From the sequence record OZ346151.1: a DNA stretch of 64,000 nucleotides; one strand, given 5' to 3'. A program made the translations under genes and the position numbers. Numbering within the stretch: the first letter of the stretch is position 1; every line of letters begins with the position of its first letter. The stretch is from a phage. The notes beneath the pieces are model-generated. The model worked only from the letters and a program-made list of their open reading frames with translations, was not told the origin of the DNA and ran no database searches. This document shows, one piece after another, positions 1-64,000 of this stretch.

Positions 1-1
1 T

Positions 2-1465
2 AACTGTGGATGTGCAAACGCAGTAGATACTTTTGCAAACAATGAGAAATTTATCCGTAGCTACGGAACAGTGGTCCTTGCAATGGACAACGATGCGGCT
101 AACGAGGTAGAGAAGCAAAAACACGTTATCAAAGGTGTTGAAGCCACACATAATATTGCAGCATTTTTGATGGCTGACAACGTTTACCACGTGGAATATC
201 CTGGCGAGGTAAACGACCCTGATGGTGTAAAAGATATCCGTGACATGCTGAAGGCTAAAAAGCTGGAAGATATTGTAAACATGTTCCGGCATCCTGTTAA
301 GTATGTGCCTGATGCTGTGTCGGATTTAGAAGACTTCTCTATCGAATCTTTGCGGAAAAAGACTTCCAACGGGGTAGATATCAGCGCAGAGTTTCCAAAA
401 CTGCAAAAAATGCTAAAAGGCTTGCACAAAGGGACACTCGTAATGCTTACAGGTCCATCAGGAGGTGGTAAAACAACTGTAGCCAAAAAACTGGAACACT
501 GTATTGCAAGATACCTAATGGACCCGACATGTCCAAAGGCCGATGACTACGAAGAGGATGATCGTCTATGCATGATTCATCTTGAGGAGGACCCAGAGGA
601 AGCAATTAACTCCTTGTATGCAAACCAGTTAGGGTTTGATGTTAAAGAGTTTGTTGAAGATCCTAGCCAGTTTTTAACTGATCAAGAACATGCAGAGATT
701 CACCAATCATGGGCAAAAGCTGGAAAAATCAAAGTGTTCAAACATTTCGGGTCTATTCCAGTGGACGAGTTGATTACCAAGCTTAAGCAAATGGTTTGCC
801 TGTACCATTGTCGCTATATTGTGCTGGATCACCTGTCTATGGTAATTTCAGGGCTTAATGTTAAAGATGAGCGAAAAGAACTGGACATGGCTATGACTCA
901 GCTGGCTGCGTTTTGTAAGCAGTTTAACGTGTTTATCTTGGTGATCGCTCACCTCAAACGTACAGAGATTGTGCCTCCTAAGGACAAGGATGGTAACCCA
1001 TTACCTTTCTGGTATCCTGTGCGAAAAGAGAATTTGCGAGGATCGGCTGGGCTTGAACAGTTGAGTTGGGTAGTCATAGGTGTCGAGGCCGAAGAAATGG
1101 TGGATCGTTCTCGTGGGCGTGTCCGTCTGGTAGGTCTTAAAAACCGTCCAGCAAAAACTTTAGGTATTGCTGACACTTTAGTTATGGACCCACATACAGG
1201 TAAGTTCCATGATGCCAGTAATTGGTACTGGGACAAAGAAATGCAGATGTTTACAGACGGAGAAGGTGGGGAGGTTGTTTGGAGACCTCAGGCCATGTTT
1301 GAGGACCAAGAGCATGCAGTTGTAGAAACACCTATGGGCAAGGTTGTAGCCGATAAGGTTGTAACTCCTACTATTAAGCCTGTTGACACGCAGGAAGACC
1401 TTCAGTACGATGATCCATCCTCTGATCCGGTCCCCGGTTTTGAGGATGATGAAACACCTTTTTAA
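2..1465 (+). CDS. primase-helicase (T7 gp4-like), 5'-partial
   Basis: Frame open from window edge (no upstream stop); Toprim-like LAMDND motif; Walker A GPSGGGKTT; DnaB-type helicase region; acidic C-terminal tail ending FEDDETPF. Confidence 0.85.
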   Translation, partial: NCGCANAVDTFANNEKFIRSYGTVVLAMDNDAANEVEKQKHVIKGVEATHNIAAFLMADNVYHVEYPGEVNDPDGVKDIRDMLKAKKLEDIVNMFRHPVKYVPDAVSDLEDFSIESLRKKTSNGVDISAEFPKLQKMLKGLHKGTLVMLTGPSGGGKTTVAKKLEHCIARYLMDPTCPKADDYEEDDRLCMIHLEEDPEEAINSLYANQLGFDVKEFVEDPSQFLTDQEHAEIHQSWAKAGKIKVFKHFGSIPVDELITKLKQMVCLYHCRYIVLDHLSMVISGLNVKDERKELDMAMTQLAAFCKQFNVFILVIAHLKRTEIVPPKDKDGNPLPFWYPVRKENLRGSAGLEQLSWVVIGVEAEEMVDRSRGRVRLVGLKNRPAKTLGIADTLVMDPHTGKFHDASNWYWDKEMQMFTDGEGGEVVWRPQAMFEDQEHAVVETPMGKVVADKVVTPTIKPVDTQEDLQYDDPSSDPVPGFEDDETPF

Positions 1466-1523
1466 TGTTTAACAAAGAGTGGGAGGGGTAGTACAACCGC
1501 CTCCCCTTTAAGGAGAACTGTAT

Positions 1524-3947
1524 ATGAGCATGTGGTCGTTCGACTTTGAGTCATCCGGTTTGCTGGAAGACCCAGATCTTTATTATCACTGCGGCCTGTT
1601 TAAAGAGCTGAATAAGAACCGTTTTATGCTGTTCCTTCCTCTAAATGACCGCACACACTACTCCGAGGAGGATATAGAAAAGGCTAAGAACTTCATTCTG
1701 GCAAAGAAAACTCTTTATAAAGATTTTGAAGTTCGCATAGCAGATTTTTCAGAGTTGGAAGGTTGGCTTACAGGAAATTCTGACTGGTCACCAACAGCTT
1801 TGAACTGCCATAACTGCTACAGTTATGACTTTATGCTGATGGAAAGATTATCTGGTATTCATTTTGATATGTTCCGTGATCCTAAGTGTATGGGGACTAT
1901 CAACGATCACCAGGTTAACCTGTTTGATACGTTGGCGATGAGCCGAATCTTGTGGCCTGATCGCCCTTTACCAAAAGGTTGTCCGGACTCTGTATTCAAC
2001 CCGGTTACTAAGAAAATGCAGCCTGTTGGTCCTCACGGCCTTATGGCATGGGGCTACGCCCTTGGTAACCAGAAAGTTCAAATTGATGACTGGCGCGATC
2101 TTCCGTTATGGAAGTATGTGGATCGTGTATTTGAGGACGTTATCATCCAGGAGCTGCTCTGGAAAGAGCTGGTAGCGGAATCAAAAGGTGTATTCTACGG
2201 CAAATCTGACATGCAGAACTTTATGTACGATCCTGCCAAAGAGAAGCCGAAAGGGTTCAAGAAGATCACCTGGAAGAACGCATTACGTCGAGGCATGTTG
2301 CAGCACTTCCTGATGGAGCTGCAGGCCCGTCAGGGTGTATACTTCGACATAGATGGGGCTATTGCTTTACGTGACCGCTGCGATGCGTGGATGAAAGAGA
2401 TCGCTGATCGTGTTGAACCACAACTGCCTTTAAAAGAGCTGTCAATGTCTCAGCGGCCCAAGTTCCCTGAAAAGCCGTTTAACCAAGATGGGACAATCTC
2501 TAATAATGGTTGGAAATGGTTAAAAGATAAGCTTGGCTATCCTGTGGACATGAGTGCTTTAGAGTTCAAAGCCCCACCTAAGCGAGCATTTACCTCTACA
2601 GGAGATGTCAGTAAGATGGGGATAAAATGGTGTGAAGAGATGGGCTGCAAAGACCACGATAAGATGGCTGATTTCTTGAGAGGTTATATTAAGGGCACCT
2701 CCACACCACAACCTTTACCTAAAGAGCTGATGGATCAGGCAATAAGCGATCTGCAACAGAAGCGAATGCCTGACTGCAAGATACCTATGAAAATCAGCAA
2801 TCAGGACGACATTAAGCGATACCTGATCAGTGCTGGTTGGCTTCCGACAATGTGGAGAACTAAGGATGTAACTAAGGACAGCAAGAAGAAAGCTCTACCT
2901 GATGCAGATGTTGATGCACGAGTATATGCATACATGGACGAGCTTTTAGAGTCAGAGTATTGTGACCTAATTATCAACTTCTGGAACAAAACTGATGCTA
3001 AGTTTCAGACAACAGTGCACAAGTTCCGAAGCTTTCCTAACTCCGAAAGGATTAAAAAGGAAGTGTTCGGGAAAATACGCAGAAAAGCCAGGGCACTTAT
3101 TACTTCTCCGCAACTGAAAGATACGTTTGGACACCTATGTCCGAATCTTGAAAAATTGAACGGAGAGATGGCTAAAGATATCGTCTTGTGGTTATCATTG
3201 CGAAACCGCAGATCGGTCCTTGATCCAATCAAGGAGGATAAGGTTGATACTGGTCTTCTTAATCACCCACGTTTGAAGATTGACCATAAGCTTCCTGCTA
3301 AAAGCTCTGGATTAACAAACACTTCCCGACAGAAACACAGTATTTGTGCAAACATGCCTAAACCATCTCCTAAAGTGGTTATGGGTAAAGAGATGCGTAG
3401 CTTGTGGGGTGTTCCTCCTGGATACTTTGAGATCGGTATTGACGGGTCCAACTTAGAGCAGCTTATCGGGGCTTGGGGTGCCTTTGAGTTCGACAACGGC
3501 TTGTACTATGATGTTGTAAGTAACGGGGACGCACACCAAAACAATGCTGAGGCATATACAAAAGTAGCAGGCAGAGAGGTGTCTCGTAACGACGGTAAAC
3601 CTATCACGTATGGGGTTATGTACGGGGCACAAAAAGATAAAGTTGCAGATATGCTGGATATCTCCCCAGAGTTGGGGCAAAGGGTGATCGATGCACTTTG
3701 GGATGCCAACCCAGGTCTTAAGGGGCGCAAAGAGGATCTGGAGAAATTCTGGGAAGCAACAGGTAAGAAGTTTATCTACTCTTTTGATGGTCATGCTATC
3801 TGGACCCGATCTAAACACTCTTTACTTAATGCATACCAACAAAATGGCGGCGCATCGTTGTGTGACTTAGTTGGGATACTCATGCACCATCAAATGGTGA
3901 AGCGTGGGTGGTACGATGAAGGTGTTCGTCGTATTATCTATTACCAT
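1524..3947 (+). CDS. DNA polymerase, family A (T7 gp5-like), exon 1
   Basis: SD AAGGAG before ATG 1524; exo motif FDFESSG; pol motif A IGIDGSNLEQ; motif B KPITYGVMYG; ORF stops right after ...IIYYH, i.e. before motif C. Confidence 0.85.
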
Positions 3948-4789
3948 AAATAACATTGTGGCTTCGTGCAGTGATGCACGTCGAAAACCTCTTTAATTGA
4001 CGGGAAGGCTAAGTTGACTTTTACACCTAAACATGGTAAAAGCTCAATATGCTAATCCGCAGCGAAGACTAAAGGGGTGTAGTTAAAATGGCTAGATCAG
4101 TTGAGTATCACGGATATACCGTGTTTGATGATGGAACAATACCTTTATCGAAACGTGATCATACAACAATGTTTTGTTTTGATAATGGTCGAGGTTACCT
4201 TTGCGTAACCATGTTCATCGAGGGGAAGCAGTGCACAAAAGGTGTCCACCACTTGGTTGCTGAATGCTTTGTATCAAACCCTGATCCTGAAAGGCTCACA
4301 TGGGTGAACCATAAGGACGGAAACAAATACAACAATGCATACTGGAACCTTGAATGGACCACCCCTGGTGGAAATATCAAACACGCTTATGATAATGACC
4401 TCAGAGTAAGGCCAGTCGGTGAGTATAATGCCAACGCTGTACTGACCGAGGATGAGGTAACGGAGATTTGCGAACTGTTACAAAGTGGTTTACGACAATG
4501 CGAGATTAGGGATCTTGGGTATCCTTATGAGACGGTCAGAGCCATAAAGCAAAGAAGACAGTGGAAACATATCTCTAAAAACTACACCTGGTAGTAACGT
4601 TCAGAGACTATCGAAAGCATAGCGCCAACATAAATTGGTGCGAAGAAGCGAGTAGAGTAGACCAGCAAGTGCGGTCGAAATGGGAGGTGCCTTGGTAACA
4701 AGGTAGTGAGATAGTCCGATCCATACAGGAAACTGTATGGCTGTGCACGTAATGGTGCGGGGTAGCTTAACGACCTACCTGAACTATTG
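3948..4789 (+). mobile_element. putative group I self-splicing intron in DNA polymerase gene, carrying HNH homing endonuclease ORF
   Basis: Exon 1 ends ...YYH after a U (3947); downstream frame resumes DEYQLQV...GRNWGDCH, restoring motif C (YHDE) and the family A C-terminus; possible P1 pairing exon CCAU with intron GUGG (3958-3961); G at 4789 precedes exon 2; boundaries +/- a few nt. Confidence 0.65.
4088..4594 (+). CDS. HNH homing endonuclease (intron-encoded)
   Basis: HNH motif ...VNHKDGNKYNNAYWNLEWTTPGGNIKH; own start and stop inside the polymerase interruption. Confidence 0.8.
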   Translation: MARSVEYHGYTVFDDGTIPLSKRDHTTMFCFDNGRGYLCVTMFIEGKQCTKGVHHLVAECFVSNPDPERLTWVNHKDGNKYNNAYWNLEWTTPGGNIKHAYDNDLRVRPVGEYNANAVLTEDEVTEICELLQSGLRQCEIRDLGYPYETVRAIKQRRQWKHISKNYTW

Positions 4790-5143
4790 GATGAGTACCA
4801 ACTTCAAGTCCCTGACACACCGAAGTATAAGACTGTGTACACCTTCGACACAATCGAAGAACTGGAAGCATTTAAGGCAGAGCAGGAGGCCAAACTTCAT
4901 GTGTTCGACGGTCATAAGTACAAAAAGGCACGCAAGGATGAGGACGGAAACGAAGTGGTTGACAGAGACGGAAACACGGTGTACGATCCTATCCTGAACG
5001 ATGACGGAAAGCTTGAACTTATCTGGAGCCCTGTGGGTGAAATGGTGGTGCATTGCTTCTGGCAAGCTTCTAAAATGATGGGCGTCCCGTTCCAGATCAC
5101 GGGTGAATACCTGTGTGGTCGTAATTGGGGTGATTGTCACTAA
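4790..5143 (+). CDS. DNA polymerase, family A, exon 2 (motif C and C-terminus)
   Basis: Begins DEYQLQV; ends GRNWGDCH, resembling the T7 DNA polymerase C-terminus as remembered. Confidence 0.7.
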   Translation, partial: DEYQLQVPDTPKYKTVYTFDTIEELEAFKAEQEAKLHVFDGHKYKKARKDEDGNEVVDRDGNTVYDPILNDDGKLELIWSPVGEMVVHCFWQASKMMGVPFQITGEYLCGRNWGDCH

Positions 5144-5192
5144 TGTAAACTATCAACACATGGAAGTGTTGTTGAGCAAAGAGGAGACTTTT

Positions 5193-5477
5193 ATGGTAGT
5201 AGAACCAACAAAAACATTTACATCCATGACTATCCCTGTTATTATGCAGGTGGAGTGTGTTCAGGTATCTCAAGTGTGGCCTGGCACCAAAATCCCGACA
5301 GGGCCTGATTTCTTTCAGGTTGGCAAAGTGTACAATGTCTGGAAGGCACCAGATTGTTACCCTTTCATCAAAGATGACCGTGGGATGCTGTGGTATCTTG
5401 GAAATGATTTGACACTGCACCTTGGGAATGCTATTATTGCAGTATTCAGACTTAACAAGAAGGAGACTGATCAATGA
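5193..5477 (+). CDS. hypothetical protein
   Basis: SD GAGGAG before ATG 5193; strand-consistent ORF. Confidence 0.5.
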   Translation: MVVEPTKTFTSMTIPVIMQVECVQVSQVWPGTKIPTGPDFFQVGKVYNVWKAPDCYPFIKDDRGMLWYLGNDLTLHLGNAIIAVFRLNKKETDQ

Positions 5478-5701
5478 CGACTTTGGTTAAAGCTACCTTT
5501 GTAGAAGAAAAGATGACAGACCTGTCATTCTTTAAAGAAGGAAAGACCTACGAGGTTTATTACGATAAAGCTCGTGCAAATAAAATGATTAAAGACGAGG
5601 AAGGGGTTGCCTGGTTTATCTCCCATCTGGCAAACGGTGAGTATCATATCTACGGAACCACCCTGCTTGCCAAGTTTGTAGCTGTTGAAGAGGACCTATG
5701 A
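5474..5701 (+). CDS. hypothetical protein
   Basis: SD AGGAG before ATG; start overlaps upstream stop (ATGA). Confidence 0.55.
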   Translation: MTTLVKATFVEEKMTDLSFFKEGKTYEVYYDKARANKMIKDEEGVAWFISHLANGEYHIYGTTLLAKFVAVEEDL

Positions 5702-5892
5702 AAGTAAAGTATCTGGCTGAGGGTATGAGTAGGTATTTCACCCTTGGTGAAGAATATTGGCCATTTACAAGCAACGGCGATGTCTACGTGAAAGATAATT
5801 TCGGCACGCCATGGTTTTTGCACCCTAACGGGTTAGGGTATTCTATTTATCGCAGTGCAATGAGCGACACAACCCTTGCAGAGTTTGTATAG
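5698..5892 (+). CDS. hypothetical protein
   Basis: SD GAAGAGGA before ATG; coupled to upstream gene. Confidence 0.5.
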   Translation: MKVKYLAEGMSRYFTLGEEYWPFTSNGDVYVKDNFGTPWFLHPNGLGYSIYRSAMSDTTLAEFV

Positions 5893-5902
5893 AGGAGGTA
5901 GA

Positions 5903-6274
5903 ATGTTAGTAAAAGGTACTCACACAGTCAAACAACGTATCGAAGTTGAGATCGATGACTGCGAGCTGAAGCATATTTTACGGTCATGTTCCAACGTTTT
6001 GCTCCTTAGTATTCTCCAGGAGCGAGCGGAGAACGAGTTCTTAAATGCACTGGCAGGCCGCCCTGGTGATTTCTGTGTGCGTAAGCGTGGTGACAACAAG
6101 TCATGGCTGTGGGAGATAGACGCAGAATGGGATTACCATAAAAATGAGGGTATAGATGAACCTATTCGTGAATTGACGGACAACGAGGTTCAGATGTACA
6201 ATGAAGTTTGTCAGTGGGCAAAAAGTCAACAAACTTATCTTGATCCTTGGTGGATGATCGAAAATAGTCGTTGA
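5903..6274 (+). CDS. hypothetical protein
   Basis: SD AGAGGAGG before ATG 5903. Confidence 0.55.
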   Translation: MLVKGTHTVKQRIEVEIDDCELKHILRSCSNVLLLSILQERAENEFLNALAGRPGDFCVRKRGDNKSWLWEIDAEWDYHKNEGIDEPIRELTDNEVQMYNEVCQWAKSQQTYLDPWWMIENSR

Positions 6275-6299
6275 CAGGAAGTAAGATTAGATATAAGAT
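6271..6299 (+). promoter_or_regulatory. sigma70-like promoter
   Basis: TTGACA (6271-6276), 17-bp spacer, TAAGAT. Confidence 0.45.
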
Positions 6300-6350
6300 G
6301 CTTCACACAAACAGAGCGTTGATTGTTTAACACTTAAGGAGACCGCTAAG

Positions 6351-6605
6351 ATGAAAATTACTCTGAAGCCAGAATGCGTTGAAAATGACCGAGCTTTTAA
6401 AGATTGCACAATCGGTGCAATTTATGAAGCAGAGTTTTGTGAGAACCCTTTGGTAAAAGCCCTTCTGGAAGAAGGAGCTCCTCTATCACAGGAAGAGCTT
6501 GATGAGTTGGAAAACTCAGCACAGTGCCTTACCTTTAAAGATGATGAAGGAGACTCTGTCTGGTGCACTGTTAATGAAGTAGTTTTTGTAAAACCTGAAC
6601 ATTAA
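6351..6605 (+). CDS. hypothetical protein (paralog of 6669-6941)
   Basis: SD AAGGAG; shares DRAFKDCT.../DDEGD..C(T) pattern with next gene. Confidence 0.55.
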   Translation: MKITLKPECVENDRAFKDCTIGAIYEAEFCENPLVKALLEEGAPLSQEELDELENSAQCLTFKDDEGDSVWCTVNEVVFVKPEH

Positions 6606-6607
6606 TG

Positions 6608-6636
6608 CTTGACAACAGTCATAGGGCCTACTATAA
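6608..6636 (+). promoter_or_regulatory. sigma70 consensus promoter
   Basis: TTGACA, 17-bp spacer, TATAAT. Confidence 0.6.
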
Positions 6637-6668
6637 TGGCCCTATCAAAACGAAAGGGGACCACAGCA

Positions 6669-6941
6669 ATGACCAAACAATATCAACGAATTAAAGCCAA
6701 GGTTAAGCCAGACTATCTGGAGAAGGACTCTGCTTTTCGGGACTGCACAGCTGACAAAGTTTACACAGGGGCCGTCCTGTTGAACGATGAACTTGAAGTA
6801 GATATTCTGGGTAAAGAGGCCACTATTAAGGACGACCAAGGCGATTATGTTTGCTGCACCACACGTGAGCTAGAAATCTTAGAATACTTCGGTGAAATCT
6901 TCACCTCTCTTGATGATTACTTAGATGATGAGGAAGCGTGA
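6669..6941 (+). CDS. hypothetical protein (paralog of 6351-6605)
   Basis: SD AAAGGGGA before ATG 6669; SAFRDCTADKVY.../DDQGDYVCCT similar to upstream gene. Confidence 0.55.
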   Translation: MTKQYQRIKAKVKPDYLEKDSAFRDCTADKVYTGAVLLNDELEVDILGKEATIKDDQGDYVCCTTRELEILEYFGEIFTSLDDYLDDEEA

Positions 6942-7330
6942 TGAAAAATATTTGGGATATCGATATCTTTGAAGCCTCTAAGCTTGATGGTGCTGATGGA
7001 GTGATTATGGTGTCTGATGGCAAAGCAACACTAACTTCCGGAGATATCATCTATGCCTTGGACGAGCTGGCGCTTCTGAAATCTACCGGTAACACTTTAG
7101 AGGAGCGTCTTCAAGGCTTCGCCTTCAAAGAAGGCACAAATACCGCCATGATGTGCACCACACGGACAGTTCAAGTTGGTAACGGTGTCTATATGATCAT
7201 TGCTGTGTGTCCTAAATTCAGCAACGTCAACAAAGATGATGCTGACGCTGTCAACGATGTGGTTGTTCTCTTCGTGGGTGACGCTATGGCAGATCTGATG
7301 AATGCAGGAGAAGCAGCAAATGAAGACTGA
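6938..7330 (+). CDS. hypothetical protein
   Basis: Strand-consistent ORF, ATGA overlap with upstream stop. Confidence 0.5.
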   Translation: MMKNIWDIDIFEASKLDGADGVIMVSDGKATLTSGDIIYALDELALLKSTGNTLEERLQGFAFKEGTNTAMMCTTRTVQVGNGVYMIIAVCPKFSNVNKDDADAVNDVVVLFVGDAMADLMNAGEAANED

Positions 7331-7622
7331 AAACATCACCCCCGCAGGGTTCTTAAAAGTATACCGTGAACTGCTATATACTACAGAGGACAGTGTTCTA
7401 GAGTATCCAGAATATCTTTTGCTGTATAAGTATCTGCAGGAGGCTGGTGAAAATCTGCCAGTTAGTGCAGAAGGTGGTCCGAACTGGATATACAGCGCAT
7501 GGAGAAAGGTTGACATTCTCCCAGATCCGGGTAAAGATATGGTAGTTTGGCAGCTTATCAACAACATCGGGATTCCAATCTTTGATGAAGCTGTTAAAAT
7601 CTATTTTGAACTTGACGATTAA
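7320..7622 (+). CDS. hypothetical protein
   Basis: SD AGGAG 9 nt before ATG 7320. Confidence 0.45.
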   Translation: MKTENITPAGFLKVYRELLYTTEDSVLEYPEYLLLYKYLQEAGENLPVSAEGGPNWIYSAWRKVDILPDPGKDMVVWQLINNIGIPIFDEAVKIYFELDD

Positions 7623-7639
7623 TATCAGGAGACCTTAAG

Positions 7640-7885
7640 ATGGCTGAAGTAGTTGCTCGCGCAGGACAGAAAGTACGTTGTGTGGAAGTAGGTTTTGGTG
7701 GCAAAGGGTGTCAAAACTTGACTCAAGGTAAGGAATACGCTGTTATTTCTGGTGGTGGCGACGAGAGTATTGTGTTCGAGGGCCACATCCTGGATGCTGA
7801 AAACTTTGAAATCTTTGACGACGATGGAGATCCGATCACCTGCCTGCTGGACGGGAATTGGGGAACTTTCGAAGTGATTGGCTAA
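7640..7885 (+). CDS. hypothetical protein
   Basis: SD-like GGAGA before ATG. Confidence 0.5.
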   Translation: MAEVVARAGQKVRCVEVGFGGKGCQNLTQGKEYAVISGGGDESIVFEGHILDAENFEIFDDDGDPITCLLDGNWGTFEVIG

Positions 7886-7968
7886 CAAATACCTATTGTA
7901 ATTTACAGAAGGGGATGCTAAAATAGTGTCTCCTTCTATGTTGTTCAAATAAAATCGGAGATTCCATA

Positions 7969-8334
7969 ATGGAACAAATGAACGATCAAGCGTCGGTTGC
8001 GATGAACGAGCAAGAACAACCTCAAGAATTTTTCTTAGGGTTAAGTAAAGATCAAGTGTCTCTTCTGCTAGTGCTTTCTTCTTTCATGGGAAGACTTCAG
8101 GAGCTCACACAACAGCCAGAGGCTGAACAATTATTCCAAGCTTTGCGTGAAGAAGAAAAATATCGTCGTTTGGACTATGCCTTAGGTTGGGTAGCTCAAC
8201 AACGAGATATGCTGATGGCCCTCTCTGGGACCACAAGTTTTGCAATGGGGCTGTTGGCTCAAGTTCAGGACAAATTAATTCAAGCAGGGTTTGCACACAC
8301 GGCAAACACTAACGAAGAACAAGGAGACAAATAA
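7969..8334 (+). CDS. hypothetical protein
   Basis: SD GGAGA before ATG. Confidence 0.5.
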   Translation: MEQMNDQASVAMNEQEQPQEFFLGLSKDQVSLLLVLSSFMGRLQELTQQPEAEQLFQALREEEKYRRLDYALGWVAQQRDMLMALSGTTSFAMGLLAQVQDKLIQAGFAHTANTNEEQGDK

Positions 8335-9560
8335 TGAGCGTTATTCAACAATTCGCTAACCCGATGAATCCGCGTGAAACTGTTTTACTGGCTCACGGCA
8401 TGATTAAACGTGTCAGCATCAAGCCTATCAAAGGTGCTGATCCTACAACAGGTATTAAAACCACTGTGTGGCAAGGTAAGAAAATTGAATCCAGCCACAC
8501 CATCTCTTTACTGATTTCTGAACTGGATTCCTCTGATAACCTGCTTCAAGGTGGTGAAGAAGTTTGGATCAGCATGGGTGATAAGCTGCTTAAACCTGGT
8601 CATCAAGACTCTGTCTCTGTTAAAATTGATGACAAGTGGGAAACCGTAACGCCGGGATGGATCGTAAATATTCCTTTGAAGGCAAACGAGCATAACGGTA
8701 AGACCTATTACAAAGGCTCACTGGCTAAGATGGTCAAGCTGGGTGCAGGAGAGGCTCCAGCAGCGACTCAGCAGCAAAAACAGCAACAAGGTGCACAATC
8801 ACAAGGCCAGAAGCAGAAACCTCAGCAGAATGCCAATCAGGACGTTTTACGCATCTATGGTGATGTGACTCAGATTGTTGGCAACGTGGTTACTGTTAAT
8901 GACCACAAGATTGGCGAAGGTGCTATGGTTGTAACTGATGAGCAGCTTAAAGACCTGGTGGTAGGTGGTCGTGTTGCAGCCATTGTTGACAAAGACACCG
9001 GAAACATTATCAGTGGTTTCAAGGCCTATCCTCCTAAGGCAGAGAACGGCACTCAAGGCTCTGGTGGCAAGCGTAAATCCTCTTACGACCCTATCGGTGT
9101 GGAAACGGGGCATAGCATCAATGCGTTGCAGATCATCCTGGATCGCGGGTTTAAGGTAGACGACCCACTGGGCGTGGCTAAAACACTGCACGTAGTCACC
9201 ATTGAGCTTAAGAAAGAGTATGCTCAAGCCACCAACCGAGCTGAAGATGAAGTAGGTGCCAGTGTCGGTAATGCGGTGTTGAACGCTTGTCGCCGTATTG
9301 ACAAGAAAACGAAAGTTGATGATTTTGCAGTGGCAATTACTGCAGAAGCAAAAGATGTCTTGACTAATCTAGCTGAGCCGTTGTACGATTGGATCAAGAA
9401 CGGTGCTGAGTCCACTGACCATCAAGAACCTCAGGCTGCCAAACAGGAAGCAGCTCCACAGCAAAACACTGTAGACGCTCCTCCTGTAAATGATGCGGAA
9501 GATGACCCAATGGATCAGAATCCAGCACAGTACGTCTTTGATGATGACATCCCATTTTAA
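8334..9560 (+). CDS. putative single-stranded DNA-binding protein with E. coli SSB-type acidic C-terminal tail
   Basis: C-terminus ...DDDIPF identical to the E. coli SSB tip; Q-rich flexible linker; placement among replication genes. Confidence 0.6.
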   Translation: MSVIQQFANPMNPRETVLLAHGMIKRVSIKPIKGADPTTGIKTTVWQGKKIESSHTISLLISELDSSDNLLQGGEEVWISMGDKLLKPGHQDSVSVKIDDKWETVTPGWIVNIPLKANEHNGKTYYKGSLAKMVKLGAGEAPAATQQQKQQQGAQSQGQKQKPQQNANQDVLRIYGDVTQIVGNVVTVNDHKIGEGAMVVTDEQLKDLVVGGRVAAIVDKDTGNIISGFKAYPPKAENGTQGSGGKRKSSYDPIGVETGHSINALQIILDRGFKVDDPLGVAKTLHVVTIELKKEYAQATNRAEDEVGASVGNAVLNACRRIDKKTKVDDFAVAITAEAKDVLTNLAEPLYDWIKNGAESTDHQEPQAAKQEAAPQQNTVDAPPVNDAEDDPMDQNPAQYVFDDDIPF

Positions 9561-9622
9561 CATTTAGTTAACATAGCCCTGCCAGAAAGGGTGGGGTATT
9601 TTTGTATAAGGAGATCTAAAAA

Positions 9623-10039
9623 ATGACATTAGAAGATATCATTGTTAAACCTGAGAACTATGACCAATACAACCTGTCAACTCAATCTGTAGACCTTGGA
9701 TGCGCCACGGTCAGTGCGTGGCTGGTTAACGGAAAAGAGCTGGATAAATGCTTAGAAGCTCACATGTCTATTAACAAGTTTCTGGATGAAAATACTCACT
9801 GGCTTGAGGGTGCAGGAGTATATGCTTCATGGTTGGAAAGTATGGGATTCGACTACCAATCTGAAGAAGGGTGGTGGAGCTATTTAGCTATCTGCCCAGA
9901 GACGCTGCAATGCTTCATGAAATATTCTGAAGATTTGGAGTACCGGGCGGTGGTTGATAGTGCTATTGCCCGTTATAGCCGTAAACCTTTTTCCCACGAC
10001 ATTAAAACTGTGGAAGAGTTTGTTGAAGTTTTCTGTTGA
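9623..10039 (+). CDS. hypothetical protein
   Basis: SD AAGGAG before ATG. Confidence 0.5.
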   Translation: MTLEDIIVKPENYDQYNLSTQSVDLGCATVSAWLVNGKELDKCLEAHMSINKFLDENTHWLEGAGVYASWLESMGFDYQSEEGWWSYLAICPETLQCFMKYSEDLEYRAVVDSAIARYSRKPFSHDIKTVEEFVEVFC

Positions 10040-10135
10040 CACAGGTGGAAAGGTGTGCAATTATAACTTCATAGAACGGGAGGACGTGATGAACGAAGAA
10101 AACTGGGATGTATAACTAACAGGAGGCCACTGCCC

Positions 10136-10333
10136 ATGATTTATCGAATCCGTGTAAGAGAAGATGCACCAGGCTGTTACTTTGACTGGCGTGGGTGGTG
10201 GTTTCTCCACCCAATGGATGGACTCACAGATAGAATGCTGGATGCTGCCCTTTATACAGATACCGACATAGAATATAATCTCTATCTGAAGGACGGTATA
10301 GATAACGGCCTGTTTGAAGCAATTCCTGTGTAA
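10136..10333 (+). CDS. hypothetical protein
   Basis: SD AGGAGG before ATG. Confidence 0.45.
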   Translation: MIYRIRVREDAPGCYFDWRGWWFLHPMDGLTDRMLDAALYTDTDIEYNLYLKDGIDNGLFEAIPV

Positions 10334-10401
10334 GAGACTGTAATAGCTATGTTTTATGATCTTCCTGTAGCACCACCACCTGTTGAACCCGGAGAACTAA
10401 G

Positions 10402-10827
10402 ATGATCTATGAAATGCCAAAACTGATTCGTGACGATGCCCAAAACGCCCACACCTTTATCATGGGCAAGCGCATGGATATTATTTGTCATAAAGATTTC
10501 TGGGAAGGTAGTTACTTCACAGAATATTTTGGTAAACTGGATAATGGTCTGCTGATCCAGTTCTACACCGATGCGGAAAACAATATCTGCTGGGAGTTCG
10601 AAACTGAAGATATCCATAAACTTTTCACCTTCCTAGGTATTAAGGTTGAGGCCAAGTTTGAAGAAGGCGAGTGCGACGATTGTGGATTCTACGAGGTAAC
10701 AGATTTCTATCTCCCAAGTGGTGAGAACCTTTACTATGAAAGCCACTTCGGCAACTCAAATATGCCACAAGGTTGGGATGAGTTTTTTGAAATTGCGGAA
10801 GAGGAGCTGACATACCGTGATTATTGA
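10402..10827 (+). CDS. hypothetical protein
   Basis: SD GGAGAA before ATG. Confidence 0.5.
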   Translation: MIYEMPKLIRDDAQNAHTFIMGKRMDIICHKDFWEGSYFTEYFGKLDNGLLIQFYTDAENNICWEFETEDIHKLFTFLGIKVEAKFEEGECDDCGFYEVTDFYLPSGENLYYESHFGNSNMPQGWDEFFEIAEEELTYRDY

Positions 10828-11275
10828 TACTGTAGCGGGAGATTTAATCTCCCTTTTTAAGAGCGGTGCTGGTCACCTGATCCACGGTTGTAACTGCTTT
10901 CATACAATGGGTGCAGGCATAGCGAAAGATATTGCCCGTGAGTTCCCTCAAGCACTGGCAGCCGACAAAGAGACTGCCTATGGTAATCTGGACAAGCTGG
11001 GTATGTTTTCTTGTTGGGAGCATTTTGCCAAGAACAGGGTCGTATATGGAATCAACCTGTATACCCAGTTCTACCCAGGGCCCAATGCTGAATACTTCTC
11101 AATAATGAAAGGTTTTGAGCGAGTCAACGAGGTATTCAAAGGTGTGTCATTGCCGTTCTACATTCCTAAAATTGGATGCGGTATTGGCGGTCTAAAGTGG
11201 GAACATGTAGAAGATGTAATTAATCTTGCAACCACAGATATTGATGTGGTTGTAGTAGAGTACAAAAAGTGTTGA
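10817..11275 (+). CDS. macrodomain protein (TARG1/DarG-like ADP-ribose processing fold)
   Basis: GTG start with SD GAGGAG; motifs HGCNCFHTMGAGIAKDIA and IPKIGCGIGG match macrodomain signature. Confidence 0.6.
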   Translation: MIIDTVAGDLISLFKSGAGHLIHGCNCFHTMGAGIAKDIAREFPQALAADKETAYGNLDKLGMFSCWEHFAKNRVVYGINLYTQFYPGPNAEYFSIMKGFERVNEVFKGVSLPFYIPKIGCGIGGLKWEHVEDVINLATTDIDVVVVEYKKC

Positions 11276-11329
11276 CGACCATCTTCTGAGGTGATATAGT
11301 TTCCACAACAACTAAGAGAGGAGAGCACT

Positions 11330-11500
11330 GTGGAGACTAAAATCTTAATTCTTGCTGTGGTAGATACAACCGAAGGAGCTATATTCGAATCTGCAGGGAG
11401 GTATTTCTACCTACCATACGGAAAAAGAACTTCCGAGCCAAGTAAAGATTCAATCCTCAAGGTGTTCCCGTGTGCTTTCTGGCTGGAGATTTTGGTATAA
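11330..11500 (+). CDS. small hypothetical protein (GTG start)
   Basis: SD AGAGGAGAG before GTG; 56 codons. Confidence 0.3.
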   Translation: METKILILAVVDTTEGAIFESAGRYFYLPYGKRTSEPSKDSILKVFPCAFWLEILV

Positions 11501-11526
11501 GATTGCAGAGGATTTGGGAGAGAATT

Positions 11527-11721
11527 ATGAGAAACAAGAAAGAGCTTTACTCTGGTGAGTGGATCAACGATCAACAGGTGGGAGAGGTAACCTGCTTCCG
11601 ATGTTTTACCAGGTACAATCTTAAAACTGCACCAAAAAGTGTTCCAAAGACTGACGGTTATTACATAAAAGAACCTCATTGCCCAAAATGTAAATGCCGA
11701 TTATACTGGAGTAACCTGTAA
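11527..11721 (+). CDS. small zinc-ribbon protein
   Basis: SD GGGAGAG before ATG; CFRC...CPKCKC cysteine pairs. Confidence 0.5.
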   Translation: MRNKKELYSGEWINDQQVGEVTCFRCFTRYNLKTAPKSVPKTDGYYIKEPHCPKCKCRLYWSNL

Positions 11722-11725
11722 AAGA

Positions 11726-11753
11726 TTGACATCTGAAAACTGCAGTGTATAAT
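11726..11753 (+). promoter_or_regulatory. sigma70 consensus promoter
   Basis: TTGACA, 16-bp spacer, TATAAT. Confidence 0.55.
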
Positions 11754-11784
11754 ATATGCATAAACTAACAGAGAGTGATGTATT

Positions 11785-11976
11785 ATGGTAATTTTTAACC
11801 GGGATGGTATCATAGTTAGACAGCACCCGTTCCTTGAATACTATCAAATTGAGCAATGGTGCTACGGGGATTGCAGTCACTCCTATGGGCAAAGTTGGGG
11901 ATATCGTACAGTTTTTGAATCCACAGACCTTGACAAAGTAAAACAGAAAGTTTTAGAACTTCTTAACAACAAGTGA
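11785..11976 (+). CDS. hypothetical protein
   Basis: Follows promoter 11726-11753. Confidence 0.45.
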   Translation: MVIFNRDGIIVRQHPFLEYYQIEQWCYGDCSHSYGQSWGYRTVFESTDLDKVKQKVLELLNNK

Positions 11977-11986
11977 GTATCGTGCC

Positions 11987-12319
11987 ATGGTAACATTGGA
12001 AAGACGTAAAGCTATTGCCGCCACACTGGCAGACATCTTTTGGGATTGTAATTTAAAATCTACCCGAAATTGTGGTGCATCTGTAGATGTATTATTCCCA
12101 CGGCCTACTATTGTTGCAATGGGCAACCTGCTCGATGTGGTATATGGAGCATGGGACAAGGAAGGTGGATTCTATATCTGGCAACCTGACTACGGGACTT
12201 GGAAAGAGGTTAGTGGTTCTTCGGACTTCACTCCTGCAGTGGCTAAAATGGATGGCTGGAAAATCTATGTCGGTAACGACATGGAACTGAAAGGCGAAAT
12301 TGTTTACTGGTTACCTTAA
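11987..12319 (+). CDS. hypothetical protein
   Basis: Strand-consistent ORF. Confidence 0.5.
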   Translation: MVTLERRKAIAATLADIFWDCNLKSTRNCGASVDVLFPRPTIVAMGNLLDVVYGAWDKEGGFYIWQPDYGTWKEVSGSSDFTPAVAKMDGWKIYVGNDMELKGEIVYWLP

Positions 12320-12340
12320 GAAAGTCCAGGAGATAAAGTT

Positions 12341-12586
12341 ATGAACAAAGGGTGGACATTTGTAGACGGCGTTAAAAACATGCCTCTAGGAAAGTATATT
12401 GTAGCCATGGCAGATGAGAATGGCAAGGTTGATTTCGGAGTTTGCGAGGTTGTTCTTGCAGGATCTGGTGACTATGCTCACAAAACTGGGATAATTAACG
12501 GTCATTTCTACTTTGATTACAACCCTGTTGTGGCGTATATGGCTATGCCAGAGTTCGAGCTCCCAAAGGAAGGTGCAGATGTTTAA
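12341..12586 (+). CDS. hypothetical protein
   Basis: SD AGGAGA before ATG. Confidence 0.5.
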   Translation: MNKGWTFVDGVKNMPLGKYIVAMADENGKVDFGVCEVVLAGSGDYAHKTGIINGHFYFDYNPVVAYMAMPEFELPKEGADV

Positions 12587-12776
12587 GCTTAAATCTGCAT
12601 GGAACATCGCTGTGGGGGACGAGATCCGTATCCCAGGTGGAAAGACCATTATGAAAATATCTCGTATCGAGTACGAAGGTGATCGTGTATTTCATATCTT
12701 TGCAGAAGATGGTCGAGAGATTTATATACAGGTAGGATCTCACATCTATATTCGTAAGAAAGGGGAGGACAAATGA
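12579..12776 (+). CDS. hypothetical protein
   Basis: SD AAGGAAGGTG before ATG 12579. Confidence 0.45.
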   Translation: MFKLKSAWNIAVGDEIRIPGGKTIMKISRIEYEGDRVFHIFAEDGREIYIQVGSHIYIRKKGEDK

Positions 12777-13102
12777 CAGAGATCATCATTTCAACTGCAG
12801 GGTATGTATTCCTGACAATCATTGCACTGGCTATTTTGGTGACAGTGTATGGGTTTGTTATCCTTCCTATCCTTGAGACATTTAGTTTGTGTCGGTGTTG
12901 GAGAAAAGCTTACGGTCCACAACCATGGAAGGACTGGCCCCACCTGGTGCGCTTAGCGTTCTCTTATGCTTACGATCACTCCAGTAGTGCATGCATAACC
13001 GGATACCACGCCCACAACTGGAGCTGGGAAGGGTTGAGGAAATGGAATGTTACAAAGACCATACCTCTGCGCATGTACAAACCTAAAAACAAAGACAACT
13101 GA
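12773..13102 (+). CDS. hypothetical membrane protein
   Basis: SD GGGGAGGA; N-terminal hydrophobic helix. Confidence 0.5.
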   Translation: MTEIIISTAGYVFLTIIALAILVTVYGFVILPILETFSLCRCWRKAYGPQPWKDWPHLVRLAFSYAYDHSSSACITGYHAHNWSWEGLRKWNVTKTIPLRMYKPKNKDN

Positions 13103-14280
13103 TACTTGAAAATTCCTGGCATATCAAGTATAAGGGGGATTTCTAAAATGGATTTCCTCCTTTTGATATTTCACCGGGCTGGATATTTTAAAATTCTTAG
13201 AAAATCAGAAAATGGATCGAAAACTAAAATGGATTTTTCAGAGTAGGCGCGACAAGCTGAATAACTCATCCTATCGTTTGCACCATATTCCAGGCCACCA
13301 TTATAGATTTCCCACACATGCTAACCTCTCCCTACTAGAACTTCCTCCACTTACCCTTGACCTTCTATGGTAACAATCTAACCGCTATCTTGAAGTTGCG
13401 GTGCAGCTTTCCAGGTACTCGATCTACTTTTCATTTCAGGGCTTGGATTTTCTGAAAATTTTTCTCGATAAATTTCTCAGTACTCGATCTGTTTTTCGTT
13501 TTCTGAATCGGATTTTCTGGAAATCGTTCCGGCTCTCAACCTGAAATTTTTGGGGACGAAATCGATTTTTCGTTTTCAGAAATGGATTTTTAAAATTTCT
13601 ATATGGGAATATTTTAGTGGATACTGTTTTATAGGAAATTGTTACGGAGGGTAATTAGCATGCTAATTAAATTTATTAAATGCGAGGAGTTCTCATTTAG
13701 AATTTTGAATGATAATCATTCTCGTTTGCAGAATAACGGGCAGGCCCGGTGATTGTCTCCCGGCCCCTGTTGCCCCGGCTTGTTATTATAGTATCACACA
13801 GGACAAAGAAAGCAAGGACTTTTTGCATAAATTTTTAAATGATAATGATAACCGTTCTCATTTTATGCAGCGCCCATCCCCGGTGGTTGTCTCCCCCGTC
13901 ACCGGTGCCTGCCGTCCTTTCGATATGTATATTGTGCCACCTGGCGGGGCCGCTGTCAACACTTTTCAAAAAATTTTTCTAACCTGGTGCGCTAACCGTT
14001 GCAACCTGGCGGGGCCAGCCTGGCAGGACCTAACTGACCAGGTAGGGGAGAATGAAGGCTTGTAAACCTGGTGGGCCTATGCTACAGGATAGGTAACAAT
14101 TGAAGAGGAGGTACAAAAATGATATGATCCCCCTGGAAAATGTAGCTATTAATGACTCTGAGGCTATCGCCCTGGTTGAAAAGGCTATGGCGGGAGCGTT
14201 GGAACATAAAGAAGAGTACGAAAATGGTGGTTAACCTGGCGGGGGCGGCAGGTGGATTCTATCATAAAAATAATTTAAAA
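13103..14280. repeat. non-coding repeat-rich region (AATGGATTTT-type repeats, ~45-bp direct repeat, ACCTGGCGGGGCC repeats)
   Basis: No RBS-supported ORF; multiple short direct repeats seen by eye. Confidence 0.6.
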
Positions 14281-14286
14281 TAGTAG

Positions 14287-14315
14287 TTGACAACAAGGTT
14301 AATCATGGTATTATT
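14287..14315 (+). promoter_or_regulatory. sigma70-like promoter
   Basis: TTGACA, 17-bp spacer, ATTATT. Confidence 0.5.
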
Positions 14316-14364
14316 ACCCTACAAGGTGAACAACACCGCACTAACCAGTAAAGAGGATAAATTT

Positions 14365-14562
14365 ATGAACGCATACGGGATCAAAGTACGTCGCAACACT
14401 CGCCAGGTGGTCACCAATCAAGTGATTTGCCGGGTGGATGTAACCATCAACAACGGGCAAGGCCTTTATAAATTTCGTCGCGGTCATAGCTATACCCTGC
14501 AACAGCTTAATCGTTGCGCCCTGACAAAAGGTCAGATCAACCACTGGTTTAATAAAAAATAA
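14365..14562 (+). CDS. hypothetical small protein
   Basis: SD AAGAGGAT before ATG 14365. Confidence 0.5.
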   Translation: MNAYGIKVRRNTRQVVTNQVICRVDVTINNGQGLYKFRRGHSYTLQQLNRCALTKGQINHWFNKK

Positions 14563-14565
14563 GTA

Positions 14566-14594
14566 TTGACATACAGTCAGACACCAAATACACT
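14566..14594 (+). promoter_or_regulatory. sigma70-like promoter
   Basis: TTGACA, 17-bp spacer, TACACT. Confidence 0.5.
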
Positions 14595-14626
14595 AAAAGC
14601 ACAAAAGACACTAAGAGGATAAAATC

Positions 14627-14812
14627 ATGAAAACCACTACCTTTAATTTTGATAATGCAGACTTTTCTTTTTCTGATGTCAAGAACTGCCGCCGTGATCG
14701 TGGATTTTACAAGGCTTATAATCTGGTGGGCCTGGACGATGACAATAATTTGCACGAAGTAGCTGAGATCCAGCTTGACAGATTGGACGGGAAAGTACTA
14801 AAAACTTATTGA
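14627..14812 (+). CDS. hypothetical small protein
   Basis: SD AAGAGGAT before ATG. Confidence 0.5.
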   Translation: MKTTTFNFDNADFSFSDVKNCRRDRGFYKAYNLVGLDDDNNLHEVAEIQLDRLDGKVLKTY

Positions 14813-14813
14813 G

Positions 14814-14859
14814 TTTATTTTTAGATGGCCTTGACACCAGGGCCATCAATAAAGTAAAC
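14814..14859 (+). promoter_or_regulatory. 45-bp repeated promoter/operator element, copy 1
   Basis: TTATTTTTAGATGGCCTTGACACCAGGGCCATCAATAAAGTAAAC; dyad GATGGCC/GGCCATC flanking an embedded TTGACA. Confidence 0.55.
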
Positions 14860-14892
14860 TAACCACAGTTGAGCGGAAAAGGAGGCTTAAAG

Positions 14893-15012
14893 ATGAGCAC
14901 TACACGCCAGCACACAAAGGTAACCATCATCGTTTGCATCATTGGGTACATCCTGGCGCAAATGTTGATGGGTAGCGCCAACGGTGTCGCAAAATTTTTC
15001 TTAAACTTTTAA
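14893..15012 (+). CDS. small hydrophobic peptide (39 aa)
   Basis: SD AAAGGAGG before ATG; predicted single TM segment IIVCIIGYILAQMLMG. Confidence 0.45.
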   Translation: MSTTRQHTKVTIIVCIIGYILAQMLMGSANGVAKFFLNF

Positions 15013-15040
15013 TTGACAAGCTAACTTAAATCGATATAAT
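15013..15040 (+). promoter_or_regulatory. sigma70 consensus promoter
   Basis: TTGACA, 16-bp spacer, TATAAT; leader hairpin GGGAAAACTTCCC follows. Confidence 0.6.
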
Positions 15041-15091
15041 AAGCACATAAACGGGAAAACTTCCCAGAACACACAAAAGGAGAAAAACACC

Positions 15092-15433
15092 ATGACTACT
15101 ATGACCGCCTCAGAAAAAGCTATGCAGATCGCTGAACTGAAAAAACAGATCGCAGACCTTGAGAATAAGATCGATAACTTTGAAATCGACGAGGACAAGT
15201 ACGACGAAAACTATGATGAATGGTTAGACGAGATCTACGGCGAAATTATGATCGGAAACATTTCTTTTCTTCCGTCGCGTATCCTCAAGGAGCTAGATCC
15301 TATCGCTTACCGCTGCGGATTTAGCGACTACATCGACAGCCTGGATATTGAGGACGATGAAGAATACCAGGAATTACAGACAGAGTTAGAAGAAGCAAAA
15401 GAAGAGCTTGCGGAGCTGGAAGAAAACGAGTAA
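15092..15433 (+). CDS. hypothetical acidic protein
   Basis: SD AAAGGAG; strongly acidic, predicted helical. Confidence 0.55.
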   Translation: MTTMTASEKAMQIAELKKQIADLENKIDNFEIDEDKYDENYDEWLDEIYGEIMIGNISFLPSRILKELDPIAYRCGFSDYIDSLDIEDDEEYQELQTELEEAKEELAELEENE

Positions 15434-15480
15434 GCTTATTTTTAGATGGCCTTGACACCAGGGCCATCAATAAAGTAAAC
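15434..15480 (+). promoter_or_regulatory. 45-bp repeated promoter/operator element, copy 2
   Basis: Identical to copy 1. Confidence 0.55.
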
Positions 15481-15522
15481 TTTATACTGTTAACACTGAA
15501 CTAATGCATAGGAGTTAAAACC

Positions 15523-15768
15523 ATGGCAGCACTAATCACCAAATATTATGCCCCTACCAACACCAAAAGCGCCCGTATCATGGTAAAAGGCTTCGGACGT
15601 AAAAAGGTGTACACCTGGGATTATGCCTTAGACACGGAAGACAACTACACCAACGCAATGACCGATTTTATTAATGAACTAAATAAGCAGATCTTGACAA
15701 GTTATAAAGTGACCGATATTGCTTATATAGGTGAAGGCGGGATCTGTTTTGTAGGCATTGTGAAATAG
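15523..15768 (+). CDS. hypothetical protein
   Basis: SD AGGAG before ATG. Confidence 0.5.
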   Translation: MAALITKYYAPTNTKSARIMVKGFGRKKVYTWDYALDTEDNYTNAMTDFINELNKQILTSYKVTDIAYIGEGGICFVGIVK

Positions 15769-15769
15769 T

Positions 15770-15815
15770 TATTTTTTCGGTGGTCCTGGTTGCAGGGCCA
15801 TCTATAAAGATAATT
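15770..15815 (+). promoter_or_regulatory. diverged copy of repeated promoter/operator element
   Basis: TTATTTTTTCGGTGGTCCTGGTTGCAGGGCCATCTATAAAGATAA resembles the 45-bp element. Confidence 0.35.
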
Positions 15816-15842
15816 TATTAACACCATGAAAGGAGAAAGTAC

Positions 15843-16196
15843 ATGATCAGCGGGGCAAGTTTTATTATTGGCGCTATTGCTACGGCTTTAATTGTAAATA
15901 AGATCCAGGATAAAAAGGAAAGAGGAAGTACCGCCCTTGCAGAATATCCATTTTGGGCATTCAACGATAACGAAGATTATATTATAAAGTATAAAAATAA
16001 AGAAGGTGACCAAGTAACACCGCGACCGATCCCGGCTTACAAAATGCAGGAAACACTATACCGCCTGGAGGCGGGTGGCGCAAAAATTGTAGACTTTTGG
16101 GGATACGACCACACAGATCAGGAAGTTATAAAGCGCCGTATCCGGGCTATTCAGGCCAATATTGAAGTTAGCAAGGGGGGAATATATGAAAATTAA
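15843..16196 (+). CDS. hypothetical protein with N-terminal TM helix
   Basis: SD AAAGGAGAAAG before ATG. Confidence 0.5.
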   Translation: MISGASFIIGAIATALIVNKIQDKKERGSTALAEYPFWAFNDNEDYIIKYKNKEGDQVTPRPIPAYKMQETLYRLEAGGAKIVDFWGYDHTDQEVIKRRIRAIQANIEVSKGGIYEN

Positions 16197-16383
16197 TTTC
16201 GAGAAAATTGTAAAGCGCCCTCATGATTCCGAAGAGCTGCCAGAACGCCGCCAGCGTAACAATAAACTGAATAAGCCAAAAAGGTTTGGGAAGATCTGGC
16301 GTAATCATTATGATCGTAAATTGCCCGGCCTACTTTTGGAACGTGAACGACAGGCAGAACGATACCGCCATAAAGACAAATAA
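16186..16383 (+). CDS. hypothetical highly basic small protein
   Basis: SD AAGGGGGG before ATG 16186; K/R-rich. Confidence 0.4.
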   Translation: MKINFEKIVKRPHDSEELPERRQRNNKLNKPKRFGKIWRNHYDRKLPGLLLERERQAERYRHKDK

Positions 16384-16391
16384 CAACCAAC

Positions 16392-16420
16392 GCCCCGCCA
16401 TTGTGCGGGGCTTTTTATTT
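16392..16420 (+). terminator. rho-independent terminator
   Basis: GCCCCGC-CATTGT-GCGGGGC then TTTTTATTT. Confidence 0.65.
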
Positions 16421-16540
16421 CTATCCTACGAATAGCGCCCCTGGTTGGCCCTGTAAGCGCCAAAAAGGCCCCCACCTATGCAATCGCCCCTTTAACCTGA
16501 AAACATCGCCCAGGGCCGTTTCATGGCGTTAAAAATATCA

Positions 16541-16568
16541 TTGACATCGTCAACAGGTTAGCTATACT
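16541..16568 (+). promoter_or_regulatory. sigma70-like promoter
   Basis: TTGACA, 16-bp spacer, TATACT. Confidence 0.55.
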
Positions 16569-16600
16569 AACCACATCAAAGAGAGAAAGGAGTAAACGCC

Positions 16601-16861
16601 ATGCGTAAATTAAAAAATTTTGATAAAGTTGATGTTATCCTGAATAATTTTTACTACTGCAACAACAAGGCTATTTGGTGGCGTGATAGTTCCACCGATA
16701 AAGTCAGGGCGCGCTTTCTTCAGGGGCACTGGCAAGGCCGCCCAGTGATTAAAATCATGGGGCAATCGGTAGCGTTTAAAAATTGCCGCCGTGTTGATGA
16801 CGTTGAGGAGATTTTAAACATTTTGCGCCACAATAATTTAAAAAATAGTGTTGACAAGTAA
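16601..16861 (+). CDS. hypothetical protein
   Basis: SD AAAGGAG before ATG. Confidence 0.5.
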   Translation: MRKLKNFDKVDVILNNFYYCNNKAIWWRDSSTDKVRARFLQGHWQGRPVIKIMGQSVAFKNCRRVDDVEEILNILRHNNLKNSVDK

Positions 16862-16878
16862 GCCTCAATAAGTATACT
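16851..16878 (+). promoter_or_regulatory. sigma70-like promoter
   Basis: TTGACA, 16-bp spacer, TATACT; leader hairpin GGCGGGAAAACTTCCCGCC (16888-16906). Confidence 0.55.
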
Positions 16879-16935
16879 TAAACACACAGGCGGGAAAACT
16901 TCCCGCCACTAACAAAGAAAATAGGAGAAAATATC

Positions 16936-17559
16936 ATGACCACCGTTAACATTACCGCAGGTTACAATTTATCTTTCGACGTGCTGACCGACGAACAAAA
17001 AGAAAAAGCCGTTGAAATGGTCCGCGAAAGAGAAGAACACAGCGGGGATAACTTTTTTGCAGAAAGTGTAATTGAATACTATAAAGAATATGTTTTTCCA
17101 GAGTATGGCCTTGAAGATACCGAAGTACATTGGTCAGGCTTTTGGTGCCAGGGTGACGGCGCGTCAATCAGTGCTGAAAACGTGGATTTAGAAAAATTTT
17201 TACGTAAAGTAAAGGCCCTGACCAAGTTCCGATCAATTCGTCACTTGTTCGGCACAATGCACGATGGCGAGTTATCAGCCAGTGTTGAACGCGACAAGTA
17301 CAGCCATTACAGCCATGAAAACACTGTAAGCGGGTACATTGATACCACTTGGCTAGATCTGACCGCCAAACAAGAAAACAAAGTGGAAGACCTGGAAGAA
17401 CTGATCACCGAGACGGTACGGGAGCTATCCCGCAAGGTTTACGTAGACCTGGAGGAGGCCTATCTAGAACAGTTCACCGCAGAAAACCTGATCGGCCTTA
17501 TCGAGGCCAATGATTGGCGGTTTGATGTCGATGAATATGGTGAGATGACTTTTTCATAA
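16936..17559 (+). CDS. hypothetical protein
   Basis: SD AGGAGAA before ATG; 207 aa. Confidence 0.55.
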   Translation: MTTVNITAGYNLSFDVLTDEQKEKAVEMVREREEHSGDNFFAESVIEYYKEYVFPEYGLEDTEVHWSGFWCQGDGASISAENVDLEKFLRKVKALTKFRSIRHLFGTMHDGELSASVERDKYSHYSHENTVSGYIDTTWLDLTAKQENKVEDLEELITETVRELSRKVYVDLEEAYLEQFTAENLIGLIEANDWRFDVDEYGEMTFS

Positions 17560-17567
17560 ATAAAGTG

Positions 17568-17595
17568 TTGCAATAACCTAAAAACCTGCTATATT
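17568..17595 (+). promoter_or_regulatory. sigma70-like promoter
   Basis: TTGCAA, 16-bp spacer, TATATT; leader hairpin 17605-17624. Confidence 0.5.
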
Positions 17596-17649
17596 AAAAC
17601 TCAAGGGGGCAAGACGTTTGCCCCAACACAAAACAAAGAGGATAACATC

Positions 17650-18030
17650 ATGAAAAACACTACCAAGGCTATTGACACCGTTATGTTTAACCTGGTTACA
17701 TTCCGTGAAGATATGAAAGATCTTCCTCGTGAAACAGTGTGCGACCATATCGAAAACTATCGCAAACTAATCAAAGAGTTGCCTTTAAAACGTGATCAAT
17801 ATGCGGCTAACGCCATGCTTAATGCCATGATCAAAAAGATGATCCAGTGTGATTTAACCCTGGCCTATGATTATGCAGGCGGTCGTTTTGCAGTATACAA
17901 TCAGCCCGTGCCCGGTATGAGCACCACCGAAGAATTGCACGCGCTCAATCTAAAACAAGACGTGTGGGATAGTATGCCTCGCGTGGTGGTATGGGTAGAA
18001 AGCGGAAAGATTTACGGCGATAATTTTTAA
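17650..18030 (+). CDS. hypothetical protein
   Basis: SD AAGAGGA before ATG. Confidence 0.55.
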   Translation: MKNTTKAIDTVMFNLVTFREDMKDLPRETVCDHIENYRKLIKELPLKRDQYAANAMLNAMIKKMIQCDLTLAYDYAGGRFAVYNQPVPGMSTTEELHALNLKQDVWDSMPRVVVWVESGKIYGDNF

Positions 18031-18039
18031 TCAGGTAGC

Positions 18040-18066
18040 AGGCGGCATATTTGCCGCCTTATTGTT
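18040..18066 (+). terminator. putative rho-independent terminator
   Basis: AGGCGGCATATTTGCCGCCT then TATTGTT. Confidence 0.5.
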
Positions 18067-18094
18067 AATCAGAACTGTAAAAGAGGTACATAGA

Positions 18095-18466
18095 ATGGAA
18101 TTTATTATTTTGGCTGTATTGGTTGCCTTGTTTAACGCCTGGATCGCTGGCAAGATGGGAAGATCCGCCTTTTTATGGTTTATTATATCTATTTTCCTGG
18201 GGGTGGTTGCAACTATTGTATTGGTTATCCTTGCAATTGTTGACAAGGGGAATAATAGAAAGGGTAAAGTATTTTCAGACCTGTACGACGCTCAAACGTT
18301 TGTCAACGCCTATTATAGTGATCTTCCAGTCTCCCTACGTTGCAGCCTTGCACAACAGGTTTTCGATGAAGCTAAAACCAGAGATCACGCCCATGAGATT
18401 TGTTTAACTGAGGCGGATCGCCTATTTGAGAGGAATAGAAAATATGTGGACCAGCCGTTTAAATAA
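18095..18466 (+). CDS. hypothetical membrane protein
   Basis: SD AAGAGG before ATG 18095; two predicted N-terminal TM helices. Confidence 0.5.
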   Translation: MEFIILAVLVALFNAWIAGKMGRSAFLWFIISIFLGVVATIVLVILAIVDKGNNRKGKVFSDLYDAQTFVNAYYSDLPVSLRCSLAQQVFDEAKTRDHAHEICLTEADRLFERNRKYVDQPFK

Positions 18467-18576
18467 TGCCACGTTAATTAACCCCTTTAGTAAAGATTTG
18501 AAGCCAGCCGCCTGGCGGGATGGATTCAATAACGAACGCTTTATTTTCAGGCCTGATCTTGAGGAATTTTATAACA

Positions 18577-18804
18577 ATGGATCGAACAACAGCGGAGATA
18601 ATTTTTCTTGTGGTGTGTGTCGTGATAGGACTCCTGGGGGCCATTGTAGATCGCGTCACTACTACCAGAAGGAAAGGGGAGACGATGACAACCAAGGATA
18701 AGCCCCGCACCGATAAGGTGCGCCGTGTTATGGTATGGCTTGAGATCATCGCCCTTGAAATATTGTTAGGCGTAGGGATGTATTTTATCTCTGTAAGTAA
18801 CTGA
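18577..18804 (+). CDS. hypothetical small membrane protein (alternative: 18444-18701 in another frame)
   Basis: Hydrophobic segments; ends just before terminator; frame choice uncertain. Confidence 0.35.
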   Translation: MDRTTAEIIFLVVCVVIGLLGAIVDRVTTTRRKGETMTTKDKPRTDKVRRVMVWLEIIALEILLGVGMYFISVSN

Positions 18805-18808
18805 TAAC

Positions 18809-18840
18809 GGCCCCCGATCCCTGGGGGGCCTAACTTTTTT
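18809..18840 (+). terminator. rho-independent terminator
   Basis: GGCCCCC-GATCCCT-GGGGGCC then TAACTTTTTT. Confidence 0.6.
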
Positions 18841-18863
18841 CAAAAAATTTTTCTTCCGGGGTG

Positions 18864-18891
18864 TTGCAATCCGGTCCTGAATATGGATAAT
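18864..18891 (+). promoter_or_regulatory. sigma70-like promoter
   Basis: TTGCAA, 16-bp spacer, GATAAT; leader hairpin GGGGAAACATCCCC. Confidence 0.5.
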
Positions 18892-18947
18892 AACAATCAA
18901 CGGGGAAACATCCCCACCAACACAAAAACCAGAAAGGAGAAACAAAA

Positions 18948-19148
18948 ATGAGCAACAATATCCGCGTTATTAACTTCAAAAAAGAAGAAAAAATTGCCGT
19001 GCTGATTGACGGTCAAGAAATCTTCAAGGGCGACTATGAAGATCATCAAACGGCGATTAGTATCACTCGCGTGATTGGTTACCATAATTTTTACCCCCAA
19101 GGCGCTGAGGCGGCGGTTAAACGAATCAAAGAGATTGTAGGCCTGTAA
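18948..19148 (+). CDS. hypothetical small protein
   Basis: SD AAAGGAG before ATG. Confidence 0.5.
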   Translation: MSNNIRVINFKKEEKIAVLIDGQEIFKGDYEDHQTAISITRVIGYHNFYPQGAEAAVKRIKEIVGL

Positions 19149-19150
19149 AA

Positions 19151-19196
19151 TTTATTTTTAGATGGCCTTGACTCTAGGGCCATCAATAAAGTAAAT
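19151..19196 (+). promoter_or_regulatory. 45-bp repeated promoter/operator element, copy 3
   Basis: Same element with TTGACT variant. Confidence 0.5.
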
Positions 19197-19241
19197 TTAA
19201 ACCCTGTTAAAATACCACGCAGTTAACAAGGAGTAATGATC

Positions 19242-19541
19242 ATGTTTATCCAGGCTAATAATCTTTATTTCTTTGATGGTCAGATCGTAGATGGTGTGGA
19301 AGTGGAGATCACTGGGTGCCCTGGTGGTCAGGCTATGACTTTTCGGAATAATGCCTTTGATGATTCTCATATCGTTATGAGAATGGAAGTTACAAAGCTG
19401 GACGACAAGAAAACGCTCATTGACTATTCCGTGAAAGATCATCCAGACTACCACATGATCTATGGTGATTTGTGCATTGTTGACCGTGACAAGGTGGGCG
19501 GCATTGTGATCGCTATTGTGAACGATGTTTTCTCTGTATAG
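19242..19541 (+). CDS. hypothetical protein
   Basis: SD AAGGAG 8 nt before ATG 19242. Confidence 0.5.
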   Translation: MFIQANNLYFFDGQIVDGVEVEITGCPGGQAMTFRNNAFDDSHIVMRMEVTKLDDKKTLIDYSVKDHPDYHMIYGDLCIVDRDKVGGIVIAIVNDVFSV

Positions 19542-19599
19542 TTCCGGCAAATGATGCAAAATAAGGCCCCTAGCAGGGCCTACAGCGATATAATCACAT

Positions 19600-19633
19600 A
19601 AAGGCCATGCAACCGCATGGCCTTTATTATTTT
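19600..19633 (+). terminator. rho-independent terminator
   Basis: AAAGGCCATGC-AACC-GCATGGCCTTT then ATTATTTT. Confidence 0.6.
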
Positions 19634-19680
19634 GGCGTTACAGCGGCCCCAAGGCGCTTAAAAATTTTTTAAAGAAGTAC

Positions 19681-19708
19681 TTGCATCAAGCCCTACAATA
19701 TGGATAAT
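19681..19708 (+). promoter_or_regulatory. sigma70-like promoter
   Basis: TTGCAT, 16-bp spacer, GATAAT. Confidence 0.5.
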
Positions 19709-19766
19709 AGGACGTGTCAGGGGGGGGAGGCCCCAATCATTAACCGGATAGATAGGAGTTAAAACC

Positions 19767-20051
19767 ATGGCTATTGTTACCGCTGGCGATGTAGTAGAAA
19801 TGGAAGCAAAATACTTAAAAGCGGGTATGCATATCCTACGCAACGATCTTGAACTGGTCCTGACAATGGTTGACTATAACCCAGGGCAAGATTATCCAAG
19901 TGTTGACTACTTTTTTGAGTATGTTGATGAAGAGTTGAAAGAGGATGAGGCCTATTGCGGTGAGTTCTGCAACTTCTTTTGTCCTGATGAGGTTGTAAAG
20001 GTTATCTATCAACCTGGCGTAGCTTTCCCGCTGCACGCTATCAATAAATAA
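19767..20051 (+). CDS. hypothetical protein
   Basis: SD AGGAG before ATG. Confidence 0.5.
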   Translation: MAIVTAGDVVEMEAKYLKAGMHILRNDLELVLTMVDYNPGQDYPSVDYFFEYVDEELKEDEAYCGEFCNFFCPDEVVKVIYQPGVAFPLHAINK

Positions 20052-20055
20052 ACCT

Positions 20056-20080
20056 GGCGGGGGCCTTTTCGGCCCCCGCC
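20056..20080 (+). terminator. GC-rich perfect hairpin (terminator-like, no clear U-tract)
   Basis: GGCGGGGGCC-TTTTC-GGCCCCCGCC. Confidence 0.4.
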
Positions 20081-20114
20081 TGAAATTATGAAAAATAAAA
20101 AGAGGCAAACTATC

Positions 20115-20348
20115 ATGATGGAACAAATTAAACGCGCTGAGGCTATTAATGGCAATGTAATCTATTTTGTCAGCAAAAACGAAAAAGGCGTACCCTATGC
20201 GGCGGTAATAGTACAGCCTGACGGCGATTATTGGTGCACTGTGTACGGCGCTTATTCTTTTGGGCGTCCAGTGCATGATAAAATTTTGAAAGTAGCGAAC
20301 CCTACCGGGAAAAATATTACAGCAGAAAAATTTTTTGAAAAAAGTTGA
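20115..20348 (+). CDS. hypothetical protein
   Basis: SD AAGAGG 9 nt before ATG 20115. Confidence 0.5.
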   Translation: MMEQIKRAEAINGNVIYFVSKNEKGVPYAAVIVQPDGDYWCTVYGAYSFGRPVHDKILKVANPTGKNITAEKFFEKS

Positions 20349-20375
20349 CATGACCATATAAAACTGTAGTATATA
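20345..20375 (+). promoter_or_regulatory. sigma70-like promoter
   Basis: TTGACA, ~17-bp spacer, TAGTAT/TATATA; leader hairpin 20383-20398. Confidence 0.5.
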
Positions 20376-20424
20376 AATCAAAGGGGGCAACAAGCCCCAC
20401 CAACCACAAAGAGGATAAAAAATC

Positions 20425-20604
20425 ATGGCTATTATTGCAAAGACCGAGATCGTAGGCTTAGATTCTATTCTCCTCGCATATGAGGAAGCTATAGAAATGT
20501 ATGTGGTTTCCTATGGTGAGTATATCCGTGAATATGAATCTATTGATCTAGCTTTTGAATGTTATATTCGCCAGGTTAATAAAGCGTACGATGATTATCG
20601 TTAA
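20425..20604 (+). CDS. hypothetical small protein (59 aa)
   Basis: SD AAGAGGAT before ATG 20425; below the 60-aa ORF-track threshold. Confidence 0.45.
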   Translation: MAIIAKTEIVGLDSILLAYEEAIEMYVVSYGEYIREYESIDLAFECYIRQVNKAYDDYR

Positions 20605-20610
20605 AATAGT

Positions 20611-20643
20611 TTGACAACAAACAACCATCTAACAAAGCATAAT
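20611..20643 (+). promoter_or_regulatory. possible promoter (weak -10)
   Basis: TTGACA at 20611; -10 assignment ambiguous; leader hairpin 20651-20671. Confidence 0.35.
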
Positions 20644-20695
20644 ACATAAGGTGGTAGAATGATCCGCCACCCGGAACAAAGAAGAGGTAAACACC

Positions 20696-20941
20696 ATGAA
20701 AAGCAATAAAGGTTATAACGGTTACAAAAACAAAACTCATTGGAATGTAAGCCTTTGGATTAATAACGATGAGTCATTGTACCGGTTGGCCCAAGGATTT
20801 ATTAACGCTAATGCTAATCGTAATGATGCGGCGCGGGATATGATGCTTTTTCTGGAGCTAACCGGACAAGATAAGACCCCGGACGGCTTCAAGTACAGCA
20901 CTACGGCGATCCGTGCCGCGATGGTTGGAATGAAACACTAA
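20696..20941 (+). CDS. hypothetical protein
   Basis: SD GAAGAGG before ATG. Confidence 0.5.
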   Translation: MKSNKGYNGYKNKTHWNVSLWINNDESLYRLAQGFINANANRNDAARDMMLFLELTGQDKTPDGFKYSTTAIRAAMVGMKH

Positions 20942-20949
20942 AAGCACAT

Positions 20950-22980
20950 AGCCGCCAGATCTCAGAATTTACGTACGCTCACCAGTCTATAGCCTGCTAA
21001 GTATTTATTCCAACCATAGAATAACGGAATAGTCAATACCTGCATAAAATAATTATTCGTGTAAACTGCATAACATAAATCGGCTAGGATGTCAACATTT
21101 TTCGTAAACAGCTCGAAATTATAACGGTGAGTTATAATAAACAGAGAAATCTTTAGTCGTCTAATGTTTACTGTACATTACTATACTGACTGGAATCATT
21201 AGATGACTAAGAGAAAGATAAGAAATCATTAACAATGCAATTGTTTTATTCGTAACAATAAGGCAACTATGCAAACGGATGGCATGGCGCGACGGAGTCG
21301 CGACATAATATAAAAGCAGTAACCATCACCCCCGTGATAGTTTGTCTGCAAACTATTAATCAGATCATAGTTGCCTTGTATTTAGTTAATCATGACATAA
21401 CAAGCAAGGCAACTATAGATCTGCTAATAGTTGCCCTGCTTTTATATTATGTCATAGATTATTAGCCTGTTAATTGTTAGTCAGTCAAATCAACAACGTT
21501 ATCATTTCAGTCTTTATTGTTGTTGATCGTTATTGTTATCATGCAAACGAATGGCATGGCTTATCATTTTTGAGTAAACAATCTATACGTGAACAGTGAG
21601 GCATGCAATAGTAAGGGCGGGAATAATGAGAGTGTAAACTGTCAAGGGTAATGTCAATTATATCAATCGTGTCAGTTATGTCACCATTATGTCAGCAGAG
21701 TTTTTCTCCTCTTTGTCAAGTGCTGCATGCCCACACAAATAGTAAGAAATATAATTGTTATGTGCGTAAACAGTAACTCATGTTATCAATCCCTGTATGT
21801 ATCGCCAGTGGTGCGCATAATGGGTATTATGTTAAATTGCCCGTAATGATAATGGTTCTCACAATGATAGGTATTCTCATTCCCCCACACAAAATAGATT
21901 GCAAATGTTGTGCCACTATGTGAACGGCCTCACCTATTAATTTGCCTCACTGCCTCGATATTTGAGAATTATCATAAGAATGAGAAGTATTCCCATTTCG
22001 TCCGCCTGGCAGCACTCCAGTCGCTACGGCTCAGAACAGGGCAGAATTGTGTCCATTCAGATATTTCTGTCTGGCTCTTCAGGTCTGTGTGGGAAAAGTC
22101 CACCTCTCTGGCGGGGCATGGGGTCATGACGGGAAAATTGCAGGTCAATTAAAAAATTTACGTGGTGTATGAAGCGCTCTTCAGGTAAGGCATGTATTAT
22201 GGGATGAAACCCTCTTCAGGCAATGATATTTGTGGGTGTGATATTTGCTGGAAAGCCAGATATGACGGGACTCCCGGCGGGGCAGGGGTAGTACAGACAG
22301 GGGAAATATGGAGGATGTGGTTAGGTGAATTGATCAGACAGGTAGAGTATGGAATATGTTACAGGTATGTTAAATAGGGCGGCTGAATATCTGTAGGATT
22401 TGTGTGTAAAATCAAAGACTTAAGTGGTGTTGTGGTATTTTCTATAAATAATTCAAGTTTAATAGGTAATATTTGTCTCTATTCGCTTTGTGTGGTAAAC
22501 AGATTCAGATGAGATTGGTTTACAAGCGTATACATAATATACAAATTAAAGATACAAGAAACCCCCCTCCCCCTTCGGCTACCATTCACCTTTTCCTCTG
22601 ACTGGTACTTAAACACTTATTCAGACTCTTCAGGTTATCACCCATATATCATATGGCAGTGACTGGTGTCCTCCGGCCCCTCTTTCGTCACCCGTCCGCT
22701 TCGCCATGCTAATGCCATAGCCAATGGTTCGGTTGTTCACCCTGTTCACTCAGGTGTATCTCCATACCCCTTCAAAACGAAGAGAACAGAAAACCCGAAT
22801 TACTCGGTAAAAGAAAAGAGAAGAACTTAATTTTATCAGGATAGGCAAGAATGTCAAGGCATGACTGCTCACTAAACAAGCAAACAGTCATGTGTGGGAG
22901 GTAAGTGATTGTGGTGGTAGGAAATTTAGTTGAAAGATGTGTTATAGGTGCTTCCAGCACTTTAGCCGGGCAGCTAATTG
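20950..22980. repeat. ~2 kb non-coding, repeat-rich zone at the convergence of the plus and minus transcription blocks
   Basis: No RBS-supported ORFs; 20-bp near-identical repeat ATGCAAACG(G/A)ATGGCATGGC at 21268 and 21540; AAGGCAACTAT/ATAGTTGCC inverted copies 21258-21440; clustered TGTCA and CTCTTCAGG repeats. Confidence 0.6.
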
Positions 22981-22984
22981 TGTG

Positions 22985-23200
22985 TCAGTCCAGCGGTTCA
23001 TCCTCTACTTCACTGAAATCAATGTTCATGGTCTCTTCCCAACCATCGATCTCAGCACAAGAGTGGAGTTCTTTAGGGTTTACTCCTAAAGCCTCAGCAA
23101 CAGAGTCTATATTTAACACCTCTGGCAGGTATGATTCATCAAATTCAAGGTAAATCAGGCCACGAGTGTTGTCAGCTCCACCAAATATTTCTATCTTCAT
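22985..23200 (-). CDS. hypothetical acidic small protein
   Basis: Strand-consistent ORF, last gene of the minus block. Confidence 0.45.
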   Translation of the reverse strand: MKIEIFGGADNTRGLIYLEFDESYLPEVLNIDSVAEALGVNPKELHSCAEIDGWEETMNIDFSEVEDEPLD

Positions 23201-23321
23201 AAAATCTCCTCTGGAAATGAGAGTGTGAACAGGGTTTTATACGTCCCAATGCACAGGAATTATGCACGTTTTCCTCTTCAGGCCATGCTTTAGCATGAGG
23301 AACCTGTGTGGGCTCGGTGCT

Positions 23322-23534
23322 TCATAGTCTACCACCTCTGAACTCTTCGTGCTCAGGCATAATAGAGAACCAGATATCTACGATGTCCTCCCACGTCAGG
23401 TCATCAGCCTCAGGATCTGTCTGGGACGAAGATGAAGAGTCCTCAGAATCTAAGTTTTCCTCTTTAACTGGCTCATCCAAGGGACATATGGTCACTCCTT
23501 CGGATGTCTCTTCAGATGCATGTGTGTTGATCAT
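23322..23534 (-). CDS. hypothetical acidic small protein
   Basis: Strand-consistent ORF. Confidence 0.45.
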   Translation of the reverse strand: MINTHASEETSEGVTICPLDEPVKEENLDSEDSSSSSQTDPEADDLTWEDIVDIWFSIMPEHEEFRGGRL

Positions 23535-23894
23535 GTTCCACCCGTGAGTATTCCGGCAACAGCTGCTATGGACGTAATGATCATCAGGATCACCACTAAA
23601 ACTTCGGACAATGTTCTCATTGTGTACTCCATATTCTACAAACTATGTGTGGATACTATCACTGGATCGGTAATGTGTCAACAGAAACGCCGCGAGGGTT
23701 TGGTTAAAATCCGAGCGTATGGTGATTTGGGTCAAAACGGACGTGCGTTCTCGCTACGCTCGAAAGAGAGATTTGTTTGTAGGAAGCTCTTAAACGCTCT
23801 GTAATGAGATTATCTGTCCAAGGTATGCAATCGTGCACCAGATAAAGAAAAGGACGCCACAGAGCGTCCTAGGTGTCTTAAATTTGATATTTTG

Positions 23895-24206
23895 CTATAC
23901 CCATGAGGGCTTATCAAGGTTGGAGTAGCTGAAAGGTGTCAAAAGGTGACTGTCAAAATCTCTCAAACTATCTAAATCTTTTTCCTCGTCCTGACACCAT
24001 CTGTGCCTACATTTATTGTTGTAGTGCATAGAATGCATAGCGTTCTGCAACTTAACAGGTACAAGTGATTCAGGAGTAGATAGTATTGTTGGGTATGCCA
24101 GAATCACCTCAAACAGTGGAAACACATCGAAACTAAAGTCTACCTCTGCAGAGGTTGATGGCATATAGGAGTATTTAGCCGCCTTTGTAGACATAATCCA
24201 CCTCAC
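23895..24206 (-). CDS. hypothetical protein
   Basis: Strand-consistent ORF. Confidence 0.5.
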   Translation of the reverse strand: MRWIMSTKAAKYSYMPSTSAEVDFSFDVFPLFEVILAYPTILSTPESLVPVKLQNAMHSMHYNNKCRHRWCQDEEKDLDSLRDFDSHLLTPFSYSNLDKPSWV

Positions 24207-24529
24207 ACAGGTTTGATAATACCTTTACCGAATAATTCTTCGTATCTAATCTTATCCGGATCCCACTCTTGGATAATTTCGAAGACAATATCCAACCCAG
24301 GGATAATCACTTCTCCAGTGTCAAGTTTGGCAAGAACAAAACCAGAAGGCTGAATGGTTTCCCAGTTGCGCCGATTGGAATAGAAGACCTCGAAAATATC
24401 GCCGACCTTTATCTGTTGATCAAGATGTTCAAGATTCTCTTTCATATAGACGCAGCGGATTTTTCGTGCAGGCCATAGACCACCTGCATCACGTTCATTT
24501 AGCTCTTTTACAGTAATCGGTATACCCAT
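24203..24529 (-). CDS. hypothetical protein
   Basis: Coupled to downstream gene (overlap). Confidence 0.5.
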   Translation of the reverse strand: MGIPITVKELNERDAGGLWPARKIRCVYMKENLEHLDQQIKVGDIFEVFYSNRRNWETIQPSGFVLAKLDTGEVIIPGLDIVFEIIQEWDPDKIRYEELFGKGIIKPV

Positions 24530-24550
24530 CTCAAATCTCCTTCATAGATA

Positions 24551-24580
24551 GTAAAAAGAGGGGCCCAAGCCCCCCTCTTT
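24551..24580 (-). terminator. rho-independent terminator (minus strand)
   Basis: AGAGGGGGGC-TTGG-GCCCCTCT followed by TTTTT on minus strand. Confidence 0.6.
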
Positions 24581-24584
24581 GTCA

Positions 24585-24890
24585 TCATTCTACAGAGCGT
24601 TTGAACAGAATGTCTGCCTCAGACATGTGCTCAACCTCTTCTTCGATTTTAGCGCGACGTTTTTCAGCCTCATAGCGAATATCGAACTCGGTAGCCACCA
24701 GAGATTTGATGAATTTAGGAGAATACAGGTGATCCTGCTTCTCAACGAGAATGATATCCTTAATGGCATCTTTCAGATCTTTAATCTGAAGTTGGAGTTC
24801 TACCAGTTCTTCGATTGTTTTGCGAAGGCGATCACGCTCTGCAGTGTCAGAAGGAAGAGAGGTGAACAGTTCAACTTTAGATTTAGCCAT
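24585..24890 (-). CDS. hypothetical protein (helical, charged)
   Basis: Strand-consistent ORF followed by terminator. Confidence 0.5.
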   Translation of the reverse strand: MAKSKVELFTSLPSDTAERDRLRKTIEELVELQLQIKDLKDAIKDIILVEKQDHLYSPKFIKSLVATEFDIRYEAEKRRAKIEEEVEHMSEADILFKRSVE

Positions 24891-24918
24891 AGTAAGAGTC
24901 TCCTTATGTTGTTTTAAA

Positions 24919-25236
24919 TTAACGTTCTACAAAAATACCGTTCAGTTCAATAACCAGGAATTTCTGGTCTTCACTATCGTCTCGTGCCAGCACCTCACAG
25001 ACGTATCGGTCATCCCCATCATCATCGCAGTCAAATACAAGACTGAGGACTTTATCATGGTAAACCTTCGCCACTACCGCCTCGTAAGTATTGCCGATTG
25101 TGAATCCAAGATAATCTCCGATGCATTTGACAACAACATGGTCTCCAGCATTTAAGTCAATCTTCGTCATTACTGCGCTCCTTGGGTAATAATACTGTAT
25201 GTAAAACTTTAACCAGAGATGTGAATAACGCCCCAA
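24919..25236 (-). CDS. hypothetical protein
   Basis: Strand-consistent ORF. Confidence 0.5.
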   Translation of the reverse strand: MGRYSHLWLKFYIQYYYPRSAVMTKIDLNAGDHVVVKCIGDYLGFTIGNTYEAVVAKVYHDKVLSLVFDCDDDGDDRYVCEVLARDDSEDQKFLVIELNGIFVER

Positions 25237-25325
25237 AACACACCGATAGCGCTAAAACAGACAAGGCCATCATTAAAGCTTCAGTAAAATCAGTCATTCC
25301 TCACCTCTTGTTAGCCACTATACTA

Positions 25326-25589
25326 TCATTTATCCTTTTCGTCAAGAACTTTTTTAAATCTTTCAGGGATATCTCCCGTTCTTAGATAGTTCATGACCTC
25401 GCAAGGTTCCCACTTGAATTTCTTACAGAGCAGGGCGGCTGAGATTGTTTCATTGCGAAAAGAAAGGATATTAATATCCCACTCTGAGAACCCCAACTTC
25501 CGAAGGGTAGCTACAGAAATCCTCACCGCAACCCAGCAGCAAAAACATGCAACAAACGCCACTGCTACAACCCACATCAGGATGTTCAT
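25326..25589 (-). CDS. hypothetical membrane protein
   Basis: N-terminal TM helix WVVAVAFVACFCCWVAV. Confidence 0.5.
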   Translation of the reverse strand: MNILMWVVAVAFVACFCCWVAVRISVATLRKLGFSEWDINILSFRNETISAALLCKKFKWEPCEVMNYLRTGDIPERFKKVLDEKDK

Positions 25590-25678
25590 ATAAGCACCTT
25601 ACTGAAATACAAGACACAGTGTTAAGGTTACTGACCAGCAAATAATTAGCAGGACCATTGCAACCTTGGCAAGATTTA

Positions 25679-25966
25679 TCATAGTGCCTCTAAGATTTCA
25701 TATCCTTCAGGTCGAAATACAAGCCACTCCGTGGCTCCGTTTGGTCGATACGCTTTATACAGAACAACCTGATCTCGGCACATGCACATGGCTACATAGT
25801 TTTCATCCACACCTGCAGCCTGCATTGCATCTTCTTCTCCGGCAACTGCTTTGCTTACAACTTCCTTGGTAGGTAGGTGTGCGATCAGCTCGTCACCATC
25901 ATTAATTCCAAAATGACTGAGTTCTCCATTGGTATCTTTAATCTTAATCTTAACCAGATCTTTCAT
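25679..25966 (-). CDS. small acidic protein, distant member of tandem paralog family
   Basis: MK..KIKIKD start; ends YEILEAL like family members. Confidence 0.5.
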   Translation of the reverse strand: MKDLVKIKIKDTNGELSHFGINDGDELIAHLPTKEVVSKAVAGEEDAMQAAGVDENYVAMCMCRDQVVLYKAYRPNGATEWLVFRPEGYEILEAL

Positions 25967-26295
25967 TAGTCTTTCTCCAGGTTCAAAGGTCCTAAGATTT
26001 CATATGCCAGATTAGAAGTTACCAGAGGGTCTTCTGCATCTTTAGTATTGTACCACCCGTGAATAACCAGAGTCCCACTTTGTTTCATATCCAACTGGAA
26101 CTGTTCTGCAGTTTCCTCATCCAGCTCCAAGATTTCCATAAGGTATTTGATGTTAGGAAGGTATGCAGCTGTTACAGTTCCCTCCACCAAACCTTCGGGC
26201 CAACCTACATCCGGATGACAAGTAGGAACCAGGTTGGTCAACTTAATGGTGTACGCTTTTTCTGCACGAGCCTTCAGTAACGGGTCAATCTTCAT
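25966..26295 (-). CDS. hypothetical protein
   Basis: Strand-consistent ORF. Confidence 0.5.
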   Translation of the reverse strand: MKIDPLLKARAEKAYTIKLTNLVPTCHPDVGWPEGLVEGTVTAAYLPNIKYLMEILELDEETAEQFQLDMKQSGTLVIHGWYNTKDAEDPLVTSNLAYEILGPLNLEKD

Positions 26296-26645
26296 TATTC
26301 GTCCTCCTCTTCGGTGCCTGCTTCCAGTAATAAGTTAAGAATATCTTCTGCACAAGGCTCATAGAACTCTTGGCCTTCATTATCGATGATTTTGTAGTCA
26401 TCTCCACGAATAATCAGGGGATCACTCTCAAAATTATCGAGACCTTTAACAACGACAACACGATCGATTGCCATCATTGTAAGAACTTTATCGACATCTT
26501 CCTCTGCTACACCATACTGCAGCAGAATGTCTTTGGTAGGAGGAACAGCATCCACCACAACGCCGTTACCAAAACCTTCTGGAAGTTTAGCTAAAATATC
26601 TTCCGGAACCACATTCACATCAAAACCGGTAATTTCTACTTTCAT
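26295..26645 (-). CDS. small acidic protein, distant member of tandem paralog family
   Basis: MKVEITG start; acidic C-terminus. Confidence 0.5.
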   Translation of the reverse strand: MKVEITGFDVNVVPEDILAKLPEGFGNGVVVDAVPPTKDILLQYGVAEEDVDKVLTMMAIDRVVVVKGLDNFESDPLIIRGDDYKIIDNEGQEFYEPCAEDILNLLLEAGTEEEDE

Positions 26646-26906
26646 TTACAGCACCTCTTCGTCAACTACTTCATAAAAATGGCCTGGGATTGCAATAGCG
26701 TTCTCACCTTCACCTGCAAACACAGTTCCGTCAAGAATCAACATCATAAGAATTTCTGTAATATCCTCTTCCGGAACGTTGCCAAAACCTTTAATCAGCT
26801 CGTAGGTTGGAATATTTACATCTAAGATGTCACCATCTTTAGAACGGAAATCAACACCGTCCTGAATCTCTGCCGTTTCAAGGTTTTTCAATTTAATCTT
26901 CATCAA
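26646..26906 (-). CDS. small acidic protein, tandem paralog family
   Basis: MMKIKLKNLE start; C-terminus FYEVVDEEVL; own promoter upstream. Confidence 0.55.
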   Translation of the reverse strand: MMKIKLKNLETAEIQDGVDFRSKDGDILDVNIPTYELIKGFGNVPEEDITEILMMLILDGTVFAGEGENAIAIPGHFYEVVDEEVL

Positions 26907-26934
26907 TCGGTCTCCTGTCTTGTTAAGATGAAGG

Positions 26935-26963
26935 TATTATTTCACACAGGGTTGGCGTTGTCA
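26935..26963 (-). promoter_or_regulatory. sigma70-like promoter (minus strand)
   Basis: Minus-strand TTGACA, 18-bp spacer, ATAATA. Confidence 0.45.
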
Positions 26964-26982
26964 ACACCTGTGTGCAAGAAAA

Positions 26983-27378
26983 TTACTGAAACAGTGCGGA
27001 TAAATTACCTTCTGGTGGGAACTTATCTGCCAAAAACGGTGTTAGCACAGTAGCCTTCTGAAGATCTGGGGTCCACTCGTTGTTCAGAACATCCCAGTAG
27101 TACGCAATGTTGCTGTGTGGGTGCCGCATTACGAACTTTTTCCCTTCGTAGTCGTCTGAAACCTCTACAGAAGAAATAACAACAGAATCTTCAAGGGTTT
27201 CTTCATAGAAAGATCCCCCTTCAAATTTCCAACGAGATGCAAGAGCCCCTGCCTTGAACGCTGCAGATAACGGACTGTCGGCAAGAACATACATTTCTTG
27301 CACTCTGTCGCTGCGATCTTTGCTTCTTACGTTGTATACAGTATCTGAGCTATACTCAACACGGTATAGGCTTACCAT
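26983..27378 (-). CDS. hypothetical protein (paralog of 29190-29588)
   Basis: Shares HP(H/D)S...YYW(D/N)...W(T)P...TPF(L/A)(A/D) with 29190-29588. Confidence 0.55.
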   Translation of the reverse strand: MVSLYRVEYSSDTVYNVRSKDRSDRVQEMYVLADSPLSAAFKAGALASRWKFEGGSFYEETLEDSVVISSVEVSDDYEGKKFVMRHPHSNIAYYWDVLNNEWTPDLQKATVLTPFLADKFPPEGNLSALFQ

Positions 27379-27710
27379 TACCGCACCTCCTCAATAACTT
27401 CCACATCTGAACCTACCACAAATGCAAAAGGACAGGTTTCATGAAAGACATCTGGATCGCCGCCAAGCTTGCTAACAATCTCTCCACCACTAATAAACAC
27501 AAGCTCACCGATATTCATCAGATTGCTGAAATAGTACCCATAATGATTAAAGAATGCAGCAGGGTCAGGTAGACTGGTAGCCTCAAGCACTACATCGGTT
27601 GAGGTTACTTTCTTATCATAACCTCTCGCCTTTTGAGATGCAAGATCTGCAGAATCCTCAGGAGACCGGAGATGCACAGGAATTGTTTCACCAATAAAGC
27701 GTACTTTCAT
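27378..27710 (-). CDS. small acidic protein, tandem paralog family
   Basis: Start moved to internal MKVRFIGE (avoids overlap); C-terminus VEVIEEVR. Confidence 0.5.
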   Translation of the reverse strand: MKVRFIGETIPVHLRSPEDSADLASQKARGYDKKVTSTDVVLEATSLPDPAAFFNHYGYYFSNLMNIGELVFISGGEIVSKLGGDPDVFHETCPFAFVVGSDVEVIEEVR

Positions 27711-27714
27711 ATTA

Positions 27715-27978
27715 TCACCCAACAACCATAGCTTCAAAAGGAGTCATGAACGAATAAACGGCATCATCATCTGCTTCAGGGAATGCTCCCAAAGACTTCA
27801 TATCTGAACCCTTGACAAATACAAGGTTTTGATCAAAGGCTTCTTGGGGGTCAATCCGATACATATTTCGTAGAATATCGCTTACCTCCTCATCAAGAGG
27901 TGAGTATGCTGTGCACGTTTTTCCGATCAAGCTTTGAGAATCAGGGTATCCACCTGAAGTTTTAAAATAAACAATCAT
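27715..27978 (-). CDS. small acidic protein, tandem paralog family
   Basis: Contains LVFVKGSDMKSLGAF core shared with paralogs. Confidence 0.55.
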   Translation of the reverse strand: MIVYFKTSGGYPDSQSLIGKTCTAYSPLDEEVSDILRNMYRIDPQEAFDQNLVFVKGSDMKSLGAFPEADDDAVYSFMTPFEAMVVG

Positions 27979-28069
27979 ATAGTATCACCTCTGGTAAGAG
28001 ATTGGGATTCCTTTCCCACAAATAATTACAAATCTTCCTTATCGAGGAAGTATGCTAATCCAAGCAGGA

Positions 28070-28339
28070 TTATTCCTCTACAATCTCATACACATCAGGA
28101 GTTACAATCAACTCTTCTCCGTTACCCGGTGCAACAAACACCACCAAACCTTCAGGTGTGTGCTTTTTAGCCATCTCGATAACATCTTCTCGCAGAGCTG
28201 GCTCCATCAGATCAAAACCTTCACCCAGGGCATCACGAACCACCTTCATATAGTCAACTGGTTGTGCTTCAACAATCATGCCTTCAACCAGTCCACAGTT
28301 TTTGTCTGCCAGCTCAGTTTTGAATAATTTAATTTTCAT
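28070..28339 (-). CDS. small acidic protein, tandem paralog family
   Basis: MKIKLFKTEL start; C-terminus YEIVEE. Confidence 0.55.
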   Translation of the reverse strand: MKIKLFKTELADKNCGLVEGMIVEAQPVDYMKVVRDALGEGFDLMEPALREDVIEMAKKHTPEGLVVFVAPGNGEELIVTPDVYEIVEE

Positions 28340-28476
28340 TTAGAGGTCTCCTCAATTATTTGATATTAATAGCCGTAACCTAACACATTAACTACAACTG
28401 CGATTGCAAACATAATTTCAAAGCATGCAATCTCTACATTTGGGACTAATTTCTTAATCACACCCATTGTAGCACC

Positions 28477-28797
28477 TCATTCTCCAAAGTCAATCTTTAC
28501 TTTGCCTTTCCCCTTACCTTTCTTTCCACCGCATTTAGCCAGCTGACGTGCTGCAACATCTACCATACGGTCAGTTGCCTCGTAAGCATCACTGCCTTTA
28601 GCCTTGGCAATAACTTCTTTTCCAGAATTGTCAAAAATGAACGCCATAACTTCCTGGTGATCATTTTCAACTTTTACACTTACACGTGCATAGTTAACAG
28701 AGGGATGTAAACGCTCCAGCTTGGACATTTTGCGGGAAATAAAAGATACCATACCTTCTGTGATTTCTACATTGTTGCCAGTGATTTCAATTTGCAT
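28477..28797 (-). CDS. hpf: ribosome hibernation promoting factor / YfiA (RaiA) family homolog
   Basis: N-terminus MQIEITGNNVEITEGM... closely matches E. coli HPF MQLNITGNNVEITEAL (from memory); size ~106 aa; basic C-terminal tail. Confidence 0.7.
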   Translation of the reverse strand: MQIEITGNNVEITEGMVSFISRKMSKLERLHPSVNYARVSVKVENDHQEVMAFIFDNSGKEVIAKAKGSDAYEATDRMVDVAARQLAKCGGKKGKGKGKVKIDFGE

Positions 28798-28845
28798 AAC
28801 GTGTTCCTTTTAAGGAAGAGGGAATAACTATCTCTCTTTGAAAAC

Positions 28846-28875
28846 AATGATACTAAATCTGAAGCGTTGTGTCAA
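28846..28875 (-). promoter_or_regulatory. possible sigma70-like promoter (minus strand) upstream of hpf
   Basis: Minus-strand TTGACA; -10 assignment weak. Confidence 0.35.
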
Positions 28876-28881
28876 CAGTTT

Positions 28882-29172
28882 TTACAGCTTGTTGTCGATA
28901 GTTTTTAAAATATCCACAGCAAGATCTGCCATTTTTCGAACATACTCTGCAAACTCAACAGGATCCTTGATCAAAGAATTCACAGGGTCGTACCCTAGAG
29001 CGTTTAAAATGGCTGCAGCATCTACAACCTTCTCATCATTTGCGAAGATCTCTCCGTCAAACTTGTAGGTCCATTTTGAGTCAACCTTAGCAGAGCAGGG
29101 TTTGTCCATGCTTGTTACACCATCGTCTTTAAACTCTCCTGCGTTATCAATATTTAGAATTAAATCCATCAT
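28882..29172 (-). CDS. hypothetical protein
   Basis: Strand-consistent ORF. Confidence 0.5.
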   Translation of the reverse strand: MMDLILNIDNAGEFKDDGVTSMDKPCSAKVDSKWTYKFDGEIFANDEKVVDAAAILNALGYDPVNSLIKDPVEFAEYVRKMADLAVDILKTIDNKL

Positions 29173-29189
29173 GGTGACACCTCACTGTT

Positions 29190-29588
29190 TCAGTTTAGCT
29201 TTTCTTCAACAACCCCATAACTTGGGGCAGAGTCAAGAGCTTTCTGGTTTAAAAGTGGCGTAGCAGAATCTGCAAACGGTGTCCAAGTTTTTGTTCTGGA
29301 ATTCCAGTAATGCTTCACTCTGGAATCTGGATGCACTATAACAAAAACTTTTTCACTTGTCAACACATTAATTTCTTCTACACCCTTGCTGATAATTTCT
29401 CCGTCATAGCCCCCAGTCTGGTATCCTTCGTACCAGGTTCTTGCATAGGCATAGCCAGCCTGCCAGCATGCAGCCTCCTCCGAGGTGGAGACTACGTAGA
29501 AGTCTTTCTCAAATTCCGGAATACGCCCTTGCTTTACGCTCCAAGCTCCGCGAATTTTCATTGTTACTTTGAAAAGCTTGTTCTTCAT
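29190..29588 (-). CDS. hypothetical protein (paralog of 26983-27378)
   Basis: KVFVIVHPDSRVKHYWNSRTKTWTPF similar to KKFVMRHPHSNIAYYWDVLNNEWTP. Confidence 0.55.
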   Translation of the reverse strand: MKNKLFKVTMKIRGAWSVKQGRIPEFEKDFYVVSTSEEAACWQAGYAYARTWYEGYQTGGYDGEIISKGVEEINVLTSEKVFVIVHPDSRVKHYWNSRTKTWTPFADSATPLLNQKALDSAPSYGVVEEKLN

Positions 29589-29589
29589 A

Positions 29590-29844
29590 CTACCGCTCTA
29601 CAATCTCTACGTCTGTTCCTACACCGAAGGCATAGTAATGTTCTTCCCCAAAGTAATACTTGGGGACACCCGCTTTGATCAGATCTAACCCGCGAATAAA
29701 TACCACACCGTGTGATACAGTGGAATGCTTCTGACGCACAGGATCGTTGTCAGGCAACCATTCAAAGTACACCGCAGGTACAACCTTTCCCTTCAGGAAG
29801 GATTGTCCCAAGTAGACGTTAGAATCAAGAATTTTAACCTTCAT
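29590..29844 (-). CDS. small acidic protein, tandem paralog family
   Basis: MKVKILDSNVYLGQ...GKVV...IRGLDLIKAG...VEIVER. Confidence 0.6.
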   Translation of the reverse strand: MKVKILDSNVYLGQSFLKGKVVPAVYFEWLPDNDPVRQKHSTVSHGVVFIRGLDLIKAGVPKYYFGEEHYYAFGVGTDVEIVER

Positions 29845-30061
29845 TCTCGTCCTCCACTATCTCTGCATCCTCACCAAGGGCAAAGTTGTAGGTCCACTGG
29901 CTGTCAAAGCAGTCCTGAGATGCACCAGCGGCAATAAGATCTGCACCTTTTATTTTTAAAAGGTCAGGATAATCTTCGTTAGGGATAGCGGTAAACACTT
30001 TCCCCACTAAGGGCTCCTGACCAATATAGAAGCTTGAATCTAAAACTTTAACTTTCATCAA
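29834..30061 (-). CDS. small acidic protein, tandem paralog family
   Basis: MMKVKVLDSSFYIGQ...GKVF...IKGADLIAAG...AEIVEDENEG. Confidence 0.6.
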   Translation of the reverse strand: MMKVKVLDSSFYIGQEPLVGKVFTAIPNEDYPDLLKIKGADLIAAGASQDCFDSQWTYNFALGEDAEIVEDENEG

Positions 30062-30345
30062 CGGTCTCCCTCAGGCGGTTGTGGGACGTAAACACTGTTA
30101 CGAATATCGTCAGCAGTGTAGTAATAAGTGGTTCCAACCCTATCTCGGGCTGCAATGTACTCTGCTATACCAACAAGTGCCATTGATTTGGTGGCGTATC
30201 TTCCCCACTCGTTAGCTCCCCAGTAGAATTTAGACCAGTAGGGAATAAGACCGAACAAATATACCTTTTGACGAACTTCCCAGTAAGTGCCTTTTCCGAC
30301 AAGTTTAAACTCTACTTCACTACTGTTAATCTTTTTCATTATCAA
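30058..30345 (-). CDS. hypothetical protein
   Basis: Strand-consistent ORF. Confidence 0.5.
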   Translation of the reverse strand: MIMKKINSSEVEFKLVGKGTYWEVRQKVYLFGLIPYWSKFYWGANEWGRYATKSMALVGIAEYIAARDRVGTTYYYTADDIRNSVYVPQPPEGDR

Positions 30346-30638
30346 TCTCCCTCTACCGTGGTCGGATTGTCAGTAAGAAATTGAGCATTGGCTGGAGGCA
30401 CGCCTGACATTTTCCACACAACCATAAGTTTATAACCAGGCACTCTATTAAGTGCAGATCGAGTAGAGTTTGTGCACGTATACTTTCGCTTTCCAAACCC
30501 GTTCTCCATCATAATCCAGTACCCAGTATCTTTGTCACCAGGTATCGGTAGACCACCTTCATCAACCCACTGAATTGACCACGGCACGATGGCTACAGCT
30601 TTATATTTAAACTTTTTAAACCACTCAAAAAGTTTCAT
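30342..30638 (-). CDS. hypothetical protein
   Basis: Strand-consistent ORF. Confidence 0.5.
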   Translation of the reverse strand: MKLFEWFKKFKYKAVAIVPWSIQWVDEGGLPIPGDKDTGYWIMMENGFGKRKYTCTNSTRSALNRVPGYKLMVVWKMSGVPPANAQFLTDNPTTVEGD

Positions 30639-30938
30639 AATTCAGCCCCGCATAGACATAATCACTATAAATAGGCAAACAATGAATCCGAATGCCACGC
30701 CACCCATAAACGTTAATATTGATGCAATCATAGTCAATCAGCCTCGCCTGGCAACTCTTCTACCTTAACATGCCGAAAAGTGTTACCGTAATGGTTGATC
30801 CATGACATCAGCTCACTTTCTTGCTCTTCCTCTGGGATGAACTCTCGAATACTGACAAGTTTTAAGAAAACCTAATCACAATCTGCACCCATTCTACCAG
30901 ACAGACAATAGTGCTTCATAAAAACCCTCCCGCCCGGT

Positions 30939-31133
30939 TTAGAATATTGCTTCTTCCATTGCGCCTGAGAGCAACAAAGAGGTGATCTGGCTAACATTCA
31001 TCTCAGACTCTACTTCCTCCCCTTTGAAAGGTTCGCGGCAGAATAGGACTGTTTCAGGACTTTTACTTCGAACAATATAATACAAATCATTCAATGTGTT
31101 GTAGTAATAAGTGTTAAAACGTAAGTTTTTCAT
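30939..31133 (-). CDS. hypothetical protein
   Basis: Strand-consistent ORF. Confidence 0.45.
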   Translation of the reverse strand: MKNLRFNTYYYNTLNDLYYIVRSKSPETVLFCREPFKGEEVESEMNVSQITSLLLSGAMEEAIF

Positions 31134-31417
31134 TTTCTAGTCCTCTTCTTAGATTTTTGGGGAGAAACGCTTTCTGCAATACGAGACAGACGTTCTTCTG
31201 AAGCCTTACCTACTCCAGGTTTTTTGAGTGGATTATCTTTATGACCACAATCCAACTGGATATTGGATACCTCTCCAACTTTGTAAGTCAATTCTAGCAA
31301 AAGGTTGTCGTCCTTGTCAAATGTTTTTACGATAAATTTTTTATCGTTCTCCTGAACTTCATATCTGGTACCTGCAGTATACAGCATGGTGCCATCAGCA
31401 TAGGATATCCAGATCAT
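31130..31417 (-). CDS. hypothetical protein
   Basis: Strand-consistent ORF. Confidence 0.5.
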   Translation of the reverse strand: MIWISYADGTMLYTAGTRYEVQENDKKFIVKTFDKDDNLLLELTYKVGEVSNIQLDCGHKDNPLKKPGVGKASEERLSRIAESVSPQKSKKRTRK

Positions 31418-31761
31418 TGAGCCTCCTTTTGCTGCAACAGCATTAACTCTTTGTTAGAGATCTTTACTGCTGTTTTTATTGTTCCATCTTCACGAAACCA
31501 CGACCAGAACTCTACAGTGTCACCACTATCAAGTAAAGCATGCCCATGGTAAAAATCTTTGTCCTTAGACAGTTTCTCATCTATATCTGCATCAACACAT
31601 TCGTGATCCAGAGCATTTTGCCTGAACGCATCGGTTATGCCAATGCACGCCTTGCTCTCAAGACTGGTATATCCGATATCTTTTAATTCAGTTTCCCAAG
31701 TCCAGTACCCTATAAAAGCTAAAACAGCTACCCACAGTAATAACGTTTTAATCTTTGGCAT
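31414..31761 (-). CDS. hypothetical protein with N-terminal signal/TM segment
   Basis: N-terminus MPKIKTLLLWVAVLAFIGYWTW hydrophobic. Confidence 0.5.
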   Translation of the reverse strand: MPKIKTLLLWVAVLAFIGYWTWETELKDIGYTSLESKACIGITDAFRQNALDHECVDADIDEKLSKDKDFYHGHALLDSGDTVEFWSWFREDGTIKTAVKISNKELMLLQQKEAQ

Positions 31762-31823
31762 TCTCTCTACCTCTTTCTTAGTTTATTTCACTATGGCACA
31801 TCCTTTGTGCCATATCTCAACTA

Positions 31824-32294
31824 CTACTTAAATAGTAGTTCAAAATAGTGCAAAATTAACAGAAGTTGAACTACACCTAGTGCAACGGCGAGTATGTTAA
31901 TCTTAGAATCGAAAAACTTCTTAACTTTTACTCTAAAAGGTTCCTTAATGTCCTTTACGATCCTATCTATAGATGACCTCATATCTCTGATTACCATCCT
32001 GAACATTAAAGACGGATGCTCCCCCATCTCCGTAACGGAATCGAAAACATACTCTCTTCGGTCATAAGGGCCGCCAGCTCTGCGTATTAACCTCTCCACA
32101 GAGACCTCGAACGTCACACCTGTAACGTAATCATCTATAACAAGTCGTGACGGGTCTTTACCTTTACTATCAAGAGGTATCAAAGTTATCTTTCCAGATT
32201 TTGTTAAAATTTCCCCTTTTTCAAGCAAGGTGTACCAATGCTCTCTGCCAAGACTGTTGAGGCACGTTTTTACATATTTAACAAACATCGTCAC
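31824..32294 (-). CDS. hypothetical protein with C-terminal TM segment
   Basis: C-terminal LAVALGVVQLLLILHYF hydrophobic. Confidence 0.5.
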   Translation of the reverse strand: MTMFVKYVKTCLNSLGREHWYTLLEKGEILTKSGKITLIPLDSKGKDPSRLVIDDYVTGVTFEVSVERLIRRAGGPYDRREYVFDSVTEMGEHPSLMFRMVIRDMRSSIDRIVKDIKEPFRVKVKKFFDSKINILAVALGVVQLLLILHYFELLFK

Positions 32295-32494
32295 CCCTCA
32301 TCGCACGTCTGATATAACCACTCTATAAAATCTTGATACCATTCGCCCTCTGAGCGCTCCGTAGGCCAATAATCTTCACCCTCTCGTGCATTAAAATCTG
32401 AGTATTCAACTTTCCACTCCTTTACCAGCTCGTGGAGAAGGTTTTCAGCCTGCTCTAAAGATTTATTTTTTACCATTGCTGTCTCCTTTTTCAA
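32291..32494 (-). CDS. hypothetical protein
   Basis: Strand-consistent ORF. Confidence 0.45.
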   Translation of the reverse strand: MKKETAMVKNKSLEQAENLLHELVKEWKVEYSDFNAREGEDYWPTERSEGEWYQDFIEWLYQTCDEG

Positions 32495-32695
32495 GATAGT
32501 TATACATCAGAACTGCACCACCTAAGATGGCTACCAGTAACAATATCCCAGATAGCATCTCAATAAACATGGCTTGAAACACTGGAAGGTCTCCCTAAAT
32601 TAACGCACCATTTTAAATACATGCTCTTTTCCCATAAAGGTGCCTGGCTAAGATCTGCGTAGAACGCAATCTCTTTAAGAACAGTATAGATAGTT

Positions 32696-32923
32696 TTAGG
32701 TGCGGTCTCCATCCCTACTCTCCTTCCTGATATTCTTGTAGTAATCAACTAGGCACATTATTACGATGAAGATAACAACAGGCCAAAAAGGTGCAGCAGT
32801 GATGATGGTGATAAAATCATCAAACTTCACCCTTCGTCTGGACACGATGCATACACCTGTCAAGAATACCGCTGTTATAACGGACATTACCAGGTAACCT
32901 ATTAGCACAACATTTATACTCAT
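32696..32923 (-). CDS. hypothetical small membrane protein (two TM helices)
   Basis: Two hydrophobic stretches, charged C-terminus (holin-like topology, unproven). Confidence 0.5.
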   Translation of the reverse strand: MSINVVLIGYLVMSVITAVFLTGVCIVSRRRVKFDDFITIITAAPFWPVVIFIVIMCLVDYYKNIRKESRDGDRT

Positions 32924-32953
32924 TGGTCCTCCCTTTGTAGGTTAAATTGTATA

Positions 32954-33487
32954 CTACAAATGGTCGCTGAGGGTGTCAAGAAAATTATCCCGTTCTTTCT
33001 CAGAGTTTTCATGTGTGTAGCTGAAAAACATATCGAGAATAACCTTATTGATATATTCCAGCTCCTCTGTGTTCAGATGCTTAGCAGGATCTACAATGAC
33101 ATCCCAAATATCATACAGACCGCACTCATGATACCCATAACGCCACTCAATTGTCAAGCTGAGCGGCAAATCTTTACCTTCACAAACAACCTTCCATCTA
33201 CATATGTTGGTATCTGGTCGTACCTGTGCACGGTACACCTGCACAAAATCCAATTTGAATTTGAGGTACTCGTCATACAATTTAAGCACAAAGCTCTCGA
33301 TTTGTGGAGACACTTTTGCAGCAAACTGTGCGTATTCGTACTTGCACTGGATGATCTTTCTGCGTTTTGCAGTTAAATTTTTTGCCGCCAGTTGTTCTTC
33401 AGTGTATCTCCACCTACGATCAACAAACGCAACAGGGTCTTTGTCCCCATAGAGGTCTTCCCAGTTAATCAGAAGCATACCTGTCAC
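32954..33487 (-). CDS. hypothetical protein
   Basis: Strand-consistent ORF. Confidence 0.5.
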   Translation of the reverse strand: MTGMLLINWEDLYGDKDPVAFVDRRWRYTEEQLAAKNLTAKRRKIIQCKYEYAQFAAKVSPQIESFVLKLYDEYLKFKLDFVQVYRAQVRPDTNICRWKVVCEGKDLPLSLTIEWRYGYHECGLYDIWDVIVDPAKHLNTEELEYINKVILDMFFSYTHENSEKERDNFLDTLSDHL

Positions 33488-33717
33488 TCCTCCACAACTT
33501 CAAGGCCTTTACCGCCTCGCTCTGGCAGATTACTTAAAGATAGGTAATACATATAATCAGGAGAGATCCTGCCAGACTCTGCACCTGCAGCTAGTAAATC
33601 CTTCCCTTTAACCAGGACAACATTCTCGTTTGCAGATAGCCGTTTTGCTTCCACAATTTTACCAACACAGTCAACCAAGGAAGGGTACCCTAAATCTGTA
33701 AGAAATTTAACTTTCAT
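33484..33717 (-). CDS. small acidic protein, tandem paralog family
   Basis: MKVKFLTDLGYP...GKIV...VKGKDLLAAG...LEVVEE. Confidence 0.6.
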   Translation of the reverse strand: MKVKFLTDLGYPSLVDCVGKIVEAKRLSANENVVLVKGKDLLAAGAESGRISPDYMYYLSLSNLPERGGKGLEVVEE

Positions 33718-33754
33718 GCTACCTCCTACCTACCGTCCCTGGTAAGATAAATTA

Positions 33755-34153
33755 TTACTGAACAGAGCGCGGTGCTGGGAAGGATAACTCTTCTAAAGAG
33801 AAGATTTCATTTCCTACCACCCAAGTTGCTGGGTCATCTGGATCAACAGGTTGGATAATCATTACCTCATCCGCCTCGCACACACGTTTCCCACCCATAG
33901 TAGCGTCAGCCACTAACATACGCGGCTCTTCAGAAATGCACAGGTAGCCACCTCGGCCCACTGTTCCTTCCACGGGATCCTGCCCTTTGACCACAATGAA
34001 TACCTTCTCTCCTGTGGCGATATTACTTTTCACACTAACAGTTTGACCAACTTTAGATGTACCGATCTTGGTGGCTTCAAACATTAAATCCCGAATTACT
34101 GTTGCATAGTTGCCGGACACTTTCTTACCTTCTTTAGTAATCTCAATCTTCAT
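33755..34153 (-). CDS. hypothetical protein (possible distant family member)
   Basis: MKIEITKEG start; VVKGQD core. Confidence 0.45.
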   Translation of the reverse strand: MKIEITKEGKKVSGNYATVIRDLMFEATKIGTSKVGQTVSVKSNIATGEKVFIVVKGQDPVEGTVGRGGYLCISEEPRMLVADATMGGKRVCEADEVMIIQPVDPDDPATWVVGNEIFSLEELSFPAPRSVQ

Positions 34154-34422
34154 AACCTAGGCTCCTTAAATGAATCTATGTAATCAATTAAATCCCAAGC
34201 ATCGCGATGGGCTGTCAGAGGGTATACTTCTCCGAGAGGGATCATAGCAATAAGTCTATCAAAAACCCAGTCTGGACGCAACATTTTATGGTGATATTCC
34301 CACTCACCTTCCACAGATTTTTTCTGAGTGATCAGGATCTCTGTGTAGTGTTTCGCCTGTCTTGAGTAGATTGAAAATGACTTGTACATAAAGACCCCCT
34401 CTTGTTGAAAACAACAATACAC
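34150..34422 (-). CDS. hypothetical protein
   Basis: Strand-consistent ORF. Confidence 0.5.
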   Translation of the reverse strand: MYCCFQQEGVFMYKSFSIYSRQAKHYTEILITQKKSVEGEWEYHHKMLRPDWVFDRLIAMIPLGEVYPLTAHRDAWDLIDYIDSFKEPRL

Positions 34423-34424
34423 AA

Positions 34425-34709
34425 CTACCAGGTTACTGTCAAGTAGGCAACCGTATTATTTTTCTCTGGGGAGATGCCAACAACATCTACCTGCAGACCT
34501 CCTGCCCTTAAATCTCCAACAATGTGCGGGAAGTAATCTGAGAGATGCGAGGGTAGATTTATCGAAAATCCGCACCCCAGAAAGCCTGCTAACGCTTTAT
34601 TTTGTATCTCCCCTACAATCGCATCATAAATGGAGTTAAGCTCGTCAGGGAGCGTTACAGGACGTTTTAGCGCTAACTGGTGTAATTTGTCCTTAGCACT
34701 CATTTTCAT
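34425..34709 (-). CDS. hypothetical protein
   Basis: Start set at internal Met near upstream stop. Confidence 0.45.
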   Translation of the reverse strand: MKMSAKDKLHQLALKRPVTLPDELNSIYDAIVGEIQNKALAGFLGCGFSINLPSHLSDYFPHIVGDLRAGGLQVDVVGISPEKNNTVAYLTVTW

Positions 34710-35239
34710 TTCAGGTCTACCTCTGGTGGTGCCAACCACATAAATGGCGGCAAGCCTAAACGGTTTTTCTTATCCCACACAAAATATGCATATGCTTGCC
34801 CGTCAGTTCTGCCATTTGATTGAAAAGATGGACGCTTAGATATTGTGATCACAGTGGTAGGTGCATTATCAAGCCACCATTCAAATCTGGCTTTGCTTTC
34901 CAGAAAATTAAGACGCAAAAGCATAATAACTACGTCAGCATCTTTCAACGCCTTGTCTACAAACTCACGAGCCAAACTGTATGGTGGGTTGGTGATAATA
35001 CAGTCAACATGGTTGTATTCTGTATTCAGATAGTCAACACCTTCTTGGATTTCTCCCCATGCAGATCCTAACGGCATACGGGAGTAGAACACACCTGAGG
35101 CACTATTCCTGCAAGGCTCTAAGTAGGTCCAGTCTTCTGGGAACGGAATAAGGTCATACAGCCCTTCTGCACACCACTCCGGTGTCACATACTCATCGTA
35201 GGCGTTACGTTGTTCATCAGGTTTTCGAGCACAAGTCAT
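34706..35239 (-). CDS. DNA methyltransferase (amino-methyltransferase, NPPY motif)
   Basis: Motif IV IITNPPYS; motif I-like LEPCRNSASGVFY; 177 aa. Confidence 0.65.
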   Translation of the reverse strand: MTCARKPDEQRNAYDEYVTPEWCAEGLYDLIPFPEDWTYLEPCRNSASGVFYSRMPLGSAWGEIQEGVDYLNTEYNHVDCIITNPPYSLAREFVDKALKDADVVIMLLRLNFLESKARFEWWLDNAPTTVITISKRPSFQSNGRTDGQAYAYFVWDKKNRLGLPPFMWLAPPEVDLK

Positions 35240-35249
35240 GCAAATCTCC

Positions 35250-35280
35250 AGATCATAAAAGCCCTCCGAAGAGGGCTTTA
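35250..35280 (-). terminator. rho-independent terminator (bidirectional hairpin)
   Basis: AAAGCCCTC-CGAA-GAGGGCTTT with flanking T/A runs. Confidence 0.6.
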
Positions 35281-35290
35281 GAATTAATGT

Positions 35291-36340
35291 TTAAGCTTCT
35301 TCGACAATTCCTGCACCCAGGATTTTTTCATTGAGCTCTTTTGCTGTTTTAATAATATTGTCCACCAGACGCTTGCGAGTCTTATCTTTTACCTTAACCT
35401 CTTCACCGCCGTTCAGGGTTGTCTTCAATTGGGACAGAATGTCTTGAAGTTCAACGACAGAGAATCGCTGCAGATCTTCTGAGGTAATCTCGCCTAAGGC
35501 AATCTTAACGGTCTCACCACTTTCCATCTGCAGGTTCAGGAACACAGTGTGAACATCACCTTTCGAACCACCCGCTTTTGCAGATTCAACAGCATGAACT
35601 AGCTCATCTAAAGAGGTGCACTGGTGAATCTCCGGAAGACCTGCTTCACCTAGCACACCTTCTTCATCACCTTTTGCCAAAAGCTTTTTAGGTTTTTGTC
35701 CGTTCTGGATGCGTTGTATGTTGCCTTCATCCAGAATGATAGCTCCAGTTCGAGCTGCCAGCTCCTCTCCGTCCAACCACACTTCGCCACCCGCTGTGAT
35801 GGATGCGATCTCATCTTCTGTCAGCACCCAACCGTAGTATTTTTCGATCAGGCGTTCGAAACGTTTTTTCCAGTAGCTGACCTGAGTATTCATGTTCACA
35901 CCATTGCCATAAGTGCCGCCTTGATAGTAGTGGAACATAAACTCTGTGTCCGGAGCCACAGTGCGTTCTTTGCAACCCAGCCATAGGATTGTTCCAGCAG
36001 AGCAGCACATCCCTTCAGCATGTGCAACAACGCTTGCCTGAGACTCGCGGAATGCCTGTAGATAAGCCATTGCAATGTGCACGCAACCCCCAGGGCTATT
36101 GATGATCACACGAATGCTTTCTTCCGGCTGAGCCATACGGATCGTCTGCAGACGAGACATATGATCCTGCAGGTCCTCCAAATCGTCGATATAAAGAACG
36201 TGGTCAACAACAGGTGTTGGGTAGCTGTATGTTTCCATAATACCACCCGGCATACCAAACATTTTATTACTCATAGGTTCGAAACCGTTCTGTTTTTCTT
36301 TCATGCCGTGTACCATGGTTCTGCGAGGTGTTAAATTCAT
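35291..36340 (-). CDS. ClpP-family serine peptidase with C-terminal extension
   Basis: INSPGG motif; Ser in GMCCSAG and His in MFHYYQGG at ClpP-equivalent positions. Confidence 0.65.
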   Translation of the reverse strand: MNLTPRRTMVHGMKEKQNGFEPMSNKMFGMPGGIMETYSYPTPVVDHVLYIDDLEDLQDHMSRLQTIRMAQPEESIRVIINSPGGCVHIAMAYLQAFRESQASVVAHAEGMCCSAGTILWLGCKERTVAPDTEFMFHYYQGGTYGNGVNMNTQVSYWKKRFERLIEKYYGWVLTEDEIASITAGGEVWLDGEELAARTGAIILDEGNIQRIQNGQKPKKLLAKGDEEGVLGEAGLPEIHQCTSLDELVHAVESAKAGGSKGDVHTVFLNLQMESGETVKIALGEITSEDLQRFSVVELQDILSQLKTTLNGGEEVKVKDKTRKRLVDNIIKTAKELNEKILGAGIVEEA

Positions 36341-36400
36341 GAGAAATCCTTAATATTGGAAGTTGAAAGCTATTTATTTAAACCTGATTCACATTTACCT

Positions 36401-36712
36401 TTATTTAGCAATCACTATGGAATACTTACGATTGTCAGAAGCATCACAACTCAATGATTGCCAGTCTACCACATACCACGTATCATTGTCAACAATTACT
36501 TTATCGCCTGTTCTGTAGCAAGTGCTGCTTTCAATAATTCGAGACTCGATAAAGAATCTGTGTCGGCGCTCACGTAGCAACGCTAAGTTAATTATATTAC
36601 CACCGCTGTCCTTGGTCCACACATTCTTGGATCCCTTATTTGCCAAAATTGTCTCGCCGTTATAGACAAACAGGCAGTATATTTTATTCAGTTTCTCTTG
36701 TATTGTAGCCAT
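36401..36712 (-). CDS. hypothetical protein
   Basis: Follows minus-strand promoter 36731-36759. Confidence 0.5.
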   Translation of the reverse strand: MATIQEKLNKIYCLFVYNGETILANKGSKNVWTKDSGGNIINLALLRERRHRFFIESRIIESSTCYRTGDKVIVDNDTWYVVDWQSLSCDASDNRKYSIVIAK

Positions 36713-36730
36713 ACTGTCCTTCTCTCTGTT

Positions 36731-36759
36731 TTGTCCGATAATAATATCTAAAGCTTACC
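36731..36759 (-). promoter_or_regulatory. sigma70 consensus promoter (minus strand)
   Basis: Minus-strand TTGACA, 17-bp spacer, TATTAT. Confidence 0.55.
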
Positions 36760-36787
36760 TATTTGTCAACAACTGTTTTAGATATTT

Positions 36788-36808
36788 AAGGGTGGAATAA
36801 CCACCCTT
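36788..36808 (-). terminator. stem-loop after phoH (no clear U-tract)
   Basis: AAGGGTGG-AATAA-CCACCCTT. Confidence 0.35.
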
Positions 36809-36813
36809 CTGTA

Positions 36814-37602
36814 TTACTCGGAAACAGGGGTCCAAATATGATTTGCACGATCCTCAATAAGATTGAGTGCGATCTGACGACCCAACCCAGAACGAACGAC
36901 ATCGTCTGGACTATCAAAGCTGATCATTCCAACCTCAGGATCTGGATGACGAGTAAAGAAATCCGTCACCCATGCAAGGCCAGATTTACCAGGGATGTCA
37001 CGTTGGCTATTATCACCCATAATTACAAGGGTGGCTTGATCAGAGATCCTTGTGATAATTGACAACATTTCTTCAGGGTTAGTTTGCTGTGCCTCGTCAA
37101 TCAGGACAAAGCATCGCTCATCGAAACTACGACCACGAATGCTTTCAACTTCACAAATCTCGATACGGCTGTTCTGACCGTCTCCCAGCATTGCGGCAAA
37201 AGCACCTTTGCCAACACGACGACAAATCGTGTCCATCATGCTTCGAAGATAGGGCCACAGTTTCTGCATTGCATTTCCAGGTTTAAATCCTGAAGTCTTT
37301 CCTGTCTGAACGTAAGGACGTGCAACAATAATCTTATCAATCTCGTTCTTACGCAGAAGATCACCTGCATATGCAGATGCCATGAATGTCTTACCGGATC
37401 CAAACACACCGTTTACAATAATAATCTTACGTGACCCTAGATAATCAAGATACTTTTGCTGCTTCTTATTCATTGGTCTGAGAGCTGGAGCGGTGTGCTC
37501 TCTTTCGTCAGCAAATTTCTCAGCAGCCTTACGCAGGCGATCAGATTTGCGAGCCTCTCTAGCTTCATCACGCATGCGTTTTGTTTCTTTAGCTCGACCC
37601 AT
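36814..37602 (-). CDS. phoH: PhoH-like ATPase
   Basis: Walker A GVFGSGKTF; length and layout typical of phage PhoH. Confidence 0.8.
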   Translation of the reverse strand: MGRAKETKRMRDEAREARKSDRLRKAAEKFADEREHTAPALRPMNKKQQKYLDYLGSRKIIIVNGVFGSGKTFMASAYAGDLLRKNEIDKIIVARPYVQTGKTSGFKPGNAMQKLWPYLRSMMDTICRRVGKGAFAAMLGDGQNSRIEICEVESIRGRSFDERCFVLIDEAQQTNPEEMLSIITRISDQATLVIMGDNSQRDIPGKSGLAWVTDFFTRHPDPEVGMISFDSPDDVVRSGLGRQIALNLIEDRANHIWTPVSE

Positions 37603-37640
37603 GTTGGGACTCCTTTCAGATTGAGATGTGCCAAGTACTT

Positions 37641-37991
37641 TTACTGCAACAGTTTTTCAATAGCCGCTTCCATGCTGCTTGCAACAGCCTGAACTCGGAT
37701 ATTCATCTCTTCTTGGTGGATCAGCTCCTTAAGCTCTTTAATGGTAAATTCTTTAGAGAAACCTTCCACCATAATCTTGTGCAAGGCTTCTTGCGTGTCT
37801 ACTTGCAAGAACTTTTCCAGTTTGTTGGCAGAGGCTTCTAAATCAGCCCGAATACGAGGGTCATCTGTGCGATTCAGCATTAGGCGTAAGCCATCAAGAT
37901 TAGTAGAAATAGCATCTGCATGTTGAGTAACTAACCGTGGCAAAATGAGATCTACAAACTTATTAGCCAAATCGATACGTTCTTGTGTCAC
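37641..37991 (-). CDS. hypothetical protein
   Basis: GTG start overlapping upstream stop. Confidence 0.45.
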   Translation of the reverse strand: MTQERIDLANKFVDLILPRLVTQHADAISTNLDGLRLMLNRTDDPRIRADLEASANKLEKFLQVDTQEALHKIMVEGFSKEFTIKELKELIHQEEMNIRVQAVASSMEAAIEKLLQ

Positions 37992-38101
37992 TGTTGCACC
38001 CCCTCTTCATCTTCATGATGTTTCTTTTCACGCTTGTGTTTTTTCTTAAGCTCAAGCGCAATCTCTTTCTTGTACGCCTTCTTCAAGGCTTTTTTAGCCA
38101 T
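37988..38101 (-). CDS. small lysine-rich peptide (37 aa)
   Basis: SD GAGGAGGTG before ATG; MAKKALKKAYKKEIALELKKKHKREKK...; follows promoter 38131-38160. Confidence 0.35.
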   Translation of the reverse strand: MAKKALKKAYKKEIALELKKKHKREKKHHEDEEGVQQ

Positions 38102-38130
38102 TTGGCACCTCCTCTGCTTTCATTACGGCA

Positions 38131-38160
38131 ATTATAACCAACTCAACAAAGCTTTGTCAA
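38131..38160 (-). promoter_or_regulatory. sigma70 consensus promoter (minus strand)
   Basis: Minus-strand TTGACA, 18-bp spacer, TATAAT. Confidence 0.55.
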
Positions 38161-38163
38161 CAA

Positions 38164-38637
38164 CTAGTCTACCTGAACCCAACCGCCTGATACTTTTTTA
38201 AACATTCTTTGGTTATCACTGCCTCGGAACGGTTTCTTGGTTGGTAAATCTTTTACATACTTACCGTCAATGATGATATCAGCCAGTTTAATAACATCAC
38301 TAGAGATATGGTCAAATGTGAACCCAGTATATACAAGAATAGTTTTCTTGTCACCAAATTTTTCCTTAATTTTCTCCATCAGGCTAATAATATCTGGCTC
38401 ATTATAGTATGCTAAGGGTTCTCCACCCAGTAGAGAGATACCGCACACAGACGGGTTATCTAAATCTGACAAGATTTTTTGCAAGTCTTCTTCAGTGAAC
38501 TTCCTCCCCTTATCTTTTGACCAAAATGCCTGATTAAAGCAACCAGGGCAAGCGTGTGGGCACCCAGATACCCACAAGGCAGTTCTAATACCTGGTCCTT
38601 CGGTGTAAGATATTTCTGTGTATCCAGCAATGTTCAT
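38164..38637 (-). CDS. nrdG: anaerobic ribonucleotide reductase activating protein (radical SAM)
   Basis: CxxxCxxC cluster GCPHACPGC; adjacent to nrdD. Confidence 0.8.
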   Translation of the reverse strand: MNIAGYTEISYTEGPGIRTALWVSGCPHACPGCFNQAFWSKDKGRKFTEEDLQKILSDLDNPSVCGISLLGGEPLAYYNEPDIISLMEKIKEKFGDKKTILVYTGFTFDHISSDVIKLADIIIDGKYVKDLPTKKPFRGSDNQRMFKKVSGGWVQVD

Positions 38638-38750
38638 AGATACTCCGCATCACATTTAGGGCAATGCCAAATAAAATCGTCTAGTGCCTTGCACCAACGA
38701 AGATTACAACTACAGCCGCACTTGCAAATTTTATAAATACCTGATGACAT
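38634..38750 (-). CDS. small Cys-rich peptide (38 aa) translationally coupled to nrdG
   Basis: SD AGGAGG before ATG; CKCGCSC...HCPKCD; stop overlaps nrdG start (ATGA). Confidence 0.4.
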   Translation of the reverse strand: MSSGIYKICKCGCSCNLRWCKALDDFIWHCPKCDAEYL

Positions 38751-38813
38751 ACTGCACCTCCTAGCTCACTGTGTGTCAATAATATGCCACATCCTTGTGG
38801 CTTTTGTCAAGAA

Positions 38814-40085
38814 TCAGCAACCACAACTTCCGTAGTGCTTAACTCGCTCGATAACTTCCGCTTGCTTACCTTTATTGTAAGGACGGGAGTTAGGACTGGA
38901 AAGGTATCCAGACACACGTCGAATTACACTGATCGTTCCCTCTTCATGGTTTCCACACTCTGGGCATACAAAGCCTTTAGCTGTTGCACTGAACTCACCA
39001 GAGAAACCACACTTGAGACATTTATCCACAGGTTGGTTAATACCAAAATACATAATGTGTTTATACCCGAAGTCAACAAGAGCCTCTAAAGCATCCAGGT
39101 TGTTTTTCAGGTTAGGTGTTTCTACGTATCCGATGTTGCCACCAGAGGATATCATAGCAAAACCTTCTTCATACTCCCACTTATCAAAAGGAGAGCTATT
39201 GATCCATACTGGCTGATGGAAACTGTTGGTGAGATATTCATGCTCGTGCTTCAACACTTCAGGATATTCACGATCCAGACAGGTTGCAGCTTTATAGCAT
39301 AGACTCTCAGAAGGGGTGCCGTACAAACTAAACGCTAGTCTACTTTTCTTCTTGTATCGCTCACAAGCATCTCTCATGTGCTGAAGTATTCCAAGAGCTA
39401 AAGCCTTGTCACCCTCTCTGCCCAAAATCTGACAGGTTTCATACACACCAATATACCCAATACTGATGGAAGCGTACCCGTCATAGAAGAGTTTATCAAT
39501 ACTCTCTTCAGGATCCAGGCGAGCAAGAGCGCCTTCACACCACATGATAGGGTTCTGCCCTGCCTTAGTGCCTTTCAGACGGTTAACCCTTACAAGGTGA
39601 GCTTCATATGCCAAATCCAGATACTCGTCAAGAACGGAAAAGAAATCAACACCTTCCGTCTTAGCTTTTGCCGCAATCATTGGCAGGTTAAGACTAACAA
39701 CACCCAAGTTGAATCTGCCGAGGTATTTCTCCTCACCTGTTTCCAAGTCATTGTATTTGCTAAGAAAACTCCGGCAACCCATGCTCGTTACTTTACCATC
39801 TGTCGAGCCTGTCACTTTACGATTTAGTGGAACAGAAACAAAGTCAGGATAAATCCGCTCTGCAGAGCATTCCAGAGCTAATCGTTTCAAATCATAGTTA
39901 GGATCTCCAGGGTTCATGTTGACACCCTCTTCTAGGAAGAACAACACTTTAGGGAACACAGGTGTGATACGTTCTTCACCAAGACCCATTTTGTGGACTT
40001 TCAAGTAGTTTTTGGTAATCATTCTACCAAAGACTGAGGTGTCCAGACCTAAACTTAATGTGATGAATGGAGTCTGCTGTCTCCT
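38814..40085 (-). CDS. nrdD: anaerobic ribonucleotide reductase NrdD, exon 2 (C-terminal part)
   Basis: Glycyl-radical motif RRVSGYL; zinc ribbon CLKCGF...CPECG; similarity to remembered E. coli NrdD (QTPF..LG.DTS) begins upstream of first ATG, implying splicing. Confidence 0.8.
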   Translation of the reverse strand, partial: RRQQTPFITLSLGLDTSVFGRMITKNYLKVHKMGLGEERITPVFPKVLFFLEEGVNMNPGDPNYDLKRLALECSAERIYPDFVSVPLNRKVTGSTDGKVTSMGCRSFLSKYNDLETGEEKYLGRFNLGVVSLNLPMIAAKAKTEGVDFFSVLDEYLDLAYEAHLVRVNRLKGTKAGQNPIMWCEGALARLDPEESIDKLFYDGYASISIGYIGVYETCQILGREGDKALALGILQHMRDACERYKKKSRLAFSLYGTPSESLCYKAATCLDREYPEVLKHEHEYLTNSFHQPVWINSSPFDKWEYEEGFAMISSGGNIGYVETPNLKNNLDALEALVDFGYKHIMYFGINQPVDKCLKCGFSGEFSATAKGFVCPECGNHEEGTISVIRRVSGYLSSPNSRPYNKGKQAEVIERVKHYGSCGC

Positions 40086-40882
40086 CCCTGTGTTTCCACA
40101 GGGCCAGACTATCTCTTACTCTACTTCAATAAGATAATAACCCTTTATTGTGAGATGCTTACCTTCGGCATTTCCTTCGATAGCCCTATGAACGTTACCT
40201 ACGTTCAAATTTAAGGCTTTTGCACAGGCATAGAGTGAAGGATATTCACCCACCAAGGTTTTACCTTTGTATGCCTGCACTTTCCTATAGCACTTACCTG
40301 GACAAAGTCCTGTTCGGAAAGCATGTCTCTTATTATCTTCCGGCAAAACCCACTCTAGGTTAGACGGATGATCATTCAATGTATTGCCATCTTTATGATT
40401 CACTTCCCAGTTTTCAGGGTCTTCTGGGACATCCGGCAAACAATACAAGGCAACAATCCTTGAGGTTTGGATTCGAATCTTTTTACCTTTGTGGTTGAAA
40501 GAGTACATATAACGGCGTTTAACATGCTTGTTACCTTTTCCATAACCTCCCCACAATATTGGGTGTAGCATTCCACGTTTTCCGTATACGTTTCCAACCT
40601 CATCAATCACATAGTTTGATTCTTCACCATTAAGAATGATCTTTTTCATAGAGCCTCTCCATTTCGAAGTTAGTATTTCAACTAACCCCTACACTACTTG
40701 GTTCAGAAATGTTTGTCAAGCATTTCTGCCTTTCGTTAGTCGTTACAACCGTTCCAACTCCTGTAAGAACTAGTCACGGGATTGGCATAGCTTTCGCCTT
40801 AGCGTTCCCCGTTAGCCGGATTTACCGACCCCTCTTATGAGGTTAGGAGAGTTTTACAACGGCCAGTTTGTTAACCGTTGAC
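40086..40882 (-). mobile_element. putative group I intron in nrdD with 3'-located HNH ORF
   Basis: nrdD reading frame broken between ...INTLTS and RRQQTPF...; HNH ORF in the gap ends ~30 nt before exon 2 (ORF-at-3'-end layout as recalled for the T4 nrdD intron); boundaries approximate. Confidence 0.6.
40116..40649 (-). CDS. HNH homing endonuclease (intron-encoded)
   Basis: HNH motif VNHKDGNTLNDHPSNLEWV; paralogous to 4088-4594. Confidence 0.8.
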   Translation of the reverse strand: MKKIILNGEESNYVIDEVGNVYGKRGMLHPILWGGYGKGNKHVKRRYMYSFNHKGKKIRIQTSRIVALYCLPDVPEDPENWEVNHKDGNTLNDHPSNLEWVLPEDNKRHAFRTGLCPGKCYRKVQAYKGKTLVGEYPSLYACAKALNLNVGNVHRAIEGNAEGKHLTIKGYYLIEVE

Positions 40883-41734
40883 AGAAGTTAACGTGTTGAT
40901 TTGATAGAGCAAAGTCTGCATGCTGTCAAATACGTCTTTATCTGTCATTTGCATTGCAACAGTTTCAGCATCCGGCAACCAATGTTCCTGGCAAAATTTA
41001 AGGTTCTTCTCATAGGTTGCTTCAGCATACTGTGCCAGATAATGATCAATATGGCTCATAGTCTGACCACCATATTGAGCACTAGCTACCGCACTAGAGA
41101 TTTGGCTAAGGATTGTTGTTGCAACCCCTATTGACTTCGGCTTACTGACATGGGCGTTACCAATGTTGAATCCGTTTTCCAACATATCTGGATAATTTAC
41201 CAAACAACAGTTTGTTAACGGACTGATCAAGTAGTCAAGATCATGCACATGGATGAATCCTTTATTGTGCTCTTCGGAGACACGGTCTGGCAGGATCTGT
41301 GTTGATGCAAGGTGTTTGCTAAGAATACCTGCAAGCAGGTCGCGATGAGTGTGTACATGATTAGTAGGCTTATTTGCGTTTTCTTTTGTAAATTCATCAC
41401 AAGTTCGATCCAAGAAGCCACTAATATCTGCAAGCAGTTTTCCACCTGCCTCTCTGTTATTATCTCTTGTCTGTCTATACTGGATGTATTCTCTGGCTGC
41501 ACATTTTAAACCCATATCCATAAGAGCATCTTCAACAAGGATATGGATATTTTTTACAGAGATCGTGCACTGGTCGGTTGGTAGATTGTTAGCAACAACT
41601 TCATTAACCGCGCAGGCGATCCGGTAAGCTTCTTCTTCAGTATGTCCAGACTCAAGTAAGGCGGACTCTGCCGCCTTGATCACCTTAATTCCGTTATAGA
41701 ACTCTTCTCTACCGTCCCGTTTTACAACTTTCAC
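40883..41734 (-). CDS. nrdD: anaerobic ribonucleotide reductase NrdD, exon 1 (ATP-cone and N-terminal part)
   Basis: ATP-cone-like N-terminus VVKRDGREEF; ORF stops shortly after ...INTLTS. Confidence 0.75.
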
Positions 41735-42009
41735 TTTTTCTCTCCAAAACCATTCTTAACAAAAGAGATGAAATCGTCGGCACCGCCTATATGGACACTG
41801 TCAAGATCGCTTTCTAAGAAGATCTGCGGCAACGTTCTGGGGACAATTGGACTGCACTTCTCAATAAGCTCTTCTTTTGTGTAGCCCTCGCCAAGTGTCT
41901 TATATACAAAAGGCAGACCTTTGCTGATTGCAAATTCTTTTGCTCTGACACAATGTGGGCAGTTATCATTACCGTAAATGATGATGAAAAAAGATTTTTC
42001 GCAGCTCAT
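41731..42009 (-). CDS. glutaredoxin/thioredoxin-like protein (RNR reductant)
   Basis: CPHC active site; between nrdB and nrdD. Confidence 0.75.
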   Translation of the reverse strand: MSCEKSFFIIIYGNDNCPHCVRAKEFAISKGLPFVYKTLGEGYTKEELIEKCSPIVPRTLPQIFLESDLDSVHIGGADDFISFVKNGFGEKK

Positions 42010-42012
42010 ATA

Positions 42013-43101
42013 TTAAAACTCCCAAATTTCTTCTTCAGCGTCGTTAACAGTTGTGTTGACGCGGTAGTCAGTGTTCGACATTTCTTGGTTCGCCGTCTGT
42101 TGTAATGAAGGTTTCATCCACACCTGCATAAACGGTAGCGGGTCCTTTGTTGGCGGCACAAAGTCTTTGTCGATGTCGTAGTAATCATAAATCGGTGAGC
42201 AGTTATAGTCAACCCACTCTTTAAGCAACGGTGAGTTAAGACCTATAATCGCTCTTCCTTCGCTGAAAATATAGTCACTCCAACCGTACTCTTTGGTTCG
42301 TACTTCATCAAGAATCTCTTTTAACTCCCCCTTTATCTCAAGGAAGCTTTTCTCCCATGCGGGATCATTAAGCAAGATATCAATGATGGCAAAATCACCT
42401 TTCGAATGTAGCATTTCGTCAAGCATGATTTTTTGAACAAGCTGCGCCACCTGAACAAAGATACCCTGTTCAGCTACTGCGAAAGTGCATGCAAAACTTG
42501 CAATAAACTCAATACTTTCCAGAGCTAAAAGTGCAAAAAGCGCTCTAAGAATGCATTTCCGCACAACATCTTCTTCAACACTAGAAGGATCCAGTCGGTA
42601 TTTTGCACCAATAACCTCAAGCTCTTGCATGTATTTGACAATAACGCCAGATCTGCTCAGAACGTTTTGGTTTTCCTGAATCTCTTCTATAATCTCACGG
42701 GCATTGGGGAGGCATTGTCTAACAATCTCTGAGTAAGTTAGTGCGTGAAGAACTTCAATCTCTGACTGTTTCATCAATAGAGTGAAAAGCTCACTATTAG
42801 TGATGAATGGTGAAAAGAGGCAGATGATCGATCTTGCCGCAACGCTATCAGCCTCCCATTGCCACATCAAGGTCTGCACCATCACGTCATAAGTTGACTT
42901 TGAGCATGTTACAAAATCTGAAATAGATTGCGACAAATCCACTTCATCCTCTGCCCAATCTTGCTCTTTTTGTTTTTTGTATAGTTCAAACAGTTGTGGA
43001 TATTTTTTGTTGATAGAGTCGTACATACCCATTTGCTGTCCCAGAAACAGCGGATAGTCACCAGTTTTATGAGCGGTGTTCTCAGCATTAAATACAGCCA
43101 T
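42013..43101 (-). CDS. nrdB: ribonucleotide reductase class I small subunit
   Basis: Size and position downstream of nrdA; start set at MAVFNAENT (SD-like AGGTAG). Confidence 0.75.
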   Translation of the reverse strand: MAVFNAENTAHKTGDYPLFLGQQMGMYDSINKKYPQLFELYKKQKEQDWAEDEVDLSQSISDFVTCSKSTYDVMVQTLMWQWEADSVAARSIICLFSPFITNSELFTLLMKQSEIEVLHALTYSEIVRQCLPNAREIIEEIQENQNVLSRSGVIVKYMQELEVIGAKYRLDPSSVEEDVVRKCILRALFALLALESIEFIASFACTFAVAEQGIFVQVAQLVQKIMLDEMLHSKGDFAIIDILLNDPAWEKSFLEIKGELKEILDEVRTKEYGWSDYIFSEGRAIIGLNSPLLKEWVDYNCSPIYDYYDIDKDFVPPTKDPLPFMQVWMKPSLQQTANQEMSNTDYRVNTTVNDAEEEIWEF

Positions 43102-43118
43102 TATTCTACCTCTAAAAT

Positions 43119-43132
43119 GGGGCCGAAGCCCC
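43119..43132 (-). promoter_or_regulatory. intercistronic stem-loop between nrdA and nrdB
   Basis: GGGGC-TTCG-GCCCC followed by ATTTTA on minus strand. Confidence 0.4.
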
Positions 43133-43139
43133 TTTAAAA

Positions 43140-45455
43140 TTATAGTGCACAGCTTTCGCAATACGGATCTTCAACTGAACTATCTGCAATCAAAGGATAG
43201 TTCTTTCTGGTTTCATCTTCAGCCTGTTTCTTGGCATGGAGTTCCTCTGCCAAGGAGTCACCAGCACCAACCCTAGAGTTTAAATAATACCATGTCTTCA
43301 TCCCGAATTTAGTGGCACGGATAAGGTACCCTAGCTGCTCCTTCATTGAAATTTTACCATCTTTCAACTTGGTGTAGTCTATGTATAAATCCGCGCTGAT
43401 TGCCTGACCTGTGAATTTTTGAATCACAGCATACATATCGATCATGTCGTTAGTATCAACGTCCCAAGCCGAAGTGTAATACTCTTTCAACTCATCGTAT
43501 TCAGGAACGATAAACAGCACCTGCCCTTGTGGCGACTTTTTAAAGATAATGTGCTCACGGACAGGATAAACCCCGTTAGTGGTGTTTGTTGCCAGCGAAG
43601 AGCTTTCATTAGGCATATATGCTTCAAGAACGCTATTACGTAGCCCACCATTTTCAATGATTTCTTTACGTAACCCTTCCCAATCCTGTTTAAGAGAAGG
43701 ATCTTTCACCACACTATCGACCTCTTTGTTATAAGTGTCGATTGGTAACCAACCTTCTGGATATTTTGTTTTATACATCCACTCGCAGACACCACGCTCT
43801 TTTGCCAACCGTAAACTTGCCTTATGCAAGCTGTAGCTGTGAAGTTCTGCAAGATCGTGAACAAGCTGTTTACTTTCAGGAGATCCGTAAGTAACCTTGT
43901 GGCTGGCAATAAAATGTGCAACATTGGTAAGGCCAACCCCGATGGATCTGCGTTTTTTAACAGTACTCTCCATGTTTTCATACGGATATGCCATGATTTC
44001 CATAACATTGTCAATCATAAGCACCGTGTAGTATGCAACATCCTCATACTCCTCTGGGGTAACCCTTCCAGCTACAAGAGATGACAGGAAGCACAATGCA
44101 ACCTCACCATCATCAACATCGTACTTGAAGATATTACGCATATCTGAATAGCCTTTTGTCGGGAGGGCTATTTCTGCACACAGGTTGCTTGAATAGATCA
44201 CATCTTTAAAAGGTGTATGTCTATTCATCTCATCTGTCCAGTATACGTACAGCCTTCCCACCTCAGTACGCTGCGTGATCAGCTCAACAGCAAGATCTCT
44301 AGCCCGGATCCATGTCTTAGGAATACTGTCATCTTTAGCAATACGCTCAACCTCTGCATCGAACTCCTCCATAGACATGGTGAAGATACCCTCATACAGT
44401 TGAGGAGCGTGCTTATAAGAAACAAGCATCCAATCTAAATTCTTAGCCACACGGTTGATAAACGACCTATTAATACCGATGGAGTAGTCCATGGTGTTGA
44501 TTCTTTTTGAAGCAACAGTCATAGGGTTTCTCAAACGGATTAGCTCATCAATCTGCGGGTCCAGTGCAAGGAATGATACTGTTGCAGAACCGCCACGTGA
44601 TTGTTGTCTGTTCTCCTTAACACCAGCATCAATACCTCGATAATATGGAATCTTACCCATGTGTTTAATAGTGTTACCGCGAACACCATCACCTGCAGAT
44701 CTTGATGATAAATAGTAGCCGATACCTGCTTGGTTAACCGTCATTGTGTACGCAACTTCACGTGCCACACCAATAGATTTTGCTGTATCGTCAGCTTTTA
44801 TTACACAACAAGATGCATACCCTGTCTTACCTGTGCGCAGCCCGTTTAAGTACGGTGTCGGGGCATTGATCTTTAAGTCGGACAGATAAGTGTATAATTT
44901 TACAACATCGTTGATACGACGTTCTTTCGGCATATTCTTCATGACAGCCATTGCTATCCCCATAAACATCATCTGGGGAGATTCAAACAAGGTGTCTTTA
45001 AGAGTATCCTTGATCCCGTATTTGTCGCGAAACTGTTTAAGGACTGCATAGCCATAGCCGAGATCTTTACTGTGGTCAATAACAGCGTCTAAAGTGTTTA
45101 GCTCGGTAAAGCTATATCCCATATCCTCCCAATACCCTTTCTCAACCATGTCGTTGTAAAATGATGGTAAGGAAGGGATCTTTGTAAACCCTCCAAAAGC
45201 CTCTTTATAAATCTGACCAATAAGAACACGACCAGCCATACGGGAATGTGCTTCGTCTTTACGGCTAACACAGGAGTCTATGATAGCTTGGTTAACTTCT
45301 TTGGTTGTACATCCATCATACAGTCGTTTGTATGCATCCAGTGCAATATGTGACCAATTGCCGTTACCGTCGTCACCGAAAATAGCTGCCTTATTTAAAC
45401 GTTCTGGATCGAATGCCACTTCACATCCGTTGCTTTTAATTACCTTGGTGATCAA
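43140..45455 (-). CDS. nrdA: ribonucleotide reductase class I large subunit
   Basis: ATP-cone N-terminus; active-site SNLCAEIALPT; TTG start with SD GGAGGA; C-terminal CESCAL. Confidence 0.9.
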   Translation of the reverse strand: MITKVIKSNGCEVAFDPERLNKAAIFGDDGNGNWSHIALDAYKRLYDGCTTKEVNQAIIDSCVSRKDEAHSRMAGRVLIGQIYKEAFGGFTKIPSLPSFYNDMVEKGYWEDMGYSFTELNTLDAVIDHSKDLGYGYAVLKQFRDKYGIKDTLKDTLFESPQMMFMGIAMAVMKNMPKERRINDVVKLYTYLSDLKINAPTPYLNGLRTGKTGYASCCVIKADDTAKSIGVAREVAYTMTVNQAGIGYYLSSRSAGDGVRGNTIKHMGKIPYYRGIDAGVKENRQQSRGGSATVSFLALDPQIDELIRLRNPMTVASKRINTMDYSIGINRSFINRVAKNLDWMLVSYKHAPQLYEGIFTMSMEEFDAEVERIAKDDSIPKTWIRARDLAVELITQRTEVGRLYVYWTDEMNRHTPFKDVIYSSNLCAEIALPTKGYSDMRNIFKYDVDDGEVALCFLSSLVAGRVTPEEYEDVAYYTVLMIDNVMEIMAYPYENMESTVKKRRSIGVGLTNVAHFIASHKVTYGSPESKQLVHDLAELHSYSLHKASLRLAKERGVCEWMYKTKYPEGWLPIDTYNKEVDSVVKDPSLKQDWEGLRKEIIENGGLRNSVLEAYMPNESSSLATNTTNGVYPVREHIIFKKSPQGQVLFIVPEYDELKEYYTSAWDVDTNDMIDMYAVIQKFTGQAISADLYIDYTKLKDGKISMKEQLGYLIRATKFGMKTWYYLNSRVGAGDSLAEELHAKKQAEDETRKNYPLIADSSVEDPYCESCAL

Positions 45456-45682
45456 TTTGCTTCCTCCACTTCATCAACGTATTTATCAAGGCAGGTATCA
45501 GTATCTTGCTGGATAAAGGTATCCTCTTCTACAGAGATATTTATAATTTTGCCTGTATACTCGTCATAATAAACATCATCATACATTTTAATATCGTTTG
45601 TCAGGCCGTTGAACCAAAGCCAACCAACATACTCTGACCGACTTGCAAAACCAAGATCCTTCCACTTGGAGTTATGACTCAT
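45452..45682 (-). CDS. hypothetical protein
   Basis: Start set at internal Met with SD AGGTGG. Confidence 0.45.
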   Translation of the reverse strand: MSHNSKWKDLGFASRSEYVGWLWFNGLTNDIKMYDDVYYDEYTGKIINISVEEDTFIQQDTDTCLDKYVDEVEEAN

Positions 45683-45692
45683 CTTCACCACC

Positions 45693-46193
45693 TTAGCTTT
45701 CAATACCGAATAATTTTTCCAGGCGATGCAGATCTTCAAAATTGAAAGGTTCATCAACAATATGAATATCTTCAGCCTTTTCAGATTGTTTTGTATACTT
45801 TCTTACATTAACACGATCCTCTACAGGAATATCATACGGAAGATCTTGAACAAGCATTGCCTCACCAGGTGCTTTATCCACATCTAAAATATCTACACCG
45901 TTATACATTTGCGGGTATCTAAAGTCTGCACGCATGACACCAGCAAATACATCTGCCTTTCGATAATGTGTTGGCTTATTTTTGCATCGAACGTTTTTTC
46001 CACGAAGAACATCAATACTTTTTAAATCAAACCCTACGGCAAAGAGTGCAGCTCGGAGACCGTTTCGTGTGCGAACGTTAAACCCGGGAACGGTAGATAG
46101 GAAATCCAAAGTAACTGAAATAAATGTCTTTTTAGGAATCATAACATTACTCATATCTGTCTCCATTTCTGGCTCACCAACAAAGTGAGCCAT
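45693..46193 (-). CDS. hypothetical protein (start uncertain)
   Basis: Promoter -10 lies 1 nt from first ATG, so real start may be an internal Met. Confidence 0.45.
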   Translation of the reverse strand: MAHFVGEPEMETDMSNVMIPKKTFISVTLDFLSTVPGFNVRTRNGLRAALFAVGFDLKSIDVLRGKNVRCKNKPTHYRKADVFAGVMRADFRYPQMYNGVDILDVDKAPGEAMLVQDLPYDIPVEDRVNVRKYTKQSEKAEDIHIVDEPFNFEDLHRLEKLFGIES

Positions 46194-46194
46194 T

Positions 46195-46223
46195 ATTATA
46201 GATTATCTAATACTATTAGTCAA
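46195..46223 (-). promoter_or_regulatory. sigma70-like promoter (minus strand)
   Basis: Minus-strand TTGACT, 17-bp spacer, TATAAT. Confidence 0.5.
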
Positions 46224-46252
46224 CACAAAAGTTACCTATCGCTGTGATAGGA

Positions 46253-47236
46253 TTAACCTTTCACGAAGTGGTTATTAAGCAGTTGTCTGTGCTGAACCCA
46301 CCCACAAAAGTTGGCAGACCAGAATTTACCATCACGGTCTTGATGGGTTACACCTTCCTGCCAAGTACTGATGTCTTGTGTGATTTCACATGAAGACAGG
46401 TAGTAGTTTAAACGTTCCATTGCGTTATCGTGATCCATAGGTGTTGCCTGGTGCTCGTAAGGGCTTGCATGAATACGATCCCCACCAATCAATTTTTTAG
46501 CCACACTGTCTGCCTTTTCAAACGTGCTGTCAATATTTCGATAAGATACTTGTGCACAGCAACTAGCACTGATAGACAGAGCTTCTTTAGTATCGAGAAT
46601 GCAGAGCTTTCCTTCTGTGTCACGTACAGCGTAGTTAAACTCCCCGTCCAAATAAACGTGCTCTACATATGGAGTGTGCCATTGACCCGGTTTAAGGATT
46701 TCAGGAGTGCTATTCACAAGAGCCTCCCACATACAATTAGCTAACATCTGAATCGTAGGATCCGCATCGTGCCAGCAACGGAGGTGGAAAAAATTATTCC
46801 ACTCGGTGCTTGTTACAACTGTTTTCATGCGCTGAAAAGGCTCCACTAAGCGGTTACATACTTGCTTATGGTAACCAGCAAGGGCAAACTTCTCTGCATG
46901 CCAAGCGGCGTTTTTTGCAGCTTCTTTCCAAAACTCTTCCGGAGTTAGCTCCATATCAGTGTACTCTACACGGATCTTTTGATCGTGTTCCCCACCATCT
47001 TCCATTCCTCGCTTATTTACACCGAAGCGAACTGGCATTGCCGGATTCTCCACAATCTGTTGCAGCATCTTTCCGACAGGCACTGCACGGGAAGACATGG
47101 CGTTTCGGCTGAACACTCGGTGCGTCATAAGCTCTGAGTGAATAATTCGAGGATACTCTAGCTCAAAAGTGGTGATGCGCTTACCTTTCTCGGAAATGCT
47201 GTCAGCAATGATCTTTGCAGTGCACAGTTTTAGCAT
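46253..47236 (-). CDS. thyX: flavin-dependent thymidylate synthase
   Basis: ThyX-like motif THRVFSRNAMSSRA (RHR...S...SxR pattern). Confidence 0.7.
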   Translation of the reverse strand: MLKLCTAKIIADSISEKGKRITTFELEYPRIIHSELMTHRVFSRNAMSSRAVPVGKMLQQIVENPAMPVRFGVNKRGMEDGGEHDQKIRVEYTDMELTPEEFWKEAAKNAAWHAEKFALAGYHKQVCNRLVEPFQRMKTVVTSTEWNNFFHLRCWHDADPTIQMLANCMWEALVNSTPEILKPGQWHTPYVEHVYLDGEFNYAVRDTEGKLCILDTKEALSISASCCAQVSYRNIDSTFEKADSVAKKLIGGDRIHASPYEHQATPMDHDNAMERLNYYLSSCEITQDISTWQEGVTHQDRDGKFWSANFCGWVQHRQLLNNHFVKG

Positions 47237-47436
47237 TATTTAGCTCTCCTTGTTTTAATTTTGGAAATTTCGTCTGGGTTTATGTTGGCCTTAAATGCAA
47301 GGTATCTGTTGAACATATCGGAGCACATGTCTTGGGTGATCCTGGAGGCATACACCAGCTTACCTCCCAGATCATACACCTCTAGCCAGTCACCGTATCT
47401 GACTACAGGATCGCCACCTTTAGAACATCTGCCCAT
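47236..47436 (-). CDS. hypothetical protein
   Basis: Strand-consistent ORF. Confidence 0.45.
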   Translation of the reverse strand: MGRCSKGGDPVVRYGDWLEVYDLGGKLVYASRITQDMCSDMFNRYLAFKANINPDEISKIKTRRAK

Positions 47437-47437
47437 T

Positions 47438-48031
47438 TCAAATACCTTCTAAAAACTTTCCTATTTTATACCAGCTATTAGCGGTATAGTCAACACTGAC
47501 CTTTAACTCCTCAAATTGCTCATAAGGCGTATCTTTTAGGATTTTAATAACTTCAGGGCGTGAAGCGAATTGGTTCAGGTATTCATGCCTGTCGTCAATT
47601 ATAACATCTACAGCCACATTTCCCTTGAAATGCGTGGCGTAGAAGCCGTGACCCTGGGTGTGATCGTCCAGATCCATAAAATCACTAGTCCAACGCTTTA
47701 AGAACCTTGATTTAGATGCAAGGTGACCTTTCTTGCATACCGAGATAAATGCAAGCTTGTGACCACGAGCCACCAAATCTTTCATAACCTCAATAGCCCC
47801 CTCTTCAGGCTTAAGAAAGTCGTAGAGGAACGGGTCACTCCAGAAATCAAAAGGCCCTATGATGTTTTCTTTGGGGCGATCAGGCCAATACTTTGACAGA
47901 TCGTAATACATTAACCCATTAGAAGGTTTAGTGACTGTCTTACTGGCTGGACCATATAAACGCTCCAACCACTCCCACCATGCTGTTCCTGAATCTACCA
48001 GTGTCAAATCTACATCAATACCGATTAACAT
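47438..48031 (-). CDS. HAD-superfamily hydrolase (putative nucleotidase)
   Basis: Motif I GIDVDLTLVDS (DxDxT); motif IIDD; sits in nucleotide-metabolism cluster. Confidence 0.6.
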   Translation of the reverse strand: MLIGIDVDLTLVDSGTAWWEWLERLYGPASKTVTKPSNGLMYYDLSKYWPDRPKENIIGPFDFWSDPFLYDFLKPEEGAIEVMKDLVARGHKLAFISVCKKGHLASKSRFLKRWTSDFMDLDDHTQGHGFYATHFKGNVAVDVIIDDRHEYLNQFASRPEVIKILKDTPYEQFEELKVSVDYTANSWYKIGKFLEGI

Positions 48032-48642
48032 TCTTCTTGGGCCTCTTTAGCATCAATATACTTGCACACAATCTCCGATGCACATTCCCAAGGTGCACCT
48101 TCAGGGTTTACAACATCGAACTCAATTCCTTTTATTCCGTTCTTTTCCAGACTTAGATAGGTTCTGGAATCATTTCCCCAGTCATATCCGACACGGTGAA
48201 TACGGAACAACAACAGATCTCCACCTGTGCTGTACGCGTACTCGCTAAGGCATGCCAGCTCCTCTTTGAATCCACCATCGGAGTAAACAACAACCCCTTT
48301 ACCTTTAGGGAAATCTTTCTTCAAAGATGCGACTGCGGCTTTACCGAAAGCATCTTCACCAAAGATAGGTTTAATCAGATTTTCACTACAATGGATCATC
48401 CATTCTCGCGGAGAAACATGCTTGCCGTCTATCATTAAGAAAGGGCAAGGCTCTTCTTTGTAGTGGCGGTCATAAAGTGCATTCCAGAGTTGAGGAGTTA
48501 CACCAGCTGCCTTAATTGCCACACTGAAGAGCATCTCCTTAACCTCACGGTGGTGTGAGTTAGGAATAGCTTCCAACAAGAGATCTGCAATGTGATCCTT
48601 ACCACTGCTGGGTGGGGCGTTAAGAACAATAATATCCATCAA
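48025..48642 (-). CDS. deoxynucleoside monophosphate kinase (T4 gp1-like)
   Basis: P-loop LNAPPSSGKDHIADLL resembles T4 gp1 SGKDT..ADF as remembered. Confidence 0.6.
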   Translation of the reverse strand: MMDIIVLNAPPSSGKDHIADLLLEAIPNSHHREVKEMLFSVAIKAAGVTPQLWNALYDRHYKEEPCPFLMIDGKHVSPREWMIHCSENLIKPIFGEDAFGKAAVASLKKDFPKGKGVVVYSDGGFKEELACLSEYAYSTGGDLLLFRIHRVGYDWGNDSRTYLSLEKNGIKGIEFDVVNPEGAPWECASEIVCKYIDAKEAQEEC

Positions 48643-48842
48643 AAACCTCCGTGGTATTCTTCAACTGCATCAATAATACTTTTACACTTATCTACCAGCT
48701 CGTTAGCCACTACAGCATCGTCTTCCCAAACAGCTTCCTCGATCTGATCAAGCAATGATCGCATCTTACCCATCATTTCTGGGATAAAGTCTTCTGAAAA
48801 GCTGTCTGGAATTGTTAACTTTAGTGTCATTGCGTTCTCCAA
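48639..48842 (-). CDS. hypothetical protein
   Basis: Strand-consistent ORF. Confidence 0.45.
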   Translation of the reverse strand: MENAMTLKLTIPDSFSEDFIPEMMGKMRSLLDQIEEAVWEDDAVVANELVDKCKSIIDAVEEYHGGF

Positions 48843-48857
48843 TCATACTATGCGTTA

Positions 48858-49316
48858 TTAGAAGTTTGTTTTTACACGTCCCTTTTCATCAACCTCGTTG
48901 TTGGCTAGAAGCGTTACAAAGTCTGTGAAACGGACATGAAGAACTCTTTTCTTATCAAGGTATCCTAAAGCCACCCCTGAGAAATTTAGCATCAAAGGGG
49001 CTAAAGAAGCTCTGGCACTGAAATGCTGTTGTTCTACCCTTCCAACACCCTTAGTGTAGGATGGGTTAAGATTGTAAGTTCTGAATCCCAGTTTTGTTGG
49101 AGCTTTAGAATTAAAAACAACTTTATAGCGTTTCTTACTCAACTTATGCTCCAGGATAAGCATTCCCTTATCACCCTTGATAAGTTGAAAATCTGTAAAG
49201 TGCTCTTTTAATACGAAAGGTAGTGCCAGTCCCATCGCCTGCCCCCTTTGTACCGCTGTCTCACCAAAAGCTTTTGCATCAGTAAGTTCTTTGGTCAAGT
49301 CTATGCTTTTGATCAT
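48858..49316 (-). CDS. hypothetical protein
   Basis: Strand-consistent ORF. Confidence 0.5.
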   Translation of the reverse strand: MIKSIDLTKELTDAKAFGETAVQRGQAMGLALPFVLKEHFTDFQLIKGDKGMLILEHKLSKKRYKVVFNSKAPTKLGFRTYNLNPSYTKGVGRVEQQHFSARASLAPLMLNFSGVALGYLDKKRVLHVRFTDFVTLLANNEVDEKGRVKTNF

Positions 49317-50127
49317 ACCTAGTCTCCAAAATGTATTGTAGTTCTTTCTTACCTATACTCTTCATTCCGGCAGTCTTACCTGCTTCTTCTTGAAAAGAAG
49401 AATAGCATTCAGCAAACACTCTGTCAACACCGTCAACTAAAGATTTTATGAAATATGTTGATTCTTCAGATTTTGGGTCATCCTCCCCCAATACTTTTCC
49501 AGCATTATACCCAACACGTCTTACACAGAAGTCGTAGTCATCTGGAGTGCTAAAAGAAAATAACTTATTCTCCCCAATCTCTACAGGATCCCTGTTGCAC
49601 GCCTTTTTCTCCCAAATTTGGAAAACACACGGCACGTCATAAGGTTTGCCATTAAGTAGAAACGAGTTCTTAGGGCACCTTTCACTGTAGACAAGGTGCA
49701 TCGACATGTCCAGTTTGTTTGCAAAAAATATTTTTTCAAATGTCCGTGGCAAGATGAAGGCTATAGCCCCTCCAAGCTCTAGCAATGATGCACAATGGTT
49801 AAAGAATTTGCAAGCTAAAGATGAATTCTTGCCAAATGGTGGGTTACCTATGAAGACATCTGCCTTGGGATGCACCTCCAAGAAGTTTGCCTGAATGCAC
49901 GGTGTTGGTCCTTCAAATTCAGGATCTGGTACTAGATCGTAAGACAGTATCTCTGAAAATAGTTTTGAAAAAGAACCCCTTCCAGCAGAAGGCTCAACGT
50001 ATGCACAATTTCCATACTTATCTTTTACTTTACCAACAAGATATTCTGCATACTCAGGGTTTGTGTAATATTTGTCGTTGGACTCTTTCTTGCTCAAAGT
50101 GCCTCCAAAAGGAAAAGGGAGGCGCAA
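49279..50127 (-). CDS. DNA N6-adenine methyltransferase-like protein
   Basis: Motif I VEPSAGRGSF; motif IV FIGNPPFG. Confidence 0.65.
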   Translation of the reverse strand: MRLPFPFGGTLSKKESNDKYYTNPEYAEYLVGKVKDKYGNCAYVEPSAGRGSFSKLFSEILSYDLVPDPEFEGPTPCIQANFLEVHPKADVFIGNPPFGKNSSLACKFFNHCASLLELGGAIAFILPRTFEKIFFANKLDMSMHLVYSERCPKNSFLLNGKPYDVPCVFQIWEKKACNRDPVEIGENKLFSFSTPDDYDFCVRRVGYNAGKVLGEDDPKSEESTYFIKSLVDGVDRVFAECYSSFQEEAGKTAGMKSIGKKELQYILETRYDQKHRLDQRTY

Positions 50128-50143
50128 GCCTCCCTATACTTGA

Positions 50144-51133
50144 TTAGATTATCTGAATCAGGGTGTTTTTCATTTCTTCTCTGGTACGGATGTTGTTACG
50201 GTCACGAACAACAGATCCACAACCTTCGCAGCGATATGTTTTAAATGCACTCAGTTGAGTATACGCCAAAGCTTCTTCCTCGTGAAGGTGTTCTCCACCG
50301 CAGCGTGGGCAACGAACTTTTGGCTCCTCATCCTGGTAGTACAATGACATATTGGGGTGCTGCTTAGCAAACGGGCGTGCCAGCAAATACAGGCCTTCCA
50401 GAGATAGGATATCACCAACATTGTACTCCCGCATCTGTTTAAACGCCTCAAGATCACCATGAACACACTTGATCCACATTTCAAATGTGTGGTCAATCAG
50501 TTTCTGTCGGGCAAGTTGGAAGTATTTGCATGCATACTCCAAAGTGTTTGCATTCAAACGGAATGCCTTCTTGATCATTTTAAGGGTGTCAACCTCTTTG
50601 TATGGGCTTGTTGGAGGCAACCCGTGAAATGCAAATCGTTGGTTTGCCCACCCACAGTCAAAACCTGAATTGTGGGCTACTGCGACATCACATTTATCCA
50701 GATAATACCACAAGTCCTGAATCAATTCGAGGTCATTGTGAATATCCTCATCCCACATTTTGTAATCGGGAAGAGCGCAGTCAACCACACTAGGACTGTC
50801 TAACCACTTACCTGCGAAAGTTAGCATATAGGGCATAATTTCAATACCGCAGGTTTGAATGTTGGTCTTATAGTGCCCAAAGAACCAGCCGTTTGTTGGT
50901 GATGTTTCTGTATCATACACCCAAACTTTAGCTCCTTTGTGTTCTTCAAGGAAGCGCTCAGTTGCTTCTCCTACAATCTCTGACATATTCTCTTGTGCAC
51001 GTTTAAGCTGTAGTCGGATCCAACTCTCACGTGACTCACGGCCTAAAAATTCACGAGCAATTTGTCTATTAGTGTATCCCTGCTGCTTTAGTGTTAAAAT
51101 TTGCTCAAGAGTTAACTTTGTCATCATCGTCAA
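50144..51133 (-). CDS. DEDD-family 3'-5' exonuclease with N-terminal HTH and C-terminal zinc ribbon
   Basis: Exo I VYDTETS; Exo II VAHNSGFD; Exo III YNVGD; CPRCGG...CEGCG. Confidence 0.65.
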   Translation of the reverse strand: MTMMTKLTLEQILTLKQQGYTNRQIAREFLGRESRESWIRLQLKRAQENMSEIVGEATERFLEEHKGAKVWVYDTETSPTNGWFFGHYKTNIQTCGIEIMPYMLTFAGKWLDSPSVVDCALPDYKMWDEDIHNDLELIQDLWYYLDKCDVAVAHNSGFDCGWANQRFAFHGLPPTSPYKEVDTLKMIKKAFRLNANTLEYACKYFQLARQKLIDHTFEMWIKCVHGDLEAFKQMREYNVGDILSLEGLYLLARPFAKQHPNMSLYYQDEEPKVRCPRCGGEHLHEEEALAYTQLSAFKTYRCEGCGSVVRDRNNIRTREEMKNTLIQII

Positions 51134-51139
51134 AATTCC

Positions 51140-51361
51140 TTAGTAAAACTGAAGAATGTCTTTTAAAGCGAAGTCACGATATTCGCCCTTGTCTACATCA
51201 AAGGCATGCATCAACCACTGCTCTTCTTTATGATACTCTGTAGAGCCAAACCATAAATTAGGCTCAGTAACGCAGCGATCTGCAACAACACCTTTCCAGT
51301 TACGGTATTTCATCCTGATCAGGACTGAGTCGCAAGGATTGAATACCTTTTTCATCCCCAT
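51140..51361 (-). CDS. hypothetical protein
   Basis: Overlaps the upstream gene; start uncertain. Confidence 0.4.
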   Translation of the reverse strand: MGMKKVFNPCDSVLIRMKYRNWKGVVADRCVTEPNLWFGSTEYHKEEQWLMHAFDVDKGEYRDFALKDILQFY

Positions 51362-51905
51362 AGAAATCTCTCTCCTCAGTTTTCTTTATAAACTCCTGCA
51401 TGTAGGACTCAATAGCCTCATGCTTGGTGCACTCTGGATTAATGACAAGATTGAGATCTGATTCTGCTCGTGCAATAATCGTAGCTTTAGAGCATCTCCT
51501 CAAGAACTTTGTCATATCATCTCTGTAGTTTTTGTGGAGCGGGAAGTCGCTGTAGTCTTTCTCCAGATAGTCAGCCATCCGGCGCAACGCCTCTGATAAA
51601 CTGCAATCTGTATACTCGTTACAGTATTTCATCCAGTATTTAAGCACATACCCCTCAAAGGTATTAGTGCACTGAGACAAAACACCCCTGCAACGACCAG
51701 TCAGATGATCATGATCTAAACAAGGCTTACGAAGTGGCTCGCACAAGATCGGATCAAGACCATCCTGCTCCTCTGACAATTCTTTTCGAAAGTTGGCTAT
51801 GTCCTTAGAATCTTTTAGCCACCCGCTATGAACGGGGGCTTTGACAGCTTTCTTTCTTATTTTACGCTTTGCGATAACCCCTCCAGATGCGCCCTGCCTA
51901 TCCAA
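51300..51905 (-). CDS. endonuclease VII-like (T4 gp49-type) junction-resolving nuclease
   Basis: CLDHDHLTGRCRGVLSQCTN matches Endo VII signature as remembered; N-terminal extent uncertain. Confidence 0.6.
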   Translation of the reverse strand: MDRQGASGGVIAKRKIRKKAVKAPVHSGWLKDSKDIANFRKELSEEQDGLDPILCEPLRKPCLDHDHLTGRCRGVLSQCTNTFEGYVLKYWMKYCNEYTDCSLSEALRRMADYLEKDYSDFPLHKNYRDDMTKFLRRCSKATIIARAESDLNLVINPECTKHEAIESYMQEFIKKTEERDFYGDEKGIQSLRLSPDQDEIP

Positions 51906-52486
51906 TAAGCATCTGCGAGATCGGCCTTACCTTGTACCAAATTGATCCCATCTAGGAACCCAGGTTCAGATACTTCGCAGGCCTTAACCATCAACTTTTT
52001 ATCCATCGTAACAGGTTTCTTCACAGTATGCTCTTTACCTGTCTTTTTGTCAAGCTTTTTCTTCTCCTCAAAAGCAAGTTCCTCAGGAAGATGACTACGA
52101 GCAAACTTTTTGGCAGTTGTTGGTGTCACAGTGTGGACCTTAAACAGGCCGTCATTTTCACAATCAGCTAAAGCATCCCAAAGCATAACTTCAAGACCGT
52201 AAAACAACCCAGCCAGTTCGCGTGTGGCATCCCCGCGTGATCCAAAGGAAAGCCCTTCCATAACCACGGTGTCAACGCCGTGCGTGTGGATGTAATATCT
52301 GACCTGTTTGCAGATCCAGTCAATACGCTCAGCAGCTGTTGCAAAAGAAACCGTCCCTGGTTTCTTCTCTTTTGCAGATGAGCTTTGAGTTCGTAACACA
52401 ACCTTATGAACAGGCTTTCCATCGTCCCATACAACGCAAGCTGTGTGTGTCAACGACTGGTCTATGGATAATAGACGCTCTCTCAT
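51857..52486 (-). CDS. RuvC-like Holliday junction resolvase
   Basis: N-terminal LSIDQS, central VVMEGLSFG, C-terminal DLADAYWIG resemble RuvC catalytic motifs. Confidence 0.6.
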   Translation of the reverse strand: MRERLLSIDQSLTHTACVVWDDGKPVHKVVLRTQSSSAKEKKPGTVSFATAAERIDWICKQVRYYIHTHGVDTVVMEGLSFGSRGDATRELAGLFYGLEVMLWDALADCENDGLFKVHTVTPTTAKKFARSHLPEELAFEEKKKLDKKTGKEHTVKKPVTMDKKLMVKACEVSEPGFLDGINLVQGKADLADAYWIGRAHLEGLSQSVK

Positions 52487-52815
52487 GCTTCCTCGTCCTC
52501 CTCTCCTTCATCAGGAGCATAAGCCTTATCTTTGAACAAGACGAGAGAGCAAAGCTTAACATCTGTTTCCACACTGGTGAACATGCATAACCGCTCGCCC
52601 TCAATCAGCTCACAATCCTCTTTTAAAACAGCAGACCATACACGGTCATCTGCGTAATCATCCGTGTACAGGATGTATGAAATGGTGTCATCTTCATACA
52701 ACCGCCACATACCTGTGGCAACAACGAATGTATTTTTTGTTTTAAGTGTCCCTGTTGTGTGATCATCCTCAAAAACAGCTTCCATAATTGCGTTATCTAC
52801 AGCATTTTTAGTCAT
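52483..52815 (-). CDS. hypothetical protein
   Basis: Strand-consistent ORF. Confidence 0.5.
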   Translation of the reverse strand: MTKNAVDNAIMEAVFEDDHTTGTLKTKNTFVVATGMWRLYEDDTISYILYTDDYADDRVWSAVLKEDCELIEGERLCMFTSVETDVKLCSLVLFKDKAYAPDEGEEDEEA

Positions 52816-53954
52816 CAGATTGCTCCAACATTTCTAAGAACGTTAACAAGTTTTGTCTGGTCATTAAATGTCCGCTTCATATACAAACAGTCAAAAATTA
52901 TACTCATCCATTGACCTACGGAAATTCTACGATCAATACCATTGAAGTCAGTATACTTAACAACACCTTTCGGGAACCACTTCTTGTACTGATCAATAAT
53001 AGCCACCCACATCTCCTTTGGAGTGCTGCACTGAGACAGTAGGTAGAATGCTGAGGCATCCCCGAACTTACCCTTACCGATAAGTCCTTGATACGGCTTG
53101 ATGTTGTCAGCAGAGTCACCACACAGCATTTGGTATCCGAAGAACAGCATCCCGTAACCGCCAACCTCTCCATTGGGCTTCATGAAGATGTTCCCCATAC
53201 CGTTATCGATCAGCATAGGGGTTTCCCTTACAAAATCTCCCTTATCGTTTCGCATGGGATCGAACACAAGCCCCGGTAGTGTTCTTTGGTCCTTATCAAT
53301 AGAGATAATAAACTTGTTGAACTTACCTGTTTTTTGGTAGTGGTTCCAACCTTCAAATTGCTGGATAGCTAACCAGTCGTCAGCCTCGATACCGTTGATC
53401 ACTTGAGCATTATACTGCTTTTGGAGATACTGTCTTGCATCTCCAAGCAGCAGTGGTCGAAGAGTATTGTTACGGTTGGCTTTATATCTTTCCGGCATGG
53501 GAAGATCTAGTCTGAAATTACCTGTGCCTCCAAGTACCCCCACGCACCGATCTTCCGGAATACCGAGATAATTAAGGACTGCATTAGCTTTACACTTAAT
53601 TGTGTGCAAGCAGTTCTCTACAGGATCAGGGGTTTGGATATCCAAGACATCGAAATCTTCTCGTGTCCACGGAATAAACTCCTTGCCAGCCTTTTTACAT
53701 GCAGCTTCACGGTTGGTATTCTCAGCTTTTAACCAACCACCAACGGTGTTCTTCTGCCGCCCCCAGAACTCTGTTCGTGTTTTAAACATCTTCTTACGTC
53801 CGGAGGCTTTGTGTGTTACCTCAATTGTCCTTTTTTCACAACTTGCTGCAGCTTGATATGCAACCTGATCGAAGTCATAATAAACTATAGCGTCAGGTTC
53901 AAGAAGATCAGCCAGACAATCTATGGACTCAATAAGTGGATATTCTCTACTCAA
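52815..53954 (-). CDS. flap endonuclease / 5'-3' exonuclease (FEN family)
   Basis: GIEADDWLAI and LCGDSADNI motifs. Confidence 0.75.
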   Translation of the reverse strand: MSREYPLIESIDCLADLLEPDAIVYYDFDQVAYQAAASCEKRTIEVTHKASGRKKMFKTRTEFWGRQKNTVGGWLKAENTNREAACKKAGKEFIPWTREDFDVLDIQTPDPVENCLHTIKCKANAVLNYLGIPEDRCVGVLGGTGNFRLDLPMPERYKANRNNTLRPLLLGDARQYLQKQYNAQVINGIEADDWLAIQQFEGWNHYQKTGKFNKFIISIDKDQRTLPGLVFDPMRNDKGDFVRETPMLIDNGMGNIFMKPNGEVGGYGMLFFGYQMLCGDSADNIKPYQGLIGKGKFGDASAFYLLSQCSTPKEMWVAIIDQYKKWFPKGVVKYTDFNGIDRRISVGQWMSIIFDCLYMKRTFNDQTKLVNVLRNVGAI

Positions 53955-54255
53955 AGACCCTCCTGTTAGTTATTCTGCAAGATGGTTGGATGCTGTAATG
54001 GAATGCATCATCACTCTCTGCAATAAGTGACTCAACATCCCAATACTTTTCAAAAAGGAACGGATTAGACCCCCAGTGGTGGGTTATTTTCATCAAGGAG
54101 TCTGGTATCATATAACCACAGATCTTAATTACATCGCCAGGTTGAATTGTGTTTTCATGAAGGTTGCTTGCCTTCTTCAGAATCATACCTTTATGATTCT
54201 CGTTTGCATACAACTGGACAATATCTTTATCTTCAACAATAAAAATTTTAAGCAT
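53947..54255 (-). CDS. hypothetical protein
   Basis: Strand-consistent ORF. Confidence 0.5.
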   Translation of the reverse strand: MLKIFIVEDKDIVQLYANENHKGMILKKASNLHENTIQPGDVIKICGYMIPDSLMKITHHWGSNPFLFEKYWDVESLIAESDDAFHYSIQPSCRITNRRVFE

Positions 54256-54314
54256 ATCTAGTTCTCCTAGTTTATAGATATCTGACCGATAATATCAGAT
54301 TAATAACACTTTTG

Positions 54315-54608
54315 TCAAGACTTTTTAGTCTTTCTTGGAGAGCTTTTTGTTGATCTTTTCCTTTTGTGGTAGATTCCAAGTGCAGCGTTTTCTTGGGCGC
54401 ACGTTTTAACAGTTCTCAGAGAAGAACTTTCAGCTTTAGGCAGGTTTAACTCCCACCAACCGAGCCAGTAAAGTTCTGATTCCGACAGCTGCTCAGATTC
54501 AGCCTTCCGATACAATGATTGCATACCTCTAATGATGTCGTCCAGAGGTGTATCGAATACAAAAGCTGTCTTATCGAATTTCTCTTTTACAGGTCTCTTA
54601 GCCATCAA
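54315..54608 (-). CDS. hypothetical protein with basic C-terminus
   Basis: Strand-consistent ORF. Confidence 0.5.
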   Translation of the reverse strand: MMAKRPVKEKFDKTAFVFDTPLDDIIRGMQSLYRKAESEQLSESELYWLGWWELNLPKAESSSLRTVKTCAQENAALGIYHKRKRSTKSSPRKTKKS

Positions 54609-55044
54609 GGTAACCCTCTATCCACGAAAAGTCAGTCTTCCATTCTGGAACTTTACTAAGCTCACGCCACTCTGCAAAGCAGTCTCGGTAATACGCCTCT
54701 GCCATACTCTTGGTGATCTTATTCACCTTAGCCAACTGATTAACTGCCTGAGCATACTTTCCACGGATATTTGCTAACCCAGGATGCACCGATGTGTGAC
54801 AATCCGGGCACAGTGCTATCAGTCCGACAAGCCGGATCACTCCCTCTTCGAAAGTGTAAAGTTCATGACACTCCACTGGGTGTTTGCTGCCTTTACCGCC
54901 GCACACCTCACAAGTGTAGTTGGCTTCTCTATAGCACTTCTTACGTATCTTATCCCACTCACTCTTCTTCACAGCGTTTCGGAGGTTATTATACCAAGCT
55001 GTTTCTGGGATCAGTTGCACAATAAGCCTGCGTTCAGACTTCAT
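54598..55044 (-). CDS. hypothetical zinc-binding protein
   Basis: CEVCG...CHE...CPDCH; start set at internal Met to avoid overlap. Confidence 0.45.
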   Translation of the reverse strand: MKSERRLIVQLIPETAWYNNLRNAVKKSEWDKIRKKCYREANYTCEVCGGKGSKHPVECHELYTFEEGVIRLVGLIALCPDCHTSVHPGLANIRGKYAQAVNQLAKVNKITKSMAEAYYRDCFAEWRELSKVPEWKTDFSWIEGYLDG

Positions 55045-55072
55045 TAAACGTCCGTCTTCCACGTGTTCTCCC

Positions 55073-55279
55073 TCATTCAAAGAAATGGGTGCGAGGGCAG
55101 GAACCTGCCTCACCTTGTTTCACAAGCTCGTAGAGCTCACCTTGACTTGTCTCATAAAGGCAAATACGTTTACCATTGTCCCGATATACATCGACAAGAT
55201 ACGCTGTTTCACCTGCAAACACGACACCACAGGCCAGACATGCTACCATGAACAAAATTGCCAATAGAAAATCTTTCAT
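55073..55279 (-). CDS. small lipoprotein (signal peptide with lipobox)
   Basis: N-terminus MKDFLLAILFMVACLAC with L-A-C lipobox; immediately downstream of endolysin. Confidence 0.55.
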   Translation of the reverse strand: MKDFLLAILFMVACLACGVVFAGETAYLVDVYRDNGKRICLYETSQGELYELVKQGEAGSCPRTHFFE

Positions 55280-55342
55280 GGTTAAGCCCTCCTAAACATT
55301 TTATGAGGTAACAATACCACGTCCGTGTGGTTATGTCAATGA

Positions 55343-55813
55343 TCAATCAAGGACAACACCGCCTGCCTTTTTAAACACCTCGATCAACTTCTCGATCTTC
55401 TGTTCATGCTGACCATATCCAGCACCAGGTAACGAAGCCCAGCGGGAACGGCATTTATGGATAGCCTCGTGGATACGCCCTTCGTCAATGTCGGCGAGAG
55501 CCTTGCACTCACGGATCAGTTGCAACGCAATCTTGTCCTGACTGGCGGGGCCAAAATCTGGCAATCCTAACTGTTCCATGTAGTGTTTAGCAAACTTCTC
55601 CAAAACCTGGTAACGACCAGCAGCGGAGGAGGTAAGTTTAGCATTTAGCTTAACGTACACACCTGGATGCTTGCTGTAATCGCTAAACAGCTTGCCACCA
55701 ACTATGACATCGTATCCCCGATCCTTAGTGGGTTGCCTACCATTATCTGTGCCTTCCGAATATGCGATCATGTCCAAGAAAGCTTTTCGTTGAACATTTT
55801 TATCAAGTTTCAT
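55343..55813 (-). CDS. endolysin, lambda R-like lytic transglycosylase
   Basis: QRKAFLDMIAYSEGTDNGRQPTKDRGYDVIVGG and WASLPGAGYGQ closely resemble lambda R as remembered. Confidence 0.85.
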   Translation of the reverse strand: MKLDKNVQRKAFLDMIAYSEGTDNGRQPTKDRGYDVIVGGKLFSDYSKHPGVYVKLNAKLTSSAAGRYQVLEKFAKHYMEQLGLPDFGPASQDKIALQLIRECKALADIDEGRIHEAIHKCRSRWASLPGAGYGQHEQKIEKLIEVFKKAGGVVLD

Positions 55814-55936
55814 TTTTCATACTCTCCAGTTTACTCATAACTAACACGATCAACAACACTACACAGTGTGGTTATGTAGGTGCCGATTGAAAACCATCAT
55901 TCAATTGGCTACCGTTACCTACTGAACCTTCCTACA

Positions 55937-57220
55937 TCATTCAAGCACCTCCCAAGTGTCTGGGTTAACATTTCGGACGCAGATACCGACAGGGAATTGG
56001 TAATTGTTGTCTTCTGTCCTTGCTTGGTATTTGAAGGTGACAAACTTGCCGATCATTTCCTGCATCCTGTCATAGCTACGCTCCTCGTGCGTGCCTTTCA
56101 TCTTCATTTTAACAACAACACCTTCCTTGTCAACACAGATAAGAACACCTTCATCATTCTTATCTTTCTCAACGTCAATAACTTTCACCTCTGCGTCGTT
56201 GAACTTTTTCCATTTCAATGCTTCAGATGTTCGCTGACCATACTCATATTTACCGCAGAAATTACGCATGATAGTACCTTCATATCCTTCGGACATGAAT
56301 ATACCAACAGATTCTTCGCAATGATCAACTGTGTACGCAAGCTCTGCGTCAACAACCTTGATATGATCAAGCATCAGAGTGGTAACGGTATCCTCTGCAT
56401 CCATAAGATCCTTGCAGCGTCCAGACTCTGTTTCTGGATCCCACCACACCTTGTCGCTAGGAATATCAAAAATGTGATACTCCAGATCGTAGCTACAGTA
56501 TCCACCGTAACGCAAATCATCACGAACAGGCTCAACATCGACAGGAATATCTACCTTGTTGAAGTTTTTGTATGTTGATAAGCCTGCCTTAATTGCTGCA
56601 TGACGGCGTTTTTTATCTGCCTCATAGTCTTTATCGATCTCGGCCTGAATCTCTTCCTGTGTGCGCCACCGTTTAGCAAGAGACACTATTTTCTGCAAAG
56701 GAAGACCATGAATGTATAGTTCCCCATCAAGTTGTTTAATCCCAGTGGTAGAATGGAAAGAACGAAGTTGCTCTAAAAGCTTTCCTTGAATAGGGTAGGA
56801 CTTATTACCACGGGAAATAAATTTAGGCTCACCATTTTGGAAAACAACAAGCAGACGAAGGCCATCTAACTTACGCAAGATCCAGCAAGGTAATTTAAGT
56901 GCCTTGCCACGCTTCAGGTAGTCATGCACCAGCATAGGTAAAAGATCAACACCCTGCTCGCAATCTTCCATGTTTTCAACATACCCCAGACGGACTTGTT
57001 TTTCCCACTTGCTGATAGCCTCAAGCTCGGCCTGTTGCTCAGCTGTAGTCTCGTTGGCACGACCTACGTTTTTAGGTGTACATACCGTCTCTTTGTACTG
57101 CAATTTACCGTCAAGCTTGCCAAACTCTACGATAACCTTTTCGCCATCAGTGAATACTTTCCACTGTTGGTAGCTGCCATCTTTGTTCAGTGCGTACAGT
57201 GTTGTTTTGATTTGATGCAT
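55937..57220 (-). CDS. ATP-dependent DNA ligase
   Basis: Nucleotidyltransferase motif I RKLDGLR; 427 aa. Confidence 0.75.
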   Translation of the reverse strand: MHQIKTTLYALNKDGSYQQWKVFTDGEKVIVEFGKLDGKLQYKETVCTPKNVGRANETTAEQQAELEAISKWEKQVRLGYVENMEDCEQGVDLLPMLVHDYLKRGKALKLPCWILRKLDGLRLLVVFQNGEPKFISRGNKSYPIQGKLLEQLRSFHSTTGIKQLDGELYIHGLPLQKIVSLAKRWRTQEEIQAEIDKDYEADKKRRHAAIKAGLSTYKNFNKVDIPVDVEPVRDDLRYGGYCSYDLEYHIFDIPSDKVWWDPETESGRCKDLMDAEDTVTTLMLDHIKVVDAELAYTVDHCEESVGIFMSEGYEGTIMRNFCGKYEYGQRTSEALKWKKFNDAEVKVIDVEKDKNDEGVLICVDKEGVVVKMKMKGTHEERSYDRMQEMIGKFVTFKYQARTEDNNYQFPVGICVRNVNPDTWEVLE

Positions 57221-57489
57221 TACTCGGCCTCTTCCTTAAAAATTTTAAACATCTCTTCTTTACTCATTACCAACCAGTCTCCCATAAAGTCAACTAACCA
57301 ATCTCCCTGGTACAAAACCAAGTTGCCAAACGGCTCAACAAGCTCACACATGCGACGAATATCTCTGGTCCGAACAGGTGACGATGTAAACACACCTGTA
57401 TCAATCCACCGTTGCAGATCAGATACTGATGAAGAGCTTCCATCAAACTGGTGTGCTTCTACAGGTTTAGCAAGATTAAATAACGGCAT
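57220..57489 (-). CDS. hypothetical protein
   Basis: Strand-consistent ORF. Confidence 0.5.
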   Translation of the reverse strand: MPLFNLAKPVEAHQFDGSSSSVSDLQRWIDTGVFTSSPVRTRDIRRMCELVEPFGNLVLYQGDWLVDFMGDWLVMSKEEMFKIFKEEAE

Positions 57490-57784
57490 TGCAGTCCTCC
57501 TTCTGTAGTAGGTCTTTTATAGGATAAACAAGTAAGTGTGGATCGGAATAACGTATAGTCCTATTCTGCCACACTATGAACTTTATTACAACCAAATTTA
57601 CAATATCTTTATCACCATGTAGCCCAACACACACATTTGTCCATATTTTGTGGTTGAAGATCTTGCTATCGATGTAGATTTTAGTGTCAAACTTATCTTC
57701 CATTCTACCTATAAGTTTGATCAGCTCCTTCATCTGGTCGCCAAACACAGCATCTTTTTCAAGATCTCTGGAATGCTTGTACAT
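57476..57784 (-). CDS. hypothetical protein
   Basis: Strand-consistent ORF. Confidence 0.5.
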   Translation of the reverse strand: MYKHSRDLEKDAVFGDQMKELIKLIGRMEDKFDTKIYIDSKIFNHKIWTNVCVGLHGDKDIVNLVVIKFIVWQNRTIRYSDPHLLVYPIKDLLQKEDCNAVI

Positions 57785-57846
57785 AACTAACTACCTCACT
57801 GCATACTTTCCATAATAAGTAAAGCCGGGTAATCCCGGCTATGTTG

Positions 57847-58560
57847 TTAAATATACTCTGTTACATCCTTGAAGCTCGAAGGCTTCATAATCTTACCTTT
57901 ACTGTCAAGGAATATAATAACTTTATTACCGTTGTAGAACTCCTCTTTAGCAACGAAACCTTCGTAGCGACCACCAAAACGACGCTCAAGATCTTCAATC
58001 TCTAACTCTATGAGCAATTCAGTAGACATATCTGCACTGGCACCGTGAGAATATCGTAGATGGTTGATCCGTGCAAACTTGCTGTCATTAGATTTGAGAA
58101 CCTTCCGCATCATCCCACACACATCGCCGCGAAGCTGGAACAGCAAAGCTGTTGACAACTCCGCTAAGCGGTAAGCTGACGCTCTTTGCTTGGATGTGTT
58201 TTTCGCAGCGATCAGTGTATCATAGAACTCACCGATCTTGAACTTAAGACCTCGTGGATTATCAAACAGGTTTGACCACTTTTCGTGATTATCATTAACA
58301 AGATAAGCGGCATAACTTGTGACAACGTGAAGATCGCAGGCCTCTTTTAGCAGGTGATCTCCACCATCACCTTTCTCCAGCTCTTCCAAAACCTCATTGA
58401 ACTCTTCCTCAATGAAGCTAAGCTGTAATTCGAATGGTGTGTATGATTTTTTCACTTTAGCTGCCACACGGTTCCAGTTTTCCACCCAGTTGGCAGACCA
58501 AAGGTAGTTTTCAGGCTGAGACAGTTTTTCCAGGTTGTCGATCAGTTTAGTATTCAGCAT
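57847..58560 (-). CDS. hypothetical protein, possible MazG-like nucleotide pyrophosphohydrolase
   Basis: FIEEEFNEVLEELEKGD...EACD weakly resembles MazG EExxE...E..D motif. Confidence 0.35.
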   Translation of the reverse strand: MLNTKLIDNLEKLSQPENYLWSANWVENWNRVAAKVKKSYTPFELQLSFIEEEFNEVLEELEKGDGGDHLLKEACDLHVVTSYAAYLVNDNHEKWSNLFDNPRGLKFKIGEFYDTLIAAKNTSKQRASAYRLAELSTALLFQLRGDVCGMMRKVLKSNDSKFARINHLRYSHGASADMSTELLIELEIEDLERRFGGRYEGFVAKEEFYNGNKVIIFLDSKGKIMKPSSFKDVTEYI

Positions 58561-58573
58561 TAAAGGTCTCCTT

Positions 58574-59335
58574 TTAAAGTTCCATAAAGTTTTCTACAGT
58601 TTCAATAAATGCTTTATCAGAGAAAGCGTCAACAGCACCGTTAAACCATACAGGGATCCCGCGATCCTCATATTGATAAAGGTCGCTACGTGAAATGCCA
58701 CTCCCATCTGCACTCTGCGAGTCATACTTGTTTACAATCAGCAGTTTTGTGCCTTTACAAGTAGCAGGAAACAATTCCCAGTTAAAATTAATAACTGTGT
58801 TAGAACAACCTACTAGGATCACCATATCATTGCTTGTGAGAGATGTCAACAGGTCATACATGTCTGTATACTTAGGAGCAACCTCACCGAAGAACACTAC
58901 ATTGGGCTTAACCCAGGTATACTTGCCTGTATCTACCTCCGTGTATCCGATATTTTTAATTACATCATTACCTTCAGCATCTTCGTAGGTGATTTCAGGC
59001 AAATACCCGTGGACATGTAAAATATCTTCATGTTTTACACCAGCACGCTCCAGCAAATCATCTACATTGGTGGTAAGGTTGATCACACGACCAGACCAGC
59101 GGGAATACCACTCAGCGATCCGAAGATGTGCAAGGTTAGGATCAACACTGCCCAGAGCTACACGACGTGCATTGTAAAAGTCATGCACCTTATAGTAGTT
59201 CTTGGCAAAGGTGTGGATGTTGCACACCTCATCGATGCTGAAATTCTCCCACATTGCAGTGCTACCAGATCGGAAAGTGGGAATACCAGATTCAGCGCTC
59301 AAACCAGCACCGGAGATAATAATCAGTCGTCGCAT
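58574..59335 (-). CDS. Sir2-family (sirtuin-like) NAD-dependent protein, no zinc-ribbon module
   Basis: SGAGLSAESGIPTFRS, TTNVDDLLERAG and HG motifs; no CxxC pairs. Confidence 0.7.
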   Translation of the reverse strand: MRRLIIISGAGLSAESGIPTFRSGSTAMWENFSIDEVCNIHTFAKNYYKVHDFYNARRVALGSVDPNLAHLRIAEWYSRWSGRVINLTTNVDDLLERAGVKHEDILHVHGYLPEITYEDAEGNDVIKNIGYTEVDTGKYTWVKPNVVFFGEVAPKYTDMYDLLTSLTSNDMVILVGCSNTVINFNWELFPATCKGTKLLIVNKYDSQSADGSGISRSDLYQYEDRGIPVWFNGAVDAFSDKAFIETVENFMEL

Positions 59336-59343
59336 AAGTGTCC

Positions 59344-59694
59344 TCAGTAGATGTTTTGTTTAATCTCTATTCCAAACTTCTTGAATGAGTCAGCAGCAAG
59401 CATAAATTTACGAGCTGCCGATGGATTAGAAGTATGCACGAAAATAATCACGTTGTCAATAAGTGGTGGCTTTCCGAATACAAGTTTCTCCTCTAGCGCA
59501 GAGAAGCAGTCGTACCCTTCAAGCACTTCACCTAGATCATTGTCAAAATACCACTCAGATACGCGTCTGTAGAGCTTTCTCTTATCATTAAGAAAATCCA
59601 TAAACTCAGAAGAATTCTTTAGCCACAGAGCGTCTGGGAGTCCATAATCTGACGGATCTCTAAAATCATCAAGCCACACAATCCACTTCTTCAT
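59344..59694 (-). CDS. hypothetical protein
   Basis: Strand-consistent ORF. Confidence 0.5.
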   Translation of the reverse strand: MKKWIVWLDDFRDPSDYGLPDALWLKNSSEFMDFLNDKRKLYRRVSEWYFDNDLGEVLEGYDCFSALEEKLVFGKPPLIDNVIIFVHTSNPSAARKFMLAADSFKKFGIEIKQNIY

Positions 59695-60626
59695 TGCATA
59701 TAGTCCTCGTTGTGGAAATAGTAGTCCAGTATCTCACGACGCTCCTGCTCTAATAAGCAATTCCACACATCTTCTGTATAGTTGCTACGAATAAATTTTA
59801 CCATACCGTAAAACTCTTCGTCAACACGTTTAAAGATATCATCATCCCAAATCTTCCAAGCTTTACCCCTCATTACTGCCTTCCGTGCCAGATAGTATGG
59901 AGACTTGATCTTCAGCTGCAGATCATAAGGGTAGTAAGGCTTACGAATCATATACCCTTCACCTCTTGTTTCTGCAGCTAATTCTTTTGCATAGCTGAAC
60001 GGAATTTCACGCACAGTGTTAGGACGTTTTGCACCAAGGTATTTGGCAATCCCATCTAAAGCTGCTTCTGGTAGCATTATTCCAGAATCATTATATCTGC
60101 AACCTATCAAATATGCGCCATGGTCTTCTTGAACAATATGCGGATCTGAAGGGTGACAAATTTCAAACATGAATGTCATGTTTTCATTGCCCATAACCTT
60201 CTTGATAAGATCTAAATTACCACATTGCTCTTGGATGGTTTCCTTTGCAAGGTTACAATATGGAGAATCAAGAGACCCGGTTGTTGAGAACAATAGGTCA
60301 CCTTTATGAGATGATACCACACCAAGGAATCCGTTCTTTTTCTCTACCGCAGTCACAAGCTTATTGTCAGGCAGGTTGGTGGAGTTTTCTCCCAAGTTAA
60401 ACACTTTTGTGAAGGGCCATGCCACAACATTTCCTTCATTACCTACAACAATGCCTCGGCACTCCAGTAAACGAGGGGACAAATGCCATAAATTGTTGTA
60501 AAATACTTTTCTAGCATATTTATAGATCTTTAACCCGAGATCTGGGTAATACCTACTGGTTACAAGACCTTTGTCAACTAGGTCGTCTGCATTAAAATAC
60601 TTCATTATATGTTCCTCATTTGTCAT
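59691..60626 (-). CDS. RNA ligase (T4 Rnl1-like)
   Basis: LLECRGIVVG resembles T4 Rnl1 ALECRGIMF; motif I EKKNGF (KxDG/KxNG); divergent from pnk. Confidence 0.7.
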   Translation of the reverse strand: MTNEEHIMKYFNADDLVDKGLVTSRYYPDLGLKIYKYARKVFYNNLWHLSPRLLECRGIVVGNEGNVVAWPFTKVFNLGENSTNLPDNKLVTAVEKKNGFLGVVSSHKGDLLFSTTGSLDSPYCNLAKETIQEQCGNLDLIKKVMGNENMTFMFEICHPSDPHIVQEDHGAYLIGCRYNDSGIMLPEAALDGIAKYLGAKRPNTVREIPFSYAKELAAETRGEGYMIRKPYYPYDLQLKIKSPYYLARKAVMRGKAWKIWDDDIFKRVDEEFYGMVKFIRSNYTEDVWNCLLEQERREILDYYFHNEDYMQ

Positions 60627-60669
60627 TTTGTCAGTCTATCCTGCCACACAAATAACCTAGTGTCAACAC

Positions 60670-60698
60670 TTGAAATTAACAAAACAGTTAGGTATACT
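60670..60698 (+). promoter_or_regulatory. sigma70-like promoter in divergent intergenic region
   Basis: TTGAAA, 17-bp spacer, TATACT. Confidence 0.5.
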
Positions 60699-60726
60699 AC
60701 CGTTGAAATTAAAACGGAGGGTCGCT

Positions 60727-61137
60727 ATGTCTAAAATGCTATATATCGTGCGTGGTCTACCAGGGTCTGGCAAATCAACACTGGCAAATGAGCTATCTTT
60801 AGAGGGTCTGTATCCACATTTTGAGAACGACATGTTCTGGTATGACGATGACGGCAATTACAACTGGGATGCAAGTAAAGTAACACTCGCAGCAAAATGG
60901 TGCAAAGATAACGTAGAAGATATGATGCGTATGGGATACGACCGTATCGTGGTAAGTAATACGTTTACAAAAGAAAAACATGTGCAGGAATATGTTGACA
61001 TGGCAATCACTCACGGGTATAGTTATACCGTGATCGTGGTTGAAAACCGCCACGGTAATAAAAGCATTCATGATGTTCCAGACAAGGTTGTGGATCGTAT
61101 GGAACGCCAGCTTAAAAACTGCATTAAACTTAAATGA
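60727..61137 (+). CDS. polynucleotide 5'-kinase (P-loop kinase, T4 Pnk kinase-domain-like)
   Basis: SD GGAGGG; Walker A GLPGSGKST; ~136 aa; next to RNA ligase and phosphatase. Confidence 0.65.
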   Translation: MSKMLYIVRGLPGSGKSTLANELSLEGLYPHFENDMFWYDDDGNYNWDASKVTLAAKWCKDNVEDMMRMGYDRIVVSNTFTKEKHVQEYVDMAITHGYSYTVIVVENRHGNKSIHDVPDKVVDRMERQLKNCIKLK

Positions 61138-61144
61138 GGAATGT

Positions 61145-61699
61145 ATGAAATACTTTGTAACAAGCGACACACACTTTCTCCACCAGCGGGTCATGGAGTT
61201 TGATTCATGTCAAAAACACAGATCTCAGTATGATCACAATCTTGACAGTATGAATGCAGGAATCATCGCCGAGTGGAACTCTGTTGTGTCACCTGCAGAC
61301 ACTGTGTTCCACTTGGGAGATATTGCGTGCACTAATGATAAGAATATCAACAACTTACTTCCAGATATTCTAAATATGTTGAACGGACATATTATTCTTG
61401 TTCGTGGCAACCATGACACAAGGACGACTGTCAGAATTATGAAAGAGTTCGGTCATGAGGTTGTAGATTATTACGAGCTTCGCCACAACAAGAATTTGAT
61501 CTGTATGAGCCATTACCAGTTTGCAAAGTGGAACAGAAAGCCTCACGGATCAGTCCAACTGTTCGGTCATGCTCACGGAACCACACAACAGTTGTTTGGC
61601 AGGCAGCTTGATGTCGGTTGGGATGTGTGGGGGAGACTCTTACCATTAGAAGAGGCATACCGTATTGCAATGAGTTTTGATATTGACAGCAGGGAGTAA
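61145..61699 (+). CDS. calcineurin-like metallophosphoesterase (putative 2',3'/3'-phosphatase)
   Basis: SD GAGGA; motifs SDTHF, GDIAC, GNHD, HAHG. Confidence 0.65.
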   Translation: MKYFVTSDTHFLHQRVMEFDSCQKHRSQYDHNLDSMNAGIIAEWNSVVSPADTVFHLGDIACTNDKNINNLLPDILNMLNGHIILVRGNHDTRTTVRIMKEFGHEVVDYYELRHNKNLICMSHYQFAKWNRKPHGSVQLFGHAHGTTQQLFGRQLDVGWDVWGRLLPLEEAYRIAMSFDIDSRE

Positions 61700-61746
61700 T
61701 CCCTGCTATTTTAAAGAAAATTGCCACACAAGGAGAATCAGGAGAT

Positions 61747-62097
61747 ATGAAAGATGGGGATAAGCTGCTATATCTTAAAGTCCCCCTTGAAATACTATCT
61801 ATGTCAAAAGTTTTGAATGACACAACTGGGGAGGTTGTTGTTCTTGACTTGTATGACAAGATCGTATACTGCTACCTGCACAACTGGTATAAGCTTGGAG
61901 GAAATTCACGCTTCACACCAAGCACAAGGAAAATTGCAGCAGATGTTGGGATAAAGAAAACAAAAGCAGCAGCGTGCGTTAAAACTTTAGAATGTGCAGG
62001 AGTGGTTGAAACATCCACACAAGGGAGAGGTAAAAGATGCACATTTTCCAAAGTTTTGCCACCAGAAGAAGTTATTCGGATGTCAACAACTGGTTAG
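61747..62097 (+). CDS. putative winged-helix DNA-binding protein (initiator or repressor)
   Basis: SD AGGAGA; wHTH-like segment RKIAADVGIKKTKAAACVKTLECAGVVE; followed directly by palindrome array. Confidence 0.5.
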   Translation: MKDGDKLLYLKVPLEILSMSKVLNDTTGEVVVLDLYDKIVYCYLHNWYKLGGNSRFTPSTRKIAADVGIKKTKAAACVKTLECAGVVETSTQGRGKRCTFSKVLPPEEVIRMSTTG

Positions 62098-62173
62098 ACC
62101 AGTAAAAACTTAAATATCTGTACTATAAGGATTCGTATGTTTTATGTTCGCCATGGAACGGATACTATTAACT

Positions 62174-62252
62174 GTCCGTGATACGGACACTACTGTCCGT
62201 CACGCGGACACATCTGCCCGTAATACGGACACTAACTGTCCGTGATACGGAC
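62174..62252. repeat. four phased 15-bp palindromes (iteron/operator array)
   Basis: GTCCGTGATACGGAC (62174), GTCCGTCACGCGGAC (62195), GCCCGTAATACGGAC (62216), GTCCGTGATACGGAC (62238); spacing 21-22 bp. Confidence 0.75.
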
Positions 62253-62261
62253 ACATAAAGA

Positions 62262-62385
62262 ATATAACTAAAATAACTAAATAATAAAAAATAAAAGATC
62301 TAGTACTTATGGTACTAAGTACATATACTTAACTTATGTAGAATATACTAGATCCTAAGTACCATGTTTTAAATTTATTACTTAC
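62262..62385. repeat. AT-rich region with large imperfect palindrome
   Basis: AGATCTAGTACTTATGGTACTAAGTAC...TACTAGATCCTAAGTACCATG inverted symmetry. Confidence 0.55.
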
Positions 62386-62660
62386 TATGGGCAGTGTCGG
62401 CCCTTCATTGGCACTCGCCTACGAGGGGGCGAGATGCCGGGCCTCCTTGGCGCACACAATAACAGAAGTTCATACATGCAGGTCTGTTAACATGTGTGGG
62501 AGCGAAGCGATAGCGCAGGCCAAAGGCCGAGCACTGATGTGGACCACCGACGAAAGCTTGCCAGCGCCGTAAGGAGTCGGTTGAGAGTCTCCCGCGCGAG
62601 CTTGGATGAAGTTTATGTGTGGAAACTGACAAGAAGGCCCCTAAATCGCTCCACAGCTAT
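62386..62660 (+). ncRNA. candidate structured non-coding RNA (GC-rich, ORF-poor)
   Basis: Visibly GC-richer than flanks; several short stems (e.g. CTCGCC...GGCGAG); no RBS-supported ORF; strand undetermined. Confidence 0.3.
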
Positions 62661-62758
62661 ATAAACTATACCAGGTAATGCAATCGCACCAGTTTGATAG
62701 AAAAGCTCGTTACAAAGCGATACAGTGAGTTTTTCTATAACTTGAAGAGGAGGCAGCT

Positions 62759-63337
62759 ATGGGTTCACGCAAAGATGACCGTGAAAAGATTGCAAAACGT
62801 TATCAGAATGAAGAACAGATGGAGAAAACTTTCAAGTGGAAGCCAGGTTTCCAGCGTAATCATTCTAACGCTCGTGATCGTAAGCATCCGGATAAGTGGC
62901 TAACACCGCCAAATGATGGCATGCAGGTTGGGGATGAGAAGGAGATGTCGCCTGGAAAAGATGGCAACTACATTCGCACTAAGGACGCTGGTCCAAAGGA
63001 TGACAGCTATCTTGTAGATAAGGTTCTTGATGGTATCAATGTAGATGTTGACACTGCACGAAACCTTTTTCTTGGGTGGTATCGCACAGGTTTTTTCGAC
63101 ATCAAGGCTATTCGTCGTGTTTGTGATATTAAAAAGTCTGCATATGATGACGACTCGTTACATCGCACCCTGAGACAATATTCAGAAAGATATGGTCATC
63201 CGGTTATCACTCTTGACGATGTTAACGAAGTGATGTATCATGCAGAGGTTGTTGCAGGAAGATTCGGTGATGCATATCTTGATATCCTTTCTGCAAAGGA
63301 TGAGGTAATGTTAAATAAGATTTACTATGAACGCTGA
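62759..63337 (+). CDS. hypothetical protein
   Basis: SD GAAGAGGAGG before ATG. Confidence 0.55.
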   Translation: MGSRKDDREKIAKRYQNEEQMEKTFKWKPGFQRNHSNARDRKHPDKWLTPPNDGMQVGDEKEMSPGKDGNYIRTKDAGPKDDSYLVDKVLDGINVDVDTARNLFLGWYRTGFFDIKAIRRVCDIKKSAYDDDSLHRTLRQYSERYGHPVITLDDVNEVMYHAEVVAGRFGDAYLDILSAKDEVMLNKIYYER

Positions 63338-63536
63338 GGAGCGCTTAATGAACAACCCGGTAGCAAAGAACTGTAATAAGTTCAACAAGTCTGCAATTCA
63401 CACTGACAGGAAAAAGAGCTGGTCTCCTGACATTGACGAGGAGCTTGAGAGTTACTTTGAAGACCTGGTCACTAATGCAGATGAGGTTGCGATTAAAGAA
63501 TACGCAGACAGGAAGGATAAGGCCGGAATCTGTTGA
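63327..63536 (+). CDS. hypothetical protein
   Basis: Overlapping start (coupled). Confidence 0.45.
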   Translation: MNAEERLMNNPVAKNCNKFNKSAIHTDRKKSWSPDIDEELESYFEDLVTNADEVAIKEYADRKDKAGIC

Positions 63537-63612
63537 CAAAAATAGTGTTACCTGATAAGATCTGCAATATGATGTGATGCAATTTTAACTTACGAGGTCT
63601 ACAGGTAATGCT

Positions 63613-63855
63613 ATGTTTAAGGTTAAGCTCGTTTTTCGTTCCATGAATGAGGATTATTTAGAAGATGAAGGTGAATTTCGTGCACTGGATGATGCAATAG
63701 ATTTTGCCAACGACTTAGCTTGTATGAATACGGGTTATGGGCTATGCTGTTGGGATGGTGGTGTTCAGATCGGTGATAGCAAGATCTTCTACTTCTACCC
63801 TGAACCTGATAACAAACAAATTAAGTATGTTTTATTTATTTGTGCTTTACAATGA
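63613..63855 (+). CDS. hypothetical protein
   Basis: Strand-consistent ORF. Confidence 0.45.
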   Translation: MFKVKLVFRSMNEDYLEDEGEFRALDDAIDFANDLACMNTGYGLCCWDGGVQIGDSKIFYFYPEPDNKQIKYVLFICALQ

Positions 63856-64000
63856 GGTTGTTTTCGTGTATCATGATGAATATCCAATTTAAAGATGAAT
63901 TTGATGGCTTTATCTCCGGATGCTTTGAAACAGGGTTCGGAGAAGGCTGAGTTCCCCTTAGAGGGCTTGATAGTGCACCACACTTAAAATGGTAGGGGCA

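Follow-up and report, generated by a model that had tools for sequence, protein, structure and literature searches.

A putative RNA heal-and-seal gene set with a separate metallophosphoesterase in the rV5-like Escherichia phage isim

The genome of Escherichia phage isim (Vequintavirus, rV5-like), a phage of E. coli, contains a locus encoding an RNA ligase, a polynucleotide-kinase-like protein and a calcineurin-type metallophosphoesterase (MPE). We propose that the locus is an RNA heal-and-seal set, which most likely restores tRNAs nicked by host ribonucleases (probability about 0.6). The prediction of the rV5 neighborhood as an RNA-repair system is already known from the work of Iyer, Burroughs, Aravind et al. 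2022 (PMC9503650). The V5-type neighborhood described there in section 3.7.3 comprises the genes for a sirtuin, a T4-like tRNA ligase, cREC, a nucleotide kinase, MazG and a calcineurin-like phosphoesterase. All six genes, including the optional phosphoesterase, are present in isim at positions 57847–61699 of the analyzed window, which is a 64,000-nucleotide stretch of the record OZ346151.1 (Table 1). The locus of phage V5 shares 97.4% identity with that of isim; the published neighborhood corresponds to this locus in a phage with 97% identity.

Table 1. Features of the isim locus (positions in the window)
Feature	Position	Strand	Evidence and remarks
MazG-like nucleotide pyrophosphohydrolase, last gene of the ligase operon	57847..58560	-	phrog_671
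Sir2-family protein, 253 aa	58574..59335	-	Pfam SIR2, phrog_2162
cREC (cyclic-phosphate-processing receiver-like) protein	59344..59694	-	PF20274, phrog_1479
Rnl1-family ATP-dependent RNA ligase, 304 aa	59691..60605	-	Pfam, PHROG, family profile, AF2 model
Divergent intergenic region	60606..60726	.	sigma-70-like promoter and minus-strand TTGACA
Stand-alone polynucleotide-kinase-like P-loop kinase, 136 aa	60727..61137	+	Pfam, PHROG, family profile
Calcineurin-type binuclear metallophosphoesterase (MPE), aq_1665-like clade, 184 aa	61145..61699	+	Pfam, metal-ligand motifs; candidate 2',3'-cyclic-phosphate / 3'-phosphate healing enzyme

A preliminary description of the window had reported an Rnl1-like ligase transcribed divergently from a kinase and a separate MPE. 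This arrangement is borne out by the ORF map, Pfam and PHROG. The three open reading frames lie where they were reported (as called, ligase 59691–60626 on the minus strand, kinase 60670–61137 and MPE 61040–61699 on the plus strand), and the motifs LLECRGIVVG, EKKNGF, GLPGSGKST, GDIAC and GNHD are all found in their translations. Each of the three proteins exceeds the Pfam gathering threshold and matches a PHROG family with an E-value between 1e-52 and 1e-65. The module had been delimited to positions 59691–61699; the three genes are correct but the extent is not, since the ligase gene heads an operon that also includes the cREC, Sir2 and MazG-like genes. The gaps between these four genes are -4, 8 and 13 nt, the cREC start overlapping the ligase stop by 4 nt.

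The ligase matches the Pfam family RNA_lig_T4_1 (PF09511) with 55.4 bits (cut-off 28.3; 1e-14) and phrog_562 with an E-value of 1.9e-65. Single-sequence phmmer searches against the PDB were uninformative for both the ligase and the kinase, and family profiles were used instead; the ligase profile matches T4 Rnl1 (2C5U) with 3.3e-13. The residues R57, K74, F76, K96, G99, E155, E223, G224, K239 and K241 are invariant. Those of the nucleotidyl-transferase motifs, namely K96-N-G99 (motif I, KxNG), E155, E223-G224 and K239/K241, are fixed in 29–30 homologues with approximately 45% identity and correspond by alignment to K99, E159, E227-G228 and K240/K242 of T4 Rnl1. The Rnl1-specific N-terminal element is also present: R57 ("ECRG") as well as K74 and F76 ("PFTKVFN") align to "ECRGI" and "PMEKFFN" of the T4 enzyme, in which R54, K75 and F77 were reportedly found to be essential in mutagenesis studies of the Shuman lab. 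In the AF2 model (pLDDT 89.5) the closest folds are T4 Rnl1 and the ligase domain of fungal Trl1 (Foldseek 1.6e-12 for 2C5U and 1.7e-12 to 4.7e-12 for Trl1-LIG), and the matches to other families are weaker (Rnl3 6e-11 and weaker, Rnl5 about 3e-6, Rnl2 about 2e-5). The product is thus predicted to be an adenylyl-transferase and sealing enzyme of the Rnl1 family with intact catalytic motifs. It scores only 38.4 bits against TIGR02308, the equivalog model of T4 RnlA (cut-off 242), which places it in a distinct subfamily and not among the RnlA orthologues. No match to PF20819, the C-terminal tRNA-specificity domain of T4 Rnl1, was detected at E<=0.01; the model has a C-terminal helical region of approximately 65 aa, and a longer relative, L121, matches PF20819. 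The most likely start of the ligase gene is at 60605, which is preceded by GAGG 8 nt upstream and is identical with the GenBank start. A relative lacks the alternative ATG that lies further upstream, at 60626.

The kinase matches Pfam AAA_33 with 42.5 bits (cut-off 27; 1e-10), phrog_2071 with 3.4e-58 and phrog_505, annotated as "polynucleotide kinase", with 2e-10. The top PDB match of its family profile is the T4 Pnk kinase domain (1LY1/1LTQ; 6.5e-10, full length), followed by PSTK, Pnkp1, mammalian PNKP and CthPnk. K16/S17 and D35 are invariant and align to K15/S16 and D35 of T4 Pnk. Of the arginines by which T4 Pnk contacts substrate and ATP (R38, R126), R38 has no arginine counterpart; the lid "ENRHGNKSIH" contains an arginine and a lysine near the positions of T4 R122/R126 and is not kept in every subgroup. 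A fused C-terminal HAD (DxDxT) 3'-phosphatase is absent, the 136 aa corresponding to the kinase domain alone, and the best 120 matches of a homologue search are exclusively stand-alone proteins of about 130 aa. The gene starts at 60727 and is preceded by the ribosome binding site GGAGGG.

The MPE passes the Pfam cut-offs for Metallophos_2 (28.4 bits; cut-off 27) and Metallophos (27.0 bits; cut-off 21.5). Its metal-ligand motifs D8, H10, G58-D59, G88-N89-H90, H123 and G141-H142-x-H144 are invariant, and the clade-specific DVGxD is found as well. The structure model is confident. The protein is specifically similar to Aquifex aq_1665 (PDB 1XM7) and falls outside the lambda-phosphatase-like clade of the CthPnkp phosphatase domain. 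Its start at 61145 lies 7 nt past the kinase stop, which is overlapped by a GAGG sequence. The phosphatase type had been called unusual in the preliminary description. This is true insofar as the MPE is a separate protein and no HAD domain is present; the type is not unprecedented, however, since bacterial Pnkp heals with an MPE. In Clostridium thermocellum Pnkp, which further comprises a P-loop kinase and an ATP-dependent ligase, the MPE heals 2',3'-cyclic and 3'-phosphate RNA ends, and lambda phosphatase likewise shows 2',3'-cyclic phosphodiesterase activity (PMC2190708).

The sigma-70-like promoter reported between the divergent genes (60670–60698, plus strand) was recovered by the promoter scan as TTGAAA-17-TATACT with 10 of 12 matching positions. 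The scan is weak by itself, giving 14 sites against 8.6 +/- 3.1 in shuffled sequences. A diverged relative retains the -35 and -10 elements in place, with TTGACA-17-TAATAT at the same position although its intergenic region is just 74% identical. Back to back with the plus-strand promoter, the minus strand carries a perfect TTGACA (60667–60662).

The linkage of the three genes was assessed in a census seeded on this ligase clade, which covered 85 viral loci with partners counted within 8 kb. The kinase gene is found in 80 of these loci and the MPE gene in 67, compared with 12 for Sir2, 15 for cREC and 15 for the MazG-like gene. Most phages with this ligase thus keep the MPE and dispense with Sir2 and cREC; the kinase and the MPE are the common partners of the ligase, and Sir2 and cREC are lineage-specific additions. 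This differs from the sirtuin-centered description of Iyer et al. 2022, also computational, in which the phosphoesterase is "occasional". When the ligases are clustered at 55% identity, 26 of the 30 clusters have the kinase, 26 the MPE and 23 both. The gene order is permuted, with MPE-Rnl-Kin found 30 times and Kin-Rnl-MPE 12 times besides other orders, and adjacency persists, with 52 kinase genes and 23 MPE genes located no more than 50 nt from the ligase gene. The tight MPE-Rnl-Kin order also occurs in the annotated phage phi92 and in Aeromonas and Vibrio phages. In 13 loci the kinase and the ligase form a single polypeptide (AAA_33 at 15–114, RNA_lig_T4_1 at 183–366). The conserved linkage, the varying order and the fusions lend good contextual support to a role in heal-and-seal RNA repair. 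Hundreds of sequenced phages, therapy candidates among them, carry the ligase-kinase-MPE set; their hosts are Escherichia, Klebsiella, Salmonella, Pseudomonas, Vibrio, Aeromonas and Acinetobacter.

The weakest link is the assignment of the MPE to RNA repair, because a ligase gene is nearby in only 20 of 80 loci when the census is seeded on the MPE. The association recurs independently in large, distant phages, where genes of this MPE clade directly follow those of other AAA_33 kinases or lie close to longer Rnl1 genes of the T4-like type. No fusion of the MPE to a kinase or a ligase was found among 150 representatives, the only long matches being a tandem duplication and two proteins with inteins. 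Pfam analysis of 20 neighbors of MPE genes in ligase-free loci was uninformative and returned one DnaB-like helicase and one KTSC domain. A scan of species genomes gave a single match, located on a 3.4-kb MAG contig, so that no cellular operon is available for comparison.

Phage T4 repairs tRNA with Pnkp (PseT) and Rnl1 (gp63) and thereby counters the PrrC anticodon nuclease. Similarly, the targets of the isim enzymes are most likely host or phage-encoded tRNAs that are cut by metal-independent host ribonucleases, leaving a 2',3'-cyclic phosphate and a 5'-OH. The first reaction would be the phosphorylation of the 5'-OH by the stand-alone Pnk-like kinase. In the second step, the MPE may open and remove the 2',3'-cyclic phosphate or remove the 3'-phosphate to give a 3'-OH. 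The Rnl1-family ligase would then seal the 3'-OH to the 5'-phosphate via a lysyl-AMP intermediate at K96. The kinase and the MPE are likely to be translationally coupled and expressed from the sigma-70-type promoter, which points in the direction opposite to the ligase operon. The cREC, Sir2 and MazG-like proteins of the rV5 lineage may supply a second, NAD-dependent 3'-end route. The genes, their intact catalytic motifs, the folds, the conserved linkage and the kinase-ligase fusions are observed; RNA as the substrate, the action of the MPE on 3' ends and a counter-defense purpose are inferred.

Both isim and T4 are lytic E. coli phages, and they share the logic of 5' kinase, 3' healing and Rnl1-family ligase; in sequence the kinase is closest to the T4 Pnk kinase domain, and T4 Rnl1 is the closest relative of the ligase by fold and profile. 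Unlike in T4, the isim kinase carries no HAD (DxDxT) domain and a binuclear MPE encoded by its own gene is the candidate for the 3' step, the ligase is shorter (304 versus 374 aa) and without the T4_Rnl1_C domain, and the genes of the predicted repair set are clustered. The bacterial Pnkp-Hen1 system also combines a P-loop kinase, a calcineurin-type MPE and an ATP-dependent ligase, and the kinase domains of CthPnk and Pnkp1 are matched by the kinase profile. There, however, the activities reside in one polypeptide, whereas isim has three genes and its relatives show kinase-ligase fusions only; moreover, the bacterial MPE is lambda-phosphatase-like, while that of isim belongs to the biochemically uncharacterized aq_1665-like clade. 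None of the annotated neighbors of this locus and of related phage loci is a methyltransferase, the class to which the bacterial partner Hen1 belongs.

The 3' ends could instead be healed as proposed by Iyer et al. 2022, with cREC opening the ring of the cyclic phosphate so that a 2'-phosphate results, which Sir2 transfers onto ADP-ribose like KptA/Tpt1; the MPE would then be an accessory enzyme acting on the ADP-ribose cyclic-phosphate by-product or on linear phosphates. The cREC protein, a predicted cyclic phosphodiesterase (PMC7824862, PMC9503650), matches PF20274 (9.1e-14) and phrog_1479 (6.1e-33) and has invariant D9, D10, D51 and D53. The Sir2 protein, proposed to remove the 2'-phosphate (PMC9503650), matches Pfam SIR2 (6.9e-28) and phrog_2162 (1.5e-108), and its motifs GAGxS...GIPxFR, TTNVDD and H109-G110 are invariant. 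The MazG-like protein, which also belongs to the published neighborhood, matches phrog_671 (5.7e-22) and no Pfam family. In addition to the conserved catalytic residues of cREC and Sir2 and the close operonic spacing with the ligase gene, the fold of the ligase is consistent with this route, being as near to Trl1-LIG, which requires a 2'-phosphate, as to T4 Rnl1. The fungal and plant Trl1 and Tpt1 offer a parallel, as kinase-ligase fusions occur in both systems and their cyclic phosphodiesterase step, followed by NAD-dependent 2'-phosphate removal, resembles the steps proposed for cREC and Sir2; the enzymes differ, Trl1 using a 2H cyclic phosphodiesterase together with the ART-fold Tpt1 and isim having cREC or the MPE and a sirtuin as candidates. 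The rarity of Sir2 and cREC beside this ligase compared with the MPE argues against this route, RNA 2'-phosphate activity has been shown for no sirtuin and cREC is uncharacterized (PMC9503650). We therefore consider it doubtful. It is equally speculative that the six-gene island combines two alternative 3'-healing routes feeding one ligase, a metal-dependent one in which the MPE generates a 2',3'-diol, as the T4 and CthPnkp enzymes do, and a Trl1/Tpt1-like one in which cREC leaves a 2'-phosphate that the sirtuin removes with NAD. In that case two orphan families, the aq_1665-like MPEs and cREC, would receive their first activities, a sirtuin would have a novel activity as an RNA 2'-phosphotransferase, and the absence of a phosphatase domain from hundreds of phage Pnk-like kinases would be explained.

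It is improbable that the kinase and the MPE belong to a replication and nucleotide-metabolism block and have DNA ends or nucleotides as substrates, with the proximity of the ligase reflecting early or middle co-expression. A DNA ligase gene is close to the MPE gene in only 15 of the 80 MPE-seeded loci; in most loci the kinase and MPE genes abut an RNA ligase gene and not a DNA ligase gene, and fusions of the kinase with the RNA ligase exist. The MPE is very unlikely to be a lambda-type protein phosphatase or a phosphodiesterase that destroys cyclic (oligo)nucleotide immune signals of the host, without a role at RNA ends, given the tight, order-permuted synteny of the three genes in 23 of the 30 ligase clusters and the recurrence of Kin-MPE pairs; the flanks examined showed no signaling-related gene. 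Tail-fiber attachment, the second function of T4 gp63, was rejected as the main role of the ligase and is extremely unlikely, because its basis, the GenBank name "RNA ligase 1 and tail attachment protein" and the category "tail" of phrog_562, is annotation transfer alone, whereas the gene lies among nucleic-acid enzymes and not morphogenesis genes, all nucleotidyl-transferase residues are invariant in the homologues and some phages encode the ligase as a fusion with a kinase. Sealing and tail attachment are not mutually exclusive.

Cleavage of tRNA is a common anti-phage strategy, used by PrrC, RloC, PARIS, retron effectors, Schlafen, DARNA, Cas12a3 and others. To our knowledge, phage counter-measures based on tRNA repair are essentially uncharacterized apart from T4 Pnkp/Rnl1. 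No biochemical or genetic test of the proteins described here was found in the literature, in which the rV5-like or Pakpunavirus versions appear in genome annotations and in one remark on a Pnk without a phosphatase domain. Should the missing 3'-phosphatase of the heal-and-seal set be the aq_1665-like MPE, an orphan family of very large size, with 7,933 cluster representatives at E<=1e-30, would gain a function, and it could be predicted which tRNase-based defenses these phages are able to withstand. ARAGORN detected no tRNA gene within the window, and there is no credible Rfam match in the region 59000–64000. In favor of the proposed tRNA repair, a cluster of seven tRNA genes is located approximately 3.5 kb downstream of the locus in the isim record.

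The preliminary description had proposed an RNA ligase of the T4 Rnl1 type, a divergently transcribed P-loop polynucleotide kinase and a separate calcineurin-type metallophosphoesterase (MPE). All three reading frames and every quoted motif were found in the translations of the window. The Pfam matches of the three products all exceed the curated cut-offs, and the PHROG matches are very strong. A profile built from 29 ligase homologues (~45% identity) matches T4 Rnl1 (2C5U) at 3.3e-13. The Arg of ECRG, the Lys and Phe of PFTKxFN, K96 of motif I, E155, E223-G224 and K239/K241 of the window ligase are aligned with T4 Rnl1 in this match, and all are invariant across the family. The closest folds to the AlphaFold model (pLDDT 89.5) are T4 Rnl1 and the ligase domain of fungal Trl1, followed by Rnl3, Rnl5 and Rnl2. 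The T4_Rnl1_C domain is absent according to Pfam and the score lies far under the RnlA equivalog cut-off; the ligase belongs to a distinct, shorter Rnl1 subfamily. This subfamily is large (1,678 clusters at E<=1e-5; 757 phage records) and essentially viral; in 185,579 species genomes it had a single match, located on a MAG contig of 3.4 kb.

Among solved structures, the kinase family profile matches the T4 Pnk kinase domain best (6.5e-10, full length), followed by PSTK, Pnkp1, mammalian PNKP and CthPnk, which are polynucleotide or tRNA kinases. The P-loop is conserved and the Asp aligned with D35 of T4 Pnk is invariant. The product of 136 aa contains no phosphatase domain, in agreement with the proposed separation of kinase and phosphatase. 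A Pnk lacking the 3′-phosphatase domain next to this ligase has been described in a 2025 Pakpunavirus paper, where the MPE was not connected with it. The binuclear-metal ligands of the MPE are all invariant. It belongs to the clade of the Aquifex protein aq_1665 (PDB 1XM7) and not to the Pnkp/lambda clade. Many homologues share a conserved C-terminal DHH, which is missing from the rV5-type MPE ending in SFDIDSRE. Two homologues, P0386 (494 aa) and P0431 (498 aa), carry a ~280-aa insertion exactly within the GHxH metal-binding motif (HGHC...HxTGN[SC]HG) that resembles an intein whose core has the size of a homing endonuclease, and a third, P0325, is a tandem MPE duplication.

The true starts deviate slightly from the mechanical reading frames. 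The ligase most likely starts at 60605, with GAGG 8 nt upstream; the same start is used in GenBank, and the ATG at 60626 is missing from a relative. The kinase start is preceded by GGAGGG. Since the MPE starts 7 nt past the kinase stop, the pair is probably translationally coupled. The sigma70-like promoter placed between the divergent genes was recovered by a pattern scan, in which such matches are common (14 found, 8.6 expected). A relative with an intergenic region only 74% identical has TTGACA-17-TAATAT at this position, and this retention supports a genuine promoter. A perfect minus-strand TTGACA lies back to back with the plus-strand −35, and the block GCCACACA...GTCAACACTTGA is kept in the diverged relative. 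No good −10 was seen after the minus-strand TTGACA, on the ligase side.

Features of the repair locus and related loci, with the number of ligase loci carrying each partner within 8 kb of the ligase
Feature	Position (window unless stated)	Strand	Pfam	Loci
Macro-domain match	10835-11071
MazG-like gene (isim_140)	57847-58560			15/85
Sir2 gene				12/85
cREC (cyclic-phosphate-processing receiver-like) gene			PF20274	15/85
DNA ligase gene				48/85
RNA ligase ORF	59691-60626	-	RNA_lig_T4_1
Conserved intergenic block	60662-60675
Minus-strand TTGACA	60667-60662	-
Plus-strand −35	60670-75	+
Promoter-like site	60670-60698
Kinase gene (isim_136)	60727-61137	+	AAA_33	80/85
MPE gene	61145-61699	+	Metallophos, Metallophos_2	67/85
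Small HTH protein gene	61747-62097		DUF6945/HTH_36
Four iterons	62169-62254
AT-rich stretch	62278-62384
Kinase-ligase fusion (example)	7530-8825 of locus L059
NAD-salvage genes (examples)	846-3544 of locus L002; 8546-12310 of locus L005
tRNA cluster	11635-12446 of locus L001 (phage isim)

The linkage of the genes was assessed in 85 ligase loci (4 annotated phages, 80 IMG/VR contigs and the locus copy of the Escherichia phage isim record), all ORFs of which were searched with iterated HMMs from the window proteins. When the ligases are grouped into 30 clusters at 55% identity, the kinase accompanies 26, the MPE 26 and both 23. The order MPE-ligase-kinase is found in 30 loci and kinase-ligase-MPE in 12; ligase-MPE-kinase and ligase-cREC-kinase-Sir2 also occur. 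The order is permuted yet adjacency is kept, a hallmark of selected linkage. The genes are co-directional in all arrangements but the rV5 type, where the kinase-MPE pair is inverted and points away from the ligase. In 13 of the 85 loci, kinase and ligase form a single polypeptide, and none of these has an MPE within 8 kb. The fusion proteins (L039, L041, L045-L047, L050-L052, L055-L059) are ~430 aa long; the Pnk-like kinase forms their N-terminal part and the Rnl1-like ligase follows.

The census thus establishes the proposed triad as a conserved core, but the preliminary description missed the co-operonic cREC, Sir2 and MazG-like genes. The ligase stop overlaps the cREC start, and Sir2 and the MazG-like gene follow after gaps of 8 nt and 13 nt. 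The predicted catalytic residues of all three are conserved; these additions are confined to Vequintavirinae-like lineages.

Seen from the MPE, the linkage is weaker. Among 80 MPE-seeded viral loci, the ligase lies within 8 kb in only 20 and the kinase in 22. Neither gene lies within 8 kb of the closest MPEs from outside the rV5 group (62-64% identity), and the genes flanking the MPE in ligase-free loci offered no functional clue. The MPE family is much larger than the ligase clade (1,356 phage records; 7,933 cluster representatives at E<=1e-30) and includes members in Staphylococcus, Listeria, Enterococcus and Bacillus phages, which gave no ligase match. No fusion of MPE with kinase or ligase was found among 150 MPE representatives. 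In distant large phages the MPE clade occurs directly downstream of other AAA_33 kinases, and in others near longer, T4-like Rnl1 genes; therefore the pairing arose or persisted with different partner subfamilies.

We propose, with a probability of roughly 0.6, that the three products act as an RNA repair system. The kinase would phosphorylate the 5′-OH, the MPE would take off the 2′,3′-cyclic or 3′-phosphate, and the ligase would seal the ends via lysyl-AMP; tRNAs cleaved by metal-independent host nucleases are the likely substrates. Homology, fusion and synteny give good support to the predicted ligase and kinase steps. Synteny and the precedent of bacterial CthPnkp, in which RNA 3′ ends are healed by a metallophosphoesterase (Keppetipola and Shuman 2007, PMC2190708), suggest the MPE step; the rV5 MPE differs in its clade, and the asymmetric linkage limits confidence in this role. 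Iyer et al. 2021 (PMC7824862), who introduced cREC, also noted that a few jumbo phages have calcineurin-like phosphatases in RNA repair. Healing of the 3′ end by cREC and Sir2 instead of the MPE appears unlikely. Iyer et al. (PMC9503650), who state that cREC is uncharacterised, proposed NAD-dependent clean-up of 2′,3′-cyclic phosphate ends. A parallel Trl1/Tpt1-like route through cREC and Sir2 may exist in rV5-type phages. Little weight is given to DNA-end or nucleotide roles, to signal-degrading or protein-phosphatase roles, or to a purely morphogenetic ligase.

The locus is real and coherent, yet it is already annotated publicly and published as an in-silico prediction: this exact neighbourhood is a predicted RNA-repair system in Iyer et al. 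(PMC9503650). No biochemical or genetic study of the ligase, kinase or MPE was found in the literature. Added here are the ligase-seeded census with kinase and MPE as regular partners, the kinase-ligase fusions, the placement of the MPE and the asymmetric linkage of ligase and MPE.

NAD-salvage genes lie within 8 kb of the ligase in many lineages (NadV/Nampt 43/85, Prs-like 38/85 loci) at loci L002-L085, where macro-domain and RelA/SpoT-like genes are common as well. The 64-kb window has no NadV or Prs homologue; it contains a tblastn match to a macro-domain protein of Pseudomonas phage Y1-MI (36%/81 aa, 1.5e-9). The iterons, 21-22 nt long and in tandem, each contain the palindrome TGTCCGTnAnnCGGACA and are followed by the AT-rich stretch. 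The small HTH protein (phrog_12838, 'replication initiation protein') is encoded 70 nt upstream, and the cumulative GC skew is lowest at ~60 kb, where the transcription direction switches. The iterons are candidates for a replication origin or for an operator array. The window has no tRNA genes; in the isim record, seven (Arg, Tyr, Ser, one undetermined, Thr, Met, Pro) lie ~3.5 kb downstream of the repair genes, ~600 nt past the right end of the window.

Phage isim (MN850597.1, Vequintavirus) is 100% identical over the 3.2 kb surrounding the locus, and ~120 further rV5-like records are 97-99% identical (phage V5, 97.4%). GenBank names for the three genes vary among 'RNA ligase 1 and tail attachment protein', 'polynucleotide kinase', 'ATPase' and 'phosphoesterase'. 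Two isim labels are in error: isim_136, 'putative phosphoesterase', is a kinase by Pfam and PHROG, and isim_140, 'putative Sir2-like protein', is a MazG-like pyrophosphohydrolase. The E. coli rV5-like phage shares 97-99% identity at this locus with 18-23 'Campylobacter phage' records (host C. jejuni), an odd host label that may reflect mislabelling or contamination.

Follow-up and report, generated by a model that had tools for sequence, protein, structure and literature searches.

Where does DNA replication begin in the rV5-like phages? These phages are among the most often isolated coliphages; typing sets, therapy cocktails and the BASEL collection include them. The reference rV5 genome paper left the replication origin explicitly undefined (PMC3606486). 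The DNA analysed here is a window of 64,000 nucleotides from a Vequintavirus (rV5-like) coliphage. A first-pass annotation of this window had drawn attention to a gene for a winged-helix-like protein followed by phased palindromes and AT-rich DNA, and had read the locus as either a replication origin or a multi-operator control region. We examined the protein, the DNA elements and their conservation; the features of the locus are listed in Table 1.

Table 1. Features of the candidate origin locus and its flanks, with positions in the 64,000-nucleotide window
Feature	Position	Strand	Basis or remarks
Sigma-70-type promoter-like site, TTGACA-18-TATTTT with TG	61683-61712	+	10/12 consensus matches, extended -10
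Gene for 116-aa winged-helix protein (rV5 gp075)	61747-62097	+	ORF, PHROG, profile and fold matches
Spacer between gene and array	62098-62168		62098-62148 conserved, 62149-62168 hypervariable; pi = 0.12 (spacer)
Array of four 21-22-bp units, each with a 17-bp palindrome TGTCCGT-NNN-ACGGACA	62169-62254		Repeat and palindrome searches
AT-rich tract, candidate DNA-unwinding element	62255-62385		20% GC, duplex stability, conservation
Imperfect inverted repeat in AT-rich tract	62285-62380		25-nt arms 72% complementary; 11-nt arms 91%
GC-rich (54-63% GC) non-coding structured element	62387-62660	+	Composition, broken ORFs, covariation
Hairpin, 12-nt arms 92% complementary	62697-62738	+	Directly 5' of the next gene's ribosome-binding site
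rV5 gp073 gene, 192 aa, function unknown	62759-63337	+	PHROG 12226 (unknown function)

The winged-helix-like open reading frame of the annotation is a real gene on the plus strand, and its product, gp075, is a winged-helix protein by its Pfam scores and by the topology of its AF2 model. Taken singly, gp075 falls just short of the Pfam cut-offs, with 27.4 bits for DUF6945 (cut-off 28) and 24.5 bits for HTH_36 (cut-off 25), and Pfam RepA_N (PF06970) gave no match at E <= 1. Single-sequence protein searches, both word-indexed and exhaustive, returned almost only Vequintavirus copies, and a family profile was needed to reach the distant relatives. All 20 members of the resulting family match DUF6945 (PF22182) and HTH_36, the best DUF6945 match having an E-value of 1.6e-12. 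PHROG 12838 is matched by gp075 at E = 5e-80; this group and the weaker PHROG matches are all labelled 'replication initiation protein'. In the PDB, the single sequence finds the N-terminal domain of PLE RepA (4RO3) at E = 3e-6, and the 20-member profile finds it at E = 1.3e-14 over residues 5-91, with an identity of ~28% between gp075 and PLE RepA. Structure prediction also depended on the widened family: AF2 reached a pLDDT of 45 on a 5-sequence alignment and 80.9 on the 20-sequence alignment, where the topology is beta-beta-H-H-H-beta-beta-H. When this model was compared with the PDB using Foldseek, ranks 1-6 were all taken by N-terminal domains of RepA_N-type initiators (4RO3, 4PQL, 4PT7, 5KBJ), including the Rep-iteron DNA complex 5KBJ. 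Profile, model and Foldseek comparison agree on the winged-helix fold of RepA_N and DnaD N-terminal domains. By these profiles and the predicted structure, gp075 and the N-terminal, iteron-binding domain of RepA_N-type initiators are homologues. The chain ends right after the wing and one helix; it has no C-terminal effector domain, and the replisome-recruiting C-terminal domain of RepA_N initiators is absent.

The array begins close to this gene, with its first palindrome 76 bp 3' of the gp075 stop codon. All four palindromes reported by the first-pass annotation are real, and they are longer than claimed: each spans 17 bp instead of 15 bp (62173-62189, 62194-62210, 62215-62231 and 62237-62253). 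Copies 2 and 3 carry one mismatch each; the first and the last copy are perfect. The reported spacing also stands, with start-to-start distances of 21, 21 and 22 bp, and the two 7-bp half-sites of each palindrome lie 10 bp, or one helical turn, apart from centre to centre. With up to three mismatches, the palindrome occurs 9 times in the window compared to 1.67 +/- 1.12 times in shuffled sequences, none of 100 shuffles reaching 9. At zero or one mismatch, the four array copies are the sole occurrences in the window and in positions 1-98.5 kb of phage isim, ~138 kb of phage genome in all. The sites thus form one genomic cluster and not a dispersed regulon. No tandem repeat of the window outscores the array (110-126, vs 42 for the runner-up), which several annotators had listed solely as Tandem Repeats Finder entries. 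Across Vequintavirus genomes the number of copies is 2, 4 or 6, changing between isolates in steps of 42 bp with the register always kept; such in-register variation among viable phages is the usual behaviour of iterons. As at RepA_N origins, tandem and internally palindromic repeats stand beside the gene of the initiator-like protein. The palindromes are putative iterons, which gp075 dimers may occupy on one face of the helix.

The AT-rich segment described after the array is extreme in its stability. At scales of 60, 100 and 130 bp, no other part of the 64 kb has so weak a nearest-neighbour duplex energy (z = 4.4, 5.1 and 5.5, respectively), so that sites phased at 21/21/22 bp directly adjoin a low-stability candidate unwinding element, an arrangement characteristic of iteron origins. 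The tract contains two tandem copies of the 9-mer ATAACTAAA (62264-62281), an A-tract of variable length (62285-62295) and two GATC sites (62297 and 62351); five GTAC-containing motifs are distributed across the non-coding region. The 'large imperfect palindrome' noted in this segment is present as an inverted repeat, with its long arms at 62285-62309 and 62356-62380 and its shorter arms formed by AGATCTAGTA and TACTAGATCC, but its hairpin folds no better than shuffled sequences (z = -1.6, with 15 of 200 shuffles folding equally well). We therefore rejected a cruciform or hairpin at this position. The sequence of the inverted repeat is highly conserved despite its chance-level hairpin energy.

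Nucleotide diversity was compared among 13 relatives, using third codon (synonymous-type) positions as the reference. The array has a pi of 0.023 vs 0.074-0.081 at third codon positions. Within the AT-rich tract, 1 of 41 columns varies in 62255-62295 (pi 0.004), and pi is 0.015 in 62296-62365. Overall, the array and the AT-rich tract, each without a second copy in the genome, are 3-20 times less variable than synonymous sites, a comparison of sequences that points to strong purifying selection on both. The hypervariable stretch of the spacer lies directly beside the conserved array, and thereby marks a sharp edge of the conserved origin-like block. On the other side, the 660-bp non-coding region is limited by the gp073 gene, and the hairpin preceding this gene is almost invariant in a three-genome alignment.

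Transcription diverges at ~60.63-60.73 kb, which places the locus 1.1-1.5 kb inside the rightward transcription block, in agreement with its annotated position just past the divergence point. The promoter-like site just 5' of the winged-helix gene corresponds in position to 'Sigma70-type promoter P76' of the rV5 record. Between 61712 and 63000, we found no sigma-70-like promoter on either strand, and none overlapping the array; the promoter list of the rV5 record itself has no entry in the equivalent region. A search for tRNA and tmRNA genes in 60-64 kb was likewise negative. The cumulative GC/AT skew has its minimum at ~60.6 kb, coincident with the switch in gene orientation, and the GC skew changes sign 1.1-1.5 kb from the locus. 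The rV5 genome paper had already linked skew to gene orientation (PMC3606486). As the skew merely follows the direction of transcription, we rejected it as evidence for an origin: it lends the locus no independent support. The same paper sought an origin by skew and found none (PMC3606486), so that there is no established origin with which the candidate would be in conflict. Apart from this paper, our search of the literature on a Vequintavirus origin and on satellite or plasmid accessions returned nothing relevant.

Beyond the AT-rich tract lies a GC-rich element with a 5' hairpin (62398-62443) and a 3' module (62539-62595). A coding reading of this region, as rV5 gp074 and two other open reading frames, was rejected: the frames are broken in relatives, and the variable sites are spread over the codon positions without third-position bias (11/13/11). 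In the 3' module, the stem formed by 62546-62551 and 62576-62581 has changed on both sides in 3 of its 6 pairs, with G-U intermediates, and is 100% paired in 13 sequences. The element therefore probably acts as RNA or single-stranded DNA of the plus strand. It may be linked to the origin, or might be unrelated to replication. Rfam searches of 58-64 kb and of the plasmid homologue gave only chance-level matches (rli43, 22.5 bits vs a gathering threshold of 100). An exact 18-mer scan of genome contigs with the GC-rich core produced 95 matches, essentially all of them chance matches in GC-rich genomes; on inspection, those in L058 (Kosakonia) and in the viral contig L011 proved unrelated to the element.

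The only other copies of the GC-rich element are in 13-kb plasmid-like elements of E. coli that encode a capsid, for example those of the CP020521 type. There it is 5' of a Rep-like gene, at a distance of ~350 bp from the iterons and AT-rich DNA that these elements themselves possess. The same order of modules thus recurs in a replicon that must contain an origin. No TGTCCGT/ACGGACA half-site occurs in the 13-kb elements, and we rejected the possibility that they borrow gp075. A bolder interpretation, which we regard as rather unlikely, is that of a composite origin. Here a RepA_N-like binder lacking the C-terminal domain would open the DNA, the GC-rich element would be the priming or loading module, and the 13-kb elements, which encode capsid, tail and Rep proteins, would be an undescribed family of extrachromosomal satellites that exploit this element to gain access to rV5-like replication (or packaging) machinery.

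Four other phage lineages contain distant homologues of gp075 with neighbouring palindromes. Recurrent palindromes lie alongside the homologous gene in phiPMW, in Erwinia Henunavirus and in three metagenomic phage contigs; these palindromes differ in sequence between lineages, yet all have arms of 5-7 bp and a spacer of 3 nt, and are often next to AT-rich DNA. Sites that vary along with the protein lend indirect support to binding. Palindromes with 6-bp arms and one mismatch are expected by chance at ~5 per 2 kb for each spacer length. Since generic palindromes are this common, the recurrence of one palindrome within a lineage carries weight and single palindromes do not. In Erwinia phage pEp_SNUABM_01, phiPMW and the metagenomic contigs, the palindromes occupy a promoter-bearing intergenic region 5' of the gene. 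The Erwinia copies stand immediately before the ribosome-binding site, and those of the metagenomic lineage are ~110-120 bp apart and not in tandem. Sites in such promoter-bearing, divergent intergenic regions fit operators as well as origins. In one relative (L120), the homologue's intergenic region separates an arm with a Toprim/DnaB_C primase-helicase from an arm with DNA_pol_A. The relatives also differ in their C-termini: proteins of 182-217 aa have tails, and gp075 and the Erwinia phage proteins do not. The tails of the longer members are acidic and end in ...D-x-E/A-P-F, an ending that we take to resemble the C-terminal tip of SSB.

The RepA-domain homology, the single cluster of sites, the easiest-melting tract of the window, the purifying selection and the lack of a sigma-70-like promoter over the array uphold the origin-like reading proposed at first pass. 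The computational tests that we ran all favour this reading, and the operator alternative is weakened by them. We consider it fairly probable, with appreciable doubt, that Vequintavirus phages start replication at this locus from an origin of the iteron type, or at least that an origin-binding protein assembles there. Under this proposal, gp075 would be made early from the sigma-70 promoter in front of its gene, and each palindrome would be bound by one gp075 dimer. The four dimers, lying on one face of the DNA, would oligomerise as N-terminal domains of RepA_N proteins do, and the resulting bent or wrapped complex would pass stress to the neighbouring AT-rich tract and open it. The phage T7-gp4-like primase-helicase and/or a Pif1/Dda-like SF1B helicase could then load on the single strands. 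As gp075 is without the recruiting domain of RepA_N, loading would need either a direct contact by the small domain or a structure-specific route, for which the possible candidates are transcription that starts at the upstream promoter and crosses the origin, and the GC-rich element in the role of a primer RNA or single-strand initiation signal. In the related phages, members of the protein family sit over the promoter region of their own gene, and there binding probably serves autoregulation as well. Several points speak against an origin: the missing C-terminal domain, the Pfam scores below cut-off, the promoter-region sites of the relatives, and the absence of DnaA boxes or IHF sites above background at the locus. 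Moreover, phages with a T7-like replisome can start replication at promoters or by recombination, with no dedicated initiator.

The strongest competitor, which we hold to be unlikely but worth serious consideration, is local transcriptional control. In this case gp075 would be a winged-helix repressor or activator and the palindromes its operators or a roadblock, acting on transcription from early promoters (P80/P76) into the downstream non-coding RNA, small genes, the tRNA cluster and late genes; in a variant, a phage-specific promoter would be hidden in the AT-rich tract. Many database records label the gp075 homologue 'putative transcriptional regulator', and gp075 has weak similarity to wHTH domains of the CodY, MarR, GntR and LexA type. 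The CodY HTH match is below threshold (16 bits vs 27), however, no curated regulator family is matched above its cut-off, NCBIfam matches are all far below theirs, and the closest relatives by sequence and fold are replication initiators, with repressors at least 11 orders of magnitude worse by the family profile. The relatives' palindromes do lie in promoter regions, in Erwinia right before the ribosome-binding site, whereas the Vequintavirus array is 3' of its gene and overlaps no sigma-70-like promoter. The position of the locus at the head of a ~50-kb block with tRNAs, terminase and structural genes favours control; the confinement of the sites to a single cluster in the genome speaks against it. 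AT-rich DNA is typical of promoters too, but 130 bp of extreme, highly conserved AT-rich DNA exceeds what a promoter needs. It is not obvious what a repressor would do with the SSB-tip-like tails of the longer relatives. The two functions are not exclusive, as many Rep proteins autoregulate.

Far less probable is initiation of packaging, with gp075 as a small-terminase-like recognition subunit and the region, perhaps together with the GC-rich element, as a pac site copied by satellites. Repeat binding by a small wHTH protein is typical of small terminases, an example being lambda Nu1 on the R sites of cosB, and satellites often copy the packaging signals of their helpers. No small terminase is annotated in rV5-like phages, and all the DNA that the 13-kb capsid-encoding elements have in common with the phage adjoins the array. 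The genome is circularly permuted (PMC3606486), which implies pac-type packaging. Against these points, gp075 matches no terminase family in Pfam, PHROGs or NCBIfam and has its homology with RepA-type initiator domains; the terminase large-subunit gene is ~4.4 kb downstream, past seven tRNA genes and the spanins; the 13-kb elements are without the array's half-sites; and the compensatory base-pair changes in the GC-rich element indicate a folded single strand and not a duplex recognition site. We give least credence of all to a non-functional or merely recombinogenic tandem duplication that happens to lie beside a wHTH gene: the 42-bp steps in copy number are as expected of slippage-prone repeats, and the Tandem Repeats Finder entries treat the array as nothing else, but every unit is internally palindromic, both the flanking spacer and synonymous-type sites vary 3-5 times more than the array, and analogous palindromes stand beside homologous genes in unrelated phages.

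If the locus is a replication origin, it is likely of a familiar kind that was not previously described for rV5-like (Vequintavirus) phages. A candidate of 220 bp (62169-62385) with a named putative binding protein makes the origin question directly testable, and offers a handle for engineering, in the form of origin plasmids amplified by infection and of replication-defective mutants. In rV5, the stretch equivalent to 62.2-62.4 kb of the window is at ~65.0-65.2 kb. So far described from plasmids of Gram-positive bacteria and a single Vibrio satellite, the RepA_N/DUF6945 initiator domain would be extended to large virulent myoviruses of enterobacteria. In its stripped-down form, gp075 poses the problem of helicase loading in the absence of a recruiting domain, and the structured element shared with the 13-kb capsid-encoding plasmids may indicate an unrecognised relationship between phage and satellite.

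Among known systems, the closest relative of gp075 by sequence and fold (Foldseek rank 1-2) is RepA of PLE, a Vibrio cholerae satellite; DUF6945 is recognisable in both, in gp075 itself just under the Pfam cut-off. PLE RepA binds semi-palindromic iterons at the PLE origin, as demonstrated by EMSA and genetics (Barth et al. 2020, PMC7145576), and RepA_N iterons are typically semi-palindromic direct repeats (PMC7145576). The PLE origin resembles the Vequintavirus locus in combining an initiator with semi-palindromic repeats in a non-coding region. PLE replication uses a phage replisome with an SF1B helicase, and rV5-like phages also encode a Pif1/RecD-like helicase (PMC3606486). The two systems differ in that PLE RepA has a C-terminal domain whereas gp075 consists of the N-terminal domain alone, and in that PLE is a satellite borrowing the ICP1 replisome whereas gp075 belongs to the lytic phage itself. 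The iterons differ in sequence and in their arms, which are 13 bp long in PLE repeat 3 and 7 bp in the Vequintavirus array.

The RepA_N plasmids (pSK41, pTZ2162; 4PQL, 4PT7, 5KBJ) share the winged-helix fold of the N-terminal domain and fill Foldseek ranks 3-6. In pSK41 RepA, this domain of ~120 aa oligomerises and binds a tandem set of four Rep boxes that contain inverted repeats, and replication requires the C-terminal domain, which binds DnaG (PMC5703833). As gp075 is without the latter, a part that defines RepA_N initiators functionally is missing. Furthermore, RepA_N plasmids belong to Gram-positive hosts (Firmicutes), with an essential C-terminal domain contacting host DnaG, while gp075 has neither this domain nor a PF06970 match. 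Their origins lie inside the rep gene, whereas the Vequintavirus array lies 3' of the gp075 gene.

The origin of lambda consists of four dyad-symmetric iterons ~two helical turns apart, bound by dimers of the winged-helix N-terminal domain of O, with an AT-rich unwinding region and an inverted repeat. The layout of the Vequintavirus locus matches it feature for feature, and an upstream promoter is available for transcription through or near the origin. The likeness is one of layout and not of membership: O belongs to a different initiator family (gp075 has no Phage_rep_O match in Pfam) and has a C-terminal domain that recruits P-DnaB, and ori-lambda lies inside the O gene whereas the Vequintavirus array is outside an ORF. 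The AT-rich tract is ~3 times longer than that of ori-lambda, and Vequintavirus brings its own primase-helicase. An opening site followed by a downstream priming element is known from oriR of plasmid R1 with its G-site, from RNA II of ColE1 and from the R-loops of T4 oriF/oriG. The GC-rich element has no sequence or Rfam similarity to the priming elements of R1, ColE1 and T4, and the resemblance is again in layout only; the Vequintavirus counterpart would be the element with conserved base pairing, which the AT-rich tract separates from the iterons by 130 bp.

The locus belongs to an rV5-like phage: nucleotides 61700–62760 of the window are 99.9% identical to Escherichia phage isim and match 119 Vequintavirus records (rV5-like myoviruses, ∼137 kb) at 90–99% identity. 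The winged-helix ORF corresponds to rV5 gp075, which is labelled 'putative transcriptional regulator' in most deposited records and 'replication initiation protein' in RefSeq and some recent ones. The palindromes beside it are entered in several records merely as Tandem Repeats Finder hits. The rV5 genome paper sought an origin through GC/AT skew; the skew shifts only where the direction of transcription changes, and therefore no origin was defined (PMC3606486). Eighteen records named 'Campylobacter phage' (MG0656xx, host C. jejuni) are 94–99% identical to E. coli rV5-like phages here, and their host label is questionable; the linear sequence of one such record (A141) is cut open precisely at the first iteron.

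Coordinates of features at and around the gp075 locus
Feature	Position in window	Details
RNA-repair-like gene set	57847–61699	around the divergence point
Promoter (rV5 P76)	61683–61712	5' of gp075 gene
gp075 gene	61747–62097 (+)	116 aa
Inverted repeat with GTAC motifs	62107–62124 / 62318–62335	long-range; brackets the array
GTAC copies	62120, 62303, 62312, 62319, 62359	
Hypervariable 20 bp	62149–62168	directly abuts the array
Palindrome copy 1	62173 (start)	perfect
Palindrome copy 2	62194 (start)	one mismatch
Palindrome copy 3	62215 (start)	one mismatch
Palindrome copy 4	62237 (start)	perfect
AT-rich tract	62255–62385	20% GC
GATC sites	62297, 62351	within symmetric arms
GC-rich element	62387–62660	54–63% GC (42% around)
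Conserved hairpin	62697–62738	12-nt arms; just 5' of gp073 ribosome-binding site
Tandem repeat, 12-mer	13448–13475	
Tandem repeat, period 9	21651–21694	ATGTCAATT, 4.7 copies

The four palindromes described in the first-pass annotation are present and are longer than described there (TGTCCGT-NNN-ACGGACA), and the claimed spacing of 21–22 bp is borne out by measured distances of 21, 21 and 22 bp. Allowing up to three mismatches, the window contains nine matches to the palindrome versus 1.67 ± 1.12 in shuffled sequences (0 of 100 shuffles reach nine), and those with at most one mismatch are the four array copies only. No further palindromes with 0–1 mismatch occur in isim 1–98.5 kb and the window, which by alignment coordinates should together span about the whole genome. 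As a tandem repeat the array far outscores all others in the 64 kb, of which only two are notable. The two half-sites of a palindrome have their centres 10 bp apart, and each palindrome follows the previous one after two helical turns, placing all eight half-sites on one side of the helix. Most genomes carry four palindromes, phage navn two and O157 typing phage 14 six, and the 21–22 bp register is kept in every genome whatever the copy number. This variation suggests that function tolerates two to six sites, as is usual for iteron arrays. The copy number is thus polymorphic among viable phages, in steps of 42 bp (two units).

The segment following the array is AT-rich, as had been claimed, and no duplex in the window is less stable, whatever the scale tried (z 4.4–5.5; runner-up z 3.6). 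The large imperfect palindrome reported there does have 25-nt arms, 72% complementary, but its hairpin is no better than that of shuffled sequence (z −1.6). The locus does lie just past the divergence of transcription, which is at ∼60.63–60.73 kb, 1.1–1.5 kb leftward. No DnaA or IHF sites were found at the locus. GTAC occurs five times within 62098–62400 versus 0.58 expected from its window frequency, inside KGTACTWAG-like motifs in both orientations, and these motifs may be the site of a second protein. Two GATC sites and, further downstream, a conserved hairpin, possibly a signal for translation or processing, were also observed.

In an alignment of 13 Vequintavirus genomes over 60.9–64.0 kb, nucleotide diversity is 0.074–0.081 at third codon positions of three flanking genes and 0.12 in the 71-bp spacer 3' of the gp075 gene. 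It falls abruptly at 62169, to 0.023 in the array, 0.004 in 62255–62295 (one variable column of 41) and 0.015 in 62296–62365, and is 0.045–0.048 in the GC-rich segment beyond. Constraint in this neighbourhood is thus strongest on the array and the AT-rich tract. The boundary between the array and the hypervariable stretch preceding it is sharp.

The gp075 protein scores slightly below two Pfam cut-offs (DUF6945, 27.4 bits, cut-off 28; HTH_36, 24.5, cut-off 25). Among PHROGs it matches phrog_12838 and, more weakly, three more families, all labelled 'replication initiation protein'. Its best solved sequence relative is 4RO3 (E 3e-6), the N-terminal domain of RepA from the Vibrio cholerae satellite PLE (Barth et al., PMC7145576). 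PLE RepA is a RepA_N-type initiator whose binding to a semi-palindromic iteron at the origin of PLE was shown with EMSA and deletion experiments (PMC7145576). The family is a very narrow one: of 1.84 billion representatives scanned exhaustively with HMMER, eight matched, and just two of them (P0009 and P0011) appear to be genuine distant relatives; P0008 was rejected, as it shares just the generic HTH_36 helix-turn-helix. A profile built from the distant relatives and phage homologues found 21 proteins. The 20-member alignment matches 4RO3 across nearly the whole domain (E 1.3e-14), with CodY- and SlyA-type regulators next at E 1e-3 or worse, and DUF6945 is matched by 20 of 20 members. An AF2 model of gp075 from this alignment (pLDDT 80.9) was compared with the PDB using Foldseek, and the first six places went to 4RO3, then 4PQL (pSK41 RepA N-terminal domain), 4PT7 (pTZ2162 RepA N-terminal domain) and 5KBJ (a RepA–iteron complex).

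In pSK41 RepA, the 120-residue N-terminal domain binds four Rep boxes and oligomerises, and an essential C-terminal domain binds DnaG (PMC5703833). The gp075 protein corresponds to the N-terminal domain alone, with neither linker nor C-terminal domain. Family members measure 106–116 aa in Vequintavirus and Erwinia Henunavirus, 136 aa in Pseudomonas phage phiPMW and 182–217 aa in metagenomic phages. The 194–217-aa metagenomic members carry an acidic tail that in most of them terminates in D-x-E/A-P-F (P0009, P0011, P0015, P0018 and P0019 in alignment A5), and phiPMW-type members an acidic C-terminus ending in D-M-E-x-W-I (x = E/D). The P-F tails seem to recall the protein-recruiting C-terminal tip of SSB; by this analogy, the acidic tails of the longer members might recruit SSB-binding replication proteins.

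Wherever context is available, gp075-family genes lie at or near a divergent intergenic region and neighbour RNA-repair or replication genes; in contig L120 one arm carries a Toprim/DnaB_C primase-helicase and the opposite arm DNA_pol_A. In the window, one strand of the RNA-repair-like set encodes a Sir2-like protein and a T4 Rnl1-like RNA ligase, the other an AAA_33 (polynucleotide-kinase-like) kinase and a metallophosphoesterase. Kinase/ligase genes are paired with a gp075 homologue also in phiPMW and contig L119. Each lineage has one recurrent palindrome beside the gene, of lineage-specific sequence and common geometry (5–7-bp arms, 3-nt spacer): GGACA-AAA-TGTCC in three copies in phiPMW, TGCTCA-ATT-TGAGCA with a second degenerate copy 23 bp away and AT-rich DNA preceding in the Erwinia phage, and GTACCT-NNN-AGGTAC in two or three copies in three metagenomic contigs. 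Single palindromes with 6-bp arms proved common by chance in a neutral census, and the evidence lies only in the recurrence and the shared spacer. Such a pattern would be expected if a dimeric winged-helix protein had co-evolved with its binding sites.

The GC-rich element directly after the AT-rich tract is non-coding: its ORFs, annotated in some records (e.g. rV5 gp074), are not conserved and lack codon-position bias; it has no Rfam match. Outside Vequintavirus it occurs only in circular 13.2–13.7-kb E. coli 'plasmids' from five unrelated isolates (NZ_CP020521.1, NZ_CP043822.1, CP148565.1, NZ_CP035869.1 and NZ_CP178698.1), one assembled as a 39.6-kb trimer. Besides a major capsid protein, a tape measure and proteins of the tail and neck, these encode a winged-helix protein of 303 aa that is weakly similar to replication-initiator PHROGs. 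Their capsid protein has just 22% identity to any phage protein, the nearest being from 140–150-kb myoviruses, and they share nothing else with the window. Two blocks of the element are conserved between phage and plasmid, with compensatory differences: GGCA/TGCC to GTCA/TGAC and CTCGCC/GGCGAG to CTCTCC/GGAGAG in the 5' hairpin, and ACCGAC/GTCGGT to GCTGCC/GGCAGC in the 3' module. The 3' stem, recovered independently by RNAalifold, has three double changes, with G-U intermediates in two phage lineages, and pairs at 100% in 13 distinct sequences, versus 28–54% of cells in slid controls. Since the double changes all map to one split, that between phage and plasmid, they represent few independent events. 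A + strand transcript, or the + strand of the DNA in single-stranded form, would accommodate the G-U intermediates. Each plasmid has the element ∼350 bp past its own iterons and upstream of a Rep-like operon. The iterons form two sets, CGGTAAATATTTCC present four or five times and ATCAAnATATCAAnnTGATATA three times in 26%-GC DNA, and the 13-kb plasmids contain no TGTCCGT half-sites. The module order of iterons, AT-rich DNA and structured element is mirrored in phage and plasmid, and the shared element lends modest independent support to the phage locus being a replicon control region. The structured element and its plasmid-like relatives were unexpected and are a lead of their own; we found no paper on the 13-kb elements, which may be an undescribed family of extrachromosomal satellites or mini-phages.

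We consider that the locus is probably a replication origin. This reading is favoured by the position of the array downstream of the gp075 gene, the single site cluster per genome, the lack of DnaA and IHF sites, the initiator homology, the extreme and conserved AT-rich tract and the lack of a promoter at the array: a consensus scan gives a good promoter at the P76 site and none from there to 63000 on either strand, nor does the curated rV5 list. A local regulatory role of the array is a less likely alternative, which could coexist with an origin. The lineage-specific palindromes are compatible with operator and origin alike. In the relatives they lie upstream of the gene (∼110–120 bp apart and not tandem in the metagenomic lineage), where a Rep protein would also autoregulate. 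A role in packaging is unlikely: gp075 does not resemble any terminase, and 4.4 kb, including the tRNA cluster, lie between the locus and the terminase gene.

At such an origin, gp075 would bind the four palindromes as dimers aligned on one face, these dimers would oligomerise, and the complex would bend the DNA and melt the AT-rich tract. A phage T7 gp4-like primase-helicase and/or a Pif1/Dda-like helicase could then load; the rV5 paper mentions both enzymes (PMC3606486). The missing C-terminal domain of gp075 is the main gap in this mechanism. The promoter at the P76 site would express gp075 and also transcribe through the region, and helicase loading might use this transcription or the structured GC-rich element. 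The mechanism is conventional if true, and an explicitly open point of a much-used phage group now becomes a simple experiment.

Among known systems, the locus resembles ori-lambda in layout and the RepA_N/PLE origins in its protein, and falls outside the lambda O family. RepA-driven replication of PLE depends on a phage SF1B helicase (PMC7145576), a reliance that we liken to the helicase loading proposed here. The locus has the fold and the iterons of the RepA_N/DUF6945 group, lacks the C-terminal domain and sits at the margin of the curated HMM cut-off; we therefore class it as a candidate iteron-type origin with a RepA_N-like binder. Its one unusual feature is a binder that consists of the DNA-binding domain alone, and the phage group is one without a described origin.

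Follow-up and report, generated by a model that had tools for sequence, protein, structure and literature searches.

The GC-rich segment at positions 62386 to 62660 of the 64,000-nucleotide stretch of phage record OZ346151.1 analyzed here (the window) corresponds to a genuine element: it is conserved, does not encode protein, and is folded on the plus strand. On the evidence of our searches, it represents a new family of sequence and structure that is absent from Rfam. The locus in which it lies looks, from the arrangement of its sequence features, like a replication origin of an rV5-like phage, and near-copies of the element occur in small Escherichia coli plasmids.

Location, composition, and conservation

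Positions 62394 to 62646 form the GC-richest stretch of the whole 64-kb window. GC content is 0.564 over 62386 to 62660, and the 200-nt peak of 0.595, at 62401, lies about 4.4 standard deviations above the window mean (0.428; standard deviation, 0.038); the element tops all 64 kb at segment sizes of both 200 and 275 nt. These computed values agree with the preliminary description, which had judged the segment GC-richer by eye, and both neighbors were located where that description had placed them. To the left is an AT-rich stretch (62255 to 62385; computed GC, 0.198) that contains a large imperfect palindrome and is a candidate DNA unwinding element; to the right is the next gene, with its Shine-Dalgarno sequence GAGGAGG at 62746 to 62752 (expected at ~62745) and its ATG at 62759. 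In annotated relatives, the plus-strand order is polynucleotide kinase, phosphoesterase, a 116-aa gene, ~660 bp of gene-free DNA, and a 192-aa hypothetical protein, beyond which come small open reading frames (ORFs) and then a tRNA cluster just outside the window.

The region from 62100 to 62760 has matches at ≥90% identity in 119 phage records, all of them Vequintavirus (rV5-like E. coli myoviruses), and the stretch is conserved in all 119 Vequintavirus records at 87.6 to 99.7% identity. The label Campylobacter phage is carried by 18 of the 119 matching records. The only blastn matches outside Vequintavirus lay in unannotated parts of non-mobilizable E. coli plasmids of ~13 kb (NZ_CP020521.1, NZ_CP035869.1, CP148565.1, and NZ_CP178698.1, plus the 39.6-kb trimer NZ_CP043822.1). 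When a whole plasmid was compared with 50,697 phage records, the element was the sole match and Vequintavirus the sole group; against the window, it was again the only significant match. Our sample contained copies from 13 phage variants and, from plasmids, 18 distinct ones. Scans for exact patterns across collections of viral, genome, and metagenome sequences returned further phage and plasmid copies and no third kind of host. A scan of viral contigs with GAAAGCTTGCCAGCGCCG gave one true phage match and one chance match within a gene, and the metagenome contigs yielded, besides chance matches, only more Vequintavirus and plasmid copies. Nine matches to AAGCTTGCCAGCGCCGNAAGG in genome contigs were dismissed as chance hits in GC-rich genomes such as Collinsella. 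A further candidate (L028; 28 bits with the covariance model) was set aside because it falls inside a 693-aa ORF. Because a nearly identical element adjoins the putative origins of both the phage and the plasmids, it is a candidate shared cis-acting signal and not an ordinary spacer.

Coding potential and known RNA families

The segment had been described as ORF-free apart from two antisense frames, 62387 to 62572 on the plus strand (61 aa) and 62405 to 62632 on the minus strand (75 aa). Both frames are present, together with a third at 62494 to 62664 on the plus strand (56 aa), and a Pfam search of the three gave no match. Compared with each of the other phage copies, that of the window has an additional G in a loop G-run (a 1-nt indel). 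Deletions of 18 nt and 3 nt occur in two strains, and the set of stop-free frames varies by strain. The non-coding reading thus holds, and a conserved protein-coding frame in homologs, named beforehand as counterevidence, was not found. It seems extremely improbable that any of the three frames (61, 75, and 56 aa) is a genuine gene: hypothetical proteins are annotated at the locus in some records, and a plus-strand frame of ~57 codons is open in most phage variants, but chance alone predicts open frames at 59% GC. The lack of Pfam matches and the 1-nt indel, which makes the open frames of the window differ from those of other strains, also count against a gene, as do the breaking of every frame by 43- to 90-nt modules in plasmid copies and the stem substitutions, which are compensatory in RNA and not synonymous.

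An Infernal/Rfam scan, proposed in the preliminary description, recognized no family in the region. With 4,227 Rfam 15 models and a threshold of E ≤ 1, the interval 61000 to 64000 gave only rli43 (22.5 bits versus a gathering score of 100) over the AT-rich region, which we regard as chance, and two whole plasmids gave only a chance IRES match. No tRNA or tmRNA was found in a scan of the window. Several resemblances were considered and dropped. The type I-E CRISPR repeat agrees at 14 of 17 positions (GAGTTCCCCGCGCCAGC versus GAGTCTCCCGCGCGAGC), but the 3′ half of its stem is missing; a resemblance to domain IV of SRP RNA (CCGGAAGGAGGCAGC) occurs in the plasmids only, and the phage has a covarying helix there. 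T7-type primase sites (GTGTC/GGGTC) were set aside, the count of GTC being as expected, as were DnaA boxes (TGTGGA...), Chi, KOPS (GGGGAGGG), XerCD sites, and CS-6 of plasmid sso, which by eye were at chance level or not assessable.

Predicted fold of the element

The 5′ hairpin (62394 to 62446, plus strand) appears in the minimum-free-energy fold under both RNA and DNA parameters, with pairings P1 (62399-62403/62439-62443), P1a (62410-62413/62435-62438), and P1b (62414-62419/62428-62433). The short complementary stretches noticed earlier are real: the hairpin at 62399 to 62443 is the minimum-free-energy fold, with a z score of -2.5 to -3.5 across RNA and DNA parameters. Fold prediction places a variable hairpin module downstream (62450 to 62498, plus strand), with CACACA (62453-62458) paired to UGUGUG (62493-62498) and AACAGA (62461-62466) to UCUGUU (62483-62488). 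Part of this module is dispensable, since Murica and O157 typing phage 5 lack 18 nt of it (62456 to 62473).

A conserved multibranch core (62491 to 62605, plus strand) is supported by a covariance model, pairing statistics, and RNA folding. In its helix A, UGUGUGGGAG (62493-62502) pairs with CUCCCGCGCG (62589-62598) through a helix that includes three G·U pairs. The core also contains, on the same strand, the hairpin GGCC-AAA-GGCC (62518-62528), the motif AUGUGGA (62537-62543), and helix C (ACCGAC 62546-62551/GUCGGU 62576-62581). The invariant 24-nt loop of helix C (62552-62575) holds a GNRA hairpin, CC-GUAA-GG (62567-62574; the N of CC-GNAA-GG is U or G), as well as GCU-UGCC-AGC, and includes AAGGAG(G) above a stem that covaries. 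The 3′ tail (62606 to 62646, plus strand) carries a third UGUGUGG (62616-62622) and a conserved GGCCCCUAAAU (62636-62646), whose CCUAAAU is common to all plasmid copies. The core covariance model has a single match in the window (62491 to 62605; 138.8 bits; E = 4.6e-32), and each replicon has one copy. The minimum-free-energy RNA fold of the core coincides with the centroid and has the multibranch topology on the plus strand, which is absent on the minus strand. For the whole element, the folding z score is weak (-2.0 on the plus strand and -1.5 on the minus strand), so the case rests on comparative evidence and not on thermodynamics. Two other pairings were rejected: the long-range GGAGCGA/UCGCUCC pairing of the full-length fold, whose 3′ partner varies without compensation, and GGAC (62541-62544) with GUCU (62587-62590), which is broken in 4 of 11 lineages.

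Plasmid copies contain zero to three optional hairpin modules, each with a terminal UGUGUGG(G). Five of them (L043, L044, L045, L050, and L051) have what we term type II cores, in which the core ends and the AUGUGGA motif are retained and helix C is swapped for an unrelated 8-bp helix (GUCCGGAU/AUCCGGAC) with a different loop. Folded alone, a type II core adopts this multibranch topology as well (z = -4.3; 0 of 200 shuffles). MAFFT misaligns these cores, and the covariance model aligns them weakly (14.6 to 16.9 bits). The phage core is a mosaic, with a 5′ part like type II and a helix C and loop like type I.

Compensatory changes and strand specificity

A consensus fold computed with RNAalifold from phage and plasmid cores predicts helices A and C. 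In the core alignment, 97% of cells are paired, versus 31 to 45% with slid partners, and in helix C three of the six pairs are altered on both sides with 100% pairing retained. Between the phage and plasmid NZ_CP020521.1, the 5′ hairpin differs by two compensatory G-C to U-A changes (CUCGCC/GGCGAG to CUCUCC/GGAGAG and GGCA/UGCC to GUCA/UGAC in the pairwise alignment); helix C changes from ACCGAC/GUCGGU to GCUGCC/GGCAGC. The module variant of L051 has three compensatory pairs, and the plasmid 5′ domain changes from GUGGG/CCCAC to GUGGA/UCCAC. A manual table thus gives at least nine double compensatory changes (two in the 5′ hairpin, three in helix C, three in module M3, and one in the plasmid 5′ domain), with none of these helices disrupted. 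The covariation that had been proposed as a check is accordingly present, but the lineages that contribute to it independently are few, namely those of the phage, type I, and type II; it is confined to these three because no distant homologs were found, and this narrow phylogenetic spread limits its statistical weight.

One-sided changes point to the plus strand. In helix C, A-U becomes G·U in two phage lineages (Aya and an IMG/VR phage), and in helix A, G-C becomes G·U in the IMG/VR phage and in L050 and L051. Such changes give G·U on the plus strand and would give A·C on the minus strand; there are no A·C cells except two that come from an alignment shift. Under both RNA and DNA parameters, the core fold forms on the plus strand and not on the minus strand, and the fold is thus specific to the plus strand. 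Its loops are of RNA type, namely GNRA with a variable N (GUAA/GGAA) and, in one plasmid module, cUUCGg.

The UGUGUG/CGCGCG part of helix A never varies, and for this reason helix A is supported by complementarity alone. UGUGUGG occurs in two to five copies per element whatever its partner and looks more like a sequence motif than a helix strand. Across the window, TGTGTGG is overrepresented (29 occurrences versus 9.6 expected). Alternating purine-pyrimidine tracts are enriched (4 runs of ≥8 nt versus 1.1 expected; P = 0.02), and those of the plasmid copies reach 14 to 21 nt. Downstream of the phage element, a near-palindromic DNA site, CAGGTAATGCAATCGCAC, was read from the sequences at 62672 to 62689. 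It occurs inverted (GTGCAATTGCATTACCTG) downstream of the plasmid copies, which argues for a site bound by protein in double-stranded DNA rather than in RNA. The UGUGUGG repeats, the purine-pyrimidine tracts, and this flipped site may be DNA-level signals layered on the fold.

Putative origin context in the phage

The closest plus-strand promoter upstream of the element is sigma-70-like (TTGACA-18-TATTTT with TG before the -10 box; 61683 to 61712); none was found directly upstream, and no terminator-like site lies between the 61683 promoter and position 63000. The published rV5 list of promoters and terminators has no entry in this interval (PMC3606486, Table S4), and the rV5 late-promoter motif TGGTAAAATA has no clear occurrence upstream of the element. 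The 116-aa gene (61747 to 62097, plus strand) resembles a winged-helix initiator (lambda-O-like/HTH_36) by Pfam, PHROG, and annotation. Its product scores just below the Pfam cutoffs (HTH_36, 24.5 bits versus 25; DUF6945, 27.4 versus 28), matches the PHROG "replication initiation protein" families 12838, 8102, and 428, and is annotated as a replication initiation protein in the FV3 and V5 records and, among annotated relatives, also as a putative transcriptional regulator. It was found solely in the same 119 phage records, so other genera of Vequintavirinae offer no comparison.

Four iterons of 21 to 22 bp follow at 62169 to 62254, spaced 21/21/22, each with the internal palindrome TGTCCGTnnnACGGACA. 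On the plus strand, the parts thus run from the initiator-like gene through the four phased iterons and a 130-bp, 20%-GC stretch to the folded GC-rich element. The locus has the features of an iteron-type origin, with at least three phased direct repeats, an adjacent AT-rich stretch, and a nearby initiator that varies with the iterons. The cumulative GC skew reaches its minimum 1.5 kb upstream, at the position where transcription diverges. The genome paper on rV5 could not define an origin (PMC3606486). Iterons, AT-rich stretch, and initiator gene together are the decisive context that the preliminary description lacked.

In a divergent 137-kb phage contig (L006), the initiator (143 aa) is only 28% identical, and the iterons and the AT-rich stretch are different. 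Nucleotide identity is 48% across its initiator-iteron-AT block, compared with 92% and 85% in the flanks and 82.5% in the element; these values place the boundary of a swapped cassette at the 5′ end of the element.

Plasmid copies and their replicons

In every plasmid copy, an iteron array and a conserved AT-rich box, CTAATAGATAAAGTAATAGA, precede the element. The plasmid iterons are of at least five types, which differ from those of the phage and among plasmids, and iteron type broadly tracks initiator cluster (L039/L047, 94% identical; L040/L043/L044/L045, 88 to 95%; L008/L048/L049/L054, 99 to 100%), with L030 as the exception. The plasmid proteins of 128 aa and 288 to 306 aa match the same PHROG initiator families (some O-like) and HTH_36 as the 116-aa phage protein. 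Between the plasmid element and the next ORFs lie ~300 nt and a strong sigma-70 promoter (TTGACA-17-TAAGAT), and the downstream genes are unrelated. In L040, a good terminator at 5127 to 5147 is followed by 1.6 kb without a sigma-70-like plus-strand promoter up to the element.

Besides initiators, the plasmids have genes for a tape measure, a Dit-like "baseplate" protein, and a major capsid protein; no terminase or portal is annotated. The capsid proteins form a tight family of 18 clusters (identity, ≥82%), every one of them derived from E. coli and located on contigs of 13.2 to 14.3 kb; the capsid cluster counts 441 members. The family has almost no phage relatives, and a search of viral contigs with the capsid protein found nothing. 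The Dit-like protein and the Vequintavirus tail-tube initiator share 50% identity (E = 1e-55), and among the matches of the tape measure, those from Vequintavirus rank first (26%; E = 5e-12) and are themselves tape measures. The ~13-kb plasmids therefore appear to be satellites of rV5-like phages, a helper relationship that we infer from these protein similarities. A literature search found no described satellite of this kind and no transcriptome data.

A proposed role as the folded arm of an iteron-type origin

The explanation that we favor, tentatively and by analogy with known origins, is that the element is the cis-acting folded arm of an iteron-type (lambda-O-like) origin, acting as RNA made by read-through from 61683. 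Since initiators and iterons are interchangeable and the element is retained, the element probably contacts a factor common to all these replicons, which might be of the host or might be the machinery by which rV5-like phages start DNA chains. Transcription would start at 61683 and meet no terminator before 62759, and it is this absence of a terminator between promoter and element that favors the RNA version. The transcript would cross the iterons and the AT-rich stretch, so that a structured plus-strand RNA would be made just downstream of the region that must melt. As an R-loop or a primer, this stable GC-rich transcript could activate or prime the first DNA chain, by analogy with ori-lambda, T4 oriF/oriE, the T7 primary origin, and ColE1 RNA II. 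The plasmids would carry the element so that the same machinery fires their origins. Against an RNA arm, a promoter is absent directly upstream in the phage, and transcription is conjectural in the plasmids, with no sigma-70-like plus-strand promoter over 1.6 kb; GNRA- and GNA-type loops, such as GCGAAGC at 62502 to 62508, are also stable in DNA. The locus would act as an origin on the strength of its sequence organization.

Alternative explanations

The same fold could instead operate in DNA. The melted plus strand would be the lagging-strand template, and hairpins resistant to SSB would form a single-strand initiation (ssi) signal, an entry site for primosome or primase; the initiator would melt the AT-rich stretch, the helicase would unwind rightwards, and the primer would become the first leftward leading strand. 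This is the main alternative and a possibility to take seriously, if not a likely one. It needs no promoter, which suits the promoter-less plasmid and phage contexts, and its geometry fits, with the signal on the plus strand directly to the right of the AT-rich stretch. With DNA parameters, the minimum-free-energy structure of the plus-strand core is the same multibranch fold and that of the minus strand is not, and GCGAAGC is present at 62502 to 62508. GCGAAGC and C-GNA-G mini-hairpins are very stable in DNA, and G4-type ssi signals occur in both phages and plasmids. However, with three G·T pairs among its 10 bp, helix A would be weak in DNA, the core has a folding z score of about 0 under DNA parameters, and a cUUCGg loop and a GNRA loop with neutral variation at N are more typical of RNA. 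Known signals are, moreover, compact (about 70 to 140 nt), versus 250 to 450 nt with zero to three optional modules here. A trans-acting noncoding RNA unrelated to initiation would accommodate the RNA-type loops, and it could be a protein-titrating sponge or an RNA of phage-satellite crosstalk, immunity, or copy control. Single-stranded UGUGUGG(G)/AUGUGGA repeats displayed between hairpins would then be binding sites and CCCGCGCG an internal complementary sequence comparable to seqA/B/C of P4 CI RNA. The modular build, with two to five UGUGUGG at module boundaries that are invariant regardless of neighbors, the invariant 24-nt loop with AAGGAG(G) above a covarying stem, and the occurrence in phage and plasmids otherwise without shared DNA are consistent with such an RNA. 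We nevertheless consider it unlikely: no promoter or terminator delimits a gene, the fixed orientation and constant adjacency to iterons would go unexplained, the "invariant" loop is entirely missing from type II plasmid cores, and there is no match to C4/CI, CsrB, or any other Rfam family.

The element might be a double-stranded DNA site, for example a pac site for the small terminase with TGTGTGG as its boxes, copied by satellites for packaging. The plasmids have capsid, tape-measure, and tube-initiator genes and would have to borrow packaging because their annotations include neither a terminase nor a portal; in the comparison with 50,697 phage records, they shared no DNA other than the element, and the same-orientation TGTGTGG boxes, the purine-pyrimidine tracts, and the flipped palindromic site at 62672 to 62689 would fit a protein-bound duplex. 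Yet at least nine compensatory intrastrand changes and a G·U asymmetry toward the plus strand would be unexpected in such a site, box spacing is highly variable (45 to 120 bp), TGTGTGG is not specific to the region (29 versus 9.6 in the window), and the element is linked to iterons and initiators, with no terminase gene near it in the window; a packaging site is accordingly quite improbable. Very improbable is the suggestion of the preliminary description that the element controls the 192-aa gene at 62759 as a structured 5′ leader or in the manner of a riboswitch. It is on the same strand as that gene with no intervening terminator, so that the two are probably cotranscribed, and the downstream 250 nt are conserved together with the element. 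However, about 110 nt of unrelated sequence precede the Shine-Dalgarno sequence, there is no terminator or expression platform and no Rfam riboswitch match, a ligand pocket would hardly come with optional modules and in two alternative core forms, and in the plasmids the element is followed by ~300 nt and an intervening promoter and then by ORFs for unrelated proteins. Among the functions suggested at the outset, a leader thus falls away, and the broader choice between a regulatory RNA and a DNA structural element brackets our result.

Comparison with known systems

In layout, the locus is closest by analogy to lambda-type origins, and in function it would be nearest to ssi signals or origin transcripts. 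Ori-lambda combines an O-like initiator, four dyad-symmetric iterons, an AT-rich stretch, and a 28-bp palindrome on the far side, and it is activated by transcription. The phage locus likewise has an O-like winged-helix initiator, four phased and internally palindromic iterons, and an AT-rich stretch followed by hairpin-forming sequence, and read-through transcription is probable there. It differs in that the candidate origin is downstream of a 116-aa initiator that consists of the DNA-binding domain only, and not within the initiator gene, and in that the arm past the AT stretch is ~250 nt, modular, and covarying, versus a 28-bp palindrome. Precedents among ssi signals are the G-site of plasmid R1, ssiA/ssiB of RSF1010, the ColE1 pas, and the complementary-strand origin of phage G4. 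Like these, the element would be a strand-specific GC-rich hairpin cluster beside an unwinding region, common to E. coli phages and plasmids; the likeness is one of layout, and the element is far longer, modular, and equipped with RNA-type loops and a G·U-rich closing helix.

Origin transcripts such as ColE1 RNA II and those of T4 oriF/oriG/oriE and the T7 primary origin offer the parallel of a predicted folded transcript or R-loop beside an unwinding element, and T4 oriE combines iterons, Rep proteins, and a transcript. Unlike in those cases, no dedicated promoter, antisense partner, or RNase H site is identifiable in the element, and ColE1, unlike the phage locus, has neither initiator nor iterons. 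Membership in the ColE1-type RNA II class was rejected, initiator and iterons being present and a dedicated promoter absent; this makes it less likely that the element is an RNA II, not that it works like one. As with P4 cos from P2 and PLE RepA/ori with the ICP1 replisome, a small replicon with its own initiator and iterons shares a short non-coding signal with a large lytic phage. The plasmid tail proteins also resemble those of the lytic phage, here a presumptive helper; unlike P4 cos, the shared signal is a structured element beside an origin. The element resembles the ROOL, GOLLD, and PAGEV motifs in being intergenic in phages and plasmids, near tRNA genes, and ornate with multiple hairpins, but it has no Rfam match and a very narrow range (E. 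coli only).

Implications for rV5-like phages and their plasmids

Phages of the rV5 type are isolated widely and find use in typing and biocontrol, and their origin has been undefined (PMC3606486); the locus described here is a concrete candidate. On a conservative reading, it exemplifies an origin design, unusual in itself, in which initiator/iteron cassettes are swapped and a structured arm is retained. We offer, as a speculative and on balance doubtful extension, that the plasmids are undescribed extrachromosomal satellites of rV5-like phages and that the element, a modular origin arm of RNA or single-stranded DNA, is the handle recognized by the chain-starting or replisome-loading machinery of the helper, so that infection by the helper would fire the satellite origin or mark the satellite for packaging. 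If so, each satellite would use its private initiator and iterons for quiet maintenance as a plasmid, the two core types (I and II) would differ in specificity, and the mosaic core of the phage would record past recombination between helper and satellite. Because it otherwise occurs only in plasmids that encode capsids and whose tail proteins indicate these same phages, the element may be the physical link in a new E. coli helper-satellite system that borrows the replication or packaging of a lytic phage.

Apparent exchange of a putative origin cassette and its surroundings

In L006, a divergent 137-kb contig from a close phage relative (IMG/VR contig IMGVR_UViG_3300010279_000001), the initiator gene, the iterons, and the AT-rich stretch of the origin-like module have been replaced together. 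The exchanged block (positions 1960 to 2800, minus strand) is 48% identical to its counterpart and is bordered on both sides by well-conserved flanks. It encodes a 143-aa initiator with 28% identity and carries iterons of the sequence ATCTGATRCAAATATGTATC. This replacement looks like one origin-specificity cassette exchanged for another. Window positions 59691 to 61699, immediately before the origin-like module, hold an RNA-repair-type gene set consisting of an RNA ligase (minus strand), a polynucleotide kinase/phosphatase, and a metallophosphoesterase (both plus strand). A tRNA cluster is located about 2.5 kb downstream of the module, past the end of the window.

DNA sites and small features of the element

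A near-palindromic site, CAGGTAATGCAATCGCAC, is found downstream of the phage element (62672 to 62689), and its reverse complement, GTGCAATTGCATTACCTG, is found downstream of the plasmid copies (about 1385 to 1402 in L004). Conservation of the site independent of its orientation suggests recognition by a DNA-binding protein. Plasmid copies (e.g., L008, L007, and L043) also carry perfectly alternating purine-pyrimidine tracts of 14 to 21 nt directly 3' of CCCGCGCG, for example, GTGCACGCACACATATATA, with (CA)n/(AT)n lengths that differ among copies; sequences of this kind tend to adopt Z-DNA or cruciform structures or to undergo slippage. Four alternating runs of at least 8 nt were observed in the phage element, compared to 1.1 expected.

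The loop of the 5' hairpin reads GGGGG in the window (62425 to 62429) and GGGG in every other phage copy, a difference attributable to either homopolymer slippage or sequencing error; C-run and G-run lengths also differ among plasmid 5' domains. In the region 62571 to 62583, the invariant loop contains a strong Shine-Dalgarno-like AAGGAG, for which the plasmids have AAGGAGG. The phage motif is followed 5 nt later by a UUG that starts a 27-codon frame, which is not conserved in the plasmid copies.

Across the whole window, TGTGTGG occurs 29 times, versus 9.6 expected. Five plus-strand copies cluster at 22086, 22489, 22891, 23305, and 23646, roughly 400 bp apart. No tandem repeat was detected at 22 to 23.7 kb, and the cluster therefore probably reflects a diverged repeated protein domain.

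A search with 62100 to 62760 also matched 18 to 19 unannotated GenBank records (MG0656xx) titled "Campylobacter phage." These are about 98 to 99% identical to E. coli Vequintavirus over this interval, and their Campylobacter host label appears doubtful.

Capsid-encoding plasmids

L007, L039, L040, and L042 to L054 (e.g., NZ_CP020521.1; 13,689 bp) form a tight family of circular "plasmids" of ~13 kb from E. coli. Their genes include a major capsid protein (in a cluster of 441 member sequences), a tape measure, O-like initiators, and an HTH_7 protein, together with a Dit-like tail-tube initiator that shares 50% identity with its Vequintavirus counterpart; neither a terminase nor a portal is among the annotated genes. 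About 2.3 kb is noncoding. Plasmid L038 (NZ_CP043822.1; 39,610 bp) consists of three head-to-tail 13-kb units. One of these is degraded: its capsid and baseplate genes are truncated, and its tape measure is shorter. The trimer could represent real multimerization or an assembly artifact. The ~13-kb plasmids look like undescribed extrachromosomal phage satellites.
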